From Geotalea daltonii FRC-32 (GTDB taxonomy: Bacteria > Desulfobacterota > Desulfuromonadia > Geobacterales > Geobacteraceae), in NCBI RefSeq assembly GCF_000022265.1, contig NC_011979.1, positions 2,550,001 to 2,582,000 on the forward strand: a stretch of 32,000 nt of DNA, read 5' to 3'. Made by a program: the position numbers and the translations under genes. Below are positions 1 to 32,000 of this stretch, piece after piece; the first letter of the stretch is position 1; each line of letters starts with the position of its first letter. Below the pieces are notes generated by a model. The model worked only from the letters and a program-made list of their open reading frames with translations. It searched no databases and was not told the origin of the DNA.

Positions 1-145
1 TTAAACCACCTTCTTCTTCTAGTTAACCATAAAATCTCAGGAAAGGAACCATATTAGCCCTGGTAATTTTACGCTCGAATTGTCTTTACCTCCTGCGGTA
101 TTTGCCGAAAAGAAATGCATCTCTTTTCATTTACGGGGGAAGATC

Positions 146-544
146 ATGCAGCTGGTAAAATGGGATAATACTCTGACTTTAGGTGTTGAGCCGTTTGACG
201 ACCATCACAAGCACCTGGTATGTCTTCTTAATGAGACCTATGACCTGTTCATTGCGGGCGAAAAGCCGTCATCTCTGGAAGAGGTAATCGATGAACTTAT
301 CGATTATGCCACCTACCACTTTTCCTCGGAAGAGCTGTGGATGGTCAAATTGAATTATCCAAAACAGGAAGAACACAAGAAACAGCACGAGGAGTTTTCA
401 TCTCGGGTGGTGAATTTTCAGCGAGATTTGATACAGAAAGGAAGCACCTCGACACTGGAAGTGCTCAGCTTTCTACAGCGATGGCTTGTGGAGCACATAA
501 AGCACAGTGATGGAGAGTACAGCAGGTTTATCCATAATGGATGA
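146..544 (+). CDS. Single-domain bacteriohemerythrin-like (HHE cation-binding) protein, 132 aa
   Basis: In-frame part of ORF 80..544. The N-terminus MQLVKWDNTLTLGVEPFDDHHKHL and later His/Glu/Asp pairs (ATYHFSSEE, HKKQHEEF, VEHIKHSD) fit the hemerythrin four-helix metal-ligand pattern. The ATG at 146 follows GGGGGAAG (135-142). The TTG at 80 has no such support. Confidence 0.8.
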   Translation: MQLVKWDNTLTLGVEPFDDHHKHLVCLLNETYDLFIAGEKPSSLEEVIDELIDYATYHFSSEELWMVKLNYPKQEEHKKQHEEFSSRVVNFQRDLIQKGSTSTLEVLSFLQRWLVEHIKHSDGEYSRFIHNG

Positions 545-573
545 CTTTGAGCGGCCGGCCATGGGTGAAGTAT

Positions 574-1281
574 TTATTTCTCACCTGTATAGACAGTGGC
601 GATACCCAGTGTCAGGTCGTGGTGCTGGGTATTTTTAAAACCAACTCCGGCCATGGTAGCTTTGAACTGATCCTGGGAGGGGAATTCAATTACAGAGTCG
701 GGCAGGTATTTATAAGCGCTGAATTTCGAGAAGAGCCCGCCTATGACGGGCAGGACCTTGAGAAAATAAAAGTGATAAAGGTGCTTAAACAGTACAAAGC
801 GCGGTGTGGAAAACTCCAGTATCACCACTCTGCCTCCAGGTTTAAGGACACGGTACATTTCCTTGAGCCCCTGGGACCGGTCAACAACATTTCTGATGCC
901 AAAGGCGATGGTAATGGAATCAAAACTGTCATCGGCAAAGGGAATATCTTCGCAAGGAGCAACCTGCATGTTTATGCGTCCTGCGTAGGACGAGGCAGCC
1001 ACCTTCTGTTTCCCCAACTCAACCATTTCACCGCTGAAATCGATGCCTGTAATGGAAACTGACGACGGCGTCCGGGCTGCTATTTCCAATGCCACATCTC
1101 CCGTGCCGGTGGCGACATCGAGTATGCGGCCATTGGGTGCATATTTGATTTTCTTGACGGCAAAGCGGCGCCAGCTTCGGTCTATGCCGAAACTCAGAAC
1201 CCTGTTGAGAAAGTCATAGCGGGGGGCGATAGTGTCGAACATTTCCTGGATCTTTTCACCCTTTTCCGTGAGTTTAAACAT
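574..1281 (-). CDS. ubiE: Demethylmenaquinone/ubiquinone C-methyltransferase (UbiE/MenG, COQ5 family), 235 aa
   Basis: ORF 574..1377 minus. MFKLTEKGEKIQEMFDTIAPRYDFLNRVLSFGIDRSWRR, the SAM motif ILDVATGTGD and LKPGGRVVILEFS are characteristic of UbiE/MenG. The ATG at 1281 is preceded by GGTAGGGAAA, and the resulting length fits the family. The upstream 32 codons look like read-through. Confidence 0.9.
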   Translation of the reverse strand: MFKLTEKGEKIQEMFDTIAPRYDFLNRVLSFGIDRSWRRFAVKKIKYAPNGRILDVATGTGDVALEIAARTPSSVSITGIDFSGEMVELGKQKVAASSYAGRINMQVAPCEDIPFADDSFDSITIAFGIRNVVDRSQGLKEMYRVLKPGGRVVILEFSTPRFVLFKHLYHFYFLKVLPVIGGLFSKFSAYKYLPDSVIEFPSQDQFKATMAGVGFKNTQHHDLTLGIATVYTGEK

Positions 1282-1460
1282 TTTCCCTACCTTTTTAACC
1301 ACATAAATGATATAAGTCCGGTTGTTTTGTATCCGGCACTTGGGAGACAAAATTTTTAACACAAAGGTGGCATGCATACCAGAAAAATGTTACTCCGGCT
1401 CAACCGATAGAGCCGTAGCAAGGCGTCAGGTCCAACCCCTGCCGTAACCGAGGGTTACAG

Positions 1461-2870
1461 TTGTTTTCCTATTTTCGCCCCCAAGATATCGCGGACATAC
1501 TGATCATGAGTTTTCTTGTCTACCAGCTGTACAGCTGGTTCAAGAATACCAGAGCACTGCAGGTGGTAATCGGCCTCGGCTTTCTCGGTCTTCTCTATGT
1601 GATAACCAAGAACCTGGGGTTGTTCATGACCAGTTGGATACTCCAGGAACTGGGGACGGTTCTCTTCATCCTCCTTATTGTCATCTTCCAGGGCGAAATA
1701 CGTCAGGCACTTTACCGTTTCAGTCTTTTGAGGAACCTCTTCGATCGCCAGGACAACCCATCCCAAATTGACATTATGGATCTGGCCAATACTGTTTTCT
1801 CTCTGGCTCAGGAGAAGACAGGCGCACTGATCGTTTTTCAGCGTAGAGAGAACCTGGATGACTACCTTTTGCATGGTATCCAGTTGGACAGTCTACCCTG
1901 CAGCCAGCTCTTGATGAGTATCTTCAGGGATGGAGCTCCGTTGCATGACGGCGCCGTCATCATACGGGAAGGTCGCATTGCCCAGGCTTCCTGTCATTTG
2001 CCCCTTTCCTCCAGCACCGACATCCCCCAATATTTCGGCACCAGACATCGCGCCGGGCTAGGCTTGACCGAGCGTTCAGATGCTGCTGTCATAATCGTAT
2101 CGGAAGAGAGAGGAACGGTTTCCCTTGCTCTCGGCGGTGAGCTATCTCGAATGGATTCCCCGGAAGAGCTGTATGACACGCTCAACACCATTCTTTCTCC
2201 TCCCGTTCAGGAAGTAAGTACGACCACCCTACGTCGCAAGCTTTTTGGTAATATTGTGCCAAAGATGGCCATACTGCTCTTTGTTCTTGCATGCTGGCTG
2301 TTGATAACGTCACGCCAGGGAGCAATCCTTACTGTCAATGCGCCGGTAAAATTTCATAACCTCCCCAAAGAACTGGCTTTAATAAAAACTACCCCTGAAG
2401 AGATTGAGGTGCAGCTGAAGGTCTTTTCCAATCTTATTCCTTCGCCTAAAGAGATGGATATAATTGCCGATGTTGACCTGTCTCGGGCTAAGGAAGGGGT
2501 AAACAACATTGCTATCCGCAGTGAAGAGATAAAGCTCCCGCCTGGCGTTATTATTGCCGGACTTAGCCGCTCCACGATCAGGGTGGTTGCAGATAAAAAA
2601 ATTATCCGTCATATAACGGTGAAAGCCGGCACTGTGTCAAGACTGCCGGGGAAGCTGCGGCTTCGATCCGCAAAGGTGGACCCACCCACTGTTGTTGTTG
2701 AGGGTCCTGCCCATGTGGTGAATCAGTTCGATCAGGTGCAGACCGAGGAGATTGATTTGTCTTTAATACGGCAAAGCACAATGCTTGAGAGGAGGGTGCT
2801 TTCCCCATCGCCCCAGTTGAGAGTGTTGAGGGATGAACCTGTAAAAGTCCGTGTTTTAACAGGGCGCTGA
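1461..2870 (+). CDS. cdaA: Diadenylate cyclase CdaA (three N-terminal TM helices plus DAC domain) fused in one frame to a TM helix and YbbR/CdaR-like repeat domain, 469 aa
   Basis: DAC motifs LHDGAVIIREGRI and GTRHRAGLGLTERSDAAVIIVSEERGTVSLA. After about residue 255 comes a hydrophobic helix (KMAILLFVLACWLLI), then a YbbR-like beta-rich region (VNAPVKFHNLP..., TVVVEGPAHVVNQ...). There is no stop between the two parts. The TTG start at 1461 has GAGGG 6 nt upstream. Confidence 0.85.
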   Translation: MFSYFRPQDIADILIMSFLVYQLYSWFKNTRALQVVIGLGFLGLLYVITKNLGLFMTSWILQELGTVLFILLIVIFQGEIRQALYRFSLLRNLFDRQDNPSQIDIMDLANTVFSLAQEKTGALIVFQRRENLDDYLLHGIQLDSLPCSQLLMSIFRDGAPLHDGAVIIREGRIAQASCHLPLSSSTDIPQYFGTRHRAGLGLTERSDAAVIIVSEERGTVSLALGGELSRMDSPEELYDTLNTILSPPVQEVSTTTLRRKLFGNIVPKMAILLFVLACWLLITSRQGAILTVNAPVKFHNLPKELALIKTTPEEIEVQLKVFSNLIPSPKEMDIIADVDLSRAKEGVNNIAIRSEEIKLPPGVIIAGLSRSTIRVVADKKIIRHITVKAGTVSRLPGKLRLRSAKVDPPTVVVEGPAHVVNQFDQVQTEEIDLSLIRQSTMLERRVLSPSPQLRVLRDEPVKVRVLTGR

Positions 2871-2880
2871 CACCTTGGGG

Positions 2881-2909
2881 TTGACAAGATCAAAAATTTG
2901 TTATATAAA
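2881..2909 (+). promoter_or_regulatory. Sigma-70-type promoter for the LysM/NlpC-P60 gene
   Basis: TTGACA (2881-2886), a 17-nt spacer, then TATAAA (2904-2909). The RBS AAAGGAGGG lies at 2939-2947, ahead of the ATG at 2952. Confidence 0.55.
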
Positions 2910-2951
2910 AGGAACAATTTTAATGTGATTGTAGAACAGAAAGGAGGGTAG

Positions 2952-3992
2952 ATGGCTAATTACATTAGGTATATATTAATCTGTGTCATTATTCTTACTT
3001 TTCCTTCTTTTGTCTTTGCAGCAAAAACTCACCGGGTAAAAAAGAACGAAACCCTTTTCAGTCTTGCCAAAAAATACCACGTCACAGTTCAAGATATCAA
3101 ATCCACCAACAATCTGGTTAGCAGTCATATAAAACCGAAACAGGTTCTTGTTATTCCTCCCCGCTCCGTAGAGGCTTCCTCCGCCGAGCGCAGAGAGAGC
3201 AAAACCAAGGTCAGCACCTACAAGGTGAAAAAAAGCGAAACCCTTTCGCGTATTGCTAAAAAGACAGGCGTTTCGGTAAGCGAGCTGAAACGTCTGAACA
3301 ATCTGAGCAAAAGCAAGGTAAGACCTGGAACCGTTCTGGTTCTGCGAGAGCGAGAGACTACGGACGAGGCTCCGGTACAGCGGACCGCCAAAAAGCTCCA
3401 GCTACGCCACAGCGACCTGTTCAACGAGAAGGATTACGAACAGAGCCTGGCCGAGCTCACTGAACTTGATCCTGATCAAAAAGTAGATCTGAAAAAAAGT
3501 GCCGAACTTAAAGTCGATAATATTCAGGAACTGAAGAAATCTGCCTATGGCTTTCTCGGCACCAGGTATCGTTTCGGTGGCAGCTCAAGGAGCGGTATCG
3601 ACTGTTCCAGTTTTGTCCAGCAGGTATTTCGCGAGCTGGAAGTGTCCCTTCCAAGAACTGCACGTGAACAGTTCGGCATGGGGGCTGAGGTTGCACCTGG
3701 CGATCTGCAGAAGGGGGATCTGATTTTCTTTCGCACCTACGCTTCCTATCCTTCCCATGTTGGCATCTATCTGGGCAACAATAAAATGATCCATGCTTCA
3801 TCAAAAGATCGCCGTGTCGTGGTTTCTCCCATCAATACCTATTATTACCGTTCCCGCTTCATCGGGGCTAAAAGAATTGTGGAAATAAATCCGGACATTT
3901 TCAAATTTGATGACCTTCTTCTTGGTGTAGAAGAAGAAACCATGGATGATGTGATTGCCAATGATTCCTTGGGCCTGACACAGGCAAAATAA
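2952..3992 (+). CDS. Secreted peptidoglycan endopeptidase with two LysM domains and a C-terminal NlpC/P60 domain, 346 aa
   Basis: Signal peptide ILTFPSFVFAAK. Two LysM repeats (HRVKKNETLFSLAKKYHVTVQDIKSTNNL; YKVKKSETLSRIAKKTGVSVSELKRLNNL). NlpC/P60 core YRFGGSSRSGIDCSSFVQQVF ... SHVGIYLGNNKMIHAS with the catalytic Cys/His pattern. Confidence 0.9.
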   Translation: MANYIRYILICVIILTFPSFVFAAKTHRVKKNETLFSLAKKYHVTVQDIKSTNNLVSSHIKPKQVLVIPPRSVEASSAERRESKTKVSTYKVKKSETLSRIAKKTGVSVSELKRLNNLSKSKVRPGTVLVLRERETTDEAPVQRTAKKLQLRHSDLFNEKDYEQSLAELTELDPDQKVDLKKSAELKVDNIQELKKSAYGFLGTRYRFGGSSRSGIDCSSFVQQVFRELEVSLPRTAREQFGMGAEVAPGDLQKGDLIFFRTYASYPSHVGIYLGNNKMIHASSKDRRVVVSPINTYYYRSRFIGAKRIVEINPDIFKFDDLLLGVEEETMDDVIANDSLGLTQAK

Positions 3993-4016
3993 AATCGTAC
4001 CTCCCCGAGGTAAAAA

Positions 4017-4046
4017 AGATCCGGCCTGTGGCTGGGTCTTTTTTTT
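4017..4046 (+). terminator. Rho-independent terminator after the NlpC/P60 gene
   Basis: AGATCCGGCC (4017-4026) pairs with GGCTGGGTCT (4030-4039). The stem is 9-10 bp including two G-U pairs and runs into a run of eight T (4039-4046). Confidence 0.7.
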
Positions 4047-4071
4047 ATGCAAAACTGCTGATGGAGAAACC

Positions 4072-5736
4072 TTGACCCAGGTACTTCTTGCATATAAATC
4101 AAATAGTGCTGGTGCAAATGATCCATATACCTCCCTGCTGCCTGTAGGTCTTGGATATATCAACGCAGTATTGAACAGCCACGGATATGCTTCCCAAATG
4201 GCCAATTTTTCCAAGTTCAGCTGGAAAGAGACGGAATCCATAATTTCCCGAATGCGTCCCCAAGTCCTGGGCATTGCGCAATTTACCCATAACAGATTCG
4301 AGTCAGTGAAACTGGCCGCTTTGGCTAAAAAAATCAATCCCGCTACCTTTGTTGTTTTTGGTGGTCCCCATGCCACACATCAATACCGGGAGATACTCGA
4401 CCGCCATAAGCAAGTGGATGCGGTAGTGCTGGGGGAGGGGGAGGAGAGTTTCCTTGAATTAGTGGCAACTCTTAAGGATGAGACCCCGCGCCTCGCAGAG
4501 ATAAAAGGTATAGCTTTCCGCACTGCTAATGGCATTATTTCCACTACTGCAAGGCCACCCATTGCCGATCTTGACTCAGTCCCATTTCCGGCAGCATATA
4601 TGGACAACGCCTTGGGGGTGGATCTGCACCGGCAGCTGGAGTTCATTATCACCTCACGGGGCTGCCCGGCAGCCTGCCTGTTTTGTTCGTCTCCCCTCTT
4701 CTGGGGAAAATCATTACGTCTGCGTTCGCCACGCAATATGGTTGATGAAATAACCCTTATCCGTAATCGCTGTGGGTTGATCTATTTTTCCATCCGCGAT
4801 GATACCTTCACTGCCGACAAGGGCAGAGTCATGGAGTTCTGTCGACTTCTTCGTAAGGAAAAGGTCTTTATTCTCTGGAACTGTCAATCCAGGGTCAGTG
4901 CTGTCGACGAAGAGCTGCTTTTTGCAATGAAGCGGGCAGGTTGCGAATGTATCCAGTTCGGAGTCGAATCAGGGTCTCCACGCATTTTAAAGGCGCTGGG
5001 CAAAGGGATCAATACCGAACAGGTCAGAAAGGCCTCTGCTTTGGTGAGGAAAGCAGGCATGAACCTGTCCATTTATTTGATTACCGGGGTGAAAAACGAG
5101 GTTGATGCCGATACCGATGCCACAATCAAGCTGGTAGAAGCTATTCAAGCCCATGATGGGCAGGTATCGCCATTGGCATACTATCCAGGTACGGGGATTT
5201 TCAGCAAAGATGTTAAAGCTGGAGTAATCGGCAGGGAAATATTCAATGAAGATAGACATGAAGCGCTCTATGTGCGAGATGATGCCTTTGTCGGATCTTC
5301 AACACAGCGGTTGCTGGAAACGGTCGCCAAGGTCGGAAAGGGAGCCGGATATGGTGAAAGGGATTTTCAGTCCCATAAGAAATTGCTCGGCTATTGCCAT
5401 GCTACCAACATCATGTCTGGAGAGATGTATGAGGATGAAGGACGATGGCAACTGGCAGAGAGAGAATACCGTGAGATAGCCGAAAGGGAGCCGGAAAACC
5501 CATGGGGTTGGCTTCTTCTTGGGGCTCTATATGGAAGATTGGGCGCCCTGGAGAAGGCCTGTAGCAAATACAAACGGGTTCTGACTGTTGTTCCGGCCCA
5601 TGCCCCGGCTTTCTCAGATCTGGGAGAACTGATGATGCTGATGGGCAAGACTTGGGAGGGTATGGAATATTTTAAAAGAGCTCTTGAGCTAAACCCATAT
5701 GATCCAAGAGCGAAGCAAGCACTCAAGACCAGATAG
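4072..5736 (+). CDS. B12-binding-domain radical SAM protein with C-terminal TPR repeats, 554 aa
   Basis: N-terminal cobalamin-binding-like region (FVVFGGPHATH ... VVLGEGEESFLELV). Radical SAM cluster motif SRGCPAACLFCSSP (CxxxCxxC). The last ~110 aa are TPR-like (WLLLGALYGRLGALEKACSKYKRVL ... YFKRALELNPYDPRA). The TTG start at 4072 has GGAGA 4 nt upstream. Confidence 0.85.
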   Translation: MTQVLLAYKSNSAGANDPYTSLLPVGLGYINAVLNSHGYASQMANFSKFSWKETESIISRMRPQVLGIAQFTHNRFESVKLAALAKKINPATFVVFGGPHATHQYREILDRHKQVDAVVLGEGEESFLELVATLKDETPRLAEIKGIAFRTANGIISTTARPPIADLDSVPFPAAYMDNALGVDLHRQLEFIITSRGCPAACLFCSSPLFWGKSLRLRSPRNMVDEITLIRNRCGLIYFSIRDDTFTADKGRVMEFCRLLRKEKVFILWNCQSRVSAVDEELLFAMKRAGCECIQFGVESGSPRILKALGKGINTEQVRKASALVRKAGMNLSIYLITGVKNEVDADTDATIKLVEAIQAHDGQVSPLAYYPGTGIFSKDVKAGVIGREIFNEDRHEALYVRDDAFVGSSTQRLLETVAKVGKGAGYGERDFQSHKKLLGYCHATNIMSGEMYEDEGRWQLAEREYREIAEREPENPWGWLLLGALYGRLGALEKACSKYKRVLTVVPAHAPAFSDLGELMMLMGKTWEGMEYFKRALELNPYDPRAKQALKTR

Positions 5737-5744
5737 AAAAAAAT

Positions 5745-5774
5745 AAGGGCGAAACCCTTGCGGATTTCGCCCTT
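5745..5774. terminator. Hairpin terminator between convergent genes (a T-tract exists only for the minus-strand lipoprotein gene)
   Basis: AAGGGCGAAA (5745-5754) and TTTCGCCCTT (5765-5774) form a perfect 10-bp stem. On the minus strand it is followed by TTATTTTTTT. On the plus strand no T-run follows. Confidence 0.65.
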
Positions 5775-5797
5775 GCTTCAACAGGATGAGATGTCTG

Positions 5798-6211
5798 TTA
5801 CTTTACAATTCTCAGGCCGGGAGCAAAAATGATCTTGTCGAAGGTGCGCTTCAACGTTTTGCTCTGGAAATTTACCATCGGCGGAGAATCCGGGAATTCG
5901 ACCATGTCGCCAACGCTCACTTTAGTTTGCATAACGGCAACCCAAAGTTTCTGGCCATTCTCTTCAACCTGGGCATAAGTGTAGCCGCCAGAGTCCATTG
6001 TCTCAAGTACCTTGCCTTTGTGTCCTGCACCAGCAGGAATTTCCTGAGGTTTCAGGCCGGCATGGGGATCGCCGCCCGGAGTACCAGCCGGTGCCTGCTG
6101 TGTGGGGGCGCCACCTTGGGGTGCCTGACCTTGAGGGGCTTCTTCTTTTTTCTTGCAACCGGTTACTGCAAGTGCAGCGATTGCCAGCACGACTACCAAT
6201 GTCTTCTTCAC
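5798..6211 (-). CDS. Lipoprotein of unknown function, with a Gln/Pro/Ala/Gly-rich linker and a conserved-looking C-terminal domain, 137 aa
   Basis: Lipobox LAVTGC after a signal peptide. The GTG start at 6211 has AGGAGG 6 nt upstream. The C-terminal GKVLETMDSGGYTYAQVEENGQKLWVAV ... FQSKTLKRTFDKIIF looks like a folded domain I cannot name. The opposite-strand ORF 5786..6250 is nonsense-like. Confidence 0.75.
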   Translation of the reverse strand: MKKTLVVVLAIAALAVTGCKKKEEAPQGQAPQGGAPTQQAPAGTPGGDPHAGLKPQEIPAGAGHKGKVLETMDSGGYTYAQVEENGQKLWVAVMQTKVSVGDMVEFPDSPPMVNFQSKTLKRTFDKIIFAPGLRIVK

Positions 6212-6325
6212 CGTAATCCTCCTGTTGGGATGTTTATTAAACTGGGGTAAAATAGCATACCTTCATTTTCTTTTACAATAAAAAATTACAGGTAACTCAC
6301 TTGATTTTTGAGTTTTCTGTGATTT

Positions 6326-9300
6326 CTATTTTCCGATGATGACCTCGCCGGTATTGGTAAATATCTTTGCCGGCAGTTCGAAAACCCGCCTGAATATGTC
6401 AAATACTCCCTTGGCCAGGTACTTCACCGGGATAGCGGAGACCTTGGGATCATCTATTTTACCCTTTGCTTCAAAGTAGGCTGTTACCAGTGTCTTGTCC
6501 TTTCCGGTAAGTATCCAACCGACAATGGGGATGCGGCTGACCACCTTGTCCACTGTCTGAAGCGGTTGAACACCGACAGTGGCATCGATTTCTTCCCTGG
6601 TCAGGTCGATTTTGCCTACACAGGAAATGTTCATGGCATCGCTATCAAGAAAAAAATCGCTGGTCGAGATTGTGCCGTCCTTGACTGCCAGAGTACCGGC
6701 AATACTGTTATATGGCATGCCGCCGGATACCATGTCCGGTAATTGCAGTTTGAGCAACTGGGATACATTGAGTATGGAAAATATTTTTGACAGTGTAGCG
6801 AATCTTCGCAGAGAGCCGTCTTCCATGTAGATCTTCAACGATCCAAGAGCTGTCCGCTTGATGTCTGCGCTGGTATTCCCTTTTGCCGAAAGCTCTCCCT
6901 GCAGACTAAGGGTTCCTGTGATTTCCTGCTTTTTCATACCGATGGCATGTGTGGCCTTTTCTGCCGAAACCCCATCCAGGTTGAAGCTGACCTGGTAATG
7001 GGGAGTGCCGTTTGATCCCGAGTCGAATCGTCCCTTGCCGGAGACATTACCGCCAAAAGCCGAGAAACCCAGTTGCTGCAGATATAATATTTTGTCTTCA
7101 AATAGTGCATCGGCTTTGAGGCCTTTAAATTCAAGGTCCCGGTATTTTCCTGAAGCTGCTTTGATTGAAGCCTTCATCTTCAGGTTAGTGGATGACTCAC
7201 TCTTGCCGGTGGGTTCCAGTTTAGACAACAACAGCAGGTCTTCAATATCCAGATTTGGAGAAGTGATGGCGACATCGATCTTTGGATTATCTATTTCCTT
7301 GACCATTCCCCTAACAGACAGGGATGTTTTCTTGATCTGGGTGGAAAGTTCCTTTATCTGCAGGTCTTTGTCTTTCAAAGAAATGGAAGCATGAAGTTTT
7401 TCAGCCAGCAGGGCTTTACCGGCTAGGTTATATCCCAAATCGGACAGATCCAGTGAAGGGGATGAGAAAGTCATGCTCAGAGTGGGATTTTTGAAGCCGG
7501 ATAAGGACCCTTTACCGGAGATGGTCGAACTGCCCATCTTGACCGATAGCTGGGATGTTTCCAACTGATCGCCTTTGAAGTGGATAACGCCGGACATGTT
7601 GCTCAGCATCTTAACCGGTTCTGGAGGCTTTACGGCAAAGCCGGAGAAGTGGATATCTCCTCCCCAGCGGAACTTGGCCAGATCGTTGCCTGGTCCTTTG
7701 CCGTGGACGGATGCCTTAAGCTTGCCTGTCGGACTGTACTGTCTGATGAAAGGGAGCATTGGCGTTATGTCCCCTGCTGAAAACATATTCGTCTGAAGGC
7801 CCAGGTTCAGGTTGTCCTGGCCCTTATAACTGTAACCGGCGCTGGCGGTAAGATGCAGAGGGCCAAGGTCGTAAGCCAGGTATGAAAGTATCGCTTCTTC
7901 CTTGTTGAGGCTTCCTCTGAAGGCTACTCTGTTGGCGCGTTTGGCCGGTTTATTGATGTAATTCCTGTAACTGTATGCAGTGTCAATAAGATTCCAGTCG
8001 CCGGAAAGATTATAACCGCTGGTGAATCCATTGCCTGCCAGGTTCAGCTCCGAATTTCCCGTAAAAGACAGGTACTTTTCGCGCCCCTGACCAAGAAGCC
8101 AGGCCACCTCCGCTTGGCGTGGGGTCATTTTCATGGTGAAAGGATAGGAGGATGGGGTCGTCAGGGGATAGTCGGCAATTTTGCCATCGAGGGTGAAAGG
8201 GGATGTGCCGAAGTTCCCCGACATGCGGATCAGGTTGAAATCCTTACCTCTCATTTCCAGGTCACCTTTGACCCTGTTGAATGTTGGAACCTGTGGGCCG
8301 AAGGAAACGATACCTTTATCAACCGTTCCTTTGATAAAGAGCACGTTATAGTTTTGCCCCAGTTCCATGTGCAGAATCTGGCTTATTCTCCCGTCAAGCC
8401 TGCCTTCATTAAGTTGGTAAGTACCACCCTTGATATGTTTTTCGATGAAGTCTGCTGTGTCGTCAACTATTATTCCATAGGGTATGTAACCGGCGAATTC
8501 CTCCAGCCTGAAAGTGGAAGTGACTGCCTGGGCAACAATGCGTGGATCTTTACTGTGCAGGTCCAGAATTGAGCAGCTTCCTTCGACATTGAGTTTGTCG
8601 ACGGTCAGATTGATGGACTTGACGGCGATGTCACGGTCAGTCAGCTCCATGGCGTAGCGAAAATGTGTGTTCCTTGGGGTCAGAACGGCATGAAATACCT
8701 GCGGGTAATCGAATCGCAAGGACGAAACCCTGACTTCTCCCTTTGAGGTGAAGGCCTCGAATTTACCTTTGACGTTCAAATCCGTATCGAAGCGACCCAT
8801 AACTTTCTTGAATGGAACATGGGCCATGTAATAAGGCCAAAATTGGGAAACATCAAAGTTGTCCGTCTTGATGTGCAAGTCAGCAATTGACTCCTTCAGT
8901 GGTCTGTCCCTGCGTGCAATCCTTACAGTACCGGAGACTGACAATTTGTTAGGCGCAGCTCCGCCTATGGATGCAGCCAGTTTGATCCGGCACTTTTTGC
9001 CCCTGGTCATATTGCCGAGATGCAGGTCGAGATCTTTTAGTCTGGTGGTCAATCCCGATGGCACTACCGACCGATCATCGAAATTGATTGTGCCTTTGTC
9101 CACCTTTATCTCTTTCAGGTGTACGGAAACCGATGAGTCTGTCTTTTCCAGGAGATCGTCAAAATTGAAGACACCTTTGTCATCCCTGCTTAAATTAATT
9201 TTTGGATGAGAGAGGATAATCTCATGGAGTGATACTCTTTTCTCCAGCAGAGGCAGCAGGTCAACCTTGAAGGTGATTTTCTCAGCGCTGACAAAATCGT

Positions 9301-9559
9301 TTGAGCCGTCCTTTTCTTTGACAATTACATTGGTGAAGGTAAACGATGGGCCGAATTTAAAAGCAAACAGACCTTTTTCGTAAGTGACTTGCCTTTTAAG
9401 CATTCTCTGGGTTTCAGCCAGAATCTGCTCTTTATAGGTGTCCAGATGGAGGAGTTTATCCAGAAGGAATGAAAGACCGCCTCCTGCTAGAACAATGGCC
9501 AGCAGAAAGGAGAAGACGATGATAATATATTTGTTTTTTGGAGTCATATGTAAATCCAT
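6326..9559 (-). CDS. AsmA/YhdP/TamB-like large envelope (lipid transport/outer membrane assembly) protein, 1077 aa
   Basis: A single N-terminal TM helix (YIIIVFSFLLAIVLAGGGLSFLL) is followed by about 1000 aa of beta-rich repetitive sequence. The C-terminal signature IPIVGWILTGKDKTLVTAYFEAKGKIDDPKVSAIP is typical of AsmA-like C-terminal regions. An alternative ATG lies at 9547, and neither start has a clear RBS. Confidence 0.85.
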   Translation of the reverse strand: MDLHMTPKNKYIIIVFSFLLAIVLAGGGLSFLLDKLLHLDTYKEQILAETQRMLKRQVTYEKGLFAFKFGPSFTFTNVIVKEKDGSNDFVSAEKITFKVDLLPLLEKRVSLHEIILSHPKINLSRDDKGVFNFDDLLEKTDSSVSVHLKEIKVDKGTINFDDRSVVPSGLTTRLKDLDLHLGNMTRGKKCRIKLAASIGGAAPNKLSVSGTVRIARRDRPLKESIADLHIKTDNFDVSQFWPYYMAHVPFKKVMGRFDTDLNVKGKFEAFTSKGEVRVSSLRFDYPQVFHAVLTPRNTHFRYAMELTDRDIAVKSINLTVDKLNVEGSCSILDLHSKDPRIVAQAVTSTFRLEEFAGYIPYGIIVDDTADFIEKHIKGGTYQLNEGRLDGRISQILHMELGQNYNVLFIKGTVDKGIVSFGPQVPTFNRVKGDLEMRGKDFNLIRMSGNFGTSPFTLDGKIADYPLTTPSSYPFTMKMTPRQAEVAWLLGQGREKYLSFTGNSELNLAGNGFTSGYNLSGDWNLIDTAYSYRNYINKPAKRANRVAFRGSLNKEEAILSYLAYDLGPLHLTASAGYSYKGQDNLNLGLQTNMFSAGDITPMLPFIRQYSPTGKLKASVHGKGPGNDLAKFRWGGDIHFSGFAVKPPEPVKMLSNMSGVIHFKGDQLETSQLSVKMGSSTISGKGSLSGFKNPTLSMTFSSPSLDLSDLGYNLAGKALLAEKLHASISLKDKDLQIKELSTQIKKTSLSVRGMVKEIDNPKIDVAITSPNLDIEDLLLLSKLEPTGKSESSTNLKMKASIKAASGKYRDLEFKGLKADALFEDKILYLQQLGFSAFGGNVSGKGRFDSGSNGTPHYQVSFNLDGVSAEKATHAIGMKKQEITGTLSLQGELSAKGNTSADIKRTALGSLKIYMEDGSLRRFATLSKIFSILNVSQLLKLQLPDMVSGGMPYNSIAGTLAVKDGTISTSDFFLDSDAMNISCVGKIDLTREEIDATVGVQPLQTVDKVVSRIPIVGWILTGKDKTLVTAYFEAKGKIDDPKVSAIPVKYLAKGVFDIFRRVFELPAKIFTNTGEVIIGK

Positions 9560-9604
9560 GCCGGACGGAATTTAAGGTATTCACGCAGTTGCCTTGTCCG
9601 CCGG

Positions 9605-9633
9605 ATTATACTCTTCCGGCTACTCAGGTGCAA
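9605..9633 (-). promoter_or_regulatory. Sigma-70-type promoter for the AsmA-like gene
   Basis: The minus strand reads TTGCAC, a 17-nt spacer, then TATAAT (perfect -10), about 45 nt upstream of the ATG at 9559. Confidence 0.55.
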
Positions 9634-9738
9634 GTTTGTCTGTCACCTGTCAAATAACCTCAAGCAGAATATTACCCTCTGCACGGGCGGTTCAAGTGTC
9701 TTGGCTGGATTTTAAACCAGGTGAATGTGGCCCTGGCC

Positions 9739-11979
9739 TTATACCCAGGCGCCGCTGATCGGCAGTTCGATGGTGAAAATGGTGCCTTTGGGCTGATTGT
9801 CCTTGGTCCTGATAAAGCCGTGGTGATCGGAGATGATGGTATTGACAATGGCCAGTCCCAGACCGGTTCCGGCTTTCTTTGTGGAAAAGTAGGGCTCGAA
9901 GAGCCTGGCGCGATCCTCGGGGAGGATGCCATGGCCAGTATCGGCCACGGTGAAGGTAACCATTTTCAACTCCCTGTTGTAGGTGCTTTCGATGATTATG
10001 GCGCCGTTACCGTCTATGGCAGCCACTGCATTATCCAAAAGATTAATCAGCACCCGCTTGATCTGGTCCCGATCCAACTGGATCATTGGAATGTTTTCAT
10101 CGGTCCTCAGTGAAAAGGTGATATTGCGATGGGCTTCCTGATACAGTGTTATCGCTTCATGCAGAATCTCGTTCAGGTTGTTGGGTGAAGGCTGTGCAGC
10201 AGGCATGCGGGCAAAGTTGGAAAATTCATCGACCAGCGTCTTCAGCTCGTCCACAGATTTGATGATCATATCGGTGCATTCATCGAAAACCTTCTCTTCC
10301 CCCTCGAACTTTGATAGGTAACGCTTTCTCAGCCTTTGTGCCGATAGCTTTATGGGGGTCAGAGGGTTCTTTATTTCGTGGGCTATTCGTCTTGCAACTT
10401 CCCGCCAGGCGGCCATGCGTTGCGCCTTGATCAATTGTGTCAGATCGTCGAAAACGACGACGGTGCCGACGAATTCATCGTTTTCATCCTTGAGAACGGT
10501 CAGATTGACGAGGAGGGTGAGCTTGGCATCGCGTATGGGTATGGTTACCTGCTTGTTGACCGTATCCTGCTGGGAAACGATGAGATCGCGCAGCATGCTC
10601 TTTACTATGTCCAGATGGACCGGCTGCAAAACCTCCCGAAAATTTTTGCCGGTAACCTTCTGGGTGTTGATGTTGAGCAGGCGCTCGGCTGACTTGTTGA
10701 CTGTTGTCAGAACGCCCTGTTTATCCACCGAAATTACCCCGGCATTTACGTTTTTCAGGACGATCTCCATGTAACGCCGCCTCTGTTCCAGCTCAAGGTT
10801 GCTGCGGCTCAATTCTTCGTTGGTATTTTTCAGGGCCAGCTGGTTGTTTCGCAAATCCTGGGTCATCTTGTTGAATGACGAAATCAGCATGCCGATCTCG
10901 TCATTGCCCTTTTCACCCAGGTGAACATCCAGGTTCCCCTCGGCAACCTGTCTGGTGGCCTCGGCCAGCTCCTGGATCGGGATGGTAAGACTTTTTGCCA
11001 GATAAACGCCGAACCAGACCGCCAGGAAAATGATCACCATGGTGATGAGAAAAAGGGTGAGTATATAGCCGGTGGTGATGGGATTTTTCAGGATCTTCAG
11101 CTGGCGGAATTCGTGGTAAGAGGTGGATATTTCCTTCATCTTGCTTACCAGGGAGTAGGGTACGTAATAATTGACAACGACGACACCCACCACATCCGCT
11201 TCATTCCAGTTGGAATGGACGGGGACTATGCCGCGGATCAGATCTGCCTTGCCTACCGAGTTGACCTTGGTTACCTGTTTTCCCTGCAGTCCGATTTTGA
11301 TGTCTTCCGACGAGGGGTTGGTAAATTCACCCAGGGGCAGCTTGGGATTGGCAGCCCTGACCAGTTCTTCCTTCTGGGATGAATAGACTTCTACTACCCC
11401 CAGATTATACTCCTTTTGCTTCTGCCTGATCACCGCCTTGAGCCGGGGCAGGTTTTCCTCGTTGAGGAGTTTCTGTTCCTTGATGATGGCGCTGATTTGC
11501 TCACCGTAGTAGAGGGCATTTGCCGCCGAAGTCTTGTAATAAGTCTGGGCAACTTCCATGGATTCATCCAGGGAGGTTTCAACCTGTTTGTTGAACCAGT
11601 TTTGGATGCTGTTGGTAATGAAGCCGGCGGAAACGAAGAACAGAAGCATTGTCGGAACCAGTGAAAGGCCGACAAAGGCAAGAACCAGCTTGGTGCGGAG
11701 CTTGGCCCCCAAAGCATTTTGGCGGTGCTCGATCATGAGCTTCGCCACATTGCGGAACACCATGAAAATGAGCAGGATGATTAGAAGTATGATGACATTG
11801 ATAATGCCGAAAATGACGATATTGTTGCCCATCGGCACTTCGGAACTCAGCTTTGAAAGATGAATTTCGGTAATGGTTAGAAATATGATAAGCAGGAGGG
11901 AAAAAGCGACAATGAATCCCTCCCGTTTTCTCTTGCGCAACTCAGCTTTAGGCAGACCTTTTTCCGTATCGTTTCCCAA
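9739..11979 (-). CDS. NtrY-like sensor histidine kinase (multi-TM N-terminus, HAMP, PAS, HisKA, HATPase), 746 aa
   Basis: HAMP region (IQELAEATRQVAEGNLDVHLGEKGNDEIGMLISSFNKMTQDL), a PAS region, the H-box ARRIAHEIKNPLTPIKLSAQRL, the N box LINLLDNAV, and G boxes DTGHGI / GTGLGLAIV. The TTG start at 11979 has AAGGAAA upstream. No response regulator gene is adjacent. Confidence 0.9.
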   Translation of the reverse strand: MGNDTEKGLPKAELRKRKREGFIVAFSLLLIIFLTITEIHLSKLSSEVPMGNNIVIFGIINVIILLIILLIFMVFRNVAKLMIEHRQNALGAKLRTKLVLAFVGLSLVPTMLLFFVSAGFITNSIQNWFNKQVETSLDESMEVAQTYYKTSAANALYYGEQISAIIKEQKLLNEENLPRLKAVIRQKQKEYNLGVVEVYSSQKEELVRAANPKLPLGEFTNPSSEDIKIGLQGKQVTKVNSVGKADLIRGIVPVHSNWNEADVVGVVVVNYYVPYSLVSKMKEISTSYHEFRQLKILKNPITTGYILTLFLITMVIIFLAVWFGVYLAKSLTIPIQELAEATRQVAEGNLDVHLGEKGNDEIGMLISSFNKMTQDLRNNQLALKNTNEELSRSNLELEQRRRYMEIVLKNVNAGVISVDKQGVLTTVNKSAERLLNINTQKVTGKNFREVLQPVHLDIVKSMLRDLIVSQQDTVNKQVTIPIRDAKLTLLVNLTVLKDENDEFVGTVVVFDDLTQLIKAQRMAAWREVARRIAHEIKNPLTPIKLSAQRLRKRYLSKFEGEEKVFDECTDMIIKSVDELKTLVDEFSNFARMPAAQPSPNNLNEILHEAITLYQEAHRNITFSLRTDENIPMIQLDRDQIKRVLINLLDNAVAAIDGNGAIIIESTYNRELKMVTFTVADTGHGILPEDRARLFEPYFSTKKAGTGLGLAIVNTIISDHHGFIRTKDNQPKGTIFTIELPISGAWV

Positions 11980-12055
11980 TTTTATTTCCTTTTCAGTAAA
12001 TATGCCCGGTAACTCTATATGAAAGCCGTATTTATTTCAAGCCGCCCAGGCGCCC

Positions 12056-12084
12056 AAACAAAAAAAGCAGCCTTGCGGGCTGCT
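12056..12084 (-). terminator. Rho-independent terminator of lpxC
   Basis: On the minus strand, AGCAGCC-CGCAA-GGCTGCT (12084..12066) is followed by TTTTTTGTTTG. Confidence 0.7.
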
Positions 12085-12110
12085 TTCAGAGTACGGGAGG
12101 ATGATTCCTC

Positions 12111-13031
12111 TCAGCAGGCTTCCAACCATGCCATTTCCGGGATACCGAGAGGGATCTGGAAAGTCTTCTCATTGCTCTTGTCTTCCATAACAGTCCAGCA
12201 GTCGGGGCGGGACAGAAGTTCGGCGATAAAGCGGTGATTAAGTTCATGTCCCGATTTAGTCGCCTTGACATGGCCGATGATCTGCATTCCTGCAAGGGCA
12301 AAATCCCCCACAGAATCAAGAATCTTGTGACGGACGAATTCATCGGTGAAACGAAGCCCCTCCCCATTTACAATTCCAGATTCATCAATGGCTACAGCAT
12401 TGGCCAGGGAGGCCCCCAGGGCAAGGCCACGAGATCTCATCGTCTCCAACTCGGAGACAAAGCCGAAGGTCCTGGCAGGACAGAAATCATCAGTAAAGCA
12501 TTCCGGGTCGAATCTCATGGTCCTGAACTGCCGGTTGATGGCCGGATGGCTGAAGCGTAGATCAAAGGAAATGCGAAAATAGCGGGAGGGGATGATAGTG
12601 ATCCTTTTATCGCCGTCCCTGACGGTTACCGACTTTTTCACCACAAGGTACCGACGTGGCTTGCGCTGTGTGGTGATGCCTGCTTTGCGGATGGCGTCGA
12701 CAAAGGGGGCGGCGCTGCCGTCCATGATGGGAACTTCGAGGCTATTGATATCCACATGGATATTGTCTATGCCACAGCTGAACAAGGCCGCCATCAGATG
12801 TTCGATGGTTGCAACACTGGCGCCGTCTTTGCCGATGGTGGTCGACAACCGTGTATCGACCACGTTTGCGGCGGTTGCTTCAATGGTCACGGACCGGGGC
12901 AGGTCTGTTCGATGGAAAACAATTCCGTTGCCGGCATCCGCGGGACGAAGGGTCACCTGGGTTTCTTTTCCGGAATGAAGGCCTGTGCCGGTAAGGGTAA
13001 TCTTGTTTTTAAGTGTCTGCTGATAAGCCAT
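12111..13031 (-). CDS. lpxC: UDP-3-O-acyl-N-acetylglucosamine deacetylase LpxC, 306 aa
   Basis: MAYQQTLKNKITLTGTGLHSGKETQVTLRPADAGNGIVFHRTDL..., HLMAAL, IMDGSA, HKILDSVGDFALAG and GHELNHRF are LpxC hallmarks. The ATG at 13031 has AAGGAG 6 nt upstream. The 19 extra upstream codons in the ORF track are unsupported. Confidence 0.92.
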   Translation of the reverse strand: MAYQQTLKNKITLTGTGLHSGKETQVTLRPADAGNGIVFHRTDLPRSVTIEATAANVVDTRLSTTIGKDGASVATIEHLMAALFSCGIDNIHVDINSLEVPIMDGSAAPFVDAIRKAGITTQRKPRRYLVVKKSVTVRDGDKRITIIPSRYFRISFDLRFSHPAINRQFRTMRFDPECFTDDFCPARTFGFVSELETMRSRGLALGASLANAVAIDESGIVNGEGLRFTDEFVRHKILDSVGDFALAGMQIIGHVKATKSGHELNHRFIAELLSRPDCWTVMEDKSNEKTFQIPLGIPEMAWLEAC

Positions 13032-13221
13032 GGCAAACTCCTTTGCATAATAGTCAGTACACATATTATTTAGCAAGTTGTGGGCCATGTCTTAAAGGAG
13101 TGGATATCTGTTTTAATTTCAGCGTGTTGAGTGAAGGGTGGTGGAGCAGGGTCTGTGGCTGGAAGGTGAGAACATGTTGCAAAAAAGGTTCTCTGTGGCA
13201 AAAATGCAACAGTATTGGGAC

Positions 13222-14907
13222 CTATAGTCGTCCTGAACGGATGATGGCAATTACCCACCAGAAGCCGATAAGCCCTGCAATGGTATAACCGAGAAAGGCG
13301 AAGGCGGGAAATTCGAAGATGAGTGGCCCCTTATTGGTCTGCATCACTATGGATGAACCGATGATCAGAGCGGCAATAATGAGGCTGAAGGAGAGGCGGT
13401 TGATGGATTTATCCAGATCCTTGCTGAAATGATCCAACCCGCGGTGTTCGAGGTCGATCTTGAATTTGTTGTGGTTGAGACGGTGGAGTATTTCCCGTAG
13501 ATCACGCGGCAGATTCCTGGCCAGGTTCAGATAGGACATGAACATGGTGCTCAGGTCCTTGGCAAAGCTGCCAGGGGTGATTTTTTCTTTGATGGCCTTT
13601 TCCATGAATGGCCGCAGGTGTTCAATCATGTCAAACTCTGGATCAAGTTCCCGTCCCATCCCTTCTATTATCACCAGCGACTTTGCAAGGAGCATCAGGT
13701 CAGGTTGCAGTTTAATGTGGAATGTGGTGACTATATCTATAAACTCCACCAGCATCCGCCCGACTTCAATTTCCTGCAGGGGTATTTCATAGTAGCTGTC
13801 GATGAATTCCGACAGGTCCCTTTTCAGTGCCCGCCGGTTGAGATTTTCGCCTATCTCTCCGGAGTAAGCGAGGAGGGCAATCAGTTCATCCACATCCCGG
13901 TTGAGAATGGTGAAAATGATGTCAGTCAGGTATCTTTTGAGCTGGTTGTCCAGGCGCCCGACTATGCCGTAGTCCAACAGACAGATGATATTGTCCGGCA
14001 GAATCAGCACGTTACCCGGGTGTGGATCGCCATGGAAAAAGCCATGGTCCAGGACCATCTTGAGGAAGGCATCGGCACCCCGTCTGGCAATCAGTTTCCT
14101 GTCAAGTCCGGCCCGTTCCAGGGCCAGGTGATCCGTAACCTTGATCCCGTTGATGTACTCCAGGGTGAGGATGGTTTTGCCGGTATGTTGCCAGAAAACG
14201 GCGGGGAAATGCATGGTGCGGTCACCACTGAAGTTATCGCGTATCTTTTCAATGGTGTGCCCCTCCCGTGAAAAGTCCATTTCCCGGCGGATGGTGCGGG
14301 CAAATTCCTTGACCAGACCTACGGGATCGTAGATTTCGGCTGCCGGCATGTGGCGTTCCATGAGTTGGGCAATGCCCATCAGGACATCGATATCCGTTTC
14401 GACGAGGGCCTCTATTCCGGGACGGCGTATCTTGACCACCACATCTTCGCCCGTTCGCAGCCGGGCCCGGTGGACCTGGGCGATGGAGGCCGCAGCAACA
14501 GGAACCGGATCAATCTGGATGAACACTTCCTCCACCGGCTTGCCCAGTTCCAGCGTGATCTGCGTCTTAGCTTCTTCAAAAGGAAAGGACGGGACATTAT
14601 CCTGCAGTTTGGAGAATTCATCCACGAAGCTGCGAGGAATGACGTCCGGGCGGGTGGAAAGAAGCTGGCCAAGCTTGATGAAGGTCGGGCCCAGTTCCTC
14701 GAAGGCGAGCCTCATTCGCTCTGCCGGTGAATATTGGGCAATGGTCGAGGCCTTGCGCCGCAGCACCTTGCGGCTCATGGCAGCCAGTTGGGAAAGATTG
14801 AAATATTCCAGCAGATGTTCCAGTCCATACTTGACCAGTACTTTCACAATCTGCCGGTAACGTCGGATGCTGCGGATATTGCGGCTTAGCTGGATAAGGT
14901 TCAGCAT
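13222..14907 (-). CDS. ubiB: UbiB/ABC1/AarF-family atypical kinase, with two C-terminal TM helices, 561 aa
   Basis: LGPTFIKLGQLLSTRPDVIP, AAASIAQVHRARL, VVVKIRRPGI, FFHGDPHPGNVLI and LDYGIVGRL match the ABC1 kinase-like fold signature. Confidence 0.9.
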   Translation of the reverse strand: MLNLIQLSRNIRSIRRYRQIVKVLVKYGLEHLLEYFNLSQLAAMSRKVLRRKASTIAQYSPAERMRLAFEELGPTFIKLGQLLSTRPDVIPRSFVDEFSKLQDNVPSFPFEEAKTQITLELGKPVEEVFIQIDPVPVAAASIAQVHRARLRTGEDVVVKIRRPGIEALVETDIDVLMGIAQLMERHMPAAEIYDPVGLVKEFARTIRREMDFSREGHTIEKIRDNFSGDRTMHFPAVFWQHTGKTILTLEYINGIKVTDHLALERAGLDRKLIARRGADAFLKMVLDHGFFHGDPHPGNVLILPDNIICLLDYGIVGRLDNQLKRYLTDIIFTILNRDVDELIALLAYSGEIGENLNRRALKRDLSEFIDSYYEIPLQEIEVGRMLVEFIDIVTTFHIKLQPDLMLLAKSLVIIEGMGRELDPEFDMIEHLRPFMEKAIKEKITPGSFAKDLSTMFMSYLNLARNLPRDLREILHRLNHNKFKIDLEHRGLDHFSKDLDKSINRLSFSLIIAALIIGSSIVMQTNKGPLIFEFPAFAFLGYTIAGLIGFWWVIAIIRSGRL

Positions 14908-15218
14908 TCAGGACCTGGATCTTCGTCGCTCACCATATTTTCAAGGGCCTGCACACGCTTCTGCAAGCGGTCGAACTCCTCCCGAGATACCAGGCCCATT
15001 CGCTCTATGGTCTTCTTTACCTCATTTTCGGCTATTTCATTGATGCGTTCCCGGCTGTCCTTGGCCATGGCCTGGATTTTATCGAGGAGGGCCTTCCCTT
15101 CATCTTCACTCAGCTTATACTTTTCCTTCATTTCCGTCAGCAGTTCCTCAGCCTTTTTCTGTGTCATGGAAACTGCGCCGAGTCCCGTCAATAAAGCTTT
15201 TTCCAGTAATTCGAACAT
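14901..15218 (-). CDS. Small coiled-coil phasin-like protein (COG3937-like), 105 aa, overlapping the ubiB start by 7 nt
   Basis: MFELLEKALLTGLGAVSMTQKKAEELL ... GLVSREEFDRLQKRVQALEN resembles the phasin-like/BMFP-type coiled-coil family. AGGAGGAGG lies upstream of the ATG. The stop TGA (14903-14901) lies inside the ubiB start region (ATGCTGA). Confidence 0.6.
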   Translation of the reverse strand: MFELLEKALLTGLGAVSMTQKKAEELLTEMKEKYKLSEDEGKALLDKIQAMAKDSRERINEIAENEVKKTIERMGLVSREEFDRLQKRVQALENMVSDEDPGPEC

Positions 15219-15338
15219 AAGTCCTCCTCCTAGCGGGTTTTTTACAGTTAAAAGGTAGCAGAAGAGCCGAAGATATCAAGGGGCAAAGGGCATTTCAGCT
15301 TCATTAGTTCCATTCGGAACCTCCGGACGGAAACTACA

Positions 15339-15551
15339 TTACCTCCTGAAAAGCCACAATATCAGTGAAAGCAGAAGAGATATCAGAATACTGGTGGCAA
15401 GGGGAAAATAAAAACTGAAGTTTTCCCGCTTGATGTGGATGTCACCAGGCAATCGCCCCAGCCACGGAATTTTTCCGGCAAGGGAAACGGCCACTCCGAT
15501 GGCGGCAATGATCAGGCCAAGGTAGATGAGAGCTTTGCCGATTCCGCTCAT
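15339..15551 (-). CDS. DUF2905-family small membrane protein, 70 aa
   Basis: MSGIGKALIYLGLIIAAIGV ... GRLPGDIHIKRENFSFYFPLATSILISLLLSLILWLF matches the DUF2905 pattern. Its start overlaps the queH stop as ATGA (15551-15548). Confidence 0.7.
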   Translation of the reverse strand: MSGIGKALIYLGLIIAAIGVAVSLAGKIPWLGRLPGDIHIKRENFSFYFPLATSILISLLLSLILWLFRR

Positions 15552-16102
15552 GCAGGTTCCTTCGCCGAAACCGGTCGCGGCTGATAACGGTCTTTCTCGC
15601 TGTAGATGCAACCGCAGTATTGCTGGCGATAGATGCCCATCTTTTTAGATATTTGAATACCTTCTTGCCAGCCCACGCGGTAATCGCTGTAATGGAAGGG
15701 GATGCCGTAGCTTTCGCCTATTTTTTCTCCAAGCTCCCGAATAATTTCGTGCTTTTGGTATCTGCTGTACAGAAGAGAAGAAGAGTAGGCATCGAAGCCC
15801 CCTTCTACTGCAGCAGCTGCCGCAGCCGCCAGACGGGAGCTGTAGCAGTAGAGACAACGATCAGCCGGTTTGGCAGCGACCGCTGAAAGAAAGTCTTCCA
15901 GGCGATATTCATCCTGGTAGATGACTTCCAGGTCGATCAATCCCGCATATTCCCTGACCGTCTCCAAACGTTTCCGGTACTCCAGATAAGGGTGAATATT
16001 GTGGTTGAAGAAATAGCCGGTTACGGCCATGCCGCTGGAGCGCATTTCCTTGACCGGGTAGATGGCGCACGGGGCGCAGCAGATGTGGAACAGTATTTTC
16101 AT
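15548..16102 (-). CDS. queH: Epoxyqueuosine reductase QueH (DUF208), 184 aa
   Basis: The N-terminal HICCAPC motif, internal CLYCY and C-terminal QQYCGCIYS are the conserved Cys clusters of QueH. Confidence 0.85.
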   Translation of the reverse strand: MKILFHICCAPCAIYPVKEMRSSGMAVTGYFFNHNIHPYLEYRKRLETVREYAGLIDLEVIYQDEYRLEDFLSAVAAKPADRCLYCYSSRLAAAAAAAVEGGFDAYSSSLLYSRYQKHEIIRELGEKIGESYGIPFHYSDYRVGWQEGIQISKKMGIYRQQYCGCIYSEKDRYQPRPVSAKEPA

Positions 16103-16165
16103 GGGGACTAAATTAGCGTTTCATTTCGAACAAAGCAAATAAATTTATCGGGAGTAGATCCAGGT

Positions 16166-16597
16166 TCAAACGTCGAGAACGACACAGGCTTTCCAGCCAT
16201 GCTCGTCATTTTTAAGTGAAAAACGATGCAGGGTCACCGCCTTGACGTCTGTAAGCAGGCGATGTTTTGCCGGGTCGATCCGCTCGCCCCGGGCGATAAC
16301 CTTTGCCCTGTGCATCCCGGCCTCCTGGCTGAAGTATAGGGACTGGATGCGGAGCAGCAGGCGCTTCGCATCCTTGAGAAATACCAGTTCATTCAGCACG
16401 TCGAAGAGCAGCAGGTCAAGTGCGGCATTTTCCAGTTCAAACTCTAGACTCTCCTCTGGTCCAATGCCGGCCACATCTTCGGTCATGGTATTGAGCAAGG
16501 CATCGGCGGCGGCAGTGAATACCTCTTCCAGTGTGGTCCCCGATGCTTCGAAAGCGGTGTCGGCGGTAGCTATATTTTCCAGATAATGGTAAGGCAT
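16166..16597 (-). CDS. Archease (RtcB activator/chaperone), 143 aa
   Basis: HYLENIATADTAFEASGTTLEEVF ... VKAVTLHRFSL ... ACVVLDV shows the archease N-terminal ADxAF and C-terminal VKAxTxH motifs. The start lies 4 nt after the rtcB stop. Confidence 0.85.
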   Translation of the reverse strand: MPYHYLENIATADTAFEASGTTLEEVFTAAADALLNTMTEDVAGIGPEESLEFELENAALDLLLFDVLNELVFLKDAKRLLLRIQSLYFSQEAGMHRAKVIARGERIDPAKHRLLTDVKAVTLHRFSLKNDEHGWKACVVLDV

Positions 16598-16601
16598 GTA
16601 T

Positions 16602-18059
16602 TTAACCCTTTATATTTCCGATAGGAAGCAGCCGCGCTACGCGCTTGCTCAATCCGGCCAGTTCGGTGGCTTCAACCACTTCATCGATGTCTTTGTAGGC
16701 AGCTCCTGCCTCCTCGGCCAGTCCACCCCAGGAATCGGTCCTGACGTAAATGCCCCGCTCTTCCATATCCCGCTGCAGCTTCTGCCCCTTGCCAAGTTTT
16801 TTGGCCTGATGGCGGCTCATGGTGCGGCCGCTACCGTGGGCGGTGGAAAAGAAAGTTTCGGCACCGCTCTCCATGCCGGCAAGAAGGTACGACCCCGTTT
16901 CCATGCTGCCGCCTATGATTACCGGCTGCCCGGTTTCCCGGTAGCAGTCGGGAAGCCCCTCCATGCCGGGACCGAAGGCACGGGTAGAGCCTTTGCGATG
17001 GATGAGAACATCCCTTTTCTTGCCGTTTATGACATGTTTTTCGATCTTTGCGGTATTGTGGGCCACGTCGTAGACCATGTTCATCCCCAGGTCTTCCGGG
17101 CTCTTGTGGAAGATGGACGAAAAGACCTCCCGGATTCGGTGCAGGATCACTTGGCGGTTGGCAAAGGCCATGTTTACCGCACATTTCATGGCGGCAAAAT
17201 AATCCTGCCCTTCAGGTGACTGGAACGGCGCGCATGAAAGTTCACGGTCCAGCTTCTTCAGCCCGTATTTTCTCTCCATGACGCTGAGGAACAGCTGCAG
17301 GTAATCGGTGGCAACCTGGTGGCCGAAGCCGCGGCTGCCGCAGTGGAACATGATGGCGATCTGGTTGGGCATGGTCAGGCCGAAGGCGCGGGCCAGGCTT
17401 TCATCAATTATATTTTCCGGCTTTGCCACCTGGATTTCGCAGTAATGGTTGCCCGATCCGAGGGTTCCAACCTGATCGTAGCCCCTTTCGATTGCCTTGT
17501 GGCTGACCTTAGATGCATCCGCACCCGGAAAGCAGCCTTCCTCCTCGGTCATTTCCAGGTCTAGAGGCCAGGCGTAGCCGTTTTTCAGACACCAGCGTGA
17601 ACCCTGTTCCAGAATATCGCGGAACTCAGTTTGGGAGCATTTTACGAAACCGGTACAGCCGACCCCGCTGGGAACCCGATAGAAAAGGGCATCCACCAGC
17701 CGGTGAATGTGCGGCTTGACCTCCTCCAGCGTCAGGTTGGTAAGCACCAGCCGCATGCCGCAGTTGATGTCGAAGCCGATCCCTCCCGGCGAGATGACGC
17801 CGTGCTGCGGATCCATGGCCGCTACGCCGCCGATAGGGAAACCGTAACCCCAGTGTCCGTCAGGCATGCAGTAGGCGTAGTTGATGATGCCCGGCAGGCA
17901 TGCCACATTTGTTACCTGGTCGAAGACGCCTGCGTCCATCTCCCGGACAAGCTTCTCGGTGGCAACGATACGCGCCGGAACAAGCATTCCCGGCTTGTAA
18001 GAAACCGGCAGCTCCCAAAGGGTGTCCGATATCTTTTTCAGGGAAGAGGGAAGGGCCAT
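16602..18059 (-). CDS. rtcB: RNA 3'-phosphate/5'-OH ligase RtcB, long archaeal/eukaryal-like type, 485 aa
   Basis: GGIGFDINCGMRL, GTLGSGNHYCEIQ, FHCGSRGFGHQ, VAHNTAKIE and STAHGSGR are conserved RtcB metal/GMP-histidine site motifs. AAGGAGAAAG RBS precedes the ATG at 18059. Confidence 0.95.
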   Translation of the reverse strand: MALPSSLKKISDTLWELPVSYKPGMLVPARIVATEKLVREMDAGVFDQVTNVACLPGIINYAYCMPDGHWGYGFPIGGVAAMDPQHGVISPGGIGFDINCGMRLVLTNLTLEEVKPHIHRLVDALFYRVPSGVGCTGFVKCSQTEFRDILEQGSRWCLKNGYAWPLDLEMTEEEGCFPGADASKVSHKAIERGYDQVGTLGSGNHYCEIQVAKPENIIDESLARAFGLTMPNQIAIMFHCGSRGFGHQVATDYLQLFLSVMERKYGLKKLDRELSCAPFQSPEGQDYFAAMKCAVNMAFANRQVILHRIREVFSSIFHKSPEDLGMNMVYDVAHNTAKIEKHVINGKKRDVLIHRKGSTRAFGPGMEGLPDCYRETGQPVIIGGSMETGSYLLAGMESGAETFFSTAHGSGRTMSRHQAKKLGKGQKLQRDMEERGIYVRTDSWGGLAEEAGAAYKDIDEVVEATELAGLSKRVARLLPIGNIKG

Positions 18060-18120
18060 TTATCTTTCTCCTTGTTTATAAAAATACTACCACAAAAAGA
18101 AAGGATGGTTGCTACCGCTT

Positions 18121-18287
18121 CTAGGAGTCTGTCGGACTTAGGGATCGAAGCGAGAGAATGGAAAATCGAGGACGGATATTTGGAAATTTGAGAGCGAATA
18201 GTGGACCTATTTGTCGAAAATTTACGGAGATCCGGACCGATTTGCCATTTTCGCAGCCGATTCGTTCTAAGTCCGACAGACTCCTAG
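18121..18287. repeat. 167-bp foldback element with perfect 21-bp terminal inverted repeats and imperfectly complementary interior arms (MITE-like, or a very long hairpin)
   Basis: CTAGGAGTCTGTCGGACTTAG (18121-18141) is the exact reverse complement of 18267-18287. The interiors (~18142-18195 and ~18212-18266) are only partly complementary, for example GAATGGAAAATCGAGGACGGAT against ATCCGGACCGATTTGCCATTTTC. The termini are CTAG on both sides. Confidence 0.75.
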
Positions 18288-19009
18288 CGGCTCAATGCTT
18301 CTTTTGCCTGCCGCAGGCTGATCTTCTTCTTGGTCATGAGGGCGTGGTGGTGGATTAGCTGGAGAGCATCGAGCAGGGTGGGAATATCCCGATGCAGATG
18401 GACAAGGAGGTAGGCAATCACTTCCTCCGGCACGACAATCTGTCGGTCTTCAGCCAGCTTCTGCAGGATCATGCGCAGGGAATCGTCACCGGAAATATCC
18501 AGCTTGGAGACCAAGCCCCACAACAGGCGGGAGGTCAGGTGTCCGTCAAGGTTGGGAAGTTCCTTAGGTGGATAAAGTCCGCTGATGGCGATTTTTTTGC
18601 CTGCGGTGTAAAAGTCGTTGAACAGCTGCCAGAGTTCCACACGGATGCTGTCGTTGTCCGGTATGAGATGGATGTCATCGATGAGGAGCGCCGGAGAGCT
18701 TTTGAACTGCTCGGCCAGCTTTGACAGTTCTTCGGCAGGATAATGGCCGTCATAGATCTTGTCGATGTCCTTGAACGAGATGGAGGGCAGGGCGGCAAGG
18801 CCCGACTGGCTGCCGATGCTGTTGGCGATGGCGGTGAGGAGATGGGTTTTGCCGGATCCCTTTGCGCCGTAGAGATAGAGGAGATTTTCAGTGCCGTCCC
18901 CTTCTGCCAGCTGTCTGGCAAAATGGTAGGCGGTTTTGTTGCCGGCGCAGACAACGAAATTGTCGAAGCCGTATTTGGAATTAACCGGAAAATCGAAGAT
19001 AAGCTGCAT
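18284..19009 (-). CDS. hda: Hda-like DnaA-related AAA+ protein (regulatory inactivation of DnaA), 241 aa
   Basis: Collinear with Hda/DnaA domain III: Walker A GAKGSGKTHLL, Walker B LLIDDIHL, and box VII-like LTSRLLWG. The N-terminus MQLIFDF resembles the QL[SD]LF beta-clamp-binding motif of Hda, which supports the ATG at 19009 over the TTG at 19015. The ruvB stop lies 2 nt upstream. Confidence 0.75.
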   Translation of the reverse strand: MQLIFDFPVNSKYGFDNFVVCAGNKTAYHFARQLAEGDGTENLLYLYGAKGSGKTHLLTAIANSIGSQSGLAALPSISFKDIDKIYDGHYPAEELSKLAEQFKSSPALLIDDIHLIPDNDSIRVELWQLFNDFYTAGKKIAISGLYPPKELPNLDGHLTSRLLWGLVSKLDISGDDSLRMILQKLAEDRQIVVPEEVIAYLLVHLHRDIPTLLDALQLIHHHALMTKKKISLRQAKEALSR

Positions 19010-19011
19010 GA

Positions 19012-20031
19012 TCAATCCTGGAAAAGTTTGCCCTGCGGCGGTTCAGGTACAATGCGTCCGAAATGCTCATAGGCGGCCCTGGTGGCGACCCGGCCGCGCG
19101 GGGTGCGGTTGAGAAAGCCGTTTTGGATCAGGAAAGGCTCGTATACATCCTCGATGGTGTCGCTTTCCTCGCTGATGGCGGCAGCAATGGTGTCAAGCCC
19201 CACCGGTCCGCCGCCGAACTTGTCGATGATGGTCAAAAGGATCATGCGATCCATGTAATCGAAGCCCATGTGATCGATTTCCAGAAGAGCAAGGGCGTCC
19301 TGCACCACGTTGAGGGTGATGACGCCGTCCGCCTTCACCTGGGCGAAGTCGCGGACCCTGCGCAGGAGCCGATTGGCAATCCTTGGCGTGCCACGGCTGC
19401 GGCGGGCCAGCTCGGTGGCCCCTTCCGGTTTTATTTCCATGCCGAGAATGCGGGCCGAACGGGTGATGATGAACGCCAGTTCTTCAATGGTGTAGAACTC
19501 CAGGCGGGAGATAACGCCAAAGCGGTCTCTTAAAGGTGATGACAGAAGCCCCGCCCGTGTCGTCGCCCCCACCAGGGTGAATTTGGGCAGGTCGAGCTTT
19601 ATTGTGCGGGCGCTTGGCCCCTGGCCGATGATGATATCCAGCTGGAAATCCTCCATGGCCGGGTAGAGGATCTCTTCCACCACATGGGAAAGGCGGTGGA
19701 TCTCGTCGATGAAGAGCACATCGTGGGTTTCCAGATTGGTGAGAATGGCGGCCAGGTCCCCCGGTCGTTCGATGACCGGCCCGGAAGTGGACTTGATGTT
19801 GACCCCCATTTCGCAGGCGATGATGTTGGCCAGGGTGGTCTTTCCCAATCCGGGCGGCCCATAGAGAAGCACATGATCCAGGGCTTCGCCCCGCCCCCGG
19901 GCGGCTTCGATGAAAACCCGCAGGTTCCCCTTGGCCTTTTCCTGGCCCACATAGTCGTCCAGTGACTTGGGGCGCAGCGTTGCTTCCAGGAGATCATCAT
20001 CGGTCATGTCGGGAGTAATGGTCCGGGTCAT
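19012..20031 (-). CDS. ruvB: Holliday junction branch migration helicase RuvB, 339 aa
   Basis: [16 protein letters not shown], Walker [12 protein letters not shown], Walker [28 protein letters not shown] and [23 protein letters not shown] upstream. Confidence 0.97.
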
Positions 20032-20062
20032 CTATTTTCCTTGGGGGTTGAGAACGGCCTAA

Positions 20063-20089
20063 AGTATACCAGTTGCCGGGAAAGGTCAA
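20063..20089 (-). promoter_or_regulatory. Candidate sigma-70 promoter dedicated to ruvB(-hda)
   Basis: The minus strand reads TTGACC, a 15-nt spacer, then TGgTATACT (extended -10), about 30 nt upstream of the ruvB ATG. The short spacer lowers confidence. Confidence 0.4.
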
Positions 20090-20231
20090 GCGGGGAGGGT
20101 CCTTGAAAAATTGAAGCTGATGAGACCGATATTGCTGAAGTAGCGTGTTCCCCGCACGAAGAAGCTGTGAAGAAGTTCACGAGCTAATGGGTTGGGTGTC
20201 GCTTTCGTGGGGTGGTCTTTCAGAGGGGGAG

Positions 20232-20468
20232 CTAGTGCTTGATCGGGTGGCCTTCGAGGTAAAGAGTGTCAGCACTTAAATCGACTTCATTTTCCCATTC
20301 GATGAAGTACCCTCCGTTGCGAATGCGTTTGAAAGTGTGAATATCTTGCAGTCCGGCAAACGGTTGATTTTGAAAACTGTTTCCCCTGCGACTGCTTTCG
20401 CTATTCAAGACGGCAACATTCTTGAGGGATTGCTGCCGACATCGAAGCGAAAGTTCCATCTCGTACAT
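20232..20468 (-). CDS. Orphan DUF2442-like small protein, 78 aa, inserted between ruvA and ruvB
   Basis: The C-terminal half PFAGLQDIHTFKRIRNGGYFIEWENEVDLSADTLY follows the DUF2442 pattern (F..L.D..yF..v...G.i.W.n..Dl.pe.LY), and the length fits. No convincing RBS precedes the ATG at 20468, and no DUF4160 partner is present. Confidence 0.45.
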   Translation of the reverse strand: MYEMELSLRCRQQSLKNVAVLNSESSRRGNSFQNQPFAGLQDIHTFKRIRNGGYFIEWENEVDLSADTLYLEGHPIKH

Positions 20469-20522
20469 TGTATGGTCATCGGATGGCCTGTAAGGGCCTC
20501 GTGAAGATGGTGATGCTCCTGA

Positions 20523-21122
20523 TCATTTCATCAGCTTCTTCAATGCCTGTTTGAGAAGGGACTCGACGGTGGCATCTGCGGCTACGCCTATTTCATCCAC
20601 AGTCTTCTGTACAACCGCTTCCTTATATCCCAGATTGACGAGAGCGGAAACCACATCATCTCTCATATCGTTGTGGGCGTCGGCCGGGGCCACATCCTGC
20701 TGCAGGGGTCCATGCCCGAGTTTCTTCACCTTTTCCCGCAGTTCCAGCACCAGCCGCTCGGCGGTCTTCTTGCCGATCCCCGGTATGGTGGCCAGTCTGG
20801 CCAAGTCCCCCCTGATCAGGGCGTCGGAAAGATTTTGTGCTTCAATGTTGGAGAGTATGCCATTCCCCAGCTTGGGACCGATACCGGACACAGAAATAAG
20901 GAGTTGGAACATTTCCTTCTCCTCCATGGTCCTGAAGCCGTAGAGGTTGATGGCATCTTCCTTGACATGGGTGAATATATTGAGGGAGACGCTGCTGCCC
21001 CCCTCAGGAAGGGCATAGTAGGTGGAAAAGGGAATCTGCACCCGGTAGCCGACGCCGTTCACGTCGAGAATGATGAAGTCCGGCGATTTGTGGGCGAGCT
21101 TTCCTGTTAAAAGCGCTATCAT
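20523..21122 (-). CDS. ruvA: Holliday junction DNA-binding protein RuvA, 199 aa
   Basis: MIALLTGKL...[12 protein letters not shown], helix-hairpin-helix motifs GIGPKLG and [12 protein letters not shown], and a C-terminal domain III. The start overlaps the ruvC stop (ATGA at 21122-21119). Confidence 0.95.
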
Positions 21123-21640
21123 TTGTACCTCTTGGACTTAATCTCTTGGACAGATGCACTGGTGAGGCGTTTGATTGTAACTGAATGGGCATGGCAGATG
21201 GCCACGGCAAGGGCGTCGGAAGCATCTTCCTGGGCGATCTCCGGCAGATTGAGCAATACCTTGATCATCTGCTGCACCTGCTGTTTGGCGGCCTTGCCGT
21301 TGCCTACCACTGCCTGCTTGACCTGCAGGGCCGTGTATTCGAAGACATCGAGTCCGGCATTGACGCCGGCAACGATGGCCGCGCCCCTGGCCTGCCCCAG
21401 TTTCAGGGCACTCTGGACATTGTTGGAGAAGAAGATATTTTCCACGGCCACAGCGTCAGGGCGGTAGGTTTCGATGATTTCGCTCAGGCTGCCGTAGATG
21501 CGTTTGAGACGGGATGGGAAATCCTTTGCGCTGTCGGTAAAGATGGCGCCGTTGTCCACATGAATAAGACGGTTTCCTTCTTTGGTGACGATGCCGTAGC
21601 CGGTGATGCGTGAACCTGGGTCAATGCCGAGTATTTTCAT
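21119..21640 (-). CDS. ruvC: Holliday junction resolvase RuvC, 173 aa
   Basis: [25 protein letters not shown] and [13 protein letters not shown]. The ATG at 21640 has AAAGGGA upstream. The TTG at 21673 in the ORF track falls inside the upstream hairpin and is rejected. Confidence 0.93.
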
Positions 21641-21660
21641 GATCCCTTTGGAAACATTAA

Positions 21661-21682
21661 GGGCGGGTTTCAAAACCCGCCC
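21661..21682 (-). terminator. GC-rich hairpin between yebC and ruvC (attenuator or weak intrinsic terminator)
   Basis: GGGCGGGTTT / AAACCCGCCC form a 9-10 bp stem. On the minus strand it is followed only by TTAATGTTT, so any termination is probably partial. Confidence 0.45.
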
Positions 21683-21689
21683 TCGGTAG

Positions 21690-22433
21690 CTACATCATTT
21701 TATCCATTTCTTCTTCAGAGATGTCGAAATTGGAATAAACGTTCTGGACGTCATCATTGTCCTCCATCCGATCCATGAGTTTCAGCATGTTTTCCGCCTG
21801 TTTTCCTTCCAGCTTGACCATGGTCTGTGGAATCATGGTCACTTCGGCGGAGTCCGGCTTGAATCCGGCCTTTTCCAAGGCATCCCTTACTTCCATGAAA
21901 TTGGACGGATCTGTTGTTACCTCGATCTGCTCGTCTTCGTCGCTTACGTCTTCTGCGCCTGCTTCGATGGCTGCTTCAAACAGCTTGTCGAAATCGACGC
22001 TTTTGGGGAAAACGATCAGCCCTTTCTTATCGAACATCCAGGATACACAACCGGCTTCACCCATGTTGCCGTTGCATTTGGTGAAGATGCTGCGCACGTC
22101 GGAAACGGTACGGTTGCGGTTGTCGGTCATCACCTCAACCAGAACGGCAGCTCCGCCGGGGCCGTATCCCTCGTAGGTGGTTTCTTCGTAGACGACACCG
22201 TCCATGCCGCCGGTTCCCTTTTTGATGGCGCGTTCTATGTTATCCTTGGGCATGTTTTCACCCTTGGCTTTGTCGATGGCGGTGCGGAGTCGCGGATTGC
22301 CGTCAGGATCGCCACCACCCAGCTTTGCGGCGACGGTAATCTCCTTGATCAATTTGGTGAATATCTTGCCGCGCTTGGCATCGGCAGCGCCTTTTTTGTG
22401 TTTGATGGTACTCCACTTATTATGTCCTGACAT
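21690..22433 (-). CDS. yebC: YebC/PmpR-family transcriptional/translational regulator, 247 aa
   Basis: [50 protein letters not shown] is the canonical YebC N-terminus. The ATG at 22433 gives the family-typical start and length. Confidence 0.92.
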
Positions 22434-22504
22434 GTGGTGCAATTCCTTTCGTGGTTGTTATCCGCTTCAAAAAAACGTGGAATACTAACATGGAGAAAAT
22501 ATGG

Positions 22505-22532
22505 TTGTAAAGAGAGAAAATACGGGTAAAAT
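22505..22532 (+). promoter_or_regulatory. Candidate sigma-70 promoter for the 22567 lipoprotein gene
   Basis: TTGTAA (22505-22510), a 16-nt spacer, then TAAAAT (22527-22532). The RBS GGAGGG lies at 22554-22559. Confidence 0.45.
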
Positions 22533-22566
22533 TAGCCGTATTGTTTAAAATTTGGAGGGTATAGCC

Positions 22567-22998
22567 ATGTCGCAACAACGATTCGAAGAAATGAGCAGCA
22601 AGGGTGGAGACGGCCAGGGTAGACGTCTGGGTGACGCTTCAAGGCAATGGCGGGTCGCACAGCGTTACCTTGCCTGTGCCTTGTTGCTGGTGCTTTTTAT
22701 CAGTGGCTGTGCCATATTCAAGTCTGAAATGGATCTTCCTCCACTTTTGGCACAGGATGAGGTGGTTCGCCCCTTTACCAAACTGGCTGTTGTTCAGGTG
22801 AGCCGTCAGCGCTTCGGTACGTCCTATGATCTTAAAACCGAAGATTATGGCTGGGCATATGAAGCGCTGAGAGAGGAGGCGGCAAAGATTGGCGCCGACG
22901 CTGTCATTTTCTCGGAGGTCAAACTTGAAGCCTCTTCCTATCTGTTGTTTCCCATGGCCACTGTAGATGCCCGCGGAACTGCAATTCGATTTCGCTGA
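22567..22998 (+). CDS. Lipoprotein of unknown function with an unusually long charged N-region, 143 aa
   Basis: The ATG at 22567 lies 7 nt after GGAGGG. Lipobox LFISGC at residues ~44-49. The C-terminal EALREEAAKIGADAVIF...GTAIRF is typical of small periplasmic/OM lipoproteins. No family name can be assigned from memory. Confidence 0.7.
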   Translation: MSQQRFEEMSSKGGDGQGRRLGDASRQWRVAQRYLACALLLVLFISGCAIFKSEMDLPPLLAQDEVVRPFTKLAVVQVSRQRFGTSYDLKTEDYGWAYEALREEAAKIGADAVIFSEVKLEASSYLLFPMATVDARGTAIRFR

Positions 22999-23078
22999 AC
23001 CGACCTATCCCCATCCCCTTTCTGTTTCCGTCTTTTTTCATTCCCATCGTTTTATATCCCCATAAGCCGTGGCCTGTT

Positions 23079-23110
23079 CTGGATTGACGCAAATACAGCT
23101 TGCGATCCAG
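23079..23110 (+). terminator. Possible terminator hairpin downstream of the lipoprotein gene
   Basis: CTGGAT(tga)CGCAA-atacagc-TTGCGATCCAG is an 11-bp stem with a 3-nt bulge, followed by ACACATTTTGATTATTT. Confidence 0.35.
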
Positions 23111-23252
23111 ACACATTTTGATTATTTATCAACCTTCGTTTTAATCATGTGGTAGAGGGTCGCAGCGTTTAATCGAATTGCCGTTGAAAAATGTAACTGA
23201 TTGTTATAGCGCTAGTTATTCCCTGTTTGGCGATGATTAGGAGAAAATAGTC

Positions 23253-23281
23253 TTGACTGTAATAAAACATTGTGCTAAAAA
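23253..23281 (+). promoter_or_regulatory. Sigma-70-type promoter for the IclR-family gene
   Basis: TTGACT (23253-23258), a 17-nt spacer ending in TGc (extended -10), then TAAAAA (23276-23281). Confidence 0.55.
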
Positions 23282-23304
23282 AATAACAAAAGCTGTTTTC
23301 CAAA

Positions 23305-23325
23305 GTTTAAAACATTCATTTAAAC
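23305..23325. promoter_or_regulatory. Palindrome GTTTAAA-N7-TTTAAAC in the iclR leader (possible operator)
   Basis: A perfect 7-bp inverted repeat lies between the predicted -10 and the ATG at 23345. Confidence 0.3.
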
Positions 23326-23344
23326 CTGCGTAAACGGGGCAACT

Positions 23345-24109
23345 ATGGACCGCGAAAAAAGTTCATATGCAGTTCAGAGTGTTGAAAATGCACTTGATAT
23401 ACTTGAGGTCCTGGCTGATGAAATTCATGACGGAACTCTGCCGTATCTGGCGGGTAAGCTGGGCATCAGCAGAAACAAAACTTTCCGTCTCCTGGCAACC
23501 TTGGAAGGGCGTGGCCTGGTCGAAAAAGATGAGTGGAGCGGTAATTATCATCTTGGCGTTACCACGGTGGAACTGGCCCAGCGGTTCTTGCGCAACATCA
23601 GCATGATCAAGCATGCCCATCCAGTCATGGAGTCCCTGGCGAGGAAGCACGATGAGGCAGTGTATATGACTGTCCTGCGCGGAAGCGAGGTGCTTTTTCT
23701 CGATATGGTTGACTGCGACCAGCAGATCAAGGCCGAATCTTTTGTCGGCAAAAGATTTCCATTTTTCACCAATGCCGCGGGTAAGGCAATCAAAGCAATG
23801 GAATCAAAGGATGTGTTGGAAAAATATTTTCATCACCGGCGCAAGGAGATCCCGAATCAGTTAGGACTGGAAGCAGAGCTTGAGCTGATCCGCGAGAAGG
23901 GCGTTGCTGTGGATATAGGGGGGCTTGGCGAGGGAATTGTCAGTGTTGCCGTGGCAGTAAGGGATTATGCCGGGAAGGTGGTCGGCGCCATTGCCATGCT
24001 CGGTCCCTCCTTCCGAATGGTGGCAGGGCGACTGGAAAATGAAATTATTCCTTCATTGTGTGAAGGGGCTGAAATGCTTTCCATGAAATTTGGTTATGCC
24101 AAAATGTGA
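23345..24109 (+). CDS. IclR-family transcriptional regulator, 254 aa
   Basis: N-terminal winged HTH (SVENALDILEVLAD...LPYLAGKLGISRNKTFRLLATLEGRGLV). The C-terminal effector domain carries the IclR signature (GEGIVSVAVAVRDYAGKVVGAIAMLGP). Confidence 0.9.
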   Translation: MDREKSSYAVQSVENALDILEVLADEIHDGTLPYLAGKLGISRNKTFRLLATLEGRGLVEKDEWSGNYHLGVTTVELAQRFLRNISMIKHAHPVMESLARKHDEAVYMTVLRGSEVLFLDMVDCDQQIKAESFVGKRFPFFTNAAGKAIKAMESKDVLEKYFHHRRKEIPNQLGLEAELELIREKGVAVDIGGLGEGIVSVAVAVRDYAGKVVGAIAMLGPSFRMVAGRLENEIIPSLCEGAEMLSMKFGYAKM

Positions 24110-24230
24110 ATTTAATGTGCATCATTGATTAACAAATCAACGAAAGGGGGGCTGCATCAAGGTTTAATGTTGTTTGAAGCGGAGTCGCTTCCTCCAAATG
24201 GTTAAATTACTAATGAAAGGAGTAACTACC

Positions 24231-24539
24231 ATGGCAGAAAAACAGTATGATTGGGGGGCTATAGCCAAAAACCCAAAATTTGTCGAACTCCACCACAAAA
24301 AGACAACATTTCTTTTTGGCTGGTGGATATTCTCGTCGGTGTTTTATTTCCTCCTCCCCATCGGCGCAGCGTACACACCTGGTCTTTTCAAAATCAAGAT
24401 CATCAGCAACATCAACTTTGGTTATTTGTTCGCTCTTTCCCAGTTCTTCGTTTCCTGGGGAATAGCTATGTATTATGCGCATGTTGCCAATAAGGACTTC
24501 GACCGGCTCACCCGTGAACTGGTCGATGAGCTCAAGTAA
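24231..24539 (+). CDS. yjcH: DUF485 (YjcH-like) inner membrane protein, actP partner, 102 aa
   Basis: NPKFVELHHKKTTFLFGWWIFSSVFYFLLPIGAAYTPGLF plus a second TM helix. The ATG at 24231 has AGGAG 8 nt upstream. It sits immediately upstream of actP, as in the known yjcH-actP arrangement. Confidence 0.85.
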   Translation: MAEKQYDWGAIAKNPKFVELHHKKTTFLFGWWIFSSVFYFLLPIGAAYTPGLFKIKIISNINFGYLFALSQFFVSWGIAMYYAHVANKDFDRLTRELVDELK

Positions 24540-24554
24540 AGGGGGACGACATAG

Positions 24555-26534
24555 ATGAAAAAACTACTCGTAGGATTAGCGTTAGCCCTTTCCGTGGGCT
24601 CAATGGCTTTCGCAGAGGAGCAGAAAGCTCCTGCCGGGGCAGTCGCTGCACCGGCCGCCCAGACAGCCACTCCGGCATCTTCTACAGCTCCTGCAGCTAT
24701 GCAGGCAGTGCCCGCTCCTGCTGCCAAGCCTGCCAGTGACGGCAAGCTCAAGGCGAACCCGAAAGTCACCATCCCGATCTTCCTGATCATCATCGGTGCT
24801 ACAATGTGCGTAGTCGTCTGGTCTGCAAAGCGGACCAAGTCTGCTGCAGATTTTTATACCGCTGGCGGCGGCATCACCGGCACACAGAACGGTTGGGCTA
24901 TTGCCGGTGATTACATGTCGGCCGCTTCCTTTCTGGGTATATCCGGCATGATCTCCCTGTATGGCTATGACGGGTTCATGTACTCGGTCGGCTGGCTGGT
25001 GGCCTACATCACGGTCCTTCTGATCGTCGCCGAACCATGCCGTAACGCAGGCAAGTACACCCTGGGCGATATCCTTTCCTTCCGCACCGAGCCCAAACCT
25101 GTCCGTGCTGTGGCTGCTATCTCCGTTGTTGCGGTCTCCACCTTCTATCTCACCGCGCAAATGGTAGGTGCCGGCAAACTGATGCAGCTTCTTCTCGGGA
25201 TCAATTACAAATTTGCCATCATCGGCGTCGGTATTCTGATGGTCGGCTATGTTGTTTTCGGCGGCATGACCGCCACCACCTGGGTACAGATCATCAAGGC
25301 CGGCCTGCTTATGACCGGTGCTGCAATTCTTTCATTGCTGGTAATGATCAAATCGAATATGAACCCGATTCAGTTCTTTAATGATATCGCAACTAATCCC
25401 AATATTGCAGATCATGTGAAATTGCTGCCGATCTATCTGAAAGAGCTCGATGCAGGCACTGCCACGGCGGATGCCGGCCAGCGTTTCCTGGAGCCGGGCC
25501 TGTTCCTCACCAACCCGCTCGACCAGATCTCTCTCGGTATGGCACTGGTCCTCGGTACTGCCGGTATGCCGCACATCCTTATGCGCTTTTTCACCGTACC
25601 GACTGCCCAGGCAGCTCGTAAATCGGTTATCGTTGCCATGTGGATCATTGGTTCCTTCTACATTCTTACTACGCTGCTCGGGTTCGGTGCTGCGATCCAC
25701 CTCAGTCCGCAGGGGATCCAGAAGGTTGACAAAGGCGGCAACATGGCTGCCATGATGTTGGCCAAGGCCATGGGGGGGGATATCTCTCCGTTTGTCGGCG
25801 ATCTGCTGCTGGCCTTCCTCTGTGCTGTTGCCTTCGCCACCATCCTGGCGGTTGTCTCCGGTCTGGTTCTGGCAGCTTCCGCAGCCATTGCCCATGACAT
25901 CTATGTCAACGTGATCAAAGACGGGCATGCCGACCAGCATGAGCAGGTCATGGCAGCCAGGATAACCTCTCTGGTTGTCGGTGCCATGGGTATCGTTATC
26001 GGTATCGCGGCAGAAAAACAAAACGTCGCCCATCTTGTTGCACTTGCCTTTGCAGTTGCTTCATCAGGTAACCTGCCTGTTGTTGTCCTTTCGCTCTTCT
26101 GGAGAAAGTTCAACACCGCGGGTGTCATTTCCGGACTGCTTGTCGGCACCATTGCTTCCATCGGCCTGGTTATGGTTTCTCCCAACATGACCTACCCGAA
26201 CAAGGTGGCTGATGATGCCAAGAAGGCCTACACCTTGCTGGAGAAGGAAATTGCCGCTGGCAAGGTGGCTCCGGATGCGATGGATAAAACCTTGAAGACC
26301 ATCGCGGAGAAAAAGGATGTTGAAGTCAAGAATCGTGGCGGCAAATCAATGATGGGTCTGGAAAAACCTCTCTTCACCCTGAAAAATCCAGGCATCATCT
26401 CCATTCCTCTTGGATTCATGGCTGCTATTTTGGGCGCTCTTGCCTTCCCCAGCCGCCGTTCGGAAGAAATGTTCGACGAGATCTACGTCCGCCAGAATAC
26501 CGGCATTGGTATGGCCAAGGCTATAGATCACTAA
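24555..26534 (+). CDS. actP: Cation/acetate symporter ActP (SSF family), 659 aa, with a signal peptide and an Ala/Pro-rich N-terminal linker
   Basis: DFYTAGGGITGTQNGWAIAGDYMSAASFLGISG is the ActP/SSF signature. The protein has about 13-14 TM segments. The N-terminal MKKLLVGLALALSVGSMAFA is followed by about 50 aa of A/P/T/Q-rich sequence. Confidence 0.92.
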   Translation: MKKLLVGLALALSVGSMAFAEEQKAPAGAVAAPAAQTATPASSTAPAAMQAVPAPAAKPASDGKLKANPKVTIPIFLIIIGATMCVVVWSAKRTKSAADFYTAGGGITGTQNGWAIAGDYMSAASFLGISGMISLYGYDGFMYSVGWLVAYITVLLIVAEPCRNAGKYTLGDILSFRTEPKPVRAVAAISVVAVSTFYLTAQMVGAGKLMQLLLGINYKFAIIGVGILMVGYVVFGGMTATTWVQIIKAGLLMTGAAILSLLVMIKSNMNPIQFFNDIATNPNIADHVKLLPIYLKELDAGTATADAGQRFLEPGLFLTNPLDQISLGMALVLGTAGMPHILMRFFTVPTAQAARKSVIVAMWIIGSFYILTTLLGFGAAIHLSPQGIQKVDKGGNMAAMMLAKAMGGDISPFVGDLLLAFLCAVAFATILAVVSGLVLAASAAIAHDIYVNVIKDGHADQHEQVMAARITSLVVGAMGIVIGIAAEKQNVAHLVALAFAVASSGNLPVVVLSLFWRKFNTAGVISGLLVGTIASIGLVMVSPNMTYPNKVADDAKKAYTLLEKEIAAGKVAPDAMDKTLKTIAEKKDVEVKNRGGKSMMGLEKPLFTLKNPGIISIPLGFMAAILGALAFPSRRSEEMFDEIYVRQNTGIGMAKAIDH

Positions 26535-26561
26535 TCAAACGCTTTTACATGTGATAGGATT

Positions 26562-26590
26562 GGGGGAGGCTTCGGCCTTCCCCATTTTTT
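26562..26590 (+). terminator. Rho-independent terminator after actP
   Basis: GGGGGAGGC-TTCG-GCCTTCCCC (one bulged base) is followed by ATTTTTT (26584-26590). Confidence 0.8.
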
Positions 26591-26601
26591 ATGGATCTAA
26601 C

Positions 26602-27831
26602 ATGCCCTCACAGAATGTCATGACAGAAGAGTCCCCTGAAGCGGTCGTCAATACCGCCATGGAGCAGGTGTTGCGTTTTCTTCCCTTACTGGAAAGGGAA
26701 GAATCCTTGCGCTTTCTCCGTTTTTTGTCAGAAAACGTCAATGGTGAAATAGACAGAATAAATACTTTTTCAACCCGTGAGATCGAACTACGGCAACGGG
26801 CTTCAGTTGAAACAGACTTTGCAGTCCTCACGGAAATCCATGACGCTCTGAACGAGCTTGAGCTGGAGAGGTTTCTCAAGACCCTTTCGGTACCGGCGCT
26901 GCACAGGAACTGCACAGACTATAGGGATCTTCTGGCGGGGCGGGTCCTGGAATTGGTCAGCCAGGAGATGGAACGATCGGGTAAGGGAGCTCCACCGTTA
27001 TCATTTGCCCTGATAAGCATGGGAAGCGATGGCCGGGAAGAGCAGACGCTGATAACCGACCAGGATTACCTTATCGTTTATGAAGACGGTGGCGGTGAGG
27101 CCGCCGACAACTATTTCAGGGAATTCTCGGAACTTCTGGTGGAGAAACTTGCCGAGGTGGGCTTCAAGAAATGCACCGGCGATATCATGCCCACCAACCA
27201 GACCTGGAGAGGTTCCCTTGCCCAATGGAAAAGGCGTCTTCTCGCCATCGTCCGCTATGAGTTTGCAGACTACGCTAAAAATCTCATGGATTTGATCGTC
27301 CTTTCCGACGCCCGCTATGTGGCCGGCGAGCGAGAGCTGGCCGACCAGCTGGTTTCCACCATTCGCGCCTTTCAGCAGGATTACTTTCAGGTTTTATGGG
27401 GGATGGCCAAGGCCGCCACCGAAATGAAACTTGCTTTGGGCTTCCTGAAGAGGCTCTGGACCGAAGGATCGGGAGATCATAAGGGAGAATTCAACCTCAA
27501 GCTGCTCGCCTGGGCGCCGCTGGTCATGAATGTGCGCATCCTGGCCATCAATCAGGCAATTCCTGCAACCAACACCCTGCAGCGAATAGAATTTCTTGAA
27601 AAGGAAAAGAGCCTTTCGCATACCATGGCCATCGGCTTGAAAGATGCCTACCATATTCTTACCAGACATCGGATTCTGCTCCAGATCAAGGTGATAAAGG
27701 GAATCGAAAAGGACTCTTACCATCTGAACCCTTATCAGCTGCCGACGGAAGAGCGTGAGCGTATCCGGCACGCCCTGCTGCGCATCGAGGAACTTCAGAA
27801 GACTATCCATGTGAATTTCTCCATCATGTAG
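26602..27831 (+). CDS. DUF294/DUF294_C putative nucleotidyltransferase (GlnD-like NTase fold) lacking cNMP/CBS sensor domains, 409 aa
   Basis: PPLSFALISMGSDGREEQTLITDQDYLIVYEDGG matches the GS-x-GR-x-E...DQD NTase motif of DUF294. The C-terminal helical region is consistent with DUF294_C. The start is set at the first ATG after the terminator (26602). The RBS is weak and an alternative ATG lies at 26620. Confidence 0.7.
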   Translation: MPSQNVMTEESPEAVVNTAMEQVLRFLPLLEREESLRFLRFLSENVNGEIDRINTFSTREIELRQRASVETDFAVLTEIHDALNELELERFLKTLSVPALHRNCTDYRDLLAGRVLELVSQEMERSGKGAPPLSFALISMGSDGREEQTLITDQDYLIVYEDGGGEAADNYFREFSELLVEKLAEVGFKKCTGDIMPTNQTWRGSLAQWKRRLLAIVRYEFADYAKNLMDLIVLSDARYVAGERELADQLVSTIRAFQQDYFQVLWGMAKAATEMKLALGFLKRLWTEGSGDHKGEFNLKLLAWAPLVMNVRILAINQAIPATNTLQRIEFLEKEKSLSHTMAIGLKDAYHILTRHRILLQIKVIKGIEKDSYHLNPYQLPTEERERIRHALLRIEELQKTIHVNFSIM

Positions 27832-27962
27832 TCCGGTAGATTTCCCGCAAGATCTCAATCGCCATCGGGTTGATCCCTGTTTGCTGCCGGTTGTGACAAA
27901 TGGCTGGATTTTTTTTTCGTGTATACATAATATGCCCTGAATCCCCGTAGATTTGGACCCTC

Positions 27963-29927
27963 ATGCATAGATACCTTTTCAAATTCATGAATAACCTGCG
28001 GCTTCGCTGGAAGCTGCTGGTGGTGGTTCTGCCGCTGGTTGTCATTCCCATCTTCCTCGTTGGCGGAGTGATCGGCTATATTTCCACCCAGCAGGCCTAT
28101 CTGGGCATAACCCAGACCAGTAAGGCTGATTTGGAGCACATGGCCAGCTTCACCATTGATCTTCTCAAGTCTCACCATCAGCAATTTCAGGTCTACAAGC
28201 AGGACAAGGAGCGCAGTTTCAACCTTGAACTGGCGACACTGACAAACCTGGCCTACAATATGGTGGAAGCCGAACATCGGCAGATGAAGAGCGGCCACAT
28301 CGATCCGGCGACCGCCATGCTTGAGGCCCGAAAGGCTCTGAAAAAGGTCAACGTGGGGGAGACCGGCTATATTTATGCCATGTCCAGTAAGGGTGATCTG
28401 CAGGTCCACATTGCCCGCGAAGGCGACAACGTCTATAACGAGAAGGACGAAAACGGCAGATACTTCATCCGCGAGATGTGCCAGCGGGCGCTCAAATCCA
28501 GATCGGGAGAAGTTCTTTTCATTGTCTATCCCTGGCGAAACGCCATTCTCGGGGACAAGGCGCCGCGGAAAAAGGTTGTTGCTTACCGGTATTTCAAGGA
28601 GTGGGACTGGATTATTGCTGCAGGCGGTTATCTGGAAGAGACCTACGGGGATGTCAATTTTGAAAAGCGCGCCTTTGCCGAGTTGAAGGCAAAGATAAAA
28701 GCTAAGCAGGTGGGTAAGACCGGCTATATCTTCTGCATGGACAGCAAGGGTAACTTTACCGTTCATCCCGGCGGCGAGGGGAGAAATTTCCTCGATGCCA
28801 AAGATTCAGACGGGAATGAGTTTATCCGGGAGATGTGTGTCAACAAGACCGGTTGGATCCGCTATCCGTGGAAAAATGCCGGGGACAGCGTGCCGCGGAT
28901 GAAAATCGTACGTTATGAGTATTTCCAGCCATGGGACTGGGTTGTGGCGGTCGGCTCCTATGAAGATGAATTTTATCAAGAAGCCAAGGATATCAATCGG
29001 CGCATCCTTGAAAGCATGATCGTTCTCACCATCCTTGTCTGCATCATTGCCGCGGCGCTGGTCTTTCTCGCTTCCAAGGTGCTTACCGATCCCATCAACC
29101 ACATGATCGAGGTCATCCGCAAGGTAAAGCAGGGGCGTTTCAATGAGCGGATGGCTGTGGATGCCGACGACGAGCTGGGCGAACTGGCCAAGGCCTTCAA
29201 CCACATGACCAGGATCATCAACCGCAACAAGGAGATGGCGGCCAATCTGGCCCAGCAAGGAAAGATGGCCTCGCTGGGGGTTCTTTCTTCAGGGGTGGCC
29301 CATGAGATCAATAATCCACTCGGGGTAATACTGGGCTATGCCGGATACCTGGAAGGAAAGCTGTCACCGGATGACCCCAATTACCGGTTTGTCCATGAGA
29401 TCAAGCGGGAAAGCAAACGCTGCAAGAAGATCGTCCAGGACCTGCTCAGTTATGCCCGGACCCCGAAACCGACTCTGGAAAATACCGATATCAATGCTCT
29501 GCTCGATCAGATCGTCGATTTTGCCGCCAATCATACTGATATGCACCACGTTTCCGTGGTAAAGGAATTCGCTGGTGAGTTGCCCACCATCATGGCGGAC
29601 GGGGATCAGCTGCGCCAGGTGGCCATCAACCTGATCCTCAATTCCGGCGCTGCCATGCAGAGCGGTGGTCGTCTCATTGTCGGCAGCAGGCTTGAGAACA
29701 GCTTCATCTTTCTGACTTTTGCCGACAATGGGGCAGGTATCTCCCCTGAAAACCTGGAAAAGATCTTCGAGCCGTTTTTCACCACCAAGACTAAAGGAAC
29801 GGGCTTGGGCCTGGCCATTACCAAGCAGATCATCGAGCAGCATCAGGGGGAGATTACCATAGAGAGTGAGCAGGGGCGGGGCACGACGGTCGTGGTAAAA
29901 CTTCCCCTTGAGCGGGAAGAATTTTAA
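27963..29927 (+). CDS. Sensor histidine kinase with two tandem sCache_2-like periplasmic modules, TM, HAMP, HisKA and HATPase, 654 aa
   Basis: Internal duplication: [15 protein letters not shown]...YPWRN...[23 protein letters not shown] and [16 protein letters not shown]...YPWKN...[27 protein letters not shown] ([42 protein letters not shown]). H-box [13 protein letters not shown] boxes DNGAGI and GTGLGLAI. Confidence 0.9.
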
Positions 29928-29968
29928 AAAAGTTGTAGCTGGCTTTAAAAACGTGCAAGGACTGACTG

Positions 29969-31351
29969 ATGAGCGATGCAAAACGAGTGATGGTGATCGA
30001 TAACGAGGAAGGGCTGTGCCGGATGATGGAGGCGGTCCTGCTTGATAACGGCTATAGGACCAAGTCGTACCTGAGATCCTTCGAGGCGGTGGAGGAGTTC
30101 GAGGCGGGACAATGGGACCTGGTGGTTACGGATATAAAAATGCCGGTGATGGATGGACTGGAAGTACTGCAAAGGCTGAAGGTGAAGGATCCTGCCATCC
30201 CGGTAATCATGGTGACAGCGTATGCCACGGTGGAAATGTCCATTCAGGCTCTACGCCGTGGTGCCTATGACATGTTGACCAAACCCTTCGAACCGGAGGA
30301 GCTCCTGTATCGGGTGAAAAACGCCCTGAAACATAACCAGTTGATCGTGGAAAACCGGGAATTGCGGGAAGAACTGGTGGGAAAATTCCGCTTTGACAAT
30401 ATCATCGGCGCTTCCGACTCGCTTAAAGCAGTACTGGAAAGGGTGGAGAAAATTGCCATCAGGGACACCTCGGTTTTGATCACCGGCGAGTCCGGAACCG
30501 GGAAGGAGTTGATCGCCCAGGCCATCCACTACAACTCCCTGCGCAAGGAAAACAAGTTCATGGCCATCAACTGTGGCGCCCTGCCGGAATCACTGCTGGA
30601 AAGTGAACTTTTCGGCTACAAAAAGGGTGCTTTCACCGGGGCCAAGGAGAACCGACAGGGGCTTTTGGAGGCGGCAGACGGCGGAACCCTTTTCCTCGAC
30701 GAGGTTGGGAACCTGCCCATGAATGTGCAGAAAACCCTGCTCAGATTCCTCCAGGAACAGGAATTTCATCGGATTGGCGATACAACCCCGACCAAGGTGG
30801 ATGTCCGCATACTCTCTGCCACAAACTCTGATCTGAAGCAGGCAGTTAAAAACGGAGGGTTCCGTGAGGATCTCTACTATCGGCTTAATGTGGTAAATAT
30901 TCACCTTCCCCCCCTGCGTGAAAGGAAAGCGGATATCCCCCTGCTGGCAGCCCACTTCATTGCCCTGCAGAACAAGAAGTTCGATACCTCTATCAAGGGC
31001 CTTTCCCCTGAGGCGATGGAGGCAGTTCTTTCATATGACTGGTCAGGCAATATCCGCCAGTTGAAAAATGTGATCGAGGCATGTCTCGCCATGGAGACCG
31101 GCGAATACATCGGCCTGCCTATCATCTCCCAGTTCATAGAGCTTCCTTCCACCCATGAAGAAGGCCAGACTTCGCTGGATGAGGGAGAATACAACAGGGC
31201 TCTTTCCCGCTTCGAAACCGATTATCTGAAGGGACTGCTGCGCAAGAACTGCGGCAACATAGAGGCCGCGGCCCGCGAGGCTGGCATGAACATGGCTACC
31301 ATCTACCGCAAGATCAAGAAATACAACATCAAGAAAGAAGACTACTGCTGA
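29969..31351 (+). CDS. Sigma-54-dependent response regulator (REC, AAA+ bEBP, Fis-type HTH; NtrC family), 460 aa
   Basis: REC domain (DLVVTDIKMPVMDG). Walker A GESGTGKE. The GAFTGA loop is present as GAFTGA. ESELFGY, Walker B LFLDEV, and RQLKNVIE. The C-terminal HTH is NIEAAAREAGMNMATIYRKIKKY. Confidence 0.94.
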   Translation: MSDAKRVMVIDNEEGLCRMMEAVLLDNGYRTKSYLRSFEAVEEFEAGQWDLVVTDIKMPVMDGLEVLQRLKVKDPAIPVIMVTAYATVEMSIQALRRGAYDMLTKPFEPEELLYRVKNALKHNQLIVENRELREELVGKFRFDNIIGASDSLKAVLERVEKIAIRDTSVLITGESGTGKELIAQAIHYNSLRKENKFMAINCGALPESLLESELFGYKKGAFTGAKENRQGLLEAADGGTLFLDEVGNLPMNVQKTLLRFLQEQEFHRIGDTTPTKVDVRILSATNSDLKQAVKNGGFREDLYYRLNVVNIHLPPLRERKADIPLLAAHFIALQNKKFDTSIKGLSPEAMEAVLSYDWSGNIRQLKNVIEACLAMETGEYIGLPIISQFIELPSTHEEGQTSLDEGEYNRALSRFETDYLKGLLRKNCGNIEAAAREAGMNMATIYRKIKKYNIKKEDYC

Positions 31352-31379
31352 TTAACTGAAGAATTCACCTTTCCCCGTA

Positions 31380-31395
31380 TTTGCAGATTTGCAAA
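31380..31395. promoter_or_regulatory. Candidate upstream activator site 1: TTTGCA-gatt-TGCAAA
   Basis: Perfect 6-bp half-sites in inverted orientation with a 4-bp spacer. This is one of three related palindromes upstream of the sigma-54 promoter. Confidence 0.55.
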
Positions 31396-31408
31396 AAACA
31401 ATAGTGGC

Positions 31409-31424
31409 TTCGCATTTCTGCAAA
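31409..31424. promoter_or_regulatory. Candidate upstream activator site 2: TTCGCA-tttc-TGCAAA
   Basis: Same architecture as site 1 with one mismatch. Its centre lies 29 bp from the centre of site 1. Confidence 0.5.
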
Positions 31425-31515
31425 AAGCACCATGTATGTCCCCTCCATCAATGTAACTTCATAATAATACAATGCTTTTATGGTTCATGCTATCACCTGG
31501 AACCTGTTAATCTGC

Positions 31516-31531
31516 CTTGCACATCTGCAAA
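31516..31531. promoter_or_regulatory. Candidate upstream activator site 3: CTTGCA-catc-TGCAAA
   Basis: TTGCA-N4-TGCAA is perfect here. Its centre lies about 85 bp upstream of the -24 element. Confidence 0.5.
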
Positions 31532-31605
31532 AGGCCGCCCCTCCATTTTTTGGATATTTCTGCCTAAGTATCTGTTACGTAAAGTATTTATTGTTAGTTT
31601 TCCCT

Positions 31606-31623
31606 TTGGTACGGGGGTTGCTT
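31606..31623 (+). promoter_or_regulatory. Sigma-54 (-24/-12) promoter
   Basis: TTGGTACGGGGGTTGCTT compared with the consensus YTGGCACG-N4-TTGCW. GG is at 31608-31609 and GC at 31620-31621, with exact spacing and a single C-to-T deviation. The predicted TSS is near 31632-31634. Confidence 0.75.
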
Positions 31624-31744
31624 ATACTGTTTACAGTTGCTCCTTTCATTGTAGGGGATGATATCGGTGATGTTGGGAGGCTGATCCGATGTCATCCTGT
31701 ACAGCTACCAGCAAAGCCTTCAGGCTTACACATATGAGGTCCCA

Positions 31745-31936
31745 ATGAAGGTTGAGACAGTTTGTCCCTTCTACGGAAAAAACGATGACTTTTGCGATGT
31801 GGGGTGCGGTTACATATCGCCGCACGACGTCAATCAGATCATAAAGTATTGCAGTTGTCGGTACAAAGAGTGTCTGAAATACCAGGAACTGTCTGACCGA
31901 CTGCCCAAGGAAAGTTTCGAACCAGCAAAATGCTGA
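31745..31936 (+). CDS. Small Cys-rich protein of unknown function, 63 aa (7 Cys)
   Basis: The ATG at 31745 lies 5 nt after GAGG (31736-31739). It is the first ORF downstream of the sigma-54 promoter. Cys residues are at 7, 17, 21, 36, 38, 43 and 63 (CPFY-x7-C-x3-C ... C-x-C-x4-C). No family is recognised. Confidence 0.6.
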   Translation: MKVETVCPFYGKNDDFCDVGCGYISPHDVNQIIKYCSCRYKECLKYQELSDRLPKESFEPAKC

Positions 31937-31956
31937 TTTACTAAGGAGGTAACACC

Positions 31957-32000
31957 ATGCTTTACAATCTTAGTCTGCATCTCAATGCTTTTTATGTGCC
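31957..32000 (+). CDS. 5' end of an unidentified gene (MLYNLSLHLNAFYV...), truncated by the window end
   Basis: The ATG at 31957 lies 7 nt after a strong AAGGAGG (31943-31949) and 20 nt after the stop of the Cys-rich ORF, so it is probably co-transcribed. Confidence 0.45.
   Translation, partial: MLYNLSLHLNAFYV

What the first reader, a model, noticed from the sequence alone, without database searches (positions are those of the whole stretch)
31352..32000. Complete sigma-54 control module (tandem-Cache kinase, NtrC-type activator, three TTGCA-N4-TGCAA palindromes, near-consensus -24/-12 promoter) driving an uncharacterised operon
The 393-bp non-coding stretch after the regulator stop codon holds three copies of one palindrome: TTTGCAgattTGCAAA (31380-31395), TTCGCAtttcTGCAAA (31409-31424) and CTTGCAcatcTGCAAA (31516-31531). 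An AT-rich segment (about 31565-31600) follows and could be a bending site. Next comes TTGGTACGGGGGTTGCTT (31606-31623), which differs from the sigma-54 consensus at one base and has exact spacing. Palindromes 85-230 bp upstream of the -24 element are the geometry that established bEBP biology predicts for binding sites of the adjacent AAA+ activator. I cannot assign either target (a 63-aa Cys-rich protein and a gene cut by the window end) to any family, so the output of this signalling system is unknown. The kinase carries two tandem sCache_2-like modules, a fold that often binds small carboxylates. The adjacent yjcH-actP locus therefore suggests an organic-acid signal, but that is inference only.
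Basis: partly seen in the sequence, partly recalled or inferred. Interest (0 to 1): 0.7.

Follow-up and report, generated by a model that had tools for sequence, protein, structure and literature searches.

The report
Carboxylate-sensing sigma-54 switch, unknown membrane operon
A textbook two-component/sigma-54 switch in Geotalea daltonii, probably sensing acetate-like acids, drives a very highly conserved membrane-protein operon that belongs to no known family and sits next to acetate genes in bacteria and archaea.

Summary
The three TTGCA-N4-TGCAA palindromes and the TGGTAC-N5-TTGCT promoter are far beyond chance.

The window is from Geotalea daltonii FRC-32. In 80 orthologous Geobacterales loci the same layout precedes the same operon:
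- 77 of 79 usable loci have the promoter.
- 71 of those 77 have two or more palindromes.
- The half-sites are fixed and the N4 spacer is free.
- Site density is 95 times that of the flanking DNA.

The motif also follows the regulator to other targets: an AceTr/SatP acetate channel gene, an SfMCT-type monocarboxylate transporter gene, and often the kinase's own promoter.

The kinase carries a dCache_2 sensor. Its second module keeps five of six acetate-contacting residues of the acetate-bound sensor 4K08.

The operon, read from an identical contig, encodes four proteins: a 63-aa protein with five invariant Cys, a 40-aa peptide, an 83-aa protein and a 349-aa polytopic protein. The last two form a pair that has no Pfam or NCBIfam model and no PDB fold match. 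In distant bacteria and archaea this pair lies beside acetate-CoA ligase, ADP-forming acetyl-CoA synthetase or monocarboxylate transporters.

The regulatory module is ordinary. Its output may be a new acetate-related membrane system.

The parts
27963..29927 (+). Sensor histidine kinase (654 aa). It has a periplasmic dCache_2 sensor between two TM segments, then HAMP, HisKA and HATPase_c.
   Evidence: Pfam gives dCache_2 at E 1.4e-68 (residues 42-338), HAMP, HisKA and HATPase_c. Cache module 2 (residues about 230-341) matches the sCache_2 chemoreceptor sensors 2qhk, 4exo, 4k08 and 5g4y. The protein is identical to G. daltonii ACM20686.
29969..31351 (+). NtrC-type sigma-54 activator (460 aa) made of REC, AAA+ and HTH_8 domains.
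   Evidence: Pfam gives Response_reg, Sigma54_activat (E 3.5e-73), AAA_lid_14 and HTH_8. GAFTGA, GESGTGKE and Asp55 are present. It scores below the NCBIfam cut-offs for AtoC, NtrC, ZraR and GlrR. The HTH segment GN[IV]E.AA[RK].AG.NM.T[IVM]YRK[IM]K[KR]Y is nearly invariant in orthologues.
31380..31395 (.). Distal upstream activating site 1, TTTGCAgattTGCAAA.
   Evidence: The equivalent site is present in most of the 77 orthologous loci, and its centre lies 220 bp upstream of the -24 GG.
31409..31424 (.). Distal upstream activating site 2, TTCGCAtttcTGCAAA (one mismatch).
   Evidence: It lies 29 bp from site 1. The distal pair is spaced 29-33 bp apart in 46 of 52 loci with three or more sites.
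31516..31531 (.). Proximal upstream activating site 3, CTTGCAcatcTGCAAA.
   Evidence: Its centre lies 84 bp upstream of the -24 GG. Across loci this distance clusters at about 84, 95, 106 and 118 bp.
31580..31592 (-). Best IHF-like match (AATAAATACTTTA, 1 mismatch to WATCAANNNNTTR) inside the AT-rich segment 31560-31599.
   Evidence: Weak support: matches with at most 1 mismatch occur in 29 of 77 loci against about 10% of shuffles, and their position is not conserved.
31607..31622 (+). Sigma-54 -24/-12 promoter, TGGTACgggggTTGCT.
   Evidence: It is the only exact TGGYAC-N5-TTGCW match in the window. An equivalent promoter scoring at least 9 of 11 is present in 77 of 79 loci; GG and GC are present by construction of that scan, and T at the fourth position occurs in 37 of 77. 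No sigma-70-like site was found on the + strand.
31633..31744 (+). Predicted 5' leader of about 112 nt. It holds a 5' box CAGTTGCTCCTTT (31634-31646) that can pair with the Shine-Dalgarno GAGG (31736-31739), and a long hairpin (31650-31703).
   Evidence: MFE is -38.8 kcal/mol, z = -2.2. Stems covary under a conserved apical loop in the long-leader loci. There is no Rfam match.
31745..31936 (+). First gene of the operon: a 63-aa soluble Cys-rich protein (Geob_2334).
   Evidence: It has five invariant Cys at positions 7, 17, 21, 36 and 43. It has no Pfam, NCBIfam or PDB relative. It is present in all Geobacterales loci but absent from the more distant pair in L095.
31957..32000 (+). Start of the 40-aa single-TM peptide gene, cut by the window end. 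The 83-aa gene, the 349-aa gene and a terminator follow outside the window (window equivalents about 32060-32311, 32476-33525 and 33554-33583).
   Evidence: These were read from contig L001, which is identical to the window over the shared stretches read here (window position = L001 position + 25272).

Best explanation
This is a working NtrC-type two-component/sigma-54 switch. The steps below are marked as shown or inferred.

1. Sensing (inferred). The periplasmic dCache_2 domain of the kinase binds a small C2-C3 monocarboxylate, most likely acetate.
2. Phosphotransfer (inferred from the domain set). The kinase phosphorylates Asp55 of the adjacent regulator.
3. DNA binding (inferred). The regulator assembles on three 16-bp palindromes, TTTGCA-N4-TGCAAA. 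Two form a distal pair about three helical turns apart, and one lies about 84 bp upstream of the promoter. That the sites are real, conserved and linked to this regulator is shown comparatively.
4. Activation (established biology of bEBPs). By DNA looping, possibly helped by a bend, the AAA+ domain uses its GAFTGA loop to open the sigma-54 closed complex at TGGTAC-N5-TTGCT.
5. Output (shown as gene content; co-transcription is inferred). The transcript starts near 31633 and carries a structured leader. It encodes a 63-aa Cys-rich protein, a 40-aa peptide, an 83-aa two-TM protein and a 349-aa polytopic membrane protein.
6. Function (the least certain step). The conserved core is the 83-aa plus 349-aa pair. 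I propose that it acts in uptake or handling of acetate or another monocarboxylate at the membrane. On this view the system is part of an acetate-acquisition regulon, together with SatP-type and MCT-type transporters in related genomes.
For: Sites and promoter are present and non-random.

Phylogenetic footprint:
- In 80 Geobacterales loci the four-gene cluster is conserved.
- 77 of 79 usable loci have the sigma-54 promoter, and 71 of those 77 have two or more palindromes with a variable N4 spacer.
- The flanking T and A bases, which were not part of the search pattern, are kept in 160 and 179 of 204 sites.
- Site density is 5.85 per kb upstream of the operon against 0.061 per kb in the other 1.1 Mb.
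- Geometry is constrained: the distal pair is 29-33 bp apart, and the proximal site lies at about 84, 95, 106 or 118 bp from -24.

Link to this regulator:
- The regulator is adjacent in about half the loci.
- A single site lies 56-195 bp upstream of the kinase gene in 22 of 37 loci.
- L095 has a regulator (57% identity) followed by 3 sites, a sigma-54 promoter and the 83-aa/349-aa pair.
- L126 has the kinase and regulator (64% and 68% identity) followed by 3 sites, TGGTATgggccTTGCT and an SfMCT-type transporter.
- The HTH is nearly invariant.

Activator features: REC, Sigma54_activat, GAFTGA and HTH_8.

Carboxylate theme:
- L082 and L021 carry 3 sites plus TGGTAT-N5-TTGCT upstream of an AceTr/SatP gene (NCBIfam AceTr_1, 143 bits against a cut-off of 50).
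- Cache module 2 aligns to acetate-bound 4K08. The pocket residues Tyr, His, Tyr, Trp and Lys are kept and one Trp becomes Phe (residue roles from PMC3831638).
- yjcH-actP-DUF294 lies next to the system in the window and directly downstream of the operon in Geomonas and Citrifermentans.
- Distant 83-aa/349-aa pairs lie next to acetate-CoA ligase (L087, L088, L216), ADP-forming acetyl-CoA synthetase (L091) or an SfMCT transporter (L092, L218-L220).
Against: - There is no experimental TSS, binding or expression data for these genes, and no paper mentions Geob_2332-2337.
- In about half the genomes the kinase and regulator are not next to the operon, so the pairing of regulator and sites rests on co-occurrence.
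- Other EBP subfamilies at 40-45% identity also sit beside TTGCA-N4-TGCAA pairs, so the half-site is not unique to this regulator.
- actP shows no such motif in Geomonas or in the window, so the canonical acetate permease is apparently not in the regulon.
- Ligand identity rests on pocket residues taken from a structure whose authors say the acetate could be a crystallisation artefact.
- The transport role of the 83-aa/349-aa pair is guilt by association only. There is no fold match, and the internal repeat is not significant.
- The IHF site is weak.
Confidence: 0.75

Rival explanations
1. The module is real, but the signal and output have nothing to do with acetate. The kinase would sense another small molecule, and the operon would serve a different membrane function. 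With a five-Cys protein as its first product, that could be metal or redox handling, or envelope stress.
For: - The first gene encodes a protein with five invariant Cys, typical of metal or Fe-S binding.
- A c7-type cytochrome gene lies convergent to the operon.
- dCache_2 and sCache_2 domains bind many ligands.
- The acetate in 4K08 may be an artefact.
- actP lacks the motif.
- The 349-aa protein resembles no known transporter.
Against: - The motif's other targets are an AceTr acetate channel and an SfMCT monocarboxylate transporter.
- The 83-aa/349-aa pair sits beside acetate-CoA ligase, ADP-forming acetyl-CoA synthetase or MCT genes in Thermoplasmata, another archaeon and Firmicutes.
- The Cys-rich gene is absent from the more distant pairs (L095 and the archaeal and Firmicutes loci), so it is an add-on and not the core.
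Confidence: 0.2
2. The palindromes are operators for a different DNA-binding protein, such as the nearby IclR-type regulator or a global factor. The sigma-54 promoter would then be activated by some other EBP, and the adjacent kinase and regulator would control something else.
For: - The regulator is not adjacent in about half the loci.
- Unrelated EBPs also neighbour the same half-site pattern.
- No binding data exist.
Against: - The sites follow the regulator orthologue to new targets in L126 and L095.
- A site lies in front of the kinase gene in 22 of 37 loci.
- Site position relative to -24, with about 10.5-11.5 bp periodicity, fits upstream activating sites and not operators.
- The IclR gene is absent from most loci that keep the motif.
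Confidence: 0.04
3. The palindromes and the promoter-like sequence are chance matches in an AT-rich spacer, and the operon is read from an unrecognised sigma-70 promoter.
For: A sigma-54 consensus match with one mismatch is expected about twice per window.
Against: - None of 100 shuffles reached the observed palindrome count.
- Conservation across 77 loci with a free spacer and 95-fold enrichment.
- No sigma-70-like site on the + strand.
Confidence: 0.01

Closest known systems
DctB/DctD-dctA of Rhizobium and Sinorhizobium (C4-dicarboxylate sensing; from my own knowledge)
   Same: - A periplasmic tandem PDC/Cache-type sensor kinase paired with an NtrC-type sigma-54 activator.
- Tandem palindromic upstream activating sites roughly 100-150 bp upstream of a -24/-12 promoter.
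- The output is a carboxylate transport gene.
- The regulatory genes lie beside the target.
   Different: - The targets here are not DctA. They are an unassigned membrane operon, plus SatP-type or MCT-type genes in relatives.
- The binding-site sequence differs.
- The predicted ligand is a C2-C3 monocarboxylate and not a C4-dicarboxylate.
- Orthology to DctB/DctD was not tested.
AtoS/AtoC-atoDAEB of E. coli (best NCBIfam hit)
   Same: AtoC is the top-scoring curated model for the regulator (E 1.1e-134) and AtoS for the kinase transmitter. Both systems are sigma-54 dependent and concern short-chain carboxylate metabolism.
   Different: - Scores are far below the equivalog cut-offs: 449.6 against 714, and 247.8 against 646.
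- The AtoS match covers only the transmitter (residues 421-652), not the dCache_2 sensor.
- The targets differ.
sCache_2 chemoreceptor sensors for C2-C3 carboxylates (Adeh_3718 4K08; Vibrio 2QHK/4EXO; Pseudomonas 5G4Y)
   Same: Cache module 2 of the kinase aligns to them (E 5e-11 to 1.5e-8). It keeps the Tyr-x-(Trp/Phe)...His and Tyr-x-Trp...Lys pocket pattern with the same 13-residue spacings as in 4K08.
   Different: - Those proteins are single-module chemoreceptors. This one is a double-module (dCache_2) histidine kinase.
- Ligand binding is untested here.
- The 4K08 authors call their own ligand assignment provisional.
Known acetate transport systems: ActP/YjcH (SSF), SatP/AceTr (GPR1/FUN34/YaaH), MCT-type MFS
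   Same: Genomic and regulatory company. The 83-aa/349-aa pair is adjacent to or co-regulated with all three kinds, and with acetate-activating enzymes.
   Different: - No sequence or fold relationship to any of them. There is no Pfam or NCBIfam hit, and the best PDB fold match has E 0.24 and TM 0.14.
- The 83-aa protein is unrelated to DUF485/YjcH.

Membership tests
NtrC-type response-regulator bEBP (sigma-54 activator) | N-terminal receiver domain with a phospho-acceptor Asp | tested here: met
   Response_reg at E 3.7e-27, residues 7-116. Asp55 lies in VVTDIKMP.
NtrC-type response-regulator bEBP (sigma-54 activator) | AAA+ sigma-54 interaction domain with Walker A and the GAFTGA loop | tested here: met
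   Sigma54_activat at E 3.5e-73 across the full profile (1-168). GESGTGKE and GAFTGA are present.
NtrC-type response-regulator bEBP (sigma-54 activator) | C-terminal Fis-type HTH that binds upstream activating sites | tested here: inconclusive
   HTH_8 at E 1e-6 and nearly invariant in orthologues. Sites co-occur with the regulator. Binding itself cannot be tested with these tools.
Sigma-54-dependent promoter | GG at -24 and GC at -12 with consensus spacing (TGGCAC-N5-TTGCW) | tested here: met
   TGGTACgggggTTGCT at 31607-31622, matching 10 of 11 positions. An equivalent promoter is conserved in 77 of 79 orthologous loci.
Sigma-54-dependent promoter | Transcription start about 12 nt downstream of the GC, dependent on RpoN and an EBP | not testable with these tools
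   This needs 5'-RACE or dRNA-seq plus mutants. [quoted passage not shown]
AtoS/AtoC (acetoacetate system), NtrC, ZraR, GlrR equivalogs | Score at or above the NCBIfam curated equivalog cut-off | tested here: not met
   AtoC 449.6 against 714. NtrC 415.2 against 558.6. GlrR 388 against 763. ZraR 365.4 against 760. AtoS 247.8 against 646.
dCache_2 extracytoplasmic sensor | Pfam PF08269 match above the gathering score, placed between two TM segments | tested here: met
   231.7 bits against a cut-off of 26.5, residues 42-338. Hydrophobic segments lie at about residues 18-40 and 350-370.
C2-C3 carboxylate-binding sCache_2 pocket (as in 4K08) | Tyr94, Trp96, His107, Tyr147, Trp149 and Lys160 equivalents | tested here: met
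   Alignment to 4k08 pairs the kinase segment YiF...H with YfW...H of 4K08, and YpW...K with YlW...K. Five of six residues are identical and Trp96 becomes Phe. Residue roles come from PMC3831638. Actual ligand binding was not tested.
DctB/DctD-dctA system | The regulated target is a DctA-type C4-dicarboxylate transporter | tested here: not met
   The targets found are the unassigned four-gene operon, AceTr/SatP and an SfMCT-type MFS transporter. The system works like DctBD but is not filed as a member.
Any described transporter or membrane-protein family (for the 349-aa and 83-aa products) | Significant match to a Pfam or NCBIfam model or to a solved fold | tested here: not met
   No Pfam hit is on record for the products and there are no NCBIfam hits. 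The AF2 model has pLDDT 77.7 and pTM 0.79. The best Foldseek PDB match has E 0.24 and TM 0.14. Only 22 representative clusters were found among 1.84 billion proteins.

The most novel reading that the evidence does not exclude
The 83-aa plus 349-aa membrane pair, joined in Geobacterales by a five-Cys protein and a 40-aa peptide, may be a previously unrecognised kind of acetate/monocarboxylate transporter or acetate-coupled membrane machine with a fold unlike any solved structure. It is scattered across Desulfuromonadia, Firmicutes and Thermoplasmatota. On this reading the dCache_2 kinase and its regulator form the dedicated acetate sensor that sets acetate-uptake capacity in Geobacter-type metal reducers.
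Probability: 0.35. Interest if true: 0.75.

Novelty: new member of a known kind. Interest (0 to 1): 0.55.

Why it matters
Acetate is the main electron donor for Geobacter-type bacteria in sediments, in bioremediation and on electrodes. How these bacteria sense acetate is not covered in the papers I could search.

This locus offers three things:
- A concrete candidate sensor (kinase ACM20686 and regulator ACM20687) with a defined 16-bp binding motif.
- A predicted small regulon made up of monocarboxylate transport genes.
- A target operon that is 79-96% identical across genera, more conserved than the adjacent regulator, kinase or ActP, yet belongs to no described family or fold.

The same two-gene core sits beside acetate-activating enzymes in archaea and Firmicutes. 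That points to a general function at the membrane step of acetate metabolism that has been overlooked so far. The regulatory logic itself is conventional.

Tried and rejected
- **Rfam.** A scan of the intergenic region and operon gave nothing near threshold.
- **First AF2 model.** The 349-aa protein modelled with 22 close homologues was unusable (pLDDT 47.5). Adding five divergent relatives gave pLDDT 77.7.
- **Fold search.** Foldseek against the PDB found no significant match, so no function can be taken from structure.
- **Cys-rich protein.** A profile of it against PDB sequences and Pfam gave nothing.
- **YjcH/DUF485 idea.** The 83-aa protein as a DUF485 analogue by descent was rejected (hhalign probability 0.2%).
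- **Internal repeat.** The signal in the 349-aa protein is not significant (E 0.012, probability 3.5%).
- **IHF site.** Only a modest enrichment with no positional conservation, so it is left as inconclusive.
- **Metagenome scan.** Only L100, L122, L126 and L151 were relevant, so it did not define the regulon.
- **actP as a target.** No motif was found upstream of yjcH-actP in the window or in Geomonas.
- **Literature.** Nothing on Geob_2332-2337. The G. sulfurreducens RpoN regulon paper does not mention apl or symporter genes. I could not establish the G. sulfurreducens locus tags, so I could not look up expression data.
- **Second sigma-54-like match.** The match at 13072-13087, next to a one-mismatch palindrome at 13196, overlaps the start of lpxC and is at chance level.
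Full report
**1. Observation.**
- The three palindromes lie at 31380-31395, 31409-31424 and 31516-31531.
- The promoter core TGGTACgggggTTGCT lies at 31607-31622.
- They sit in the 393-bp gap between the regulator stop (31351) and a 63-aa ORF (31745).
- TTGCA-N4-TGCAA with at most one mismatch occurs 8 times in the window against 1.82 expected. None of 100 shuffles reached 8, and three of the 8 hits lie within 152 bp here.
- The sigma-54 core is the only exact TGGYAC-N5-TTGCW match in the window.
- No sigma-70-like promoter was found on the + strand of this region.

**2. The regulators.**
- The 654-aa kinase has dCache_2 (E 1.4e-68), HAMP, HisKA and HATPase_c.
- The 460-aa regulator has REC, Sigma54_activat (E 3.5e-73), an AAA lid and HTH_8. 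Asp55, GESGTGKE and GAFTGA are all present.
- AtoC and AtoS are the best curated models, but their scores are far below the equivalog cut-offs.
- Exact look-up shows that the window is Geotalea daltonii FRC-32. The kinase is ACM20686 and the regulator ACM20687. The Cys-rich gene is Geob_2334 and the 83-aa gene Geob_2336.

**3. What the promoter drives.** A Logan contig (L001) identical to the window over the shared stretches read here extends past the window end. The operon is:
- the 63-aa Cys-rich protein;
- a 40-aa single-TM peptide (the gene cut at 32000);
- an 83-aa two-TM protein;
- a 349-aa polytopic membrane protein;
- a strong terminator hairpin.

None of the four products has a Pfam or NCBIfam family.

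**4. Comparative test.** The 349-aa protein is 79-96% identical across Geobacter, Geotalea, Geomonas, Citrifermentans, Oryzomonas, Trichlorobacter and Geoanaerobacter.
- I fetched 80 species-level loci, and the gene cluster is present in all of them. The 83-aa protein is always exactly 83 aa. The 40-aa peptide is lost or shortened in some clades.
- Upstream of the Cys-rich gene, 77 of 79 usable loci have a sigma-54 promoter scoring at least 9 of 11. Of those 77, 71 have two or more palindromes.
- The half-sites are fixed and the N4 spacer varies freely. The flanking T and A, which were not part of the search pattern, are also conserved, giving a 16-bp consensus TTTGCA-N4-TGCAAA.
- Site density is 5.85 per kb in these upstream regions against 0.061 per kb in the remaining 1.1 Mb of fetched DNA.
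- The distal pair is 29-33 bp apart. The distance from the proximal site to the -24 GG clusters at about 84, 95, 106 and 118 bp. This points to a helical-face constraint, although the loci are phylogenetically related and so not independent.

**5. Which protein binds the sites.** The kinase and regulator lie directly upstream in about half the loci, convergent downstream in some, and elsewhere in the rest. Four observations tie the sites to this regulator.
- A single palindrome lies 56-195 bp upstream of the kinase start in 22 of 37 loci. This suggests autoregulation, although it is absent from the window.
- L095 encodes a more distant regulator (57% identity). It is followed by three sites, GGGCACggtcaTTGCT and the 83-aa/349-aa pair, without the Cys-rich gene.
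- L126 encodes an orthologous kinase and regulator (64% and 68% identity). They are followed by three sites, TGGTATgggccTTGCT and an SfMCT-type monocarboxylate MFS transporter (362 bits against a cut-off of 320).
- The HTH segment is almost invariant across all these regulators.

One caveat: unrelated EBPs at 40-45% identity in other metagenomic loci also neighbour pairs of this half-site, so the half-site is not exclusive to this regulator.

**6. Signal and regulon.**
- In L082 and L021 a second cluster of three palindromes plus TGGTAT-N5-TTGCT precedes a 209-aa AceTr/SatP acetate channel gene (Pfam Gpr1_Fun34_YaaH; NCBIfam AceTr_1, 143 bits against a cut-off of 50).
- Almost all exact palindromes outside the operon's upstream region fall in front of satP or the kinase gene.
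- Cache module 2 matches the sCache_2 chemoreceptor sensors 2qhk, 4exo, 4k08 and 5g4y.
- Aligned to acetate-bound 4K08, it keeps the Tyr, His, Tyr, Trp and Lys residues that contact acetate, with Trp96 replaced by Phe (roles from PMC3831638). The authors of that structure caution that the acetate may come from the crystallisation buffer.
- yjcH-actP-DUF294 flanks the system in the window and lies directly downstream of the operon in Geomonas and Citrifermentans. I found no palindrome or sigma-54 promoter in front of actP there or in the window.

**7. The target proteins.** A profile search of 1.84 billion representative proteins found only 22 clusters for the 349-aa family. The few distant full-length relatives (28-53% identity) are always preceded by an 83-aa-like gene, so the conserved core is that two-gene pair. 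Their neighbours are:
- acetate-CoA ligase immediately upstream in L087 and L088, and in a Thermoplasmata archaeon beside folate-pathway and formate dehydrogenase-like genes;
- the alpha subunit of ADP-forming acetyl-CoA synthetase immediately downstream in another archaeal contig;
- an SfMCT-type transporter immediately upstream in Firmicutes.

With the divergent sequences added, AF2 gave a usable model (pLDDT 77.7, pTM 0.79). It shows an N-terminal TM helix, a small periplasmic beta-rich domain and about seven further helices. Foldseek found no PDB relative (best E 0.24, TM 0.14). The Cys-rich protein has five invariant Cys and no relatives outside Geobacterales.

**8. Leader RNA.** In the Geotalea/Geobacter-type loci, the 100-125 nt between the promoter and the ATG hold two features.
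- A conserved 5' box (CAGTTRCTCCTT) can pair with the Shine-Dalgarno sequence.
- A long hairpin has covarying stems under a conserved apical loop.

This adds indirect support for transcription starting at the predicted promoter. It also suggests a second, post-transcriptional layer of control. Clades with 31-66 nt leaders lack it.

**9. Mechanism and rivals.** The best reading is a conventional DctBD-like circuit. A periplasmic carboxylate is sensed by dCache_2. Phosphotransfer goes to the regulator, which assembles on three upstream sites. Looping to sigma-54 holoenzyme follows, and the membrane operon is transcribed.
- Shown here: the sites, the promoter, their conservation, their geometry and their association with the regulator and with carboxylate transport genes.
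- Inferred: binding, the ligand, co-transcription of the four genes and the function of the products.
- Main rival (about 0.2): the circuit is real but unrelated to acetate.
- Other rivals: a different binding protein, or chance. Both are now unlikely.

**10. Novelty.** The control module is a new member of a well-known kind. The interest lies in its output. This is an unannotated, extremely conserved membrane pair that keeps company with acetate metabolism in three phyla. The locus also gives a testable candidate for an acetate-responsive regulator in Geobacterales, for which I found no publication.

Noticed in passing
window 31633-31744 (hairpin 31650-31703; 5' box 31634-31646; SD 31736-31739): The leader is structured. 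An anti-SD-like 5' box pairs with the SD, and a long hairpin has covarying stems in the long-leader loci beneath a conserved apical loop. The loop is T-GACG-A in one group and GTTGGGAGGC in the window's group. There is no Rfam family. It may be a translational control element.
   Followed up: partly
L082 5270-5563 and L021 7258-7540: A second target of the same motif. Three palindromes plus TGGTATgtta(c/g)TTGCT lie upstream of an AceTr/SatP acetate channel gene. In L082 it sits beside an acyl-CoA ligase gene and a DUF294 gene.
   Followed up: yes
L126 1886-2470 (minus strand): An orthologous kinase and regulator are followed by three palindromes, a sigma-54 promoter, a leader of about 270 nt and an SfMCT-type monocarboxylate MFS transporter, instead of the membrane operon.
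   Followed up: yes
L012, L015, L025, L033, L038, L051, L052, L059, L072 and others: 56-195 bp upstream of the kinase start: A single TTGCA-N4-TGCAA site lies in front of the kinase gene in 22 of 37 loci, suggesting autoregulation. It is absent in the window, where the kinase follows DUF294 after a 131-bp gap.
   Followed up: partly
L002 7503-8163 and L003 7600-8164 (Geotalea toluenoxydans and a second assembly): A two-gene TumE plus HVO_A0114 cassette, resembling a toxin-antitoxin pair, is inserted between the kinase and regulator genes. It is absent from the window.
   Followed up: no
L099, L152, L180, L183, L212 (metagenome contigs): Other sigma-54 activators at 40-45% identity also have pairs of TTGCA-N4-TGCAA beside them. 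In L099, L152 and L212, small Nitro_FeMo-Co and/or DUF5320 genes follow, so the half-site is shared by other EBP subfamilies.
   Followed up: partly
L024 9053-9912 (Geomonas anaerohicana): An 860-bp spacer lies between the membrane operon's terminator and yjcH-actP. It has no TTGCA-N4-TGCAA site or sigma-54 promoter but carries a different palindrome (TGCGAC-N13-GTCGCA, about 9435-9460), so actP appears to be under separate control.
   Followed up: no
L001 7040-7203 (window equivalent about 32312-32475, outside the window): In Geotalea a 165-bp spacer separates the 83-aa and 349-aa genes and contains an inverted repeat (GGCGTAGCgcTGCTACGCC). In most other loci the two genes are about 13 bp apart.
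   Followed up: no
window 13072-13087 (minus strand) and 13196-13209: A one-mismatch sigma-54-like match overlaps the annotated start of lpxC, with a one-mismatch palindrome 110 bp upstream. Both are at chance level for this window.
   Followed up: partly
L216 721-12237 (Thermoplasmata archaeon contig): The archaeal 78-aa/360-aa pair lies in an apparent operon with acetate-CoA ligase. It is flanked by formate-THF ligase, methylene-THF dehydrogenase/cyclohydrolase, a molybdopterin oxidoreductase, FlpD and HdrA-like genes. This is a C1/acetate metabolic island.
   Followed up: no
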